Source: Eledone cirrhosa
Lineage: Eukaryota
Assembly (NCBI GenBank): GCA_964016885.1
Contig: OZ024752.1
Coordinates: 29,636,001 to 29,700,000, forward strand
Reading direction: 5' to 3'
DNA length: 64,000 nucleotides
Below, piece by piece: positions 1 to 64,000 of this stretch (position 1 is its first letter; the number at the start of each line of letters is the position of its first letter). The position numbers and the translations under genes were made by a program. The notes beneath the pieces are model-generated. The model did not search any database and was not told the origin of the DNA. It worked only from the letters and a program-made list of their open reading frames with translations.

Positions 1-3000
1 GGGGGAGGGGTTCTTTTCTGAAGACTTTCTGCTGTCCAGCTCTCCCAGGCCAAAACACTTGCTTGGGGAGGGGGAGGGGTTCTTTTCTGAAGACTTTCTG
101 CTGTCCAGCTCTCCCAGTCCAAAACACTTGCTTGGGGAGGGGGAGGGATTCTTTTCTGAAGACTTTCTGCTGTCCAGCTCTCCCAGTCCAAAACACTTGC
201 TTGGGGAGGGGGAGGGGTTCTTTTCTGAAGACTTTCTGCTGTCCAGCTCTCCCAGGCCAAAACACTTGCTTGGGGAGGGGGAGGGGTTCTTTTCTGAAGA
301 CCTTCTGCTGTCCAGCTCTCCCAGTCCAAAACACTTGCTTGGGGAGGGGGAGGGGTTCTTTTCTGAAGACTTTGTGCTGTCCAGCTCTGCCAGTCCAAAA
401 CACTTGCTTGGGGAGGGGGATGGATTCTTTTCTGAAGACTTTCTGCTGTCCAGCCCTCCCAGGCCAAAACACTTGCTTGGGGAGGGGGAGGGGTTCTTTT
501 CTGAAGACTTTCTGCTGTCCAGCTCTCCCAGTCCAAAACACTTGCTTGGGGAGGGGGAGGGGTTCTTTTCTGAAGACTTTCTGCTGTCCAGCCCTCCCAG
601 GCCAAAACACTTGCTTGGGGAGGGGGAGGGGTTCTTTTCTGAAGACTTTCTGCTGTCCAGCCCTCCCAGGCCAAAACACTTGCTTGGGGATGGGGAGGGG
701 TTCTTTTCTGAAGACTTTGTGCTGTCCAGCTCTCCCAGTCCAAAACACTTGCTTGGGGAGGGGGAGGGGTTCTTTTCTGAAGACTTTCTGCTGTCCAGCC
801 CTCCCAGGCCAAAACACTTGCTTGGGGAGGGGGAGGGGTTCTTTTCTGAAGACTTTCTGCTGTCCAGCCCTCCCAGGCCAAAACACTTGCTTGGGGAGGG
901 GGATGGATTCTTTTCTGAAGACTTTCTGCTGTCCAGCCCTCCCAGGCCAAAACACTTGCTTGGGGAGGGGGAGGGGTTCTTTTCTGAAGACTTTCTGCTG
1001 TCCAGCTCTCCCAGTCCAAAACACTTGCTTGGGGAGGGGGAGGGGTTCTTTTCTGAATACTATCTGCTGTCCATCTCTCCCAGTCCAAAACACTTGCTTG
1101 GGGAGGGGGAGGGATTCTTTTCTGAAGACCTTCTGCTGTCCAGCTCTCCCAGTCCAAAACACTTGCTTGGGGAGGGGGAGGGATTCTTTTCTGAAGACCT
1201 TCTGCTGTCCAGCTCTCCCAGTCCATAACACTTGCTTGGGGAGGGCGAGGGATTCTTTTCTGAAGACCTTCTGCTGTCCAGCTCTCCCAGTCCAAAACAC
1301 TTGCTTGGGGAGGGGGAGGGATTCTTTTCTGAAGACTTTCTGCTGTCCAGCTCTCCCAGTCCAAAACACTTGCTTGGGGAGGGGGAGGGGTTCTTTTCTG
1401 AAGACCTTCTGCTGTCCAGCTCTCCCAGTCCAAAACACTTGCTTGGGGAGGGGGAGGGATTTTTTTCTGAAGACCTTCTGCAGTCCAGCTCTCCCAGTCC
1501 AAAACACTTGCTTGGGGAGGGGGAGGTGTTCTTTTCTGAAGACTTTCTGCTGTCCAGCTCTCCCAGTCCAAAACACTTGCTTGGGGAGGGGGAGGGGTTC
1601 TTTTCTGAATACTATCTGCTGTCCATCTCTCCCAGTCCAAAACACTTGCTTGGGGAGGGGGATGGATTCTTTTCTGAAGACCTTCTGCTGTCCAGCTCTC
1701 CCAGTCCAAAACACTTGCTTGGGGAGGGGGAGGGATTCGTTTCTGAAGACCTTCTGCTGTCCAGCTCTCCCAGTCCAAAACACTTGCTTGGGGAGGGGGA
1801 GGGATTCTTTTCTGAAGACCTTCTGCTGTCCAGCTCTCCCAGTCCAAAACACTTGCTTGGGGAGGGGGAGGGATTCTTTTCTGAAGACTTTCTGCTGTCC
1901 AGCTCTCCCAGTCCGAAACACTTGCTTGGGGAGGGGGAGGGGTTCTTTTCTGAAGACTTTCTGCTGTCCAGCTCTGCCAGTCCAAAACACTTGCTTGGGG
2001 AGGGGGAGGGATTCTTTTCTGAAGACCTTCTGCTGTCCAGCTCTCCCAGTCCAAAACACTTGCTTGGGGAGGGGGAGGGATTCTTTTCTGAAGACCTTCT
2101 GCTGTCCAGCTCTCCCAGTCCAAAACACTTGCTTGGGGAGGGGGAGGGGTTCTTTTCTGAAGACTTTCTGCTGTCCTGCTCTCCCAGTCCAAAACACTTG
2201 CTTGGGGAGGGGGAGGGATTCTTTTCTGAAGACCTTCTGCTGTCCAGCTCTCCCAGTCCAAAACACTTGCTTGGGGAGGGGGAGGGATTCTTTCCTGAAG
2301 GCCTTCTGCTGTCCAGCTCTCCCAGTCCAAAAGACTTGCTTGGGGAGGGGGTGGGATTCTTTTCTGAAGACCTTCTGCTGTTCAGCTCTCCCAGTCCAAA
2401 ACACTTGCTTGGGGAGGGGGAGGGGTTCTTTTCTGAAGACTTTCTGCTGTCCTGCTCTCCCAGTCCAAAAGACTTGCTTGGGGAGGGGGAGGGATTCTTT
2501 TCTGAAGACCTTCTGCTGTCCTGCTCTCCCAGTCCAAAACACTTGCTTGGGGAGGGGGAGGGATTCTTTACTGAAGACTTTCTGCTGTCCTGCTCTCCCA
2601 GTCCAAAACACTTGCTTGGGGAGGGGGAGGGATTCTTTTCTGAAGACTTTCTGCTGTCCTGCTCTCCCAGTCCAAAACACTTGCTTGGGGAGGAGGAGGG
2701 ATTCTTTTCTGAAGACCTTCTGCTGTCCTGCTCTCCCAGTCCAAAACACTTGCTTGGGGAGGAGGAGGGATTCTTTTCTGAAGACCTTCTGCTGTCCAGC
2801 TCTCCCAGTCCAAAACACTTGCTTGGGGAGGGGGAGGGGTTCTTTTCTGAAGACCTTCTGCTGTCCAGCTCTCCCAGTCCAAAACACTTGCTTGGGGAGG
2901 GGGAGGGGTTCTTTTCTGAAGACCTTCTGCTGTCCAGCCCTCCCAGTCCAAAACACTTGCTTGGGGAGGGGGAGGGGTTCTTTTCTGAAGACTTTCTGCT

Positions 3001-6000
3001 GTCCAGCTCTCCCAGTCCAAAACACTTGCTTGGGGAGGGGGAGGGGTTCTTTTCTGAAGACCTTCTGCTGTCCAGCTCTCCCAGGCCAAAAAACTTGCTT
3101 GGGGAGGGGGAGGGATTCTTTTCTGAAGACTTTCTGCTGTCCAGCTCTCCCAGTCCAAAACACTTGCTTGGGGAGGGGGAGGGGTTCTTTTCTGAAGACT
3201 TTCTGCAGTCCAGCTCTCCCAGTCCAAAACACTTGCTTGGGGAGGGGGAGGTGTTCTTTTCTGAAGACCTTCTGCTGTCCAGCTCTCCCAGTCCAAAACA
3301 CTTGCTTGGGGAGGGGGAGGGATTCTTTTCTGAAGACCTTCTGCTGTCCAGCTCTCCCAGTCCAAAACACTTGCTTGGGGAGGGGGAGGGATTCTTTTCT
3401 GAATACTCTGTGCTGTCCAGCTCTCCCAGTCCAAAACACTTGCTAGGGGAGGGGGAGGGGTTCTTTTCTGAAGACTTTCTGCTGTCCAGCTCTCCCAGGC
3501 CAAAACACTTGCTTGGGGAGGGGTAGGGGTTCTTTTCTGAAGACCTTCTGCTGTCCAGCTCTGCCAGACCAAAACACTTGCTTGGGGAGGGGGATGGATT
3601 CTTTTCTGAAGACCTTCTGCTGTCCAGCTCTCCCAGTCCAAAACACTTGCTTGGGGAGGGGGAGGGATTCTTTTCTGAAGACCTTCTGCTGTCCAGCTCT
3701 CCCAGTCCAAAACACTTGCTTGGGGAGGGCGAGGGATTCTTTTTTGAAGACCTTCTGCTGTCCAGCTCTCCCAGTCCAAAACACTTGCTTGGGGAGGGGG
3801 AGGGATTCTTTTCTGAAGACTTTCTGCTGTCCAGCTCTCCCAGTCCAAAACACTTGCTTGGGGAGGGGGAGGGGTTCTTTTCTGAAGACTTTCTGCTGTC
3901 CAGCTCTGCCAGTCCAAAACACTTGCTTGGGGAGGGGGAGGGATTCTTTTCTGAAGACCTTCTGCTGTCCAGCTCTCCCAGTCCAAAACACTTGCTTGGG
4001 GAGGGGGAGGGATTCTTTTCTGAAGACCTTCTGCTGTCCAGCTCTCCCAGTCCAAAACACTTGCTTGGGGAGGGGGAGGGATTCTTTCCTGAAGGCCTTC
4101 TGCTGTCCAGCTCTCCCAGTCCAAAAGACTTGCTTGGGGAGGGGGTGGGATTCTTTTCTGAAGACCTTCTGCTTTACAGCTCTCCCAGTCCAAAACACTT
4201 GCTTGGGGAGGGGGAGGGGTTCTTTTCTGAAGACTTTCTGCTGTCCTGCTCTCCCAGTCCAAAACACTTGCTTGGGGAGGGGGAGGGATTCTTTTCTGAA
4301 GACCTTCTGCTGTCCTGCTCTCCCAGTCCAAAACACTTGCTTGGGGAGGGGGAGGGATTCTTTACTGAAGACTTTCTGCTGTCCTGCTCTCCCAGTCCAA
4401 AACACTTGCTTGGGGAGGGGGAGGGATTCTTTTCTGAAGACTTTCTGCTGTCCTGCTCTCCCAGTCCAAAACACTTGCTTGGGGAGGAGGAGGGATTCTT
4501 TTCTGAAGACCTTCTGCTGTCCAGCTCTCCCAGTCCAAAACACTTGCTTGTGGAGGAGGAGGGATTCTTTTCTGAAGACCTTCTGCTGTCCAGCTCTCCC
4601 AGTCCAAAACACTTGCTTGGGGAGGGGGAGGGGTTCTTTTCTGAAGACCTTCTGCTGTCCAGCTCTCCCAGTCCAAAACACTTGCTTGGGGAGGGGGAGG
4701 GGTTCTTTTCTGAAGACCTTCTGCTGTCCAGCCCTCCCAGTCCAAAACACATGCTTGGGGAGGGGGAGGGGTTCTTTTCTGAAGACTTTCTGCTGTCCAG
4801 CTCTCCCAGTCCAAAACACTTGCTTGGGGAGGGGGAGGGGTTCTTTACTGAAGACCTTCTGCTGTCCAGCTCTCCCAGGCCAAAAAACTTGCTTGGGGAG
4901 GGGGAGGGATCCTTTTCTGAAGACTTTCTGCTGTCCAGCTCTCCCAGTCCAAAACACTTGCTTGGGGAGGGAGAGGGGTTCTTTTCTGAAGACCTTCTGC
5001 TGTCCAGCTCTCCCAGTCCAAAACACTTGCTTGGGGAGGGGGAGGTGTTCTTTTCTGAAGACTTTCTGCTCTCCAGCTCTCCCAGTCCAAAACACTTGCT
5101 TGGGGAGGGGGAGGGATTCTTTTCTGAAGACCTTCTGCTGTCCAGCTCTCCCAGTCCAAAACACTTGCTTGGGGAGGGGGAGGGATTCTTTTCTGAAGAC
5201 CTTCTGCTGTCCAGCTCTCCCAGTCCAAAACACTTGCTTGGGGAGGGGGAGGGATTCTTTTCTGAATACTTTGTGCTGTCCAGCTCTCCCAGTCCAAAAC
5301 ACTTGCTTGGGGAGGGGGAGGGGTTCTTTTCTGAAGACTTTCTGCTGTCCAGCTCTCCCAGGCCAAAACACTTGCTTGGGGAGGGGTAGGGGTTCTTTTC
5401 TGAAGACTTTCTGCTGTCCAGCTCCGCCAGTCCAAAACACTTGCTTGGGGAGGGGGAGGGGTTCTTGTCTGAAGACTTTGTGCTGTCCAGCTCTCCCAGT
5501 CCAAAACACTTGCTTGGGGAGGGGGAGGGGTTCTTTTCTGAAGACCTTCTGCTGTCCAGCTCCGCCAGTCCAAAACACTTGCTTGGGGAGGGGGAGGGGT
5601 TCTTGTCTGAAGACTTCGTGCTGTCCAGCTCTCCCAGTCCAAAACACTTGCTTGGGGAGGGGGAGGGGTTCTTTTCTGAAGACCTTCTGCTGTCCAGCTC
5701 CGCCAGTCCAAAACACTTGCTTGGGGAGGGGGAGGGGTTCTTGTCTGAAGACTTCGTGCTGTCCAGCTCTCCCAGTCCAAAACACTTGCTTGGGGAGGGG
5801 GAGGGGTTCTTTTCTGAAGACCTTCTGCTGTCCAGCTCCGCCAGTCCAAAACACTTGCTTGGGGAGGGGGAGGGGTTCTTGTCTGAAGACTTCGTGCTGT
5901 CCAGCTCTCCCAGTCCAAAACACTTGCTTGGGGAGGGGGAGGGGTTCTTTTCTGAAGACCTTCTGCTGTCCAGCTCCGCCAGTCCAAAACACTTGCTTGG

Positions 6001-9000
6001 GGAGGGGGAGGGGTTCTTGTCTGAAGACTTCGTGCTGTCCAGCTCTCCCAGTCCAAAACACTTGCTTGGGGAGGGGGAGGGGTTCTTTTCTGAAGACCTT
6101 CTGCTGTCCAGCTCCGCCAGTCCAAAACACTTGCTTGGGGAGGGGGAGGGGTTCTTGTCTGAAGACTTCGTGCTGTCCAGCTCTCCCAGTCCAAAACACT
6201 TGCTTGGGGAGGGGGAGGGGTTCTTTTCTGAAGACCTTCTGCTGTCCAGCTCCGCCAGTCCAAAACACTTGCTTGGGGAGGGGGAGGGGTTCTTGTCTGA
6301 AGACTTCGTGCTGTCCAGCTCTCCCAGTCCAAAACACTTGCTTGGGGAGGGGGAGGGGTTCTTTTCTGAAGACCTTCTGCTGTCCAGCTCCGCCAGTCCA
6401 AAACACTTGCTTGGGGAGGGGGAGGGGTTCTTGTCTGAAGACTTCGTGCTGTCCAGCTCTCCCAGTCCAAAACACTTGCTTGGGGAGGGGGAGGGGTTCT
6501 TTTCTGAAGACCTTCTGCTGTCCAGCTCCGCCAGTCCAAAACACTTGCTTGGGGAGGGGGAGGGGTTCTTGTCTGAAGACTTCGTGCTGTCCAGCTCTCC
6601 CAGTCCAAAACACTTGCTTGGGGAGGGGGAGGGGTTCTTTTCTGAAGACTTTGTGCTGTCCAGCTCTCCCAGTCCAAAACACTTGCTTGGGGAGGGGGAG
6701 GGGTTCTTGTCTGAAGACTTCGTGCTGTCCAGCTCTCCCAGTCCAAAACACTTGCTTGGGGAGGGGGAGGGGTTCTTTTCTGAAGACTTTCTGCTGTCCA
6801 GCTCTCCCAGTCCAAAACACTTGCTTGGGGAGGGGGAGGGGTTCTTTTCTGAAGACCTTCTGCTGTCCAGCTCTCCCAGTCCAAAACACTTGCTTGGGGA
6901 GGGGGAGGGATTTTTTTCTGAAGACCTTCTGCAGTCTAGCTCTCCCAGTCCAAAACACTTGCTTGGGGAGGGGGAGGGATTCTTTTCTGAAGACCTTCTG
7001 CTGTCCAGCTCTCCCAGTCCAAAACACTTGCTTGGGGAGGGGGAGGGATTCTTTTCTGAAGACCTTCTGCTGTCCAGCTCTCCCAGTCCAAAACACTTGC
7101 TTGGGGAGGGGGAGGGGTTCTTTTCTGAAGACTTTCTGCTGTCCAGCTCTCCCAGTCCAAAACACTTGCTTGGGGAGGGGGAGGGATTCTTTCCTGAAGG
7201 CCTTCTGCTGTCCTGCTCTCCCAGTCCAAAACACTTGCTTGGGGAGGGGGAGGGATTCTTTACTGAAGACTTTCTGCTGTCCAGCTCTCCCAGTCCAAAA
7301 CACTTGCTTGGGGAGGGGGAGGGATTCTTTCCTGAAGACCTTCTGCTGTCCAGCTCTCCCAGTCCAAAACACTTGCTTGGGGAGGGGGAGGGATTCTTTT
7401 CTGAAGACCTTCTGCTGTCCAGCTCTCCCAGTCCAAAACACTTGCTTGGGGAGGGGGAGGGATTCTTTCCTGAAGGCCTTCTGCTGTCCAGCTCTCCCAG
7501 TCCAAAAGACTTGCTTGGGGAGGGGGTGGGATTCTTTTCTGAAGACCTTCTGCTTTACAGCTCTCCCAGTCCAAAACACTTGCTTGGGGAGGGGGAGGGG
7601 TTCTTTTCTGAAGACTTTCTGCTGTCCTGCTCTCCCAGTCCAAAACACTTGCTTGGGGAGGGGGAGGGATTCTTTTCTGAAGACCTTCTGCTGTCCTGCT
7701 CTCCCAGTCCAAAACACTTGCTTGGGGAGGGGGAGGGATTCTTTACTGAAGACTTTCTGCTGTCCTGCTCTCCCAGTCCAAAACACTTGCTTGGGGAGGG
7801 GGAGGGATTCTTTTCTGAAGACTTTCTGCTGTCCTGCTCTCCCAGTCCAAAACACTTGCTTGGGGAGGAGGAGGGATTCTTTTCTGAAGACCTTCTGCTG
7901 TCCAGCTCTCCCAGTCCAAAACACTTGCTTGTGGAGGAGGAGGGATTCTTTTCTGAAGACCTTCTGCTGTCCAGCTCTCCCAGTCCAAAACACTTGCTTG
8001 GGGAGGGGGAGGGGTTCTTTTCTGAAGACCTTCTGCTGTCCAGCTCTCCCAGTCCAAAACACTTGCTTGGGGAGGGGGAGGGGTTCTTTTCTGAAGACCT
8101 TCTGCTGTCCAGCCCTCCCAGTCCAAAACACATGCTTGGGGAGGGGGAGGGGTTCTTTTCTGAAGACTTTCTGCTGTCCAGCTCTCCCAGTCCAAAACAC
8201 TTGCTTGGGGAGGGGGAGGGGTTCTTTACTGAAGACCTTCTGCTGTCCAGCTCTCCCAGGCCAAAAAACTTGCTTGGGGAGGGGGAGGGATCCTTTTCTG
8301 AAGACTTTCTGCTGTCCAGCTCTCCCAGTCCAAAACACTTGCTTGGGGAGGGAGAGGGGTTCTTTTCTGAAGACCTTCTGCTGTCCAGCTCTCCCAGTCC
8401 AAAACACTTGCTTGGGGAGGGGGAGGTGTTCTTTTCTGAAGACTTTCTGCTCTCCAGCTCTCCCAGTCCAAAACACTTGCTTGGGGAGGGGGAGGGATTC
8501 TTTTCTGAAGACCTTCTGCTGTCCAGCTCTCCCAGTCCAAAACACTTGCTTGGGGAGGGGGAGGGATTCTTTTCTGAAGACCTTCTGCTGTCCAGCTCTC
8601 CCAGTCCAAAACACTTGCTTGGGGAGGGGGAGGGATTCTTTTCTGAATACTTTGTGCTGTCCAGCTCTCCCAGTCCAAAACACTTGCTTGGGGAGGGGGA
8701 GGGGTTCTTTTCTGAAGACTTTCTGCTGTCCAGCTCTCCCAGGCCAAAACACTTGCTTGGGGAGGGGTAGGGGTTCTTTTCTGAAGACTTTCTGCTGTCC
8801 AGCTCCGCCAGTCCAAAACACTTGCTTGGGGAGGGGGAGGGGTTCTTGTCTGAAGACTTTGTGCTGTCCAGCTCTCCCAGTCCAAAACACTTGCTTGGGG
8901 AGGGGGAGGGGTTCTTTTCTGAAGACCTTCTGCTGTCCAGCTCCGCCAGTCCAAAACACTTGCTTGGGGAGGGGGAGGGGTTCTTGTCTGAAGACTTCGT

Positions 9001-12000
9001 GCTGTCCAGCTCTCCCAGTCCAAAACACTTGCTTGGGGAGGGGGAGGGGTTCTTTTCTGAAGACCTTCTGCTGTCCAGCTCCGCCAGTCCAAAACACTTG
9101 CTTGGGGAGGGGGAGGGGTTCTTGTCTGAAGACTTCGTGCTGTCCAGCTCTCCCAGTCCAAAACACTTGCTTGGGGAGGGGGAGGGGTTCTTTTCTGAAG
9201 ACCTTCTGCTGTCCAGCTCCGCCAGTCCAAAACACTTGCTTGGGGAGGGGGAGGGGTTCTTGTCTGAAGACTTCGTGCTGTCCAGCTCTCCCAGTCCAAA
9301 ACACTTGCTTGGGGAGGGGGAGGGGTTCTTTTCTGAAGACCTTCTGCTGTCCAGCTCCGCCAGTCCAAAACACTTGCTTGGGGAGGGGGAGGGGTTCTTG
9401 TCTGAAGACTTCGTGCTGTCCAGCTCTCCCAGTCCAAAACACTTGCTTGGGGAGGGGGAGGGGTTCTTTTCTGAAGACCTTCTGCTGTCCAGCTCCGCCA
9501 GTCCAAAACACTTGCTTGGGGAGGGGGAGGGGTTCTTGTCTGAAGACTTCGTGCTGTCCAGCTCTCCCAGTCCAAAACACTTGCTTGGGGAGGGGGAGGG
9601 GTTCTTTTCTGAAGACCTTCTGCTGTCCAGCTCCGCCAGTCCAAAACACTTGCTTGGGGAGGGGGAGGGGTTCTTGTCTGAAGACTTCGTGCTGTCCAGC
9701 TCTCCCAGTCCAAAACACTTGCTTGGGGAGGGGGAGGGGTTCTTTTCTGAAGACCTTCTGCTGTCCAGCTCCGCCAGTCCAAAACACTTGCTTGGGGAGG
9801 GGGAGGGGTTCTTGTCTGAAGACTTCGTGCTGTCCAGCTCTCCCAGTCCAAAACACTTGCTTGGGGAGGGGGAGGGGTTCTTTTCTGAAGACCTTCTGCT
9901 GTCCAGCTCCGCCAGTCCAAAACACTTGCTTGGGGAGGGGGAGGGGTTCTTGTCTGAAGACTTCGTGCTGTCCAGCTCTCCCAGTCCAAAACACTTGCTT
10001 GGGGAGGGGGAGGGGTTCTTTTCTGAAGACTTTGTGCTGTCCAGCTCTCCCAGTCCAAAACACTTGCTTGGGGAGGGGGAGGGGTTCTTGTCTGAAGACT
10101 TCGTGCTGTCCAGCTCTCCCAGTCCAAAACACTTGCTTGGGGAGGGGGAGGGGTTCTTTTCTGAAGACTTTCTGCTGTCCAGCTCTCCCAGTCCAAAACA
10201 CTTGCTTGGGGAGGGGGAGGGGTTCTTTTCTGAAGACCTTCTGCTGTCCAGCTCTCCCAGTCCAAAACACTTGCTTGGGGAGGGGGAGGGATTTTTTTCT
10301 GAAGACCTTCTGCAGTCTAGCTCTCCCAGTCCAAAACACTTGCTTGGGGAGGGGGAGGGATTCTTTTCTGAAGACCTTCTGCTGTCCAGCTCTCCCAGTC
10401 CAAAACACTTGCTTGGGGAGGGGGAGGGATTCTTTTCTGAAGACCTTCTGCTGTCCAGCTCTCCCAGTCCAAAACACTTGCTTGGGGAGGGGGAGGGGTT
10501 CTTTTCTGAAGACTTTCTGCTGTCCAGCTCTCCCAGTCCAAAACACTTGCTTGGGGAGGGGGAGGGATTCTTTCCTGAAGGCCTTCTGCTGTCCTGCTCT
10601 CCCAGTCCAAAACACTTGCTTGGGGAGGGGGAGGGATTCTTTACTGAAGACTTTCTGCTGTCCAGCTCTCCCAGTCCAAAACACTTGCTTGGGGAGGGGG
10701 AGGGATTCTTTCCTGAAGGCCTTCTGCTGTCCTGCTCTCCCAGTCCAAAACACTTGCTTGGGGAGGGGGAGGGATTCTTTTCTGAAGACTTTCTGCTGTC
10801 CAGCTCTCCCAGTCCAAAACACTTGCTTGGGGAGGGGGAGGGATTCTTTCCTGAAGGCCTTCTGCTGTCCTGCTCTCCCAGTCCAAAACACTTGCTTGGG
10901 TAGGGGGAGGGATTCTTTTCTGAAGACCTTCTGCTGTCCAGCTCTCCCAGTCCAAAACACTTGCTTGGGGAGGGGGAGGGGTTCTTTTCTGAAGACTTTG
11001 TGCTGTCCAGCTCTCCCAGTCCAAACACTTGCTTGGGAAGGGGGAGGGATTCTTTTCTGAAGACTTTCTGCTGTCCAGCTCTCCCAGTCCAAAACACTTG
11101 CTTGGGGAGGGGGAGGGATTCTTTTCTGAAGACTTTCTGCTGTCCAGCTCTCCCAGTCCAAAACACTTGCTTGGGGAGGGGGAGGGGTTCTTTTCTGAAG
11201 ACTTTGTGCTGTCCAGCTCTCCCAGTCCAAAAGACTTGCTTGGGGAGGGGGAGGGGTTCTTTTCTGAAGACTTTCTGCTGTCCTGCTCTCCCAGTCCAAA
11301 ACACTTGCTTGGGGAGGGGGAGGGATTCTTTTCTGAAGACTTTCTGCTGTCCTGCTCTCCCAGTCCAAAAGACTTGCTTGGGGAGAGGGAGGGGTTCTTT
11401 TCTGATGACTTTCTGCTGTCCAGCTCTCCCAGTCCAAAACACTTGCTTGGGGAGGGGGAGGGGTTCTTTTCTGAAGACTTTGTGCTGTCCAGCTCTCCCA
11501 GTCCAAAACACTTGCTTGGGGAGGGGGAGGGATTCTTTTCTGAAGACCTTCTGCTGTCCAGCTCTCCCAGTCCAAAACACTTGCTTGGGGAGGGGGAGGG
11601 GTTCTTTTCTGAAGACTTTCTGCTGTCCAGCTCTCCCAGTCCAAAACACTTGCTTGGGGAGGGGGAGGGGTTCTTTTCTGAAGACTTTCTGCTGTCCAGC
11701 TCTCCCAGTCCAAAAGACTTGCTTGGGGAGGGGGAGGGGTTCTTTTCTGAAGACTTTCTGCTGTCCTGCTCTCCCAGTCCAAAACACTTGCTTGGGGACG
11801 GGGAGGGATTCTTTTCTGAAGACCTTCTGCTGTCCAGCTCTCCCAGTCCAAAACACTTGCTTGGGGAGGGGGAGGGATTCTTTTCTGAAGACCTTCTGCT
11901 GTCCAGCTCTCCCAGTCCAAAACACTTGCTTGGGGAGGGGGAGGGGTTCTTTTCTGAAGACTTTCTGCTGTCCTGCTCTCCCAGTCCAAAACACTTGCTT

Positions 12001-15000
12001 GGGGACGGGGAGGGATTCTTTTCTGAAGACCTTCTGCTGTCCAGCTATCCCAGTCCAAAACACTTGCTTGGGGACGGGGAGGGATTCTTTTCTGAAGACC
12101 TTCTGCTGTCCAGCTCTCCCAGTCCAAAACACTTGCTTGGGGAGGGGGAGGGGTTCTTTTCTGAAGACTTTGTGCTGTCCAGCTCTCCCAGTCCAAAAGA
12201 CTTGCTTGGGGAGGGGGAGGGGTTCTTTTCTGAAGACTTTCTGCTGTCCTGCTCTCCCAGTCCAAAACACTTGCTTGGGGAGGGGGAGGGATTCTTTTCT
12301 GAAGACCTTCTGCTGTCCAGCTCTCCCAGTCCAAAAGACTTGCTTGGGGAGGGGGAGGGGTTCTTTTCTGAAGACTTTCTGCTGTCCAGCTCTCCCAGTC
12401 CAAAAGACTTGCTTGGGGAGGGGGAGGGGTTATTTTCTGAAGACTTTCTGCTGTCCTGCTCTCCCAGTCCAAAACACTTGCTTGGGGAGGGGGAGGGATT
12501 CTTTTCTGAAGACCTTCTGCTGTCCAGCCCTCCCAGTCCAAAACACTTGCTTGGGGAGGGGGAGGGGTTCTTTTCTGAAGACTTTCTGCTGTCCAGCTCT
12601 CCCAGTCCAAAACACTTGCTTGGGGAGGGGGAGGGGTTCTTTACTGAAGACCTTCTGCTGTCCAGCTCTCCCAGGCCAAAAAACTTGCTTGGGGAGGGGG
12701 AGGGGTTCTTTTCTGAAGACTTTCTGCTGTCCAGCTCTCCCAGTCCAAAACACTTGCTTGGGGAGGGGGAGGGGTTCTTTTCTGAAGACCTTCTGCTGTC
12801 CAGCTCTCCCAGTCCAAAACACTTGCTTGGGGAGGGGGAGGGATTTTTTTCTGAAGACCTTCTGCAGTCTAGCTCTCCCAGTCCAAAACACTTGCTTGGG
12901 GAGGGGGAGGGATTCTTTTCTGAAGACCTTCTGCTGTCCAGCTCTCCCAGTCCAAAACACTTGCTTGGGGAGGGGGAGGGATTCTTTTCTGAAGACCTTC
13001 TGCTGTCCAGCTCTCCCAGTCCAAAACACTTGCTTGGGGAGGGGGAGGGGTTCTTTTCTGAAGACTTTCTGCTGTCCAGCTCTCCCAGTCCAAAACACTT
13101 GCTTGGGGAGGGGGAGGGATTCTTTCCTGAAGGCCTTCTGCTGTCCTGCTCTTCCAGTCCAAAACACTTGCTTGGGGAGGGGGAGGGATTCTTTACTGAA
13201 GACTTTCTGCTGTCCAGCCCTCCCAGTCCAAAACACTTGCTTGGGGAGGGGGAGGGATTCTTTCCTGAAGGCCTTCTGCTGTCCTGCTCTCCCAGTCCAA
13301 AACACTTGCTTGGGGAGGGGGAGGGATTCTTTTCTGAAGACTTTCTGCTGTCCAGCTCTCCCAGTCCAAAACACTTGCTTGGGGAGGGGGAGGGATTCTT
13401 TCCTGAAGGCCTTCTGCTGTCCTGCTCTCCCAGTCCAAAACACTTGCTTGGGGAGGGGGAGGGATTCTTTTCTGAAGACCTTCTGCTGTCCAGCTCTCCC
13501 AGTCCAAAACACTTGCTTGGGGAGGGGGAGGGGTTCTTTTCTGAAGACTTTGTGCTGTCCAGCTCTCCCAGTCCAAACACTTGCTTGGGAAGGGGGAGGG
13601 ATTCTTTTCTGAATACTTTCTGCTGTCCAGCTCTCCCAGTCCAAAACACTTGCTTGGGGAGGGGGAGGGATTCTTTTCTGAAGACTTTCTGTTGTCCAGC
13701 TCTCCCAGTACAAAACACTTGCTTGGGGAGGGGGAGGGGTTCTTTTCTGAAGACTTTGTGCTGTCCAGCTCTCCCAGTCCAAAAGACTTGCTTGGGGAGG
13801 GGGAGGGGTTCTTTTCTGAAGACTTTGTGCTGTCCAGCTCTCCCAGTCCAAAACACTTGCTTGGGGAGGGGGAGGGATTCTTTTCTGAAGACTTTCTGCT
13901 GTCCTGCTCTCCCAGTCCAAAAGACTTGCTTGGGGAGGGGGAGGGGTTCTTTTCTGATGACTTTCTGCTGTCCAGCTCTCCCAGTCCAAAACACTTGCTT
14001 GGGGAGGGGGAGGGGTTCTTTTCTGAAGACTTTGTGCTGTCCAGCTCTCCCAGTCCAAAACACTTGCTTGGGGAGGGGGAGGGATTCTTTTCTGAAGACC
14101 TTCTGCTGTCCAGCTCTCCCAGTCCAAAACACTTGCTTGGGGACGGGGAGGGATTCTTTTCTGAAGACCTTCTGCTGTCCAGCTCTCCCAGTCCAAAACA
14201 CTTGCTTGGGGAGGGGGAGGGATTCTTTTCTGAAGACCTTCTGCTGTCCAGCTCTCCCAGTCCAAAACACTTGCTTGGGGAGGGGGAGGGGTTCTTTTCT
14301 GAAGACTTTCTGCTGTCCTGCTCTCCCAGTCCAAAACACTTGCTTGGGGACGGGGAGGGATTCTTTTCTGAAGACCTTCTGCTGTCCAGCTCTCCCAGTC
14401 CAAAACACTTGCTTGGGGACGGGGAGGGATTCTTTTCTGAAGACCTTCTGCTGTCCAGCTCTCCCAGTCCAAAACACTTGCTTGGGGAGGGGGAGGGGTT
14501 CTTTTCTGAAGACTTTGTGCTGTCCAGCTCTCCCAGTCCAAAAGACTTGCTTGGGGAGGGGGAGGTGTTCTTTTCTGAAGACTTTCTGCTGTCCTGCTCT
14601 CCCAGTCCAAAACACTTGCTTGGGGAGGGGGAGGGATTCTTTTCTGAAGACCTTCTGCTGTCCAGCTCTCCCAGTCCAAAAGACTTGCTTGGGGAGGGGG
14701 AGGGGATCTTTTCTGAAGACTTTCTGCTGTCCAGCTCTCCCAGTCCAAAAGACTTGCTTGGGGAGGGGGAGGGGTTCTTTTCTGAAGACTTTCTGCTGTC
14801 CTGCTCTCCCAGTCCAAAACACTTGCTTGGGGAGGGGGAGGGATTCTTTTCTGAAGACCTTCTGCCGTCCAGCTCTCCCAGTCCAAAACACTTGCTTGGG
14901 GAGGGGGAGGGATTCTTTTCTGAAGACCTTCTGCTGTCCAGCTCTCCCAGTCCAAAACACTTGCTTGGGGAGGGGGAGGGGTTCTTTTCTGAAGACTTTG

Positions 15001-18000
15001 TGCTGTCCAGCTCTCCCAGTCCAAAACACTTGCTTGAAGAGGGGGAGGGGTTCTTTTCTGAAGACTTTGTGCTGTCCAGCTCTCCCAGTCCAAAAGACTT
15101 GCTTGGGGAGGGGGAGGGATTCTTTTCTGAAGACTTTCTGCTGTCCAGCTCTCCCAGTCCAAAAGACTTGCTTGGGGAGGGGGAGGGGTTCTTTTCTGAA
15201 GACTTTCTGCTGTCCTGCTCTCCCAGTCCAAAACACTTGCTTGGGGACGGGGAGGGATTCTTTTCTGAAGACCTTCTGCTGTCCAGCTCTCCCAGTCCAA
15301 AAGACTTGCTTGGGGAGGGGGAGGGGTTCTTTTCTGAAGACTTTCTGCTGTCCTGCTCTCCCAGTCCAAAACACTTGCTTGGGGACGGGGAGGGATTCTT
15401 TTCTGAAGACCTTCTGCTGTCCAGCTCTCCCAGTCCAAAAGACTTGCTTGGGGAGGGGGAGGGGTTCTTTTCTGAAGACTTTGTGCTGTCCAGCTCTCCC
15501 AGTCCAAAAGACTTGCTTGGGGAGGGGGAGGGATTCTTTTCTGAAGACCTTCTGCTGTCCAGCTCTCCCAGGCTAAAACACTTGCTTGGGGAGGGGGAGG
15601 GGTTCTTTTCTGAAGACCTTCTGCTGTCCAGCTCTCCCAGTCCAAAAGACTTGCTTGGGGAGGGGGAGGGGTTCTTTTCTGAAGACTTTGTGCTGTCCAG
15701 CTCTCCCAGTCCAAAAGACTTGCTTGGGGAGGGGGAGGGGTTCTTTTCTGAAGACCTTCTGCTGTCCAGCTCTCCCAGTCCAAAAGACTTGCTTGGGGAG
15801 GGGGAGGGGTTCTTTTCTGAAGACTTTCTGCTGTCCAGCTCTCCCAGTCCAAAAGACTTGCTTGGGGAGGGGGAGGGGTTCTTTTCTGAAGACTTTGTGC
15901 TGTCCAGCTCTCCCAGTCCAAAAGACTTGCTTGGGGAGGGGGAGGGGTTCTTTTCTGAAGACCTTCTGCTGTCCAGCTCTCCCAGTCCAAAAGACTTGCT
16001 TGGGGAGGGGGAGGGGTTCTTTTCTGAAGACTTTGTGCTGTCCAGCTCTCCCAGTCCAAAAGACTTGCTTGGGGAGGGGGAGGGGTTCTTTTCTGAATAC
16101 CTTCTGCTGTCCAGCTCTCCCAGTCCAAAAGACTTGCTTGGGGAGGGGGAGGGGTTCTTTTCTGAAGACTTTCTGCTGTCCAGCTCTCCCAGTCCAAAAG
16201 ACTTGCTTGGGGAGGGGGAGGGGTTCTTTTCTGAAGACTTTGTGCTGTCCAGCTCTCCCAGTCCAAAAGACTTGCTTGGGGAGGGGGAGGGGTTCTTTTC
16301 TGAAGACTTTGTGCTGTCCAGCTCTCCCAGTCCAAAAGACTTGCTTGGGGAGGGGGAGGGGTTCTTTTCTGAAGACTTTGTGCTGTCCAGCTCTCCCAGT
16401 CCAAAACACTTGCTTGGGGAGGGGGAGGGGTTCTTTTCTGAAGACTTTGTGCTGTCCAGCTCTCCCAGTCCAAAAGACTTGCTTGGGGAGGGGGAGGGGT
16501 TCTTTTCTGAAGACTTTGTGCTGTCCAGCTCTCCCAGTCCAAAAGACTTGCTTGGGGAGGGGGAGGGGTTCTTTTCTGAAGACTTTGTGCTGTCCAGCTC
16601 TCCCAGTCCAAAACACTTGCTTGGGGAGGGGGAGGGGTTCTTTTCTGAAGACTTTCTGCTGTCCAGCTCTCCCAGTCCAAAAGACTTGCTTGGGGAGGGG
16701 GATGGATTCTTTTCTGAAGACCTTCTGCTGTCCAGCTCTCCCAGTCCAAAACACTTGCTTGGGGAGGGGGAGGGGTTCTTTTCTGAAGACCTTCTGCTGT
16801 CCAGCTCTCCCAGTCGAAAAGACTTGCTTGGGGAGGGGGAGGGGTTCTTTTCTGAAGACTTTGTGCTGTCCAGCTCTCCCAGTCCAAAAGATTTGCTTGG
16901 GGAGGGGGAGGGGTTCTTTTCTGAAGACCTTCTGCTGTCCAGCTCTCCCAGTCTAAAAGACTTGCTTGGGGAGGGGGAGGGGTTCTTTTCTGAAGACCTT
17001 CTGCTGTCCAGCTCTCCCAGTCCAAAAGACTTGCTTGGGGAGGGGGAGGGGTTCTTTTCTGAAGACCTTCTGCTGTCCAGCTCTCCCAGTCCAAAACACT
17101 TGCTTGGGGAGGGGGAGGGGTTCTTTTCTGAAGACCTTCTGCAGTCCAGCCTCCCAGTCCAAAAGACTTGCTTGGGGAGGGGGAGGGGTTCTTTTCTGAA
17201 GACTTTGTGCTGTCCAGCTCTCCCAGTCCAAAAGACTTGCTTGGGGAGGGGGAGGGGTTCTTTTCTGAAGACCTTCTGCTGTCCAGCTCTCCCAGTCCAA
17301 AAGATTTGCTTGGGGAGGGGGAGGGGTTCTTTTCTGAAGACCTTCTGCTGTCCAGCTCTCCCAGTCCAAAAGACTTGCTTGGGGAGGGGGAGGGGTTCTT
17401 TTCTGAAGACTTTGTGCTGTCCAGCTCTCCCAGTCCAAAAGACTTGCTTGGGGAGGGGGAGGGGTTCTTTTCTGAAGACTTTGTGCTGTCCAGCTCTCCC
17501 AGTCCAAAAGACTTGCTTGGGGAGGGGGAGGGGTTCTTTTCTGAAGACTTTGTGCTGTCCAGCTCTCCCAGTCCAAAAGACTTGCTTGGGGAGGGGGAGG
17601 GGTTCTTTTCTGAAGACTTTCTGCTGTCCAGCTCTCCCAGTCCAAAACACTTGCTTGGGGAGGGGGAGGGGTTCTTTTCTGAAGACCTTCTGCTGTCCAG
17701 CTCTCCCAGTCCAAAACACTTGCTTGGGGAGGGGGAGGGGTTCTTTTCTGAAGACTTTGTGCTGTCCAGCTCTCCCAGTCCAAAAGACTTGCTTGGGGAG
17801 GGGGATGGATTCTTTTCTGAAGACCTTCTGCTGTCCAGCTCTCCCAGTCCAAAAGACTTGCTTGGGGAGGGGGAGGGGTTCTTTTCTGAAGACTTTGTGC
17901 TGTCCAGCTCTCCCAGTCCAAAAGACTTGCTTGGGGAGGGGGAGGGGTTCTTTTCTGAAGACTTTGTGCTGTCCAGCTCTCCCAGTCCAAAAGACTTGCT

Positions 18001-21000
18001 TGGGGAGGGGGAGGGGTTCTTTTCTGAAGACTTTGTGCTGTCCAGCTCTCCCAGTCCAAAAGACTTGCTTGGGGAGGGGGAGGGGTTCTTTTCTGAAGAC
18101 TTTGTGCTGTCCAGCTCTCCCAGTCCAAAAGACTTGCTTGGGGAGGGGGATGGATTCTTTTCTGAAGACCTTCTGCTGTCCAGCTCTCCCAGTCCAAAAG
18201 ACTTGCTTGGGGAGGGGGAGGGGTTCTTTTCTGAAGACTTTGTGCTGTCCAGCTCTCCCAGTCCAAAAGACTTGCTTGGGGAGGGGGATGGATTCTTTTC
18301 TGAAGACCTTCTGCTGTCCAGCTCTCCCAGTCCAAAAGACTTGCTTGGGGAGGGGGAGGGGTTCTTTTCTGAAGACTTTGTGCTGTCCAGCTCTCCCAGT
18401 CCAAAACACTTGCTTGGGGAGGGGGAGGGGTTCTTTTCTGAAGACTTTGTGCTGTCCAGCTCTCCCAGTCCAAAGGACTTGCTTGGGGAGGGGGAGGGGT
18501 TCTTTTCTGAAGACTTTGTGCTGTCCAGCTCTCCCAGTCCAAAACACTTGCTTGGGGAGGGGGAGGGGTTCTTTTCTGAAGACTTTGTGCTGTCCAGCTC
18601 TCCCAGTCCAAAACACTTGCTTGGGGAGGGGGAGGGGTTCTTTTCTGAAGACTTTGTGCTGTCCAGCTCTCCCAGTCCAAAAGACTTGCTTGGGGAGGGG
18701 GAGGGGTTCTTTTCTGAAGACTTTGTGCTGTCCAGCTCTCCCAGTCCAAAAGACTTGCTTGGGGAGGGGGAGGGGTTCTTTTCTGAAGACTTTGTGCTGT
18801 CCAGCTCTCCCAGTCCAAAACACTTGCTTGGGGAGGGGGAGGGGTTCTTTTCTGAAGACTTTGTGCTGTCCAGCTCTCCCAGTCCAAAACACTTGCTTGG
18901 GGAGGGGGAGGGGTTCTTTTCTGAAGACTTTGTGCTGTCCAGCTCTCCCAGTCCAAAAGACTTGCTTGGGGAGGGGGAGGGGTTCTTTTCTGAAGACTTT
19001 GTGCTGTCCAGCTCTCCCAGTCCAAAAGACTTGCTTGGGGAGGGGGAGGGGTTCTTTTCTGAAGACTTTGTGCTGTCCAGCTCTCCCAGTCCAAAAGACT
19101 TGCTTGGGGAGGGGGAGGGGTTCTTTTCTGAAGACTTTGTGCTGTCCAGCTCTCCCAGTCCAAAAGACTTGCTTGGGGAGGGGGAGGGGTTCTTTTCTGA
19201 AGACTTTGTGCTGTCCAGCTCTCCCAGTCCAAAACACTTGCTTGGGGAGGGGGAGGGGTTCTTTTCTGAAGACTTTGTGCTGTCCAGCTCTCCCAGGCCA
19301 AAACACTTGCTTGGGGAGGGGGAGGGGTTCTTTTCTGAAGACTTTCTGCTGTCCAGCTCTCCCAGTCCAAAAGACTTGCTTGGGGAGGGGGAGGGGTTCT
19401 TTTCTGAAGACTTTCTGCTGTCCAGCTCTCCCAGTCCAAAACACTTGCTTGGGGAGGGGGAGGGGTTCTTTTCTGAAGACTTTGTGCTGTCCAGCTCTCC
19501 CAGTCCAAAAGACTTGCTTGGGGAGGGGGAGGGGTTCTTTTCTGAAGACTTTGTGCTGTCCAGCTCTCCCAGTCCAAAAGACTTGCTTGGGGAGGGGGAG
19601 GGGTTCTTTTCTGAAGACTTTGTGCTGTCCAGCTCTCCCAGTCCAAAAGACTTGCTTGGGGAGGGGGAGGGGTTCTTTTCTGAAGACTTTGTGCTGTCCA
19701 GCTCTCCCAGTCCAAAAGACTTGCTTGGAGAGGGGGAGGGGTTCTTTTCTGAAGACTTTGTGCTGTCCAGCTCTCCCAGTCCAAAAGACTTGCTTGGGGA
19801 GGGGGAGGGGTTCTTTTCTGAAGACTTTGTGCTGTCCAGCTCTCCCAGTCCAAAAGACTTGCTTGGGGAGGGGGAGGGGTTCTTTTCTGAAGACTTTGTG
19901 CTGTCCAGCTCTCCCAGTCCAAAAGACTTGCTTGGGGAGGGGGAGGGGTTCTTTTCTGAAGACTTTGTGCTGTCCAGCTCTCCCAGTCCAAAACACTTGC
20001 TTGGGGAGGGGGAGGGGTTCTTTTCTGAAGACTTTGTGCTGTCCAGCTCTCCCAGTCCAAAACACTTGCTTGGGGAGGGGGAGGGGTTCTTTTCTGAAGA
20101 CTTTGTGCTGTCCAGCTCTCCCAGGCCAAAACACTTGCTTGGGGAGGGGGAGGGGTTCTTTTCTGAAGACCTTCTGCTGTCCAGCTCTCCCAGTCCAAAA
20201 GACTTGCTTGGGGAGGGGGAGGGGTTCTTTTCTGAAGACTTTGTGCTGTCCAGCTCTCCCAGTCCAAAACACTTGCTTGGGGAGGGGGAGGGGTTCTTTT
20301 CTGAAGACTTTGTGCTGTCCAGCTCTCCCAGTCCAAAAGACTTGCTTGGGGAGGGGGAGGGGTTCTTTTCTGAAGACTTTGTGCTGTCCAGCTCTCCCAG
20401 TCCAAAAGACTTGCTTGGGGAGGGGGAGGGGTTCTTTTCTGAAGACTTTGTGCTGTCCAGCTCTCCCAGTCCAAAAGACTTGCTTGGGGAGGGGGAGGGG
20501 TTCTTTTCTGAAGACTTTGTGCTGTCCAGCTCTCCCAGTCCAAAACACTTGCTTGGGGAGGGGGAGGGGTTCTTTTCTGAAGACTTTGTGCTGTCCAGCT
20601 CTCCCAGTCCAAAACACTTGCTTGGGGAGGGGGAGGGGTTCTTTTCTGAAGACTTTGTGCTGTCCAGCTCTCCCAGGCCAAAACACTTGCTTGGGGAGGG
20701 GGAGGGGTTCTTTTCTGAAGACTTTCTGCTGTCCAGCTCTCCCAGTCCAAAACACTTGCTTGGGGAGGGGGAGGGGTTCTTTTCTGAAGACCTTCTGCTG
20801 TCCAGCTCTCCCAGTCCAAAAGACTTGCTTGGGGAGGGGGAGGGGTTCTTTTCTGAAGACCTTCTGCTGTCCAGCTCTCCCAGTCCAAAAGACTTGCTTG
20901 GGGAGGGGGAGGGGTTCTTTTCTGAAGACTTTCTGCTGTCCAGCTCTCCCAGTCCAAAACACTTGCTTGGGGAGGGGGAGGGGTTCTTTTCTGAAGACTT

Positions 21001-24000
21001 TCTGCTGTCCAGCTCACCCAGTCCAAAACACTTGCTTGGGGAGGGGGAGGGGTTCTTTTCTGAAGACTTTCTGCTGTCCAGCTCTGCCAGTCCAAAACAC
21101 TTGCTTGGGGAGGGGGAGGGGTTCTTTTCTGAAGACTTTCTGCTGTCCAGCTCTCCCAGTCCAAAACACTTGCTTGGGGAGGGGGAGGGGTTCTTTTCTG
21201 AAGACTTTCTGCTGTCCAGCTCTCCCAGGCCAAAACACTTGCTTGGGGAGGGGGAGGGGTTCTTTTCTGAAGACTTTCTGCTGTCCAGCTCTCCCAGTCC
21301 AAAAGACTTGCTTGGGGAGGGGGAGGGGTTCTTTTCTGAAGACTTTCTGCTGTCCAGCTCTCCCAGTCCAAAAGACTTGCTTGGGGAGGGGGAGGGGTTC
21401 TTTTCTGAAGACTTTCTGCTGTCCAGCTCTCCCAGTCCAAAAGACTTGCTTGGGGAGGGGGAGGGGTTCTTTTCTGAAGACTTTGTGCTGTCCAGCTCTC
21501 CCAGTCCAAAACACTTGCTTGGGGAGGGGGAGGGGTTCCTTTCTGAAGACTTTGTGCTGTCCAGCTCTCCCAGTCCAAAAGACTTGCTTGGGGAGGGGGA
21601 GGGGTTCTTTTCTGAAGACTTTGTGCTGTCCAGCTCTCCCAGTCCAAAAGACTTGCTTGGGGAGGGGGAGGGGTTCTTTTCTGAAGACTTTGTGCTGTCC
21701 AGCTCTCCCAGTCCAAAACACTTGCTTGGGGAGGGGGAGGGGTTCTTTTCTGAAGACTTTGTGCTGTCCAGCTCTCCCAGGCCAAAACACTTGCTTGGGG
21801 AGGGGGAGGGGTTCTTTTCTGAAGACTTTCTGCTGTCCAGCTCTCCCAGTCCAAAAGACTTGCTTGGGGAGGGGGAGGGGTTCTTTTCTGAAGACTTTCT
21901 GCTGTCCAGCTCTCCCAGTCCAAAAGACTTGCTTGGGGAGGGGGAGGGGTTCTTTTCTGAAGACTTTCTGCTGTCCAGCTCTCCCAGTCCAAAACACTTG
22001 CTTGGGGAGGGGGAGGGGTTCTTTTCTGAAGACTTTCTGCTGTCCAGTTCTCCCAGTCCAAAACACTTGCTTGGGGAGGGGGAGGGGTTCTTTTCTGAAG
22101 ACTTTCTGCTGTCCAGCTCTGCCAGTCCAAAACACTTGCTTGGGGAGGGGGAGGGGTTCTTTTCTGAAGACTTTCTGCTGTCCAGCTCTCCCAGTCCAAA
22201 ACACTTGCTTGGGGAGGGGGAGGGGTTCTTTTCTGAAGACTTTCTGCTGTCCAGCTCTCCCAGTCCAAAAGACTTGCTTGGGGAGGGGGAGGGGTTCTTT
22301 TCTGAAGACCTTCTGCTGTCCAGCTCTCCCAGTCCAAAACACTTGCTTGGGGAGGGGGAGGGATTCTTTTCTGAAGACTTTCTGCTGTCCTGCTCTCCCA
22401 GTCCAAAACACTTGCTTGGGGAGGGGGAGGGGTTCTTTTCTGAAGACCTTCTGCTGTCCAGCTCTCCCAGTCCAAAACACTTGCTTGAGGAGGGGGAGGG
22501 ATTCTTTTCTGAAGACCTTCTGCTGTCCAGCTCTCCCAGTCCAAAACACTTGCTTGGGGAGGGGGAGGGATTCTTTTCTGAAGACCTTCTGCTGTCCAGC
22601 TCTCCCAGTCCAAAACACTTGCTTGGGGAGGGGGAGGGGTTCTTTTCTGAAGACTTTCTGCTGTCCTGCTCTCCCAGTCCAAAACACTTGCTTGGGGAGG
22701 GGGAGGGATTCTTTCCTGAAGGCCTTCTGCTGTCCTGCTCTCCCAGTCCAAAACACTTGCTTGGGGAGGGGGAGGGATTCTTTTCTGAAGACCTTCTGCT
22801 GTCCAGCTCTCCCAGTCCAAAACACTTGCTTGGGGAGGGGGAGGGGTTCTTTTCTGAAGACTTTGTGCTGTCCAGCTCTCCCAGTCCAAAACACTTGGTT
22901 GGGGAGGGGGAGGGGTTCTTTTCTGAAGACCTTCTGCTGTACAGCTCTCCCAGGCCAAAAAACTTGCTTGGGGAGGGGGAGGGGTTCTTTTCTGAAGACT
23001 TTCTGCTGTCCAGCTCTCCCAGTCCAAAAGACTTGCTTGGGGAGGGGGAGGGGTTCTTTTCTGAAGACTTTCTGCTGTCCAGCTCTCCCAGTCCAAAAGA
23101 CTTGCTTGGGGAGGGGGAGGGGTTCTTTTCTGAAGACTTTCTGCTGTCCAGCTCTCCCAGGCCAAAACACTTGCTTGGGGAGGGGGAGGGGTTCTTTTCT
23201 GAAGACCTTCTGCTGTCCAGCTCTCCCAGTCCAAAAGACTTGCTTGGGGAGGGGGAGGGGTTCTTTTCTGAAGACCTTCTGCTGTCCAGCTCTCCCAGTC
23301 CAAAAGACTTGCTTGGGGAGGGGGAGGGGTTCTTTTCTGAAGACTTTCTGCTGTCCAGCTCTCCCAGTCCAAAACACTTGCTTGGGGAGGGGGAGGGGTT
23401 CTTTTCTGAAGACTTTCTGCTGTCCAGCTCTCCCAGGCCAAAACACTTGCTTGGGGAGGGGGAGGGGTTCTTTTCTGAAGACCTTCTGCTGTCCAGCTCT
23501 CCCAGTCCAAAAGACTTGCTTGGGGAGGGGGAGGGGTTCTTTTCTGAAGACTTTCTGCTGTCCAGCTCTCCCAGTCCAAAACACTTGCTTGGGGAGGGGG
23601 AGGGGTTCTTTTCTGAAGACCTTCTGCTGTCCAGCTCTCCCAGTCCAAAAGACTTGCTTGGGGAGGGGGAGGGGTTCTTTTCTGAAGACTTTCTGCTGTC
23701 CAGCTCTCCCAGTCCAAAACACTTGCTTGGGGAGGGGGAGGGGTTCTTTTCTGAAGACTTTGTGCTGTCCAGCTCTCCCAGTCGAAAACACTTGCTTGGG
23801 GAGGGGGAGGGGTTCTTTTCTGAAGACTTTGTGCTGTCCAGCTCTCCCAGTCCAAAAGACTTGCTTGGGGAGGGGGAGGGGTTCTTTTCTGAAGACTTTG
23901 TGCTGTCCAGCTCTCCCAGTCCAAAAGACTTGCTTGGGGAGGGGGAGGGGTTCTTTTCTGAAGACTTTGTGCTGTCCAGCTCTCCCAGTCCAAAAGACTT

Positions 24001-27000
24001 GCTTGGAGAGGGGGAGGGGTTCTTTTCTGAAGACTTTGTGCTGTCCAGCTCTCCCAGTCCAAAAGACTTGCTTGGGGAGGGGGAGGGGTTCTTTTCTGAA
24101 GACTTTGTGCTGTCCAGCTCTCCCAGTCCAAAAGACTTGCTTGGGGAGGGGGAGGGGTTCTTTTCTGAAGACTTTGTGCTGTCCAGCTCTCCCAGTCCAA
24201 AAGACTTGCTTGGGGAGGGGGAGGGGTTCTTTTCTGAAGACTTTGTGCTGTCCAGCTCTCCCAGTCCAAAACACTTGCTTGGGGAGGGGGAGGGGTTCTT
24301 TTCTGAAGACTTTGTGCTGTCCAGCTCTCCCAGTCCAAAACACTTGCTTGGGGAGGGGGAGGGGTTCTTTTCTGAAGACTTTGTGCTGTCCAGCTCTCCC
24401 AGGCCAAAACACTTGCTTGGGGAGGGGGAGGGGTTCTTTTCTGAAGACCTTCTGCTGTCCAGCTCTCCCAGTCCAAAAGACTTGCTTGGGGAGGGGGAGG
24501 GGTTCTTTTCTGAAGACTTTGTGCTGTCCAGCTCTCCCAGTCCAAAACACTTGCTTGGGGAGGGGGAGGGGTTCTTTTCTGAAGACTTTGTGCTGTCCAG
24601 CTCTCCCAGTCCAAAAGACTTGCTTGGGGAGGGGGAGGGGTTCTTTTCTGAAGACTTTGTGCTGTCCAGCTCTCCCAGTCCAAAAGACCTGCTTGGGGAG
24701 GGGGAGGGGTTCTTTTCTGAAGACTTTGTGCTGTCCAGCTCTCCCAGTCCAAAAGACTTGCTTGGGGAGGGGGAGGGGTTCTTTTCTGAAGACTTTGTGC
24801 TGTCCAGCTCTCCCAGTCCAAAACACTTGCTTGGGGAGGGGGAGGGGTTCTTTTCTGAAGACTTTGTGCTGTCCAGCTCTCCCAGTCCAAAACACTTGCT
24901 TGGGGAGGGGGAGGGGTTCTTTTCTGAAGACTTTGTGCTGTCCAGCTCTCCCAGGCCAAAACACTTGCTTGGGGAGGGGGAGGGGTTCTTTTCTGAAGAC
25001 TTTCTGCTGTCCAGCTCTCCCAGTCCAAAACACTTGCTTGGGGAGGGGGAGGGGTTCTTTTCTGAAGACCTTCTGCTGTCCAGCTCTCCCAGTCCAAAAG
25101 ACTTGCTTGGGGAGGGGGAGGGGTTCTTTTCTGAAGACCTTCTGCTGTCCAGCTCTCCCAGTCCAAAAGACTTGCTTGGGGAGGGGGAGGGGTTCTTTTC
25201 TGAAGACTTTCTGCTGTCCAGCTCTCCCAGTCCAAAACACTTGCTTGGGGAGGGGGAGGGGTTCTTTTCTGAAGACTTTCTGCTGTCCAGCTCACCCAGT
25301 CCAAAACACTTGCTTGGGGAGGGGGAGGGGTTCTTTTCTGAAGACTTTCTGCTGTCCAGCTCTGCCAGTCCAAAACACTTGCTTGGGGAGGGGGAGGGGT
25401 TCTTTTCTGAAGACTTTCTGCTGTCCAGCTCTCCCAGTCCAAAACACTTGCTTGGGGAGGGGGAGGGGTTCTTTTCTGAAGACTTTCTGCTGTCCAGCTC
25501 TCCCAGGCCAAAACACTTGCTTGGGGAGGGGGAGGGGTTCTTTTCTGAAGACTTTCTGCTGTCCAGCTCTCCCAGTCCAAAAGACTTGCTTGGGGAGGGG
25601 GAGGGGTTCTTTTCTGAAGACTTTCTGCTGTCCAGCTCTCCCAGTCCAAAAGACTTGCTTGGGGAGGGGGAGGGGTTCTTTTCTGAAGACTTTCTGCTGT
25701 CCAGCTCTCCCAGTCCAAAAGACTTGCTTGGGGAGGGGGAGGGGTTCTTTTCTGAAGACTTTGTGCTGTCCAGCTCTCCCAGTCCAAAACACTTGCTTGG
25801 GGAGGGGGAGGGGTTCCTTTCTGAAGACTTTGTGCTGTCCAGCTCTCCCAGTCCAAAAGACTTGCTTGGGGAGGGGGAGGGGTTCTTTTCTGAAGACTTT
25901 GTGCTGTCCAGCTCTCCCAGTCCAAAAGACTTGCTTGGGGAGGGGGAGGGGTTCTTTTCTGAAGACTTTGTGCTGTCCAGCTCTCCCAGTCCAAAACACT
26001 TGCTTGGGGAGGGGGGAGGGGTTCTTTTCTGAAGACTTTGTGCTGTCCAGCTCTCCCAGGCCAAAACACTTGCTTGGGGAGGGGGAGGGGTTCTTTTCTG
26101 AAGACTTTCTGCTGTCCAGCTCTCCCAGTCCAAAAGACTTGCTTGGGGAGGGGGAGGGGTTCTTTTCTGAAGACTTTCTGCTGTCCAGCTCTCCCAGTCC
26201 AAAAGACTTGCTTGGGGAGGGGGAGGGGTTCTTTTCTGAAGACTTTCTGCTGTCCAGCTCTCCCAGTCCAAAACACTTGCTTGGGGAGGGGGAGGGGTTC
26301 TTTTCTGAAGACTTTCTGCTGTCCAGCTCTCCCAGTCCAAAACACTTGCTTGGGGAGGGGGAGGGGTTCTTTTCTGAAGACTTTCTGCTGTCCAGCTCTG
26401 CCAGTCCAAAACACTTGCTTGGGGAGGGGGAGGGGTTCTTTTCTGAAGACTTTCTGCTGTCCAGCTCTCCCAGTCCAAAACACTTGCTTGGGGAGGGGGA
26501 GGGGTTCTTTTCTGAAGACTTTCTGCTGTCCAGCTCTCCCAGTCCAAAAGACTTGCTTGGGGAGGGGGAGGGGTTCTTTTCTGAAGACCTTCTGCTGTCC
26601 AGCTCTCCCAGTCCAAAACACTTGCTTGGGGAGGGGGAGGGATTCTTTTCTGAAGACTTTCTGCTGTCCTGCTCTCCCAGTCCAAAACACTTGCTTGGGG
26701 AGGGGGAGGGGTTCTTTTCTGAAGACCTTCTGCTGTCCAGCTCTCCCAGTCCAAAACACTTGCTTGAGGAGGGGGAGGGATTCTTTTCTGAAGACCTTCT
26801 GCTGTCCAGCTCTCCCAGTCCAAAACACTTGCTTGGGGAGGGGGAGGGATTCTTTTCTGAAGACCTTCTGCTGTCCAGCTCTCCCAGTCCAAAACACTTG
26901 CTTGGGGAGGGGGAGGGGTTCTTTTCTGAAGACTTTCTGCTGTCCTGCTCTCCCAGTCCAAAACACTTGCTTGGGGAGGGGGAGGGATTCTTTCCTGAAG

Positions 27001-30000
27001 GCCTTCTGCTGTCCTGCTCTCCCAGTCCAAAACACTTGCTTGGGGAGGGGGAGGGATTCTTTTCTGAAGACCTTCTGCTGTCCAGCTCTCCCAGTCCAAA
27101 ACACTTGCTTGGGGAGGGGGAGGGGTTCTTTTCTGAAGACTTTGTGCTGTCCAGCTCTCCCAGTCCAAAACACTTGCTTGGGGAGGGGGAGGGGTTCTTT
27201 TCTGAAGACCTTCTGCTGTCCAGCTCTCCCAGGCCAAAAAACTTGCTTGGGGAGGGGGAGGGGTTCTTTTCTGAAGACTTTCTGCTGTCCAGCTCTCCCA
27301 GTCCAAAAGACTTGCTTGGGGAGGGGGAGGGGTTCTTTTCTGAAGACTTTCTGCTGTCCAGCTCTCCCAGTCCAAAAGACTTGCTTGGGGAGGGGGAGGG
27401 GTTCTTTTCTGAAGACTTTCTGCTGTCCAGCTCTCCCAGGCCAAAACACTTGCTTGGGGAGGGGGAGGGGTTCTTTTCTGAAGACCTTCTGCTGTCCAGC
27501 TCTCCCAGTCCAAAAGACTTGCTTGGGGAGGGGGAGGGGTTCTTTTCTGAAGACCTTCTGCTGTCCAGCTCTCCCAGTCCAAAAGACTTGCTTGGGGAGG
27601 GGGAGGGGTTCTTTTCTGAAGACTTTCTGCTGTCCAGCTCTCCCAGTCCAAAACACTTGCTTGGGGAGGGGGAGGGGTTCTTTTCTGAAGACTTTCTGCT
27701 GTCCAGCTCTCCCAGGCCAAAACACTTGCTTGGGGAGGGGGAGGGGTTCTTTTCTGAAGACCTTCTGCTGTCCAGCTCTCCCAGTCCAAAAGACTTGCTT
27801 GGGGAGGGGGAGGGGTTCTTTTCTGAAGACTTTCTGCTGTCCAGCTCTCCCAGTCCAAAACACTTGCTTGGGGAGGGGGAGGGGTTCTTTTCTGAAGACC
27901 TTCTGCTGTCCAGCTCTCCCAGTCCAAAAGACTTGCTTGGGGAGGGGGAGGGGTTCTTTTCTGAAGACTTTCTGCTGTCCAGCTCTCCCAGTCCAAAAGA
28001 CTTGCTTGGGGAGGGGGAGGGGTTCTTTTCTGAAGACTTTGTGCTGTCCAGCTCTCCCAGTCGAAAACACTTGCTTGGGGAGGGGGAGGGGTTCTTTTCT
28101 GAAGACTTTGTGCTGTCCAGCTCTCCCAGTCCAAAACACTTGCTTGGGGAGGGGGAGGGGTTCTTTTCTGAAGACTTTCTGCTGTCCAGCTCTCCCAGTC
28201 CAAAACACTTGCTTGGGGAGGGGGAGGGGTTCTTTTCTGAAGACTTTGTGCTGTCCAGCTCTCCAAGTCCAAAACACTTGCTTGGGGAGGGGGAGGGGTT
28301 CTTTTCTGAAGACCTTCTGCTGTCCAGCTCTCCCAGTCCAAAACACTTGCTTGGGGAGGGGGAGGGGTTCTTTTCTGAAGACCTTCTGCTGTCCAGCTCT
28401 CCCAGTCCAAAACACTTGCTTGGGGAGGGGGAGGGGTTCTTTTCTGAAGACCTTCTGCTGTCCAGCTCTCCCAGTCCAAAACACTTGCTTGGGGAGGGGG
28501 AGGGGTTCTTTTCTGAAGACTTTGTGCTGTCCAGCTCTCCCAGTCCAAAACACTTGCTTGGGGAGGGGGAGGGGTTCTTTTCTGAAGACCTTCTGCTGTC
28601 CAGCTCTCCCAGTCCAAAACACTTGCTTGGGGAGGGGGAGGGGTTCTTTTCTGAAGACCTTCTGCTGTCCAGCTCTCCCAGTCCAAAACACTTGCTTGGG
28701 GAGGGGGAGGGGTTCTTTTCTGAAGACCTTCTGCTGTCCAGCTCTCGCAGTCCAAAACACTTGCTTGGGGAGGGGGAGGGGTTCTTTTCTGAAGACCTTC
28801 TGCTGTCCAGCTCTCCCAGTCCAAAACACTTGCTTGGGGAGGGGGAGGGGTTCTTTTCTGAAGACCTTCTGCTGTCCAGCTCTCCCAGTCCAAAACACTT
28901 GCTTGGGGAGGGGGAGGGGTTCTTTTCTGAAGACCTTCTGCTGTCCAGCTCTCGCAGTCCAAAACACTTGCTTGGGGAGGGGGAGGGGTTCTTTTCTGAA
29001 GACCTTCTGCTGTCCAGCTCTCCCAGTCCAAAACACTTGCTTGGGGAGGGGGAGGGGTTCTTTTCTGAAGACCTTCTGCTGTCCAGCTCTCCCAGTCCAA
29101 AACACTTGCTTGGGGAGGGGGAGGGGTTCTTTTCTGAAGACCTTCTGCTGTCCAGCTCTCCCAGTCCAAAACACTTGCTTGGGGAGGGGGAGGGGTTCTT
29201 TTCTGAAGACCTTCTGCTGTCCAGCTCTCGCAGTCCAAAACACTTGCTTGGGGAGGGGGAGGGGTTCTTTTCTGAAGACCTTCTGCTGTCCAGCTCTCCC
29301 AGTCCAAAACACTTGCTTGGGGAGGGGGAGGGGTTCTTTTCTGAAGACTTTCTGCTGTCCAGCTCTCCAGTCCAAAACACTTGCTTGGGGAGGGGGAGGG
29401 GTTCTTTTCTGAAGACTTTCTGCTGTCCAGCTCTCGCAGTCCAAAACACTTGCTTGGGGAGGGGGAGGGGTTCTTTTCTGAAGACCTTCTGCTGTCCAGC
29501 TCTCCCAGTCCAAAACAATTGCTTGGGGAGGGGGAGGGGTTCTTTTCTGAAGACTTTCTGCTGTCCAGCTCTCCCAGTCCAAAACACTTGCTTGGGGAGG
29601 GGGAGGGGTTCTTTTCTGAAGACCTTCTGCTGTCCAGCTCTCCCAGTCCAAAACACTTGCTTGGGGAGGGGGAGGGGTTCTTTTCTGAAGACTTTCTGCT
29701 GTCCAGCTCTCCCAGTCCAAAACACTTGCTTGGGGAGGGGGAGGGGTTCTTTTCTGAAGACCTTCTGCTGTCCAGCTCTCCCAGTCCAAAACACTTGCTT
29801 GGGGAGGGGGAGGGGTTCTTTTCTGAAGACCTTCTGCTGTCCAGCTCTCGCAGTCCAAAACACTTGCTTGGGGAGGGGGAGGGGTTCTTTTCTGAAGACC
29901 TTCTGCTGTCCAGCTCTCGCAGTCCAAAACACTTGCTTGGGGAGGGGGAGGGATTCTTTTCTGAAGACCTTCTGCTGTCCAGCTCTCCCAGTCCAAAACA

Positions 30001-33000
30001 CTTGCTTGGGGAGGGGGAGGGGTTCTTTTCTGAAGACTTTCTGCTGTCCAGCTCTCCCAGTCCAAAACACTTGCTTGGGGAGGGGGAGGGGTTCTTTTCT
30101 GAAGACCTTCTGCTGTCCAGCTCTCCCAGTCCAAAACACTTGCTTGGGGAGGGGGAGGGGTTCTTTTCTGAAGACCTTCTGCTGTCCAGCTCTCCCAGTC
30201 CAAAACACTTGCTTGGGGAGGGGGAGGGGTTCTTTTCTGAAGACCTTCTGCTGTCCAGCTCTCGCAGTCCAAAACACTTGCTTGGGGAGGGGGAGGGGTT
30301 CTTTTCTGAAGACCTTCTGCTGTCCATCTCTCCCAGTCCAAAACACTTGCTTGGGGAGGGGGAGGGGTTCTTTTCTGAAGACTTTCTGCTGTCCAGCTCT
30401 CCCAGTCCAAAACACTTGCTTGGGGAGGGGGAGGGGTTCTTTTCTGAAGACCTTCTGCTGTCCAGCTCTCCCAGTCCAAAACACTTGCTTGGGGAGGGGG
30501 AGGGGTTCTTTTCTGAAGACCTTCTGCTGTCCAGCTCTCGCAGTCCAAAACACTTGCTTGGGGAGGGGGAGGGGTTCTTTTCTGAAGACCTTCTGCTGTC
30601 CAGCCCTCCCAGTCCAAAACACTTGCTTGGGGAGGGGGAGGGGTTCTTTTCTGAAGACCTTCTGCTGTCCAGCTCTCCCAGTCCAAAACACTTGCTTGGG
30701 GAGGGGGAGGGGTTCTTTTCTGAAGACCTTCTGCTGTCCAGCCCTCCCAGTCCAAAACACTTGCTTGGGGAGGGGGAGGGGTTCTTTTCTGAAGACTTTC
30801 TGCTGTCCAGCTCTCCCAGTCCAAAACACTTGCTTGGGGAGGGGGAGGGGTTCTTTTCTGAAGACCTTCTGCTGTCCAGCCCTCCCAGTCCAAAACACTT
30901 GCTTGGGGAGGGGGAGGGGTTCTTTTCTGAAGACCTTCTGCTGTCCAGCCCTTCCAGTCCAAAACACTTGCTTGGGGAGGGGGAGGGGTTCTTTTCTGAA
31001 GACTTTCTGTTGTCCAGCTCTCGCAGTCCAAAACACTTGCTTGGGGAGGGGGAGGGGTTCTTTTCTGAAGACCTTCTGCTGTCCAGCCCTCCCAGTCCAA
31101 AACACTTGCTTGGGGAGGGGGAGGGGTTCTTTTCTGAAGACCTTCTGCTGTCCAGCCCTCCCAGTCCAAAACACTTGCTTGGGGAGGGGGAGGGGTTCTT
31201 TTCTGAAGACCTTCTGCTGTCCAGCCCTCCCAGTCCAAAACACTTGCTTGGGGAGGGGGAGGGGTTCTTTTCTGAAGACTTTCTGCTGTCCAGCTCTCCC
31301 AGTCCAAAACACTTGCTTGGGGAGGGGGAGGGGTTCTTTTCTGAAGACCTTCTGCTGTCCAGCCCTCCCAGTCCAAAACACTTGCTTGGGGAGGGGGAGG
31401 GGTTCTTTTCTGAAGACCTTCTGCTGTCCAGCCCTCCCAGTCCAAAACACTTGCTTGGGGAGGGGGAGGGGTTCTTTTCTGAAGACTTTCTGTTGTCCAG
31501 CTCTCGCAGTCCAAAACACTTGCTTGGGGAGGGGGAGGGGTTCTTTTCTGAAGACCTTCTGCTGTCCAGCCCTCCCAGTCCAAAACACTTGCTTGGGGAG
31601 GGGGAGGGGTTCTTTTCTGAAGACTTTCTGCTGTCCAGCTCTCCCAGTCCAAAAGACTTGCTTGGGGAGGGGGAGGGGTTCTTTTCTGAAAACCTTCTGC
31701 TGTCCAGCTCTCCCAGGCCAAAAAACTTGCTTGGGGAGGGGGAGGGATTCTTTTCTGAAGACTTTCTGCTGTCCAGCTCTCCCAGTCCAAAACACTTGCT
31801 TGGGGAGGGGGAGGGGTTCTTTTCTGAAGACTTTCTGCAGTCCAGCTCTCCCAGTCCAAAACACTTGCTTGGGGAGGGGGAGGTGTTCTTTTCTGAAGAC
31901 TTTCTGCTCTCCAGCTCTCCCAGTCCAAAACACTTGCTTGGGGAGGGGGAGGGATTATTTTCTGAAGACCTTCTGCTGTCCAGCTCCGCCAGTCCAAAAC
32001 ACTTGCTTGGGGAGGGGGAGGGATTCTTTTCTGAAGACCTTCTGCTGTCCAGCTCTCCCAGTCCAAAACACTTGCTTGGGGAGGGGGAGGGATTCTTTTC
32101 TGAATACTTTGTGCTGTCCAGCTCTCCCAGTCCAAAACACTTGCTTGGGGAGGGGGAGGGATTCTTTTCTGAATACTTTGTGCTGTCCAGCTCTCCCAGT
32201 CCAAAACACTTGCTTGGGGAGGGGGAGGGATTCTTTTCTGAATACTTTGTGCTGTCCAGCTCTCCCAGTCCAAAACACTTGCTTGGGGAGGGGGAGGGGT
32301 TCTTTTCTGAAGACTTTCTGCTGTCCAGCTCTCCCAGTCCAAAACACTTGCTTGGGGAGGGGGAGGGATTCTTTTCTGAATACTTTGTGCTGTCCAGCTC
32401 TCCCAGTCCAAAACACTTGCTTGGGGAGGGGGAGGGATTCTTTTCTGAAGACCTTCTGCTGTCCAGCTCTCCCAGTCCAAAACACTTGCTTGGGGAGGGG
32501 GAGGGATTCTTTTCTGAATACTTTGTGCTGTCCAGCTCTCCCAGTCCAAAACACTTGCTTGGGGAGGGGGAGGGGTTCTTTTCTGAAGACTTTCTGCTGT
32601 CCAGCTCTCCCAGGCCAAAACACTTGCTTGGGGAGGGGTAGGGGTTCTTTTCTGAAGACTTTCTGCTGTCCAGCTCTCCCAGTCCAAAACACTTGCTTGG
32701 GGAGGGGGAGGGATTCTTTTCTGAAGACTTTCTGCTGTCCAGCTCTCCCAGTCCAAAACACTTGCTTGGGGAGGGGGAGGGATTCTTTTCTGAAGACTTT
32801 CTGCTGTCCAGCTCTCCCAGTCCAAAACACTTGCTTGGGGAGGGGGAGGGGTTCTTTTCTGAAGACTTTCTGCTGTCCAGCTCTCCCAGTCCAAAACACT
32901 TGCTTGGGGAGGGGGAGGGGTTCTTTTCTGAAGACCTTCTGCTGTCCAGCTCTCCCAGTCCAAAACACTTGCTTGGGGAGGGGGAGGGATTTTTTTCTGA

Positions 33001-36000
33001 AGACCTTCTGCAGTCTAGCTCTCCCAGTCCAAAACACTTGCTTGGGGAGGGGGAGGTGTTCTTTTCTGAAGACTTTCTGCTGTCCAGCTCTCCCAGTCCA
33101 AAACACTTGCTTGGGGAGGGGGAGGGATTCTTTTCTGAAGACTTTCTGCTGTCCAGCTCTCCCAGTCCAAAACACTTGCTTGGGGAGGGGGAGGGATTCT
33201 TTTCTGAAGACCTTCTGCTGTCCAGCTCTCCCAGTCCAAAACACTTGCTTGGGGAGGGGGAGGGATTCTTTTCTGAATACTTTGTGCTGTCCAGCTCTCC
33301 CAGTCCAAAACACTTGCTTGGGGAGGGGGAGGGGTTCTTTTCTGAAGACTTTCTGCTGTCCTGCTCTCCCAGTCCAAAACACTTGCTTGGGGAGGGGGAG
33401 GGGTTCTTTTCTGAAGACCTTCTGCTGTCCAGCTCTCCCAGTCCAAAACACTTGCTTGGGGAGGGGGAGGGATTCTTTTCTGAAGACTTTCTGCTGTCCT
33501 GCTCTCCCAGTCCAAAACACTTGCTTGGGGAGGGGGAGGGGTTCTTTTCTGAAGACCTTCTGCTGTCCAGCTCTCCCAGTCCAAAACACTTGCTTGGGGA
33601 GGGGGAGGGATTCTTTTCTGAAGACTTTCTGCTGTCCTGCTCTCCCAGTCCAAAACACTTGCTTGGGGAGGGGGAGGGGTTCTTTTCTGAAGACCTTCTG
33701 CTGTCCAGCTCTCCCAGTCCAAAACACTTGCTTGGGGAGGGGGAGGGATTCTTTTCTGAAGACTTTCTGCTGTCCTGCTCTCCCAGTCCAAAACACTTGC
33801 TTGGGGAGGGGGAGGGGTTCTTTTCTGAAGACCTTCTGCTGTCCAGCTCTCCCAGTCCAAAACACTTGCTTGGGGAGGGGGAGGGATTCTTTTCTGAAGA
33901 CTTTCTGCTGTCCTGCTCTCCCAGTCCAAAACACTTGCTTGGGGAGGGGGAGGGGTTCTTTTCTGAAGACCTTCTTCTGTCCAGCTCTCCCAGTCCAAAA
34001 CACTTGCTTGAGGAGGGGGAGGGATTCTTTTCTGAAGACCTTCTGCTGTCCAGCTCTCCCAGTCCAAAACACTTGCTTGGGGAGGGGGAGGGATTCTTTT
34101 CTGAAGACCTTCTGCTGTCCAGCTCTCCCAGTCCAAAACACTTGCTTGGGGAGGGGGAGGGGTTCTTTTCTGAAGACTTTCTGCTGTCCTGCTCTCCCAG
34201 TCCAAAACACTTGCTTGGGGAGGGGGAGGGATTCTTTCCTGAAGGCCTTCTGCTGTCCTGCTCTCCCAGTCCAAAACACTTGCTTGGGGAGGGGGAGGGA
34301 TTCTTTTCTGAAGACCTTCTGCTGTCCAGCTCTCCCAGTCCAAAACACTTGCTTGGGGAGGGGGAGGGGTTCTTTTCTGAAGACTTTGTGCTGTCCAGCT
34401 CTCCCAGTCCAAAACACTTGCTTGGGGAGGGGGAGGGGTTCTTTTCTGAAGACCTTCTGCTGTCCAGCTCTCCCAGGCCAAAAAACTTGCTTGGGGAGGG
34501 GGAGGGGTTCTTTTCTGAAGACTTTCTGCTGTCCAGCTCTCCCAGTCCAAAACACTTGCTTGGGGAGGGGGAGGGGTTCTTTTCTGAAGACTTTCTGCTG
34601 TCCAGCTCTCCCAGGCCAAAACACTTGCTTGGGGAGGGGGAGGGGTTCTTTTCTGAAGACCTTCTGCTGTCCATCTCTCCCAGTCCAAAACACTTGCTTG
34701 GGGAGGGGGAGGTGTTCTATTCTGAAGACTTTCTGCTGTCCAGCTCTCCCAGGCCAAAACACTTGCTAGGGGAGGGGGAGGGGTTCTTTTCTGAAGACCT
34801 TCTGCTGTCCAGCTCTCCCAGTCCAAAACACTTGCTTGGGGAGGGGGAGGGGTTCTTTTCTGAAGACTTTCTGCTGTCCAGCTCTCGCAGTTCAAAACAC
34901 TTGCTTGGGGAGGGGGAGGGGTTCTTTTCTAAAGACCTTCTGCTGTCCAGCATCTCCCAGGCCAAAACACTTGCTTGGGGAGGGGGAGGGGTTCTTTTCT
35001 GAAGACCTTCTGCTGTCCAGGTCTCCCAGGCCAAAACACTTGCTTGGGGAGGGGGATGGATTCTTTTCTGAAGACCTTCTCCTGTCCAGCTCTCCCAGTC
35101 CAAAACACTTGCCTTGGGGAGGGGGAGGGGTCATTTTCTGAAGACTTTCTGCTGACCAGCTCTCCCAGTCCAAAACACTTGCTTGGGGAGGGGGAGGGAT
35201 TCTTTTCTGAAGACTTTCTGCTGTCCAGCTCTCCCTGTCCAAAACACTTGCTTGGGGAGGGGGAGGAGTTCTTTTCTGAAGACTTTCTGCTGTCCAGCTC
35301 TCCCAGTCCAAAACACTTGCTTGGGGAGGGGGAGGTGTTCTTTTCTGACGACTTTCTGCTGTCCAGCTCTCCCAGTCCAAAATACTTGCTTGGGGAGGGG
35401 GAGGTATTCTTTTCTGAAGACCTTCTGCTGTCCAGCTCTCCCAGTCCAAAACACTTGGTTGGGGAGGGGGAGGGATTCTTTTCTGAAGACCTTCTGCTGT
35501 CCAGCTCTCCCAGGCCAAAACACTTGCTTGGGGAGGGGGAGGGGTTCTTTTCTGAAGACTTTCTGCTGTCCAGCTCTCCCAGTCCAAAACACTTGCTTGG
35601 GGAGGGGGAGGGGTTCTTTTCTGAAGACTTTGTGCTGTCCAGCTCTCCCAGTCCAAAAGACTTGCTTGGGGAGGGGGAGGGAATCTTTTCTGAAGACTTT
35701 CTGCACTCCAGCTCTCCCAGTCCAAAACACTTGCTTGGGGACGGGGAGGGGTTCTTTTCTGAAGACTTTCTGCTGTCCTGCTCTCCCAGTCTAAAACACT
35801 TGCTTGGGGAGGGGGAGGGATTCTTTTCTGAAGACCTTCTGCTGTCCTGCTCTCCCAGTCCAAAACACTTGCTTGGGGAGGGGGAGGGATTCTTTACTGA
35901 AGACTTTCTGCTGTCCTGCTCTCCCAGTCCAAAACACTTGCTTGGGGAGGGGGAGGGATTCTTTTCTGAAGACTTTCTGCTGTCCTGCTCTCCCAGTCCA

Positions 36001-39000
36001 ATACACTTGCTTGGGGAGGGGGAGGGATTCTTTTCTGAAGACTTTCTGCTGTCCTGCTCTCCCAGTCAAAAACACTTGCTTGGGGAGGAGGAGGGATTCT
36101 TTTCTGAAGACCTTCTGCTGTCCAGCTCTCCCAGTCCAAAACACTTGCTTGGGGAGGGGGAGGGATTCTTTTCTGAAGACTTTCTGCTGTCCTGCTCTCC
36201 CAGTCCAAAACACTTGCTTGGGGAGGGGGAGGGATTCTTTTCTGAAGACTTTCTGCTGTCCTGCTCTCCCAGTCCAAACACTTGCTTGGGAAGGGGGAGG
36301 GATTCTTTTCTGAAGACTTTCTGCTGTCCTGCTCTCCCAGTCCAAAACACTTGCTTGGGGAGGAGGAGGGATTCTTTTCTGAAGACCTTCTGCTGTCCAG
36401 CTCTCCCAGTCCAAAACACTTGCTTGGGGAGGGGGAGGGATTCTTTTCTGAAGACTTTCTGCTGTCCTGCTCTCCCAGTCCCAAACAATTGCTTGGGGAG
36501 GAGGAGGGATTCTTTTCTGAAGACCTTCTGCTGTCCAGCTCTCCCAGTCCAAAACACTTGCTTGGGGAGGGGGAGGGATTCTTTTCTGAAGACTTTCTGC
36601 TGTCCTGCTCTCCCAGTCCAAAACACTTGCTTGGGGAGGAGGAGGGATTCTTTTCTGAAGACATTCTGCTGTCCAGCTCTCCCAGTCCAAAACACTTGCT
36701 TGGGGAGGGGGAGGGATTCTTTTCTGAAGACCTTCTGCTGTCCTGCTCTCCCAGTCCAAAACACTTGCTTGGGGAGGGGGAGGGATTCTTTTCTGAAGAC
36801 TTTCTGCTGTCCTGCTCTCCCAGTCGAAAACACTTGCTTGGGGAGGGGGAGGGGTTCTTTTCTGAAGACCTTCTGCTGTCCAGCTCTCCCAGTCCAAAAC
36901 ACTTGCTTGGGGAGGGGGAGGGATTCTTTTCTGAAGACCTTCTGCTGTCCAGCTCTCCCTGTCCAAAACACTTGCTTGGGGAGGGGGAGGGATTCTTTCC
37001 TGAAGACTTTCTGCTGTCCAGCTCTCCCAGTCCAAAACACTTGCTTGGGGAGGGGGAGGTGTTCTTTTCTGAAGACTTTCTGCTGTCCAGCTCTCCCAGT
37101 CCAAAACACTTGCTTGGGGAGGGCGAGGGATTCTTTTTTGAAGACCTTCTGCTGTCCAGCTCTCCCAGTCCAAAACACTTGCTTGGGCATTGGGAGGGGT
37201 TCTTTTCTGAAGACTTTCTGCTGTCCAGCTCTCCCAGTCCAAAACATTTGCTTGGGGAGGGGGAGGGATTCTTTCTGAAGACCGTCTGCTGTCCAGCTCT
37301 CCCAGTCAAAAACACTTGCTTGGGGAGGGGGAGGGGTTCTTTTCTGAAGACTTTGTGGAGTCCAGCTCTCCCAGTCCAAAACACTTGCTTGGGGAGGGAG
37401 ATGGATTCTTTTCTGAAGACCTTCTGCTGTCCAGCTCTCCCAGTCCAAAACACTTGCTTGGGGAGGGGGAGGGATTCTTTTCTGAAGACTTTCTGCTGTC
37501 CAGCTCTCCCAGTCCAAAACACTTGCTTGGGGAGGGGGAGGGATTCTTTTCTGAAGACCTTCTGCTGTCCAGCTCTCCCAGTCCAAAACACTTGCTTGGG
37601 GAGGGGGAGGGATTCTTTTCTGAAGACCTTCTGCTGTCCAGCTCTCCCAGTCCAAAACACTTGCTTGGGGAGGGGGAGGGATTCTTTTCTGAAGACCTTC
37701 TGCTGTCCAGCTCTCCCAGTCCAAAACACTTGCTTGGGGAGGGGGAGGGGTTCTTTTCTGAAGACCTTCTGCTGTCCAGCTCTCCCAGTCCAAAACACTT
37801 GCTTGGGGAGGGGGAGGGGTTCTTTTCTGAAGACCTTCTGCTGTTCAGCTCTGCCAGTCCAAAACACTTGCTTGGGGAGGGGGAGGGATTCTTTTCTGAA
37901 GACCTTCTGCTGTTCAGCTCTCCCAGTCCAAAACACTTGCTTGGGGAGGGGGAGGGATTCTTTTCTGAAGACCTTCTGCTGTCCAGCTCTCCCAGTCCAA
38001 AACACTTGCTTGGGGAGGGGGAGGGATTCTTTTCTGAAGACCTTCTGCTGACCAGCTCCCCCAGTCCAAAACACTTGCTTGGGGAGGGGGAGGGATTCTT
38101 TTCTGAAGACCTTCTGCTGTCCAGCTCTCCCAGTCCAAAACACTTGCTTGGGGAGGGGGAGGGATTCTTTTCTGAAGACCTTCTGCTGTCCAGCTCTCCC
38201 AGTCCAAAACACTTGCTTGGGGAGGGGGAGGGGTTCTTTTCTGAAGACCTTCTGCTGTCCAGCTCTCCCAGTCCAAAACACTTGCTTGGGGAGGGGGAGG
38301 GGTTCTTTTCTGAAGACCTTCTGCTGTCCAGCTCTCCCAGTCCAAAACACTTGCTTGGGGAGGGGGAGGGATTCTTTTCTGAAGACCTTCTGCTGTCCAG
38401 CTCTCCCAGTCCAAAACACTTGCTTGGGGAGGGGGAGGGATTCTTTTCTGAAGACCTTCTGCTGTTCAGCTCTGCCAGTCCAAAACACTTGCTTGGGGAG
38501 GGGGAGGGATTCTTTTCTGAAGACCTTCTGCTGTCCAGCTCTCCCAGTCCAAAACACTTGCTTGGGGAGGGGGAGGGGTTCTTTTCTGAAGACCTTCTGC
38601 TGTCCAGCTCTCCCAGTCCAAAACACTTGCTTGGGGAGGGGGAGGGGTTCTTTTCTGAAGACCTTCTGCTGTCCATCTCTCCCAGTCCAAAACACTTGCT
38701 TGGGGAGGCGGAGGTGTTCTTTTCTGAAGACTTTCTGCTGTCCAGCTCTCCCAGGCCAAAACACTTGCTTGGGGAGGGGGAGGGGTTCTTTTCTGAAGAC
38801 CTTCTGCTGTCCATCTCTCCCAGTCCAAAACACTTGCTTGGGGAGGGGGAGGTGTTCTTTTCTGAAGACTTTCTGCTGTCCAGCTCTCCCAGTCCAAAAC
38901 ACTTGCTTGGGGAGGGGGAGGGATTCTTTTCTGAAGACTTTCTGCTGTCCAGCTCTCCCAGTCCAAAACACTTGCTTGGGGAGGGGGAGGGATTCTTTTC

Positions 39001-42000
39001 TGAAGACCTTCTGCTGTTCAGCTCTCCCAGTCCAAAACACTTGCTTGGGGAGGGGGAGGGGTTCTTTTCTGAAGACTTTCTGCTGTCCAGCTCTCCCAGG
39101 CCAAAACACTTGCTTGGGGAGGGGGAGGGGTTCTTTTCTGAAGACCTTCTGCTGTCCATCTCTCCCAGTCCAAAACACTTGCTTGGGGAGGGGGAGGTGT
39201 TCTTTTCTGAAGACTTTCTGCTGTCCAGCTCTCCCAGACCAAAACACTTGCTTGGGGAGGGGGAGGGGTTCTTTTCTGAAGACCTTCTGCTGTCCATCTC
39301 TCCCAGTCCAAAACACTTGCTTGGGGAGGGGGAGGTGTTCTTTTCTGAAGACTTTCTGCTGTCCAGCTCTCCCAGTCCAAAACACTTGCTTGGGGAGGGG
39401 GAGGGGTTCTTTTCTGAAGACTTTCTGCTGTCCAGCTCTCCCAGTCCAAAACACTTGCTTGGGGAGGGGGAGGGGTTCTTTTCTGAAGACTTTCTGCTGT
39501 CCAGCTCTCCCAGGCCAAAACACTTGCTTGGGGAGGGGGAGGGGTTCTTTTCTGAAGACCTTCTGCTGTCCATCTCTCCCAGTCCAAAACACTTGCTTGG
39601 GGAGGGGGAGGTGTTCTTTTCTGAAGACTTTCTGCTGTCCAGCTCTCCCAGTCCAAAACACTTGCTTGGGGAGGGGGAGGGGTTCTTTTCTGAAGACTTT
39701 CTGCTGTCCAGCTCTCCCAGTCCAAAACACTTGCTTGGGGAGGGGGAGGGGTTCTTTTCTAAAGACCTTCTGCTGTCCAGCATCTCCCAGGCCAAAACAC
39801 TTGCTTGGGGAGGGGGAGGGGTTCTTTTCTGAAGACTTTCTGCTGTCCTGCTCTCCCAGTCCAAAACACTTGCTTGGGGAGGGGGAGGGGTTCTTTTCTA
39901 AAGACCTTCTGCTGTCCAGCATCTCCCAGGCCAAAACACTTGCTTGGGGAGGGGGAGGGGTTCTTTTCTGAAGACCTTCTGCTGTCCAGCTCTCCCAGTC
40001 CAAAACACTTGCTTGGGGAGAGGGAGGGGTTCTTTTCTGAAGACCTTCTGCTGTCCAGCTCTCCCAGGCCAAAACACTTGCTTGGGGAGGGGGATGGATT
40101 CTTTTCTGAAGACCTTCTCCTGTCCAGCTCTCCCAGTCCAAAACACTTGCTTGGGGAGGGGGAGGGGTCATTTTCTGAAGACTTTCTGCTGTCCAGCTCT
40201 CCCAGGCCAAAACACTTGCTTGGGGAGGGGGAGGGGTTCTTTTCTGAAGACCTTCTGCTGTCCAGCTCTCCCAGGCCAAAACACTTGCTTGGGGAGGGGG
40301 AGGGGTTCTTTTCTGAAGACTTTGTGCTGTCCAGCTCTCCCAGGCCAAAACACTTGCTTGGGGAGGGGGAGGGGTTCTTTTCTGAAGACTTTCTGCTGTC
40401 CAGCTCTCCCAGGCCAAAACACTTGCTTGGGGAGGGGGAGGGGTTCTTTTCTGAAGACTTTCTGCTGTCCAGCTCTCCCAGTCCAAAACACTTGGTTGGG
40501 GAGGGGGAGGGATTCTTTTCTGAAGACTTTCTGCTGTCCTGCTCTCCCAGTCAAAAACACTTGCTTGGGGAGGAGGAGGGATTCTTTTCTGAAGACCTTC
40601 TGCTGTCCAGCTCTCCCAGTCCAAAACACTTGCTTGGGGAGGGGGAGGGATTCTTTTCTGAAGACTTTCTGCTGTCCTGCTCTCCCAGTCCAAACACTTG
40701 CTTGGGAAGGGGGAGGGATTCTTTTCTGAAGACTTTCTGCTGTCCTGCTCTCCCAGTCCAAAACACTTGCTTGGGGAGGAGGAGGGATTCTTTTCTGAAG
40801 ACCTTCTGCTGTCCAGCTCTCCCAGTCCAAAACACTTGCTTGGGGAGGGGGAGGGATTCTTTTCTGAAGACTTTCTGCTGTCCTTCTCTCCCAGTCCAAA
40901 ACACTTGCTTGGGGAGGGGGAGGGATTCTTTTCTGAAGACTTTCTGCTGTCCTGCTCTCCCAGTCCAAAACACTTGCTTGGGGAGGGGGAGGGATTCTTT
41001 TCTGAAGACTTTCTGCTGTCCTGCTCTCCCAGTCGAAAACACTTGCTTGTGGAGGGGGAGGGGTTCTTTTCTGAAGACCTTCTGCTGTCCAGCTCTCCCA
41101 GTCCAAAAAACTTGCTTGGGGAGAGGGAGGGATTCTTTTCTGAAGACCTTCTGCTGTCCAGCTCTCCCTGTCCAAAACACTTGCTTGGGGAGGGGGAGGG
41201 ATTCTTTCCTGAAGACTTTCTGCTGTCCAGCTCTCCCAGTCCAAAACACTTGCTTGGGGAGGGGGAGGTGTTCTTTTCTGAAGACTTTCTGCTGTCCAGC
41301 TCTCCCAGTCCAAAACACTTGCTTGGAGAGGGCGAGGGATTCTTTTTTGAAGACCTTCTGCTGTCCAGCTCTCCCAGTCCAAAACACTTGCTTGGGCATT
41401 GGGAGGGGTTCTTTTCTGAAGACTTTCTGCTGTCCAGCTCTCCCAGTCCAAAACACTTGCTTGGGGAGGGGGAGGGATTCTTTTCTGAAGACTTTCTGCT
41501 GTCCAGCTCTCCCAGTCCAAAACACTTGCTTGGGGAGGGGGAGGGATTCTTTTCTGAAGACCTTCTGCTGTCCAGCTCTCCCAGTCCAAAACACTTGCTT
41601 GGGGAGGGGGAGGGATTATTTTCTGAAGACCTTCTGCTGTCCAGCTCTCCCAGTCCAAAACACTTGCTTGGGGAGGGGGATGGATTCTTTTCTGAAGACC
41701 TTCTGCTATCCAGCTCTCCCAGTCCAAAACACTTGCTTGGGGAGGGGGATGGATTCTTTTCTGAAGACCTTCTGCTGTCCAGCTCTCCCAGTCCAAAACA
41801 CTTGCTTGGGGAGGGGGAGGGATTCTTTTCTGATGACTTTCTGCTGTCCAGCTCTCCCAGTCCAAAACACTTGCTTGGGGAGGAGGAGGGGTTCTTTTCT
41901 GAAGACTTTCTGCTGTCCAGCTCTCCCAGTCCAAAACACTTGCTTGGGGAGGGGGAGGGGTTCTTTTCTGAAGACTTTGCGCTGTCCAGCTCTCCCAGTC

Positions 42001-45000
42001 CAAAACACTTGTTTGGGGAGGGGGAGGGATTCTTTTCTGAAGACTTTCTGCTGTCCAACTCTCCCAGTCCAAAACACTTGCTTGGGGAGGGGGAGGGATT
42101 CTTTTCTGAAGACCTTCTGCTGTCCAGCTCTCCCAGTCCAAAACACTTGCTTGGGGAGGGGGAGGGGTTCTTTTCTGAAGACTTTCTGCTGTCCAGCTCT
42201 CCCAGTCCAAAACACTTGTTTGGGGAGGGGGAGGGATTCTTTTCTGAAGACTTTCTGCTGTCCAACTCTCCCAGTCCAAAACACTTGTTTGGGGAGGGGG
42301 AGGGATTCTTTTCTGAAGACCTTCTGCTGTCCAGCTCTCCCAGTCCAAAACACTTGCTTGGGGAGGGGGATGGATTCTTTTCTGAAGACCTTCTGCTGTC
42401 CAGCTCTCCCAGTCCAAAACACTTGCTTGGGGAGGGGGATGGATTCTTTTCTGAAGACCTTCTGCTGTCCAGCTCTCCCAGTCCAAAACACTTGCTTGGG
42501 GAGGGGGATGGATTCTTTTCTGAAGACCTTCTGCTGTCCAGCTCTCCCAGTCCAAAACACTTGCTTGGGGAGGGGGAGGGATTCTTTTCTGAAGACTTTC
42601 TGCTGTCCAGCTCTCCCAGTCCAAAACACTTGTTTGGGGAGGGGGATGGATTCTTTTCTGAAGACTTTCTGCTGTCCAGCTCTCCCAGTCCAAAACACTT
42701 GCTTGGGGAGGGGGATGGATTCTTTTCTGAAGACCTTCTGCTGTCCAGCTCTCCCAGTCCAAAACACTTGCTTGGGGAAGGGGAGGGATTCTTTTCTGAA
42801 GACTTTCTGCTGTCCAGCTCTCCCAGTCCAAAACACTTGCTTGGGGAGGGGGAGGGATTCTTTTCTGAAGACTTTCTGCTGTCCAGCTCTCCCAGTCCAA
42901 AACACTTGCTTGGGGAGGGGGATGGATTCTTTTCTGAAGACCTTCTGCTGTCCAGCTCTCCCAGTCCAAAACACTTGCTTGGGGAGGGGGAGGGATTCTT
43001 TTCTGAAGACTTTCTGCTGTCCAGCTCTCCCAGTCCAAAACACTTGTTTGGGGAGGGGGATGGATTCTTTTCTGAAGACTTTCTGCTGTCCAGCTCTCCC
43101 AGTCCAAAACACTTGCTTGGGGAGGGGGATGGATTCTTTTCTGAAGACCTTCTGCTGTCCAGCTCTCCCAGTCCAAAACACTTGCTTGGGGAGGGGGATG
43201 GATTCTTTTCTGAAGACCTTCTGCTGTCCAGCTCTCCCAGTCCAAAACACTTGCTTGGGGAGGGGGAGGGATTCTTTTCTGAAGACTTTCTGCTGTCCAG
43301 CTCTCCCAGTCCAAAACACTTGCTTGGGGAGGGGGATGGATTCTTTTCTGAAGACCTTCTGCTGTCCAGCTCTCCCAGTCCAAAACACTTGCTTGGGGAG
43401 GGGGATGGATTCTTTTCTGAAGACCTTCTGCTGTCCAGCTCTCCCAGTCCAAAACACTTGCTTGGGGAGGGGGAGGGATTCTTTTCTGAAGACTTTCTGC
43501 TGTCCAGCTCTCCCAGTCCAAAACACTTGCTTGGGGAGGGGGATGGATTCTTTTCTGAAGACCTTCTGCTGTCCAGCTCTCCCAGTCCAAAACACTTGCT
43601 TGGGGAGGGGGAGGGATTCTTTTCTGAAGACTTTCTGCTGTCCAGCTCTCCCAGTCCAAAACACTTGCTTGGGGAGGGGGATGGATTCTTTTCTGAAGAC
43701 CTTCTGCTGTCCAGCTCTCCCAGTCCAAAACACTTGCTTGGGGAGGGGGATGGATTCTTTTCTGAAGACCTTCTGCTGTCCAGCTCTCCCAGTCCAAAAC
43801 ACTTGCTTGGGGAGGGGGAGGGATTCTTTTCTGAAGACTTTCTGCTGTCCAGCTCTCCCAGTCCAAAACACTTGCTTGGGGAGGGGGATGGATTCTTTTC
43901 TGAAGACCTTCTGCTGTCCAGCTCTCCCAGTCCAAAACACTTGCTTGGGGAGGGGGAGGGATTCTTTTCTGAAGACTTTCTGCTGTCCAGCTCTCCCAGT
44001 CCAAAACACTTGCTTGGGGAGGGGGAGGGATTCTTTTCTGAAGACTTTCTGCTGTCCAGCTCTCCCAGTCCAAAACACTTGCTTGGGGAGGGGGATGGAT
44101 TCTTTTCTGAAGACTTTCTGCTGTCCAGCTCTCCCAGTCCAAAACACTTGCTTGGGGAGGGGGAGGGACTCTTTTCTGAAGACCTTCTGCTGTCCAGCTC
44201 TCCCAGTCCAAAACACTTGCTTGGGGAGGGGGAGGGATTCTTTTCTGAAGACTTTCTGCTGTCCAGCTCTCCCAGTCCAAAACACTTGCTTGGGGAGGGG
44301 GAGGGATTCTTTTCTGAAGACCTTCTGCTGTTCAGCTCTCCCAGTCCAAAACACTTGCTTGGGGAGGGGGAGGGGTTCTTTTCTGAAGACTTTCTGCTGT
44401 CCATCTCTCCCAGTCCAAAACACTTGCTTGGGGAGGGGGAGGGATTCTTTTCTGAAGACCTTCTGTTGTCCAGCACTCCCAGTCCAAAACACTTGCTTGG
44501 GGAGGGGGAGGGATTCTTTTCTGAAGACTTTGTGCTGTCCAGCTCTCCCAGTCCAAAACCCTTGCTTGGGGAGGGGGAGGGATTCTTTTCTGAAGACCTT
44601 CTGCTGTCCTGCTCTCCCAGTCCAAAACACTTGCTTGGGGAGGGGGAGGGATTCTTTTCTGAAGACTTTCTGCTGTCCAGCTCTCCCAGTCCAAAACACT
44701 TGCTTGGGGAGGGGGAGGGATTCTTTTCTGAAGACCTTCTGCTGTCCAGCTCTCCCAGTCCAAAACACTTGGTTGGGAGGGGGAGGGATTCTTTTCTGAA
44801 GACCTTCTGCTGTCCAGCTCTCCCAGTCCAAAACTCTTGCTTGGGGAGGGGGAGGGATTCTTTTCTGAAGACCTTCTGCTGTCCAGCTCTCCCAGTCCAA
44901 AACACTTGCTTGGGGAGGGGGAGGGATTCTTTTCTGAAGACCTTCTGCTGTCCAGCTCTCCCAGTCCAAAACACTTGCTTGGGGAGGGGGAGGGGTTCTT

Positions 45001-48000
45001 TTCTGAAGACTTTCTGCTGTCCAGCTCTCCCAGTCCAAAACACTTGCTTGGGGAGGGGGAGGGATTCTTTTCTGAAGACTTTCTGCTGTCCAGCTCTCCC
45101 AGTCCAAAACACTTGCTTGGGGAGGGAGAGAGATTCTTTTCTGAAGACCTTCTGCTGTCCAGCTCTCCCAGTCCAAAACACTTGCTTGGGGAGAGGGAGG
45201 AATTCTTTTCTGAAGACTTTCTACTGTCCAGCTCTCCCAGTCCAAAACACTTGCTTGGGGAGGGGGAGGGATTCTTTTCTGAAGACTTTCTGCTGTCCAG
45301 CTCTCCCAGTCCAAAACACTTGCTTGGGGAGGGGGAGGGATTCTTTTCTGAAGACCTTCTGCTGTCCAGCTCTCCCAGTCCCAAACACTTGCTTGGGGAG
45401 GGGGAGGGATTCTTATCTGAAGACTTTCTGCTGTCCAGCTCTCCCAGTCGAAAACACTTGCTTGGGGAGGGGGAGAGATTCTTTTCTGAAGACCTTCTGC
45501 TGTCCAGCTCTCCCAGTCCAAAACACTTGCTTGGGGAGGGGGAGGGATTCTTTTCTGAAGACTTTCTGCTGTCCAGCTCTCCCAGTCCAAAACACTTGCT
45601 TGGGGAGGGGGAGGGATTCTTTTCTGAAGACCTTCTGCTGTCCAGCTCTCCCAGTCCAAAACACTTGCTTGGGGAGGGGGAGGGATTCTTTTCTGAAGAC
45701 TTTCTGCTGTCCAGCTCTCCCAGTCCAAAACACTTGCTTGGGGAGGGGGAGGGATTCTTATCTGAAGACCTTCTGCTGTCCAGCTCTCCCAGTCCAAAAC
45801 ACTTGCTTGGGGAGGGGGAGGGTTTCTTTTCTGAAGACTTTCTGCTGTCCAGCTCTCCCAGTCCAAAACACTTGCTTGGGGAGGGGGAGGGATTCTTTTC
45901 TGAAGACTTTCTGCTGTCCAGCTCTCCTAGTCCAAAACACTTGCTTGGGGAGGGGGAGGGATTCTTTTCTGAAGACCTTCTGCTGTCCAGCTCTCCCAGT
46001 CCAAAACACTTGCTTGGGGAGGGAGAGGGATTCTTTTCTGAAGACCTTCTGCTGTCCAGCTCTCCCAGTCCAAAACACTTGCTTGGGGAGGGGGAGGGAT
46101 TCTTTTCTGAAGACTTTCTGCTGTCCAGCTCTCCCAGTCCAAAACACTTGCTTGGGGAGGGATTCTTTTCTGAAGACTTTCTGCTGTCCAGCTCTCCCAG
46201 GCCAAAACACTTGCTTGGGGAGGGGGAGGGGTTCTTTTCTGAAGACTTTCTGCTGTCCAGCTCTCCCAGTCCAAAACACTTGCTTGGGGAGGGGGAGGGG
46301 TTCTTTTCTGAAGACTTTCTGCTGTCCAGCTCTCCCAGTCCAAGACACTTGCTTGGGGAGGGGGAGGGATTCTTTTCTGAAGACTTTCTGCTGTCCAGCT
46401 CTCCCAGTCCAAAACACTTGCTTGGGGAGGGGGAGGGGTTCTTTTCTGAAGACTTTCTGCTGTCCAGCTCTCCCAGTCCAAGACACTTGCTTGGGGAGGG
46501 GGAGGGATTCTTTTCTGAAGACTTTCTGCTGTCCAGCTCTCCCAGTCCAAAACACTTGCTTGGGGAGGGGGAGGGATTCCTTTCTGAAGACTTTCTGCTG
46601 TCCAGCTCTCCCAGGCCAAAACACTTGCTTGGGGAGGGGGAGGGGTTCTTTTCTGAAGACTTCTGCTGTCCAGCTCTCCCAGTCCAAAACACTTGCTTGG
46701 GGAGGGGGAGGGGTTCTTTTCTGAAGATTTTCTGCTGTCCAGCTCTCCCAGTCTAAAACACGTGCTTGGGGAGGGGGAGGGATTCTTTTCTGAAGACCTT
46801 CTGCTGTCCAGCTCTCCCAGTCCAAAACACTTGCTTGGGGAGGGGGAGGGATTCTTTTCTGAAGACCTTCTGCTGTCCAGATCTCCCACTCCAAAACACT
46901 TGCTTGGGGAGGGGGAGGGATTATTTTCTGAAGACCTTCTGCTGTCCAGCTCTCCCAGTCCAAAACACTTGCTTGGGGAGGGGGAGAGATTCTTTTCTGA
47001 AGACTTTCTGCTGTCCAGCTCTCCCAGTCCAAAACACTTGCTTGGGGAGGGGGAGGGATTCTTTTCTGAAGACTTTCTGCTGTCCAGCTCTCCCAGTCCA
47101 AAACACTTGCTTGGGGACGGGGAGGGATTCTTTTCTGAAGACCTTCTGCTGTCCAGCTCTCCCAGTCCAAAACACTTGGTTGGGGAGGGGGAGGGATTCT
47201 TTTCTGAAGACTTTCTGCTGTCCAGCTCTCCCAGGCCAAAACACTTGCTTGGGGAGGGGGAGGGGTTCTCTTCTGAAAACTATCTGCTGTCCAGCTCTCC
47301 CAGTCCAAAACACTTGCTTGGGGACGGGGAGGGACTCTTTTCTGAAGACCTTCTGCTGTCCAGCTCTCCCAGTCCAAAACACTTGCTTGGGGAGGGGGAG
47401 GGATTCTTTTCTGAAGACTTTCTGCTGTCCAGCTCTCCCAGTCCAAAACACTTGCTTGGGGAGGGGAAGGGGTTCTTTTCTGAAGACCTTCTGCTGTCCA
47501 GCTCTCCCAGTCCAAAACACTTGGTTGGGGAGGGGGAGGGATTCTTTTCTGAAGACTTTCTGCTGTCCAGCTCTCCCAGTCCAAAACACTTGCTTGGGGA
47601 GGGGGAGGGATTCTTTTCTGAAGACCTTCTGCTGTCCAGCTCTCCCAGTCCAAAACACTTGCTTGGGGAGGGGGAGGGATTCTTTTCTGAAGACTTTCTG
47701 CTGTCCAGCTCTCCCAGTCCAAAACACTTGCTTGGGGAGGGGGAGGGGTTCTTTTCTGAAGACTTTCTGCTGTCCAGCTCTGCCAGTCCAAAACACTTGC
47801 TTGGGGAGGGGGAGGTGTTCTTTTCTGAAGACTTTCTGCTGTCCAGCTCTCCCAGTCCAGAACATTTGCTTGGGGACGGGGAGGGATTCTTTTCTGAAGA
47901 CCTTCTGCTGTCCAGCTCTCCCAGTCCAAAACACTTGGTTGGGGAGGGGGAGGTGTTCTTTTCTGAAGACTTTCTGCTGTCCAGCTCTCCCAGTCCAAAA

Positions 48001-49667
48001 CACTTCCTTGGGGAGGGGGAGGGATTCTTTTCTGAAGACTTTCTGCTGTCCAGCTCTCCCAGTCCAAAACACTTCCTTGGGGAGGGGGAGGGATTCTTTT
48101 CTGAAGACTTTCTGCTGTCCAGCTCTCCCAGTCCAAAACACTTCCTTGGGGAGGGGGAGGGATTCTTTTCTGAAGACCTTCTGCTGTCCAGCTCTCCCAG
48201 TCCAAAACACTTGCTTGGGGAGGGGGAGGGATTCTTTTCTGAAGACTTTCTGCTGTCCAGCTCTCCCAGTCCAAAACACTTGCTTGGGGAGGGGGAGGTG
48301 TTCTTTTCTGAAGACTATCTGCTGTCCAGCTCTCCCAGTCCAAAACATTTGCTTGGGGACGGGGAGGGATTCTTTTCTGAAGACCTTCTGCTGTCCAGCT
48401 CTCCCAGTCCAAAACACTTGGTTGGGGAGGGGGAGGTGTTCTTTTCTGAAGACTTTCTGCTGTCCAGCTCTCCCAGTCCAAAACACTTCCTTGGGGAGGG
48501 GGAGGGATTCTTTTCTGAAGACTTTCTGCTGTCCAGCTCTCCCAGTCCAAAACACTTCCTTGGGGAGGGGGAGGGATTCTTTTCTGAAGACTTTCTGCTG
48601 TCCAGCTCTCCCAGTCCAAAACACTTCCTTGGGGAGGGGGAGGGATTCTTTTCTGAAGACCTTCTGCTGTCCAGCTCTCCCAGTCCAAAACACTTCCTTG
48701 GGGAGGGGGAGGGATTCTTTTCTGAAGACTTTCTGCTGTCCAGCTCTCCCAGTCCAAAACACTTCCTTGGGGAGGGGGAGGGATTCTTTTCTGAAGACTT
48801 TCTGCTGTCCAGCTCTCCCAGTCCAAAACACTTCCTTGGGGAGGGGGAGGGGTTCTTTTCTGAAGACCTTCTGCTGTCCAGCTCTCCCAGTCCAAAACAC
48901 TTGCTTGGGGAGGGGGAGGGATTCTTTTCTGAAGACCTTCTGCTGTCCAGCTCTCCCAGTCCAAAACACTTGCTTGGGGAGGGGGAGGGATTCTTTTCTG
49001 AAGACTTTCTGCTGTCCAGCTCTCCCAGTCCAAAACACTTGCTTGGGGAGGGGGAGGTGTTCTTTTCTGAAGACTTTCTGCTGTCCAGCTCTCCCAGTCC
49101 AAAACACTTCCTTGGGGAGGGGGAGGGGTTCTTTTCTGAAGACTTTCTGCTGTCCAGCTCTCCCAGTCCAAAACACTTCCTTGGGGAGGGGGAGGGGTTC
49201 TTTTCTGAAGACTTTCTGCTGTCCAGCTCTCCCAGTCCAAAACACTTCCTTGGGGAGGGGGAGGGGTTCTTTTCTGAAGACTTTCTGCTGTCCAGCTCTC
49301 CCAGTCCAAAACACTTCCTTGGGGAGGGGGAGGGATTCTTTTCTGAAGACTTTCTGCTGTCCAGCTCTCCCAGTCCAAAACACTTCCTTGGGGAGGGGGA
49401 GGGATTCTTTTCTGAAGACTTTCTGCTGTCCAGCTCTCCCAGTCCAAAACACTTCCTTGGGGAGGGGGAGGGATTCTTTTCTGAAGACTTTCTGCTGTCC
49501 AGCTCTCCCAGTCCAAAACACTTGCTTGGGGAGGGGGAGGGATTCTTTTCTGAAGACTTTCTGCTGTCCAGCTCTCCCAGTCCAAAACACTTCCTTGGGG
49601 AGGGGGAGGGATTCTTTTCTGAAGACCTTCTGCTGTCCAGCTCTCCCAGTCCAAAACACTTGCTTGG
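1..49667. repeat. 69-bp tandem satellite array, ~720 units, continues beyond left edge
   Basis: Consensus GGGGAGGGGGAGGG(G/A)TTCTTTTCTGAAGAC(T/C)TTCTGCTGTCCAGCTCTCCCAGTCCAAAACACTTGCTT repeated head-to-tail in one orientation with no foreign insertion seen; usually 0-3 substitutions per unit and about 15 indels. Confidence 0.99.
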
Positions 49668-49704
49668 CTTGTTCTCCTCCGAAGACTTGCTGTCCAGTTC
49701 TCCT
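49668..49704. repeat. diverged, shortened terminal unit of the 69-bp satellite
   Basis: cttgttctcctccgaagacttgctgtccagttctcct aligns to the consensus with 3-nt and 9-nt gaps; minus strand reads GELDSKSSEENKPSKCF versus GELDSRKSSEKNPSPSPSKCF. Confidence 0.8.
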
Positions 49705-49737
49705 GAGAGTTTCTTATCAATGGGATAGTTTATGTAT

Positions 49738-50060
49738 CTTCTCCTTCTCCCAGTTATTTCTGAGACGGTCGTAGGGGTAGAGTCCGGAAACACTCTTTTC
49801 AGCAGGTCCTGTCAGAAGCACCCATCTCCAACTGATCTTGCTGGATCCCCAAGCATGACCAGCCAGGCTCATGGATGTTATCCAACCATCTTGCTCGAGG
49901 TCTACTCCTGGGTCTCTTTCCACTTGGTTTTGCCCATAAAATCTGTCCAGCGATTCTTTCCTGAGACATTCTGATCACAGACCCATAGTATCAGAGCTGT
50001 GATCTCTCAATTCAGAGAAGTAGCAGCTCTAGCTGGAGTGACTCTCTGATCTTCAGTAGT
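49738..50060 (-). mobile_element. decayed RTE-clade LINE 3' fragment (ORF C-terminus and short tail)
   Basis: Minus-strand translation KIRESLQLELLLL*IERSQL*YYGSVIRMSQERIAGQILWAKPSGKRPRSRPRARWLDNI matches the RTE C-terminal pattern (LRWYGHV.RM...GKRPRGRP..RW.D); TGA stops at expected Arg codons fit CpG decay. Confidence 0.85.
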
Positions 50061-50712
50061 TTAACATCCCACCCATTCACACACAGTACACTACGTTATA
50101 TTGCACAAAACCCAAAATTAAAATACTGTGTTCTGGAACAGGCAAGAAAATGCTACATTTATCCAGTAATACAACTTTTATCTCTCGGTTATTTTCCAGT
50201 GATACTTGGTCACTTCACATGAATAAAGTTCCCTAGACAACAGATGACTAAATACATTTTATATTTCATAACTATCAAGGTGAAAAATAGATAGTTCTTT
50301 CATTCCAACATTCTTTTATCTTTTATTTCACCATTTATATAATGTTTACCAAGTTCTTTGTACAGAAATCAATTTCTGATTGCTTTAAACTTTGTTTCTA
50401 GAAGGAAGGAAGGTCTTGGGTAAATACTTATGTCTAGGATTAAACAAAATTATTATTTTATATTGATGTTTGTTTTTGTTATTTTTATTGCAATGATTGA
50501 GTTGAAATTGTGAATTTACACACACACACACACCCGCACACACACACACACACACGTATATATATATTGCAGAGTGGATATTACTTTGAAGTTTTGCCAG
50601 CAATGGACTGACTCTTGTGACTTCTGTTTTTTAGTGAATATTATTTGTTGCTGTCATATATATACATGTGTGTATGTGTGTGTATACACACATACATATG
50701 AATGTATGTATA

Positions 50713-51086
50713 TATAACTAATAAGCAAACCACTAAGAGTAATTTTATTATAAATCTATATAAATGTATATATATATATATATATATATATTAGTAAAAG
50801 GAAAAGAAAATTCTGACAAATTGTTCCCAGTGAAAAATAGTTTAATTAGGAATAAGTAAAAATTAGTAATAATATTGGTTAGTATTCAGTTTTGGTTTTA
50901 AGTTTTTACCGGTTGCGCATTTCTAATGCTTTTCAAAAATAATTTTGAGATAGAGCGCCCGTGATGTTTGCTCTAATCATATATCTAATCATAAATCTAA
51001 TATATATATATATATATATATACATTATATATAAATTTATATAGATTTATAATAAAATCACTCTTAGTGGTTTGCTTATTAGCTAT
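50713..51086. mobile_element. small inverted-repeat-bounded cassette containing a degenerate hammerhead (Penelope pLTR-like remnant)
   Basis: ataactaataagcaaaccactaagagtaattttattataaatctatataaat (~50713-50764) is the reverse complement, with 2 mismatches, of ~51035-51086; (TA)n tracts lie just inside both arms. Confidence 0.65.
50903..50942 (-). ncRNA. degenerate minimal type I hammerhead ribozyme (U3-A8 core, A13C)
   Basis: Minus strand: TTATTT-TTGAAAA-GCATT-AGA-AATGC-GCAA-CCGG-TA-AAAA: perfect 5-bp stem II, palindromic stem III ACCGGT, GUA triplet; GCAA replaces GAAA and stem I is weak. Confidence 0.5.
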
Positions 51087-51304
51087 CAGTGTCGTTAGAG
51101 TATAAGTCAGAAAGACTTAGAGACTAAAGCCAATCTGGAGAAGGAGAACATGGAAGCTGAAGTAACCTTTAGCTGGTGACAAATTCAGAGAAATCCTACT
51201 GATGCCAATGACAGTAGGATACAAATAATGTCTGCAGTGGTATAAGATCCCAGCAAGATGGTGGTGGGATAATAGGTTAGATAGAGATAGACTTAGAATG
51301 ACTA

Positions 51305-51495
51305 TAATTGTTTCTACTTTTGGCACAAGGCTAGCAATTATCCCAGTGCATTACTGGTACTTTATTTTATTGACCCCGTAAGGATGAAAAGCAAAGTTAA
51401 CCTCGGCGGGAATTGAACTCAGATCATAAAGGGAGGTAACACTATGCTTCAAGGCATGGTGTCTGACCCTTACCGATACTGCCAATACACCGACT
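51305..51495 (-). mobile_element. tRNA-derived SINE with Meta-domain-like core (degraded)
   Basis: Reverse complement contains the B-box-like gagttcaattccc followed by gccgaggttaactttgcttttcatccttacggggtcaataaaataaagtaccag, resembling the MetaSINE-type central domain. Confidence 0.7.
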
Positions 51496-51539
51496 ATAAT
51501 AATGGGTGAACAGTAATAATTCCAGTGTACTGGAGGGAA

Positions 51540-51568
51540 TATACATACACACACCTGTATATGAGTAT

Positions 51569-51601
<33 letters not shown>

Positions 51602-51682
51602 CAAGTATACACACACATATATATACAAGTACACACACACACACATATATATGAGTATACACACATACACACACAGACACTG

Positions 51683-51724
<42 letters not shown>

Positions 51725-51726
51725 GA

Positions 51727-51764
<38 letters not shown>

Positions 51765-51765
51765 G
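51540..51765. repeat. compound (CA)n/(TA)n microsatellite
   Basis: Direct inspection of the sequence. Confidence 0.95.
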
Positions 51766-51868
51766 TGGGACAGAGGCAAATGTGACTACTTGTGGTGTCA
51801 GATGCAGTAAAGTCACAGAGACAAACACACACACATGCATATAGAAGTTTAATGATAATTATATACAT

Positions 51869-52359
51869 GGAGGCACATGGCTTAGTGGTTAGAGCATTGG
51901 CCTCGCAATCGAAAGGTTGTGAGTTCAATTCTCAGACCGAGTAATGTGTTGTTTCCTTGAGCAAGACACTTTATTTCACATTGCTCCAGTTTACTCAGCT
52001 GTAGAAATGAGATTATAGGGACTGGGGTCCCTATCATTCCACTGCAAAGTGGTCGTGTAGGTGCCACGGCAAAAAAAGCACCCAGCCCACACAGTAAAGT
52101 GGACGTGTAGGTGCCACGGCAAAAAAAGCACCCAGCCCACACAGTAAAGTGGTCGTGTAGGTGCCACGGCAAAAAAAGCACCCAGCCCACACAGTAAAGT
52201 GGTCGTGTAGGCGCCATGGCAAAAAAGCACCCAGCACTCACTGTAAATGAGGTTGGTTGAGGTTGGGCATCTTGCTGTAGAAATCAAGCCAGAATCAGTT
52301 CCCGTCCCACCCTTGTAAGCAGGGAAAAAGCGGACGTAAAATGAAATGATGATGATGAT
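51869..52359 (+). mobile_element. tRNA-derived SINE with RTE-LINE-derived 3' tail
   Basis: A-box tggcttagtggtt and B-box gagttcaattc; central tccttgagcaagacacttt motif; tail homologous to the LINE 3' UTR at 58518-58670; ends in (GAT)n. Confidence 0.85.
52046..52245 (+). repeat. 50-bp tandem repeat x4 inside the SINE tail
   Basis: aaagtggtcgtgtaggtgccacggcaaaaaaagcacccagcccacacagt starts at 52046, 52096, 52146 and 52196. Confidence 0.95.
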
Positions 52360-52598
52360 TGTTGCACATGAATGGTGACCACTGGGTGAAGAAGTGCCAA
52401 GAAATCTCAGTGAAAGGAAACCACAGTAGAGGAAGACCAAAGAAGACTTGGGTACAGGAGGTGAGAGTTAATCTGAAATCAGTGAAGCTCACAGAGGAGA
52501 TGACGAAGGAACGTGTCAAGTAGAGGGTGCTGTGTTGAAAAAGACCCATCCAAGCATGGAAAAGTGGATGTAAAATGAAGAACATGATGATGATGATG
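52360..52598 (+). mobile_element. RTE-clade LINE extreme 3' fragment
   Basis: Translates to LHMNGDHWVKKCQEISVKGNHSRGRPKKTWVQEVRVNLKSVKLTEEMTKER, similar to the C-terminus of the 58095-58481 ORF; ends with caagcatggaaaagtggatgtaaa and (GAT)n. Confidence 0.8.
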
Positions 52599-52603
52599 CT
52601 TCT

Positions 52604-53790
52604 ACACACACACATACTCACACACTCACACACACTTATTTTCATTAAACCTATCATACATGTATTAATAATGGCTCTTTTTACATACACACACACACAC
52701 ACACACACATCTTCCCACACAGACACACACACACATGCATACACACACACATGCTCACAGACACGCACACACATCCTCCTACACACACAGGCATACACAC
52801 ACATGCTCAGACACACACACACATGCTCACAGACACACACACATATGCTCACAGACACACACACACATGCTCACAGACTCTCACACACATGCATACATAC
52901 ACACACGCACACACACATGCTCACAGACACACATACACACATGCATACACACACATGCTCACAGACACACATACACATGCATACAGAAACACACACATGC
53001 TCACACACACACATCCTCCCACACACATATGCTCACAGACACACACACACATCCTCCCACACAGACACACACACACATGCATACACACAGACTCACACAC
53101 ATGCTCACAGACACACATACACATACATACACACACACACACACACATGCACACACACACACACATGCATACAGACACACACACACATGCTCAGACACAC
53201 ACATGCTCATAGACACACACACACATACATACAGACTCACACACACATGCTCACAAACTCACACACATGCATACAAACACACACACACATGCTCACAGAC
53301 TCACACACACATGCTCAGACACACACATACACATGCTCACAGACACACACACATGCATACAAACACACACACACATGCATACAGCCTCACACACACATGC
53401 ATACAAACTCACACACACATGCATACAGCCTCACACACACACATGCATACCGACACACACACACATGCATTCAGACACATGCATACAGACACACATACAC
53501 ACACATGTACACTTATTTTATACTCCTCCAACCTATCAAACATGTATTAGTAATGGACCTTTATATACATACACACACACACAGACACATACACATACAC
53601 ACACGCATTCCTCCCCTCCCCCCACTTATTCTATTCTCTTCCAACCTATCAAACATGTATAAGTAATGGACCTTCTCACACACACACACACGCCCTCCCA
53701 GACCAGCCCCACCCCCTCCCAGACCCCCCACATACCCTCCCCCCACTTATTCTATTCTCCCCCAACCTATCAAACATGTATATTAGTGTA
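52604..53790. repeat. complex (CA)n-derived low-complexity array with a recurring ~45-bp motif
   Basis: cacacatgctcacagacacacac variants; cttattctattctc..ccaacctatcaaacatgtat..gtaatggacc-like motif at ~52635, 53511, 53624 and 53744. Confidence 0.9.
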
Positions 53791-53916
53791 GAACATTTAC
53801 CATGTTTGTTTATTATTTTCAAATCATTCTTTCTAAGAAATATCGACTGGATACAAACGTTGAATATGCATAAATATCGATTTAATATTCCTCTTGTCTG
53901 CTTTTGCTTCACTTGT

Positions 53917-54215
53917 TAATAATAATAATAATAATAATAATAATGATAATAATAATGTTTTCTTTATTAACCACAAGGGTTTACATAAAGTAGACATTAA
54001 GGACAGTACAGGACAATACAGGACGGTACAAATGGGCATTTCTGCGTGTAAAAAAAAACAAAAAAAACAAAAAAAACAGAGGAATGTAATAAAAGAACAA
54101 TGAAAAATTCCCCAATAGGGGGGGGGGGACTTCCGAGGGCCATCATGGAGAAAGCCCATTAAAAAGCCACAGTGACCCTGACCACCAGGGCAAGTGCCCT
54201 CTCCCAGATTTCCAC
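53917..54215 (-). mobile_element. probable non-LTR retrotransposon 3' UTR with (ATT)n tail
   Basis: Minus strand ends ...cccttgtggttAATAAAgaaaacatt(att)n, a poly(A) signal followed by a simple-repeat tail; no coding part is visible. Confidence 0.45.
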
Positions 54216-54249
54216 TTTTAATTTACAGACACATACTCAGAGTAGGCCC

Positions 54250-54250
<1 letters not shown>

Positions 54251-54307
<57 letters not shown>

Positions 54308-54355
54308 CAACAATGACAATAATGATAATAGTAATGACCACAATAATAATAATAA
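54251..54355. repeat. (AAT)n microsatellite
   Basis: Direct inspection of the sequence. Confidence 0.95.
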
Positions 54356-55049
54356 AGACAACCACAAAAATGTATATTTTTAATGCCACAGCTTAAATAC
54401 ATTACTACTTTCACTAAAGTACTAAAAACAAGTTGCACTAAAGATGTATCCATTTGTCTATATGTTGTGGCACTGACTTGGGTGATTGGGGAAGGGTCGT
54501 AGTAGCAGTGTATTATTTTAAAACTTTGATGACATGACATTAAGAAATATATCAATGTTCATTGATATAATGGTCTGTCTTACTTTAATTTCTTCTGACA
54601 AGGATTATATGAAAACTCAATGGAATTTTTATTTGATATGTCTTTGTTATTGATATTAAAGGAGGTAAGATAGGGAGAATAGTTTGGCACAGAAGACATA
54701 AAACATGAAAGAATCAATGTAAACGCAGCTACAGCTAGTGGAGGTCATATGGATGGTAGTAATAGCTGGAGAGAGGGTATTAGTAGAGGTGCAGGTGATA
54801 TATTCTGAAATGACCAAAGATTGTAACCCTCCCCAATCAAACAGCGACTGCCTAGTTTATTCAGGATAACTTATGCCCTGTTGATGACTTACTTTACAAG
54901 GGCATGTGTCTTAGCTAACATTATTTCATGTTGCTCAACCAGAAACAACATATGTCAAAGGTTTGTTCTCCTTTCCCATCAATCATATTCACAATACACA
55001 TACACTCATGTATATATGTACAAATACACACACACACATATATATACAT

Positions 55050-55237
55050 ATATATATACTTGAATATAAGCAGAGGAATATGTGACCAAAAAATCGATGG
55101 TAAAATGGGAGGTTGGCTTATATACGCTATCTAAATAATGTCTTGATTAGCTGCCTCGGATTATAAATGGGGTTTGGAGTTTTGCCTATTTCTCAGACAT
55201 AGGGGTTGGGAGTCGGCTTATATTCGAGTATATACGG
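55050..55237. mobile_element. non-autonomous Tc1/mariner-superfamily (Tc2/pogo-like) MITE
   Basis: Left tatatacttgaatataagcaga (55053-55074) versus right tcggcttatattcgagtatatacgg|ta (55213-55239); internal TIR-like copy ttggcttatatacg near 55114. Confidence 0.65.
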
Positions 55238-55239
55238 TA

Positions 55240-55440
55240 TCATCATCATCACCGTTTTACTTCCATTCTTCCATGCTAGCATGGGTTAGATGGCTTGTCC
55301 TGTTGACTGACCTCGTCTTGTTCATACGGGAACTGATTTTGGTTTGATTTCTACAGCTGGATGCCCTTCCTAACACCAACCTCATTTACAGTGAGTGGTG
55401 GGTGCTTTTCTTCCGTGGCACCTACATGATCACTTTACAG
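55240..55440 (-). mobile_element. RTE LINE 3' UTR fragment (same family as 57023-58782)
   Basis: Reverse complement aligns to 58567-58782 (cactcactgtaaatg.ggttggtgttaggaagggcatccagctgtagaaatcaaaccaaa...tctaacccatgcta...aaaacggtgatgatg). Confidence 0.85.
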
Positions 55441-55468
55441 TATGTAGATATATATATATATATATATA

Positions 55469-55536
55469 TTGGGTGGTCAAGTATGAATTATTAGAAATAA
55501 AAAAAATTTCTACAAATTTCATACTTGACGACCCAA
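55469..55536. mobile_element. 68-bp mariner-like mini-MITE / hairpin
   Basis: TA|ttgggtggtcaagtatgaa ... ttcatacttgacgacccaa|TA: 19-bp TIRs with one mismatch, inserted in (TA)n. Confidence 0.7.
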
Positions 55537-55610
55537 TATATATATGTATATATATACATGTATAGTGAGTTACAAATTCTCTTGTTCATTCAATTATATA
55601 TATACATATA

Positions 55611-55661
<51 letters not shown>

Positions 55662-55761
55662 GTATATACATATATACATATATATGTGTGTATATATATA
55701 TATATATATACATGTGTATATATATACACATATATATATATACATGTGTATATATATACAC

Positions 55762-55799
<38 letters not shown>

Positions 55800-55827
55800 C
55801 GGGTTTCTCTCTCTATATATATATATG
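55537..55827. repeat. (TA)n-rich microsatellite
   Basis: Direct inspection of the sequence. Confidence 0.9.
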
Positions 55828-56022
55828 TCGGGTCACTCTCGAGTGCTACTGGTAACATGTAACCCAGTTCAACCTGTCGCATGGTCGGGTCGTCAGCGAC
55901 TAAACCGGCAACCCCACCAAGTTTACTTGGTGAGGAGGGTGATTTTGGACACCCTGCAGGACAAATAACAAAACCTGACGAAGGGCGGAAGAAATCATAA
56001 GAGTCAACGGCCATCCAAAAGT
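55826..56022 (+). mobile_element. GC-rich short interspersed repeat inserted in a TA microsatellite (family unassigned)
   Basis: Abrupt ~200-bp GC-rich island between simple repeats with several hairpins (caccaagt..acttggtg; agggtg..caccct; gtcgc..gcgac). Confidence 0.45.
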
Positions 56023-56096
56023 GTGTAAATATGTATATACACATGTACATATGTATGTATATGTATATATGCATGGGTGCATGTGTATGTATATGT

Positions 56097-56439
56097 GCGG
56101 GGACATAGAAATAGTCAGGCTGGACACCCAATCGCGCGGTTAAACCACAGGGAGTGAAGGACCCCTAGCCTTTCTCAGGGCATTCTTCTAGGAGAAGGCA
56201 ACTCAGGAAACTGGCATAACTCTGATATAAAACCTGTGGCTCAGTAGTTACCGATGATGTTGATCTTTTCTTCTTTTCGGGTTATAGCTACTGTCGCTCA
56301 GAGAGTGGGATTGGCTCAGTGCACAGTCTTTCCTCACTTTAAAAAATATTTTCACACACAGGCATTGCACGATAGAATTAATTAATAATTATTAATAATG
56401 GTATATTGTGCAATGGCGATACTCGATAACGAGGGGGCA

Positions 56440-56445
<6 letters not shown>
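56097..56445 (+). mobile_element. short interspersed repeat, possibly derived from an RTE 5' UTR
   Basis: Island between microsatellites containing tctaggagaaggcaactc...ctctgatataaaacc, a motif resembling RTE-clade 5' UTRs. Confidence 0.4.
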
Positions 56446-56476
<31 letters not shown>

Positions 56477-56596
56477 TCCCGCTTCTACTAATGACCAGTT
56501 CAGGTGTAGGTCACATTTACGGCCCCATTTGATCCTGCACTAGCTGTATGAAGGCAATATATTTGCTGGCTGTGGGACTTTATGTCCTATGTAAGA

Positions 56597-56684
56597 GAAA
56601 ATGCTTTCTGAAGAGCCGAACTTTCCATTGGAAGTCCCTTGGATTTCCAATCTTTTGTGAGGCGAAATGGATAGGTAAATATTT
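56597..56684 (+). ncRNA. type I hammerhead ribozyme motif with long stem II (partly degenerate)
   Basis: CTGAAGA (56608-14), GCC...GGC closing stem II with inner hairpin attggaagtcc/ggatttccaat, GAAA (56664-67), TGG, ATA triplet; stem I pairs poorly. Confidence 0.6.
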
Positions 56685-56751
56685 AAATTATATTTTTTGA
56701 ATTTATTTTGAAAGATTGTTTGAATTTTGCTTGTCCCGCTTATCTCATTTT

Positions 56752-57022
56752 TATATATGTGTATATATATATATATACACACATGTATATATATATACAT
56801 TATACATATATATATGTGTGTATATATACATATATATATATGTGCGTATATATATGTGTGTATATATACATTATACATATATATATATGTGTGTATATAT
56901 ATATATATATACATGTATATATATATATATATACACACACGTGTATATATATATATATATACACATGTATATATATATATATATACACATGTATATATAT
57001 ATATATATATATATAAATATAT
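56752..57022. repeat. (TA)n/(TG)n microsatellite
   Basis: Direct inspection; accounts for the Y/I/H/T-rich N-terminus of ORF 56727-58094. Confidence 0.95.
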
Positions 57023-58782
57023 AGGCGATGCACTAGATAGAGGAAACTATAGAGGTATAAAGCTGATGGACCAGGTCATGAAAGTTACAGAAAGATTTAT
57101 AGCACAGTTGATTAGGGACCGGGTGAAAATAGACGAGAAGCAATTTGGGTTTGTACCAGGAAGAGGCACCACTGATGCCCTCTTCCTTGTGAGGCAGTTA
57201 CAGGAAAAGTACCTAGCTAAAAGTAAGCCACTCTACTTGGCATTTGTAGACCTTGAGAAAGCCTTTGACAGAATTCCACGTGCTGTAATCTGGTGGGCTC
57301 TTAGAAAACTAGGAGTAGATGAATGGCTTGTGAAAGCGGTACAAGCCATGTATAGGGGAGCAGTCAGCAAAGTTAGGATTAGCAATGAGTATAGCAAGGA
57401 ATTTAGCGTACAGGTTGGGGTCCACCAGGGCTCTGTTCTTAGCCCCCTCCTGTTCATCATAGTCCTGCAGGCAATAACGGAGGGGTTTAAGACCGGATGC
57501 CCATGGGAACTCCTGTATGCTGATGACCTCGCACTCATAGCTGAATCTATGGTAGAACTAGAGAATAAATTCCAAACTTGGAAGCAGGGACTAGAAAGAA
57601 AGGGTCTCAAAGTCAACATGACAAAGACTAAGGTCCTTGTAAGTAGACGAGAAAACAGAACCCAGATCCCCTCAGGGAAATGGCCTTGCTCAGTATGTAG
57701 GAAAGGTGTAGGTAGGAACTCCATTCTCTGCCCCAAATGCAAACAATGGGTACACAAGAGATGTAGCGGGATCTCAGGAAGCTTAATTAAGAATGTAGGC
57801 TTCACATGCAGCAGCTGTGCTGAGACAGCAAGCAGCAAACAGCCACAGGAAACAAGTACCACCAATCTCTGGGAGGGCTCTGTAGAAACAGTAGACAGCT
57901 TCTGCTACCTAGGTGACCGAATTAGCAGCGGAGGTGGGTGTTCAGAAAGTACAATAACTAGGGTAAGAACGGGATGGAAGAAGTTTAGGGAACTACTGCC
58001 ACTGCTAGCTGCAAAAGGCTTCTCCCTCAGAATGAAAGGCAGACTGTATGATACGTGTATCCGAACAGCAATGTTGCATGGTAGTGAGACCTAGGTGCTG
58101 AAGGTGGAAGACTTACGTAGATTAGAGAGAAATGAAGCCTGCATGCTCCGATGGATGTGTAACAGTAATATACGTGAACGACAAAGCATAAATGAATTGA
58201 GAGAGAGACTGAGCATAAGAGGAATCAAATGCTGTGTGCAGGAGAGGCGGTTGCGCTGGTATGGACATGTGATGCGTTTGAAGGATGACAGCTGCATAAA
58301 AAGGTGCAGAGCACTAGAAGTTGATGGAAACCGCGGAGTGGGGAGACCCAAGATGACCTGGGATGAGATGATAAAAGCCGACCTTACCCAATTACACCTC
58401 TCAAAGACAATGACACACGACCGTGACCTCTGGCGTCACGCAGTAATACTGAGTACCCGACCTCCCATGGGTACAAGCTGAAGCATATAGACAATATGCC
58501 CCCACACCCCCCACCGCAAGGTGGTCGTGGAGGTGCCACAGCAAAAAAGCACCCAGCCCACACTGTAAAGTGGACGTGTAGGCGCCACGAAAAAGCACCC
58601 AGCACTCACTGTAAATGCGGTTGGTGTTAGGAAGGGCATCCAGCTGTAGAAATCAAACCAAATCAGTTCCTGTCTGAGCAAGGCATGGTCGGCCGACCAG
58701 ACACTGCCTACAACAGGACAACCCGTCTAACCCATGCTAACGTGGAAGAACGGACGTAAAACGGTGATGATAATGATGATGA
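57023..58782 (+). mobile_element. 5'-truncated RTE-clade LINE (RT + Cys/His finger + 3' UTR)
   Basis: [56 protein letters not shown] (57516-57527), FCYLG, LRWYGHVMR, GRPKMTW; 3' UTR ends in (GAT)n; flanked by TA microsatellites. Confidence 0.95.
57024..58481 (+). pseudogene. LINE ORF (reverse transcriptase) with one premature stop
   Basis: One continuous frame except TAG at 58092-58094 where Trp is expected (HGSET*); no start codon or endonuclease domain. Confidence 0.9.
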
Positions 58783-58854
58783 TATATACATATATATATA
58801 TGTATATATATATGTATATATATATATATACATATGTATATATACATATATAAC

Positions 58855-59235
58855 TATCCTCTAAATAATAATTGTTTAGTTAAAAATATAGTATACAATT
58901 GTAATGTCAAAACAAATGAAAACTCCTTTAACTACGTCGGCTCTACTTCTACAGACTTCAAATCTCGTTTTAATAACCATAAATGTTCCTTTACGAATAT
59001 TGGTAAAAAAATCTTCAACTTCTCTATCTAACTTATTATGGGACTTGAAATCCAAGAATATTAACTATTCTTTACTTTGGAAAATTATTTCCAAAGTTCC
59101 TTCATAAACTGCTTTATCCCAAAATTGCTCTCTTTGTGCTGAAGAAATATTCTTTATACTAAAAAGTAAGAACTCTATTAATTTGCGAAATAATTTATTC
59201 AGTTCCTGCAAACATCGTTTAAACTCAACTTTTAA
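58855..59235 (+). pseudogene. GIY-YIG endonuclease domain of a Penelope-like element, disrupted
   Basis: NIVY..YVG..R..H motif; frameshift in the A-run near 59005-59011 and stop at 59105-59107. Confidence 0.8.
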
Positions 59236-60486
59236 ATATATATATATAAAATGTAATATATGATATATCTCTTTTACATAATGTCTTCTATATCTATATA
59301 TGATTCATATATTTAATTTACTTTCTATTATCTCTACTTCACACATATATATACTATATACTTTATATTATTACACCTATCGATATCCTTTGAAAGATAT
59401 AGAAAATCCATTATTTTCATACCTTCCAATATTTTTATATTTTTATATTTTTATATCTTCAAACGTTTTTAATATATATATCCAAATGTTTATATATATG
59501 TGGAAAAACATGATTTTTATATATATAGTTTTTTTTTTTATATATATGTGGAATAACCTATGGTTTACGCTTTAAATATATTCTTAAGATAAATTTTTTA
59601 AATGTTTTAACTTTATAGCAAGTAAATTTATGACTTCGTATAAAATAGCATATGGTTCATATTTTAATTATATTCTTAAGATAAAAATTTTTTTAACTTT
59701 TTAACTTTATAACATTTAATCCTTAGAGTCATCTGAGTTCTTAAAAAAATCACTTCTAACTTCCCTTACACTTCCTTACTGTTTTTATAATATAACTAAG
59801 TGGTTATTCCTTTGTAAACTCTCGTAAATGTTTCATAAATTTAGAATATTTGGATGTTTAAATTTTTGACTTACAACTTTCAATAAAATAAACAATACTA
59901 GATTTGCTCTAATGTAAAATACTATATATTTATTTAAATAATTTATAATCCTTAACATACACATTTAAACTAATTATTAATATTAAATTATTAAATTAAA
60001 TCTTTAATATTAAGGTAAATTTTAATCTTTAATTTTGATTTCTAATTTTTTAATTTTAATTTAATTTAAATCTAATTTTTCAAACTATCATTATAAGTAT
60101 TATAATCAAAACGTAATGAATCCTGCATTATAAATATTATTCTTCCACGTTATTCTCATTTCTTCTCTCACTTAGATATACTTACGCTGTGAAACTCATC
60201 TCTTCATGCACTCATATATATAATCGTTCTTTCTTTCTTCTTCTATCTTTCTCCTTTCTTTTTTCTTATTTTTTTCTTTTTTTCTCTCTCCCTTACATAT
60301 CACCTTCCAACAGTTTAATTTAAATAAACCATTATCTTTTCAACCTTTCGGACACTTATTTGCATACTCACTCATAATTTTATATCACCCTCAATAAATG
60401 TACTATCTCCACTATCCAGGAAGCTCCAACTGTTAAGGTTGTCTTTTTTTCTGAGTATGTCAATATTTATCTATAAAACAAATCTG

Positions 60487-60552
60487 TATTTTATCTGATG
60501 AAAGTGCACCATAATTTGCCTTGGTTGCCCTTGAAATATGTATAATAAAATA
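60487..60552 (+). ncRNA. minimal type I hammerhead ribozyme, canonical core
   Basis: Stem I TATTTTAT/ATAAAATA; CTGATGA 60495-60501; stem II AAGTGCACC/GGTTGCCCTT; GAAA 60533-36; stem III ATA-TG-TAT; AUA triplet, predicted cleavage after 60544. Confidence 0.85.
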
Positions 60553-60684
60553 AATATGGTTTTATAAATATAGTTTCCATTTATTAATATATTGTGTATT
60601 TACTCCACTAATCTGTGAGTGCTTTATATCAATTATAAAAATGTTTAAGCTTGTTGAATCCCAACAAATTAAATATAACCTCTG

Positions 60685-60743
<59 letters not shown>

Positions 60744-60782
60744 GTATATATATACACAGGTGTGTATGATTGTGTATAGATT

Positions 60783-61038
60783 ATATTAATAAAAGGAATT
60801 CCAGCTTTGTCTGATTAACTCGTTTTATTTCAACAGTCAAGTTTGCAATTTTCAAAAATTGCAAACTTGACTGTCACCACTGAATATGAACCTGAAGATT
60901 GTGAAAGCATGAAAGTACTTGTTCAATTAACATTTAATATTTTATTCTACCATACTATTTCATTATAATATCATAATTTTAAAGGATTGTAAATAAAACG
61001 AGTTAATCAGACAAAGTTGGAATTCTTTTTATTAATAT
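60783..61038. mobile_element. ~256-bp inverted-repeat-bounded cassette carrying a hammerhead and a perfect palindrome
   Basis: atattaataaaaggaattccagctttgtctgattaactcgttttattt (60783-60830) versus aaataaaacgagttaatcagacaaagttggaattctttttattaatat (60991-61038), 2 mismatches. Confidence 0.75.
60887..60925 (+). ncRNA. minimal type I hammerhead ribozyme
   Basis: TGAAC-CTGAAGA-TTGT-GAAA-GCAT-GAAA-GTAC-TT-GTTCA: 5-bp stem I, GNRA-capped stem II with U.U mismatch at the first pair, palindromic stem III AGTACT, CUU triplet. Confidence 0.75.
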
Positions 61039-61303
61039 ATATATATATATATCTGGTTGAGCAATCTTTGAAGTGTGGGGACAGCTGGAAGGCTTCCATT
61101 ACTCATACTTCTCGACTTCTTCACCACCTCTTCTACGGCCTCGATATAAGTACCCCCTCCGCCTCCGTGGTATTTTCTTCGGGGTTATAGGAGGCTTAGC
61201 TCTGTTTCTCGACCGTTATATCGCGTGACTATCTCCCCCTCCGCCTTTTGGGATTCTTTCTCACGTCGTGTAGACGCGTTCTTGAGACTAGTAAAATGAG
61301 GTA

Positions 61304-61393
61304 TCCTCTTGATAAGTCGGCAGACCTTGCAAGGACTCTATATCTTTATGATATATTGTTTTTGTTTATGCCACGAAACTACGTAGTCGAGGA
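61304..61393 (+). ncRNA. type I hammerhead ribozyme, U3-A8 core variant
   Basis: Stem I TCCTC/GAGGA; core TTGATAA (61309-15); stem II GT(C)GGCA/TGCCAC with long extension; GAAA 61375-78; palindromic stem III ACTACGTAGT; GUC triplet, predicted cleavage after 61388. Confidence 0.8.
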
Positions 61394-61730
61394 ATTTAGG
61401 AGCAGTTTAGGTATGATACATTTTATTACTAATTATATCTAAATGTTTCTTCTCTCTTCATAATATATATATATATACATATGTATATATACATATTTGT
61501 TTTGCGAGGTTTTTGATATGTAATCCTGTGTCGAAACAAATATTGTTATACTTTTGAGGGTCATATTGTTGTAATAATATTGCCAGAAATAATAACAGAA
61601 CACACTCACTGTTTGGCTGATTTTCGCTTCTGTACATTTTATATCTCCACAGTTAATTTATTTGGTCCTCGATGTTTATCATTGACTGACCAACGGTCAA
61701 AAATACAGATGTAAATACATATATATAGTC

Positions 61731-61774
61731 TAACAAAGTTCTTTCGTTGCACATCTGCAACATCATCAGTGGTA
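61731..61774 (-). ncRNA. minimal type I hammerhead ribozyme motif (slightly degenerate)
   Basis: Minus strand: TACCA-CTGATGA-T-GTTGCA-GATG-TGCAAC-GAAA-GAAC-TT-TGTTA; perfect 6-bp stem II, one extra U after the core, one mismatch in stem I. Confidence 0.65.
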
Positions 61775-61834
61775 CTATTATGTTCCTCCTGTTGATTTGT
61801 ATGTCTACGCCAAAAATGGTGTAGACATACAATG

Positions 61835-62640
61835 CAAAATGGAGTGTACAGGGGCCATAGAAAGTAGCTCCAAAATGGAGTGTACAGGGGCCATAGAAAG
61901 TAACTCCAAAATGGAGTGTACAGGGGCCATAGGAAGTAACTCCAAAATGGAGTGTACAGGGGCCATAGAAAGTAACTCCAAAATGGAGTGTACAGGGGCC
62001 ATAGGAAGTAACTCCAAAATGGAGTGTACAGGGGCCATAGGAAGTAACTCCAAAATGGAGTGTACAGGGGCCATAGAAAGTAACTCCAAAATGGAGTGTA
62101 CAGGGGCCATAGGAAGTAACTCCAAAATGGAGTGTACAGGGGCCATAGGAAGTAACTCCAAAATGGAGTGTACAGGGGCCATAGGAAGTAACTCCAAAAT
62201 GGAGTGTACAGGGGCCATAGGAAGTAGCTCCAAAATGGAGTGTACAGGGGCCATAGAAAGTAACTCCAAAATGGAGTGTACAGGGGCCATAGGAAGTAAC
62301 TCCAAAATGGAGTGTACAGGGGCCATAGAAAGTAACTCCAAAATGGAGTGTACAGGGGCCATAGAAAGTAACTCCAAAATGGAGTGTACAGGGGCCATAG
62401 AAAGTAGCTCCAAAATGGAGTGTGCAGGGGCCATAGGAAGTAACTCCAAAATGGAGTGTACAGGGGCCATAGGAAGTAGCTCCAAAATGGAGTGTACAGG
62501 GGCCATAGGAAGTAACTCCAAAATGGAGTGTACAGGGGCCATAGGAAGTAACTCCAAAATGGAGTGTACAGGGGCCATAGGAAGTAGTTCCAAAATGGAG
62601 TGTGCAGGGGCCATAGAAAGTAACTCCAAAATGGAGTGTG
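61835..62640. repeat. 36-bp minisatellite, ~22 copies
   Basis: caaaatggagtgtacaggggccatag(a/g)aagta(a/g)ctc in tandem with no spacers. Confidence 0.98.
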
Positions 62641-62687
62641 CAAGTAAGATGAAGTTATCTGACAAGTCTAGCCTCTCTATGTGACAA

Positions 62688-62752
62688 ACTGTCTAACCCA
62701 TCACAGGAATTAGAAATAGATATTAAACAGTGATGATGATGATGATGATGAT
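62688..62752 (+). mobile_element. very short RTE-type 3' tail
   Basis: gtctaaccca...taaacagt(gat)n resembles the LINE terminus at 58724-58782. Confidence 0.5.
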
Positions 62753-62809
62753 GGTATATACATCCATCAACATTAATCTGGAATCACATCCTCACACATT
62801 TCTGTAACT

Positions 62810-62956
62810 AGAGAAAGAGAGAGAGAGAAAGAGTTAGATGGATAGAGAGAGAGAGAGAATAGAGAGAGGAGAAAGTGAAATAGATAGATAGGGATAGAGA
62901 GATAGATAGATATATATAGAGAGAGAGGTAGAGAGAGAGAGGTAGAGAGAGAGAGA
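62810..62956. repeat. (GA)n/(GATA)n microsatellite
   Basis: Direct inspection of the sequence. Confidence 0.95.
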
Positions 62957-63522
62957 CTTAAGTTCAGCATAACAAGCTATTTTATAAAATTAGATATCGT
63001 GCCTACTTCATTTTATCGGTTATTTGGTATACTTTTATATAGATTTTTTTTAAATAACTTTTATTTTAATTTTTATTCCCCATCTTTTGGTTGTGGATAT
63101 GTTTATCTTAAAGTAACAGAAATATTAGTGGAAAATATCGACAATAAAAATATATCTGCAATCATTAATGAAAGTTAATACAGAGATGATGTTTTAGTTT
63201 TTTCCCCTCGTTCCATAGAAAACTTCAGTCTGTAGTGAAATTAGATCAATTTTCTGTCAACATTAGCAAATTCTATTTGATACTGCACCAAGAAAATTAC
63301 TATTTAAAGGTGTTACTAACATAATACTTGAGATGTTGCTATAGCACTGTTTAATGAAGTCTTTATAAGCCAATGTAAACAGACCGAATCATCAATAATT
63401 GGACTGGCAAAAAAAGATAATAAAATATATTATGGATAAATTATGAAGAGAAAGGATTAAATATAAACTGCATCAGCCATTTCAATGGGGTGGGATGTGG
63501 GTGGATGGAAGTAACTGCCTGC

Positions 63523-63632
63523 TCATCATCATCATCATCATCATCATTTTACGTCAGCTTTTCCCTGCTTGCAAGGGTGGGACGGGAACTGATTCTGGCT
63601 TGATTTCTACAGCTGGATGCCCTTCCTAACCC
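63523..63632 (-). mobile_element. SINE/LINE 3' tail fragment
   Basis: Reverse complement matches 52255-52359 (gctgtagaaatcaagccagaatcagttcccgtcccacccttg.aagcagggaaaa..gacgtaaaatga(tga)n). Confidence 0.85.
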
Positions 63633-63784
63633 TTTATTTTTTTTTCAGGGGTCTCTGAGATTAGTGTGAGGAAATAAGGAAGTTATCCTTAAGTTGGAGA
63701 TCTAGCTCAAATTTTTGCAACAGAGGGATCTCTGCTAAAGGCCCTTAAGGATCAAGTAGGGATGTTAAACCAACAACTAGATTA

Positions 63785-63983
63785 TGAAGGTCGACTGAAA
63801 AGTTCATAGGCTGACCAATATACTCTCATGGAATGAGCAAATGAGGTTTATTTTTCTACATAGTCCCCGGAAAGAAACCATGCAGTTATTAATAAGAAAG
63901 AGTTGAAATTAATGCATGCTAGATTTCCCAGCTCTAACATCACCCCTTCATAGTCAACCTATGAACTTTTCAGACAATCCTCA
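63785..63983. mobile_element. mariner-type MITE (~199 bp)
   Basis: TA|tgaaggtcgactgaaaagttcataggctgac ... gtcaacctatgaacttttcagacaatcctca|TA: 31-bp TIRs, 26/31 identical, TA target duplication. Confidence 0.85.
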
Positions 63984-64000
63984 TAAGTCTACCACCCAAG

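Follow-up and report, generated by a model that had tools for sequence, protein, structure and literature searches.

Five TA-bounded hammerhead ribozyme motifs, at least three of them in high-copy families, were found in the window, the whole 64,000-nt stretch of DNA that was analysed. They probably represent the 3′ ends of several Penelope-like families, Hydra-type ones included, together with one non-coding repeat of probable Penelope origin; their tandem transcripts would cut themselves as ribozyme dimers and be reinserted into TA repeats by Penelope enzymes. Two copies would pair via a palindromic helix III into a double hammerhead, whose cleavage after NUH would release unit-length RNA; for one motif (H5) a monomer fold followed by circularisation may also occur. 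As published Penelope biology suggests, reverse transcriptase (RT) and a GIY-YIG endonuclease would nick (TA)n, and reverse transcription would mostly stop early, so that short 3′ fragments remain whose ends snap back or are inverted. With every insertion one TA tract would become two fresh targets, leading to nesting. The copies in this region are likely dead or orphan relics.

Hammerhead motifs and chance expectation

Motifs were judged against the core C3-U4-G5-A6-N7-G8-A9 / G12-A13-A14-A15.1 / U16.1-H17, with the 3-8 pair. The six sites are as follows.

50907–50936, minus strand: H1, decayed hammerhead-like motif with U3, A8 and A13C, a 5-bp stem II, palindromic ACCGGT and a 3-bp stem I
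56608–56673, plus strand: H2, intact core, long G-C closed stem II with an 11-bp hairpin, helix III ATGGAT
60487–60552, plus strand: H3, type I hammerhead with an 8-bp stem I, A-U closed stem II, self-complementary helix III and cleavage triplet AUA
60887–60925, plus strand: H4, minimal type I hammerhead in the Hydra-element layout (U·U at the base of stem II, GAAA loop, AGTACT, CUU) with a 5-bp stem I
61304–61393, plus strand: H5, type I hammerhead with a U3-A8 core, 5-bp stem I, 59-nt stem II, 10-nt palindromic helix III and GUC
61736–61769, minus strand: H6, minimal hammerhead with an extra U after A9, G10.1-C11.1, a 6-bp stem II, AGAACT, CUU and a weak stem I

A preliminary description had proposed six minimal hammerheads here. 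All six sites are present close to where it placed them, but they are not six intact motifs, H1 being broken and H2 almost devoid of stem I. The type I core is intact in five of six (56608+, 60495+, 60892+, 61309+ and 61769−): H2, H3, H4 and H6 have the canonical form, and H5 (TTGATAA) replaces C3-G8 by U3-A8, thus retaining the 3-8 pair. U3-A8 is a natural and active covariation of the hammerhead core (PMC3088659), with some 1,300 matches in Schistosoma (Cervera & de la Pena 2014, PMC4209133). H1 fails through A13C; its core (TTGAAAA...GCAA, 50936–50907 on the minus strand) is not intact and its stem I is A-U; the site is likely inactive and at chance level. H2 reads CTGAAGA...GAAA, with a stem I of a mere two G·U pairs, and appears atypical or decayed.

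The chance expectation was taken from 500-nt block dinucleotide shuffles of the 14.3-kb unique region. A first descriptor gave 2 strict matches against a mean of 0.015 per shuffle and 4 relaxed matches against 0.135 (maximum 1 in 200 shuffles); it missed H1, as well as H5, which has a bulge in stem II. A second descriptor, loosened after H5 had been seen, gave 5 against 0.27 and 3 against 0.02. With neither descriptor did shuffled DNA yield intact cores in the numbers observed: 0 of 200 and 0 of 100 shuffles, respectively, get that far. H1-type matches with one core deviation are another matter (1 against 0.15; 14 of 100 shuffles get there), and a similar site at 50813(+), with G8A and no U3, was rejected as being at chance level. 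A site at 55975(+) was rejected for having no stem II.

That the whole set consists of chance matches in hairpin-rich, AT-rich DNA is scarcely credible. It holds for H1 and the 50813 site, and it fits both the unremarkable fold z-scores (H3 −0.70, H4 0.26, H1 0.48) and the Rfam scans, in which no hammerhead model matched at E ≤ 5 (window) or E ≤ 10 (60400–61850) and the sole results were microsatellite-driven miRNA matches under the gathering score. The Rfam silence is presumably because these are minimal variants without the loops in the covariance models. Against chance stand the intact-core counts and the family differences described below, which respect the motif; for H3, H4 and H5 jointly the chance reading is already refuted.

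Four motifs fall inside 1.3 kb, and a TA tract lies within 150 nt downstream of four of the five intact ones, compared with 24% of positions at this cut-off, which was chosen afterwards. The 69-bp satellite was tried as a hammerhead source and rejected: CTGAAGA occurs in 682 units, a GAAA-type second core in about six, and no helices fit. The satellite is unrelated to the hammerhead islands. ARAGORN found no tRNA. Scans for exact motifs found no H5 in metagenome or viral contigs, no H6 in metagenome contigs, no H4 in GTDB genomes and no H3 in viral contigs.

Helices I–III, open at helix I, are present in H3, H4 and H5 (stem I of 8, 5 and 5 bp), and stem I is weak in H6 (2 bp, a mismatch, 2 bp) and H2. 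Stem III, proposed to be palindromic or nearly so, is fully self-complementary in H3, H4 and H5 (perfectly so in the H5 palindrome) and self-complementary at 4/6 positions in H2 and H6. Helix III of H3, H4 and H5 would suit dimers, as had been proposed: the computed dimer folds of these three lie within 0.4–1.6 kcal/mol per strand of the cofold minimum and are better than the monomer folds by 6–8 kcal/mol. For H2 and H6, both with poor stems I, the computed hammerhead folds lie 10–15 kcal/mol above competing folds.

Repeat families, island ends and Penelope coding sequence

Mapping was done on 60756–61830, which covers H4, H5 and H6 and not H1–H3; run X1 supplied 8,402 contigs and X21 377,880 reads. 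Each of these three motifs is part of a high-copy family. Fourteen further runs, with shares of 0.05–0.18, do not enter into the results. Among the 40 of 119 family differences that were listed for H4–H6, the conserved core bases are untouched except for the free N7; the differences set one copy against the majority and are not true covariation. The T>C change at 60902, seen in >99% of X1 depth, converts a U·G of H4 stem II into C-G, restoring the pair, and a difference at 61765 alters just N7 of H6. In contig X5-10 the H5 differences leave U3-A8 intact and affect unpaired positions of stem II. H6 has a second subfamily, with loose ends at 61740 in X5 and X21, in which helix III and the triplet are changed and, by eye, U16.1, an H17 and self-complementarity are retained. 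The islands and the nearby coding sequence comprise:

50718–50763, no strand assigned: 46-bp inverted repeat arm, 98% identical to 51037–51082, outside the TA tracts flanking the H1 island
51037–51082, no strand assigned: partner arm of that 46-bp inverted repeat
58858–59218, plus strand: broken C-terminal GIY-YIG endonuclease of a Hydra-clade Penelope-like element, starting directly after a TA tract
60756–60830, minus strand: inverted copy of the H4 element 3′ end plus an extension (60787–60830 is 95% identical to 60991–61034)
60833–60874, no strand assigned: 19-bp foldback where the H4 copy is presumably truncated on its 5′ side
60991–61034, plus strand: 3′ terminus of the H4 element; a TA tract comes next
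61504–61812, minus strand: 3′ end of a third high-copy family (that of H6), continuous over overlapping contigs, with a TA tract at the end
61797–61832, no strand assigned: 16-bp foldback where the H6 copy is presumably truncated on its 5′ side

The inverted 3′ end, the tail of about 30 bp, the foldback and the TA flanks of the H4 island are marks of Penelope 5′ truncation; inverted 5′ copies and 30–40-bp tails are published for these elements. The layout of H4 itself is that of published Hydra-element hammerheads, e.g. Hydra-1_aJap and Penelope-3_HM, and such hammerheads lie mostly ~90–210 nt from the 3′ ends of elements nearly all listed as (TA)n-targeted. Terminal inverted repeats of 44–46 bp with 95–98% identity and TA flanks could instead make the H1 and H4 islands MITE-like DNA transposons, carrying hammerhead-like sequence by accident. 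We consider this very unlikely, because the H4 arms are asymmetric, with an extension of about 31 bp (60756–60786) that is missing from the sense end; because family depth, high across 60756–60827, drops about 20-fold in sum over the left arm of the internal foldback (17,923 against 374,761 in the next bin), so that the island is not repeated as a whole; and because the H4 pattern is the published Penelope insertion pattern.

The endonuclease fragment has a frameshift near 59000 and one stop. It matches Pfam GIY-YIG at the cut-off (E 1.4e-4) and, by tblastn, its relative P0029 (E 4e-22), and it is of the Hydra-clade type, without CCHH and with CxxC + CxH around E and N. Its RT-bearing relatives have RWK, DKT and CxCx5C; in one of them (P0076), 51% identical across the matched stretch, the RT is found with RWK, DKT and a CxCx5C linker. 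The RT of the element at 58858–59218 is missing here through truncation. The preliminary description had credited one motif with visible coding sequence. Such a fragment does exist, but it ends 1,277 nt (1.28 kb) upstream of H3 on the same strand, more than the 2.1–2.7-kb Hydra elements normally permit; this argues against a link, which is unproven. A search by tblastn with 150 relatives and by two profiles found no other Penelope coding sequence in the window, and none near H2, H4, H5 or H6. No motif in the window is physically joined to a Penelope ORF, which counts against the Penelope reading.

Two further RT candidates were rejected: a thumb-like resemblance near 59840–59950, seen by eye, is unsupported by tblastn or profile search, and the large RT at 57018–58478 is that of an RVT_1+PHD LINE. 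The best named matches in the RT search were from Hydractinia, Mercenaria and Branchiostoma (54–63%). No relative turned up when viral contigs were searched with Hydra protein sequence.

The suggestion that distinct Penelope-type ribozyme repeat families have gathered near TA tracts is borne out by the high-copy H4–H6 families and the Hydra-clade coding sequence. The added conclusion that most are non-autonomous does not follow, since Penelope copies are usually 5′-truncated and both H4 and H6 bear truncation marks; the missing coding sequence is accounted for mostly by 5′ truncation and not by non-autonomy. That most or all islands are short retrozymes that never had an ORF is a possible but unlikely reading. 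It draws on the closed H5 unit described below, on the lack of Penelope coding near H2, H4, H5 and H6, on the AT-rich family sequence directly upstream of H6, and on published monomers derived from Penelope ends. Against it, H4 and H6 stop at foldbacks where family coverage falls or, past 61812 in other H6 family members, the sequence diverges, like truncated copies; H4 resembles the hammerheads of ORF-bearing Hydra elements; and a Hydra endonuclease fragment lies within the same TA landscape.

The H5 repeat unit

61053–61461, plus strand: incomplete copy (~400 nt) of a unit of ~590 nt that repeats head to tail, a candidate non-LTR retrozyme, from contig data

Positive evidence of a short unit without coding sequence exists for the H5 family alone. 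A single 620-nt contig (X5, n = 1) closes on itself as a ~590-nt head-to-tail repeat, and a 577-nt contig (X6) is compatible with this unit; the window contains less than one unit, about 200 nt of which were not seen. The family is likely a non-coding, non-LTR retrozyme. A further reading, in which it would be an active retroelement with a viroid-like circular RNA of ~590 nt, cleaving as a monomer (long stem II, 3-bp helix III) and maybe spreading between species, strikes us as highly doubtful. Runs that carry the labels of three different organisms contain near-identical versions of the family (about 97%), but in X6 all three families occur at roughly X1 proportions with depth thousands-fold lower, as in a trace or skim of a like genome, which argues against such spread. 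Like animal non-LTR retrozymes (Cervera & de la Pena 2020, PMC7229834; Li, Clavereau & Pollet 2026, 10.64898/2026.07.22.740005), the candidate has a unit that lacks coding sequence, repeats head to tail and bears one type I hammerhead; in both, copies in the genome are solo or partial and Penelope elements occur alongside. Animal retrozyme units span 51–972 bp in these sources, and those expressed ~170–400 nt, a range that the H5 unit exceeds; its U3-A8 core and long stem II also differ.

Relation to published elements

The minimal type I hammerheads of metazoan Penelope elements (PMC4209133) share with ours the short palindromic helix III, the short helix I, a base added after A9 and the U3-A8 core, and likewise occur as many unrelated families per genome, mostly as solitary motifs of truncated elements with neighbours on opposite strands. 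Unlike them, H2, H3 and H5 have longer stems II (31–59 nt), that of H3 being A-U closed, and the window is without a tandem motif pair flanking an ORF. With the Hydra clade, including Hydra-1_Obim of Octopus bimaculoides (Craig et al. 2021, PMC8557442), the shared features are GIY-YIG without CCHH and with CxxC + CxH, (TA)n targeting, a sense hammerhead near the 3′ end, U·U as in H4, and inverted 5′ copies; the differences are that no RT is present here and that the hammerhead of Hydra-1_Obim is another. Six short window motifs were looked for in the text of that paper's supplement, where line breaks might mask a match, and none was present; the window motifs appear to belong to other families. 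Palindromic helix III, U3-A8, TA targeting and Penelope-origin retrozymes are already published, and the present motifs add one more case to a phenomenon already known.

On hammerheads in octopus repeats, the literature outside subscription papers, Repbase and Dfam gave nothing beyond Hydra-1_Obim; a hammerhead count of 235 is on record for giant squid. The words ribozyme and hammerhead are absent from a 2026 Octopus vulgaris repeat annotation, its supplement aside. Since Rfam misses all the motifs and this annotation is silent, hammerhead descriptors could help to class 'unknown' repeats. For a microsatellite-rich marine invertebrate, the window adds several apparently unlisted Penelope-type hammerhead families and a candidate high-copy ~590-nt U3-A8 retrozyme. 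H5 offers a convenient way to ask if a U3-A8 hammerhead is functional in animal retroelements and if Penelope ends give rise to retrozymes.

Hammerhead motifs and their chance expectation

All six sites at which the preliminary description had placed hammerhead ribozymes were found in the sequence. They are given here with their cores (standard numbering) and predicted energies (kcal/mol per strand; hammerhead monomer / dimer / best cofold).

H1, 50936 (-): U3, A8 and A13C; stem I only 3 bp
H2, C3 at 56608 (+): canonical; -9.9 / -13.3 / -27.5
H3, 60495 (+): canonical; -4.7 / -10.5 / -11.1
H4, 60892 (+): canonical; +2.6 / -5.4 / -7.0
H5, 61309 (+): C3 and G8 replaced by U3 and A8, 3-8 pair kept; -23.5 / -31.5 / -31.9
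H6, 61769 (-): canonical; +1.1 / -3.3 / -13.5

In the 14.3-kb unique region, our first descriptor gave two motifs when strict and four when relaxed, while 200 local dinucleotide shuffles of that region averaged 0.015 and 0.135; it missed H5 because of a bulge in its stem II. A second descriptor, loosened after that miss, gave five motifs against 0.27 per shuffle, a count reached in none of 100 shuffles. The five are therefore genuine as a group, H3-H5 firmly so, and the proposed comparison of motif density with shuffled sequence bears this part of the claim out. H1, with its A13C core, drops out: it is not distinguishable from chance, because one-deviation matches of its type reached that level in 14 of 100 shuffles. 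The H1 island also holds a second hammerhead-like site, with G8A, on the opposite strand (50813-50843, +), at chance level. The suggested Rfam search listed no hammerhead family here, including in a scan of 60400-61850 at E<=10.

Dimers through the palindromic helix III are predicted to be near-optimal for H3, H4 and H5, since their dimer energies lie near the best cofold; the predicted H5 monomer is within 1.5 kcal/mol of its own minimum (fold z -3.29). The hammerhead fold is predicted to be disfavoured in the window copies of H2 and H6. Cervera and de la Pena 2014 (PMC4209133) describe palindromic helix III, an extra base after A9, a U3-A8 core, numerous mutually unrelated families within one genome, isolated truncated copies, neighbouring motifs on opposite strands and weak, dimer-only cleavage; Perreault et al. 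(PMC3088659) describe U3-A8 as natural and active.

Repeat families and the H5 unit

We compared 4 of 23 sequence runs with 60756-61830, which takes in H4-H6 only. At >=80%, 8,402 contigs of run X1 and 377,880 reads of run X21 matched, both organism A, with deep coverage of all three islands in each; thousands of copies are implied, although depth itself is not copy number. Our statements on family differences rest on the 40 of 119 listed for this stretch. Among these, the only one in the H4 motif, 60902 T>C (>99% of X1 depth), turns a stem II wobble into C-G; in the H6 motif, 61765 alters N7 and 61774 an outer base of stem I, for which no change of the pairing partner is listed. Loose ends at 61740 (X5, X21) belong to an H6 subfamily with a different helix III and triplet, in which U16.1, an H17 and self-complementarity are kept (read by eye). 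Contig X5-10 differs from 61216-61450, around H5, by one base and two gaps. The base, 61328, and the listed gap, 61347, both map to unpaired stretches of stem II as predicted, and U3-A8 is therefore the H5 family state in this contig. The listed differences, rather than covariation analysis, support putative selection on the motif in H4-H6. Family depth in X1 and X6 is highest at 61504-61620, the H6-family 3' end, and TA-rich loose ends at 61556 suggest that 3' termini vary or that another repeat is shared here.

Contig X5-10 (record 10 of X5, 620 nt) runs through 61216-61450, then 203 other nt, some of which may be window bases skipped as repeats by the tool, then 61062-61245. Its ends overlap by 30 nt, as in a closed loop of a 31-mer assembly graph, from which we infer a head-to-tail H5 unit of ~590 nt. 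X6 record 17 (577 nt), reaching 170 nt past 61450 and 20 nt ahead of 61062, fits this unit. The unit may be tandem DNA or circular RNA: neither X5 nor X6 is recorded as RNA, and both forms fit. Alternatively, the self-closing contig may be a recurrent pLTR (pseudo-LTR) junction of a longer element. Read as a ~590-nt unit, it supports for H5, and not for the other motifs, the earlier view that the elements are mostly non-autonomous. X6 carries all three families at about X1 proportions, thousands-fold lower, a pattern that resembles a trace or skim from a genome of the same kind more than it does horizontal transfer. The H4 family is absent from X5.

Island anatomy and surrounding repeats

The H4 island comprises, 5' to 3', a TA tract, a ~31-bp extension, an inverted 3'-end copy, a foldback, a sense copy with H4, and a TA tract.

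60787-60830: inverted copy of the H4-island 3' end (60991-61034)
60833-60874: H4-island foldback, 19 bp
61797-61832: foldback ending the H6 copy, where other family members continue differently

Family depth falls ~20-fold over the left arm of the H4-island foldback, so this junction is largely copy-specific. A 36-bp minisatellite (61835-62639; 22 copies, 96% matches) begins directly after the H6 foldback. TA tracts lie <=150 nt 3' of four of the five intact motifs (89, 150, 115 and 75; H6, 260), against 24% of positions at this cut-off, which was picked afterwards. Isolated foldback islands at 55470-55535 and 56363-56415 adjoin TA tracts and may be minimal snap-backs left by truncated insertions. 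Penelope-like elements are often truncated at the 5' end, carry inverted 5' copies and tails of 30-40 bp, and target (TA)n (Craig et al., PMC8557442); in the same source, most Hydra-clade hammerheads are placed ~90-210 nt before the 3' end, and stem II of several is U.U-based, as in H4.

Coding sequence for a GIY-YIG domain, interrupted by a frameshift and a stop, occupies 58858-59218; E and N are flanked by CxxC and CxH, and CCHH is absent. A full-length relative, P0076, has RWK, DKT and CxCx5C, which belong to the Hydra-clade definition (Craig et al., PMC8557442). The fragment has the same orientation as H3 and ends 1,277 nt upstream of it, more than 2.1-2.7-kb Hydra elements normally allow, and the link to H3 is only a candidate.

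The RT at 57018-58478 (+), with RVT_1 and PHD finger domains, is unrelated to Penelope. It is a 5'-truncated LINE, presumably RTE-like, inserted after a TA tract, with one stop (~58092) and 2,230 relatives at E<=1e-60. A dispersed repeat (80-95%) is common to 52040-52306, 55252-55444, 58505-58764 and 63547-63631; a 50-bp tandem lies inside it at 52046-52247. Because a tRNA-like head (51878-51935; Rfam 26.5 bits, below cut-off) precedes the first copy and that at 58505 is the LINE 3' end, this is likely a SINE/LINE tail pair. A structured, GC-richer island between TA tracts (55800-56010, +), which opens with a 29-bp duplication and has no Rfam match, is presumably like an RTE 5' UTR, where HDV-like ribozymes occur.

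The window is animal-type DNA, and its repeat landscape looks similar to that of octopuses. A 69-bp satellite (1-49667; ~720 copies, 96% matches) has 54% GC against ~30-40% outside, and an AT-rich, microsatellite-rich stretch lies downstream. All three frames of the minus strand are almost free of stops (13-27, with runs of up to 7,428 codons). Each unit contains CTGAAGA, yet no hammerhead. The satellite passes gradually into unique sequence at 49700-50060, which we take to be similar to the C-terminal part and tail of a degraded RTE-type LINE (minus).

Proposed mechanism and known relatives

We are fairly confident that the window holds 3' ends of several Penelope-like families and one probable Penelope-derived retrozyme (a short non-coding ribozyme-bearing retroelement). 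In the proposed mechanism, double hammerheads would arise via helix III in tandem or read-through transcripts, releasing unit RNA, which Penelope RT and endonuclease would copy, mostly truncated, into (TA)n; two TA targets would remain after every insertion, so that nests build up. The window copies are likely relics.

Non-LTR retrozymes and their Penelope origin have been published (PMC7229834; 10.64898/2026.07.22.740005), and Hydra-1_Obim, a hammerhead-bearing Hydra element of octopus, is already listed (PMC8557442). The motifs were well recognized in the preliminary description, with five rather than six as the corrected count. Since a short-motif text search of the supplement of Craig et al. 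(PMC8557442), where line breaks may hide a match, found none, the window families would be further members of the known hammerhead-bearing Penelope type.
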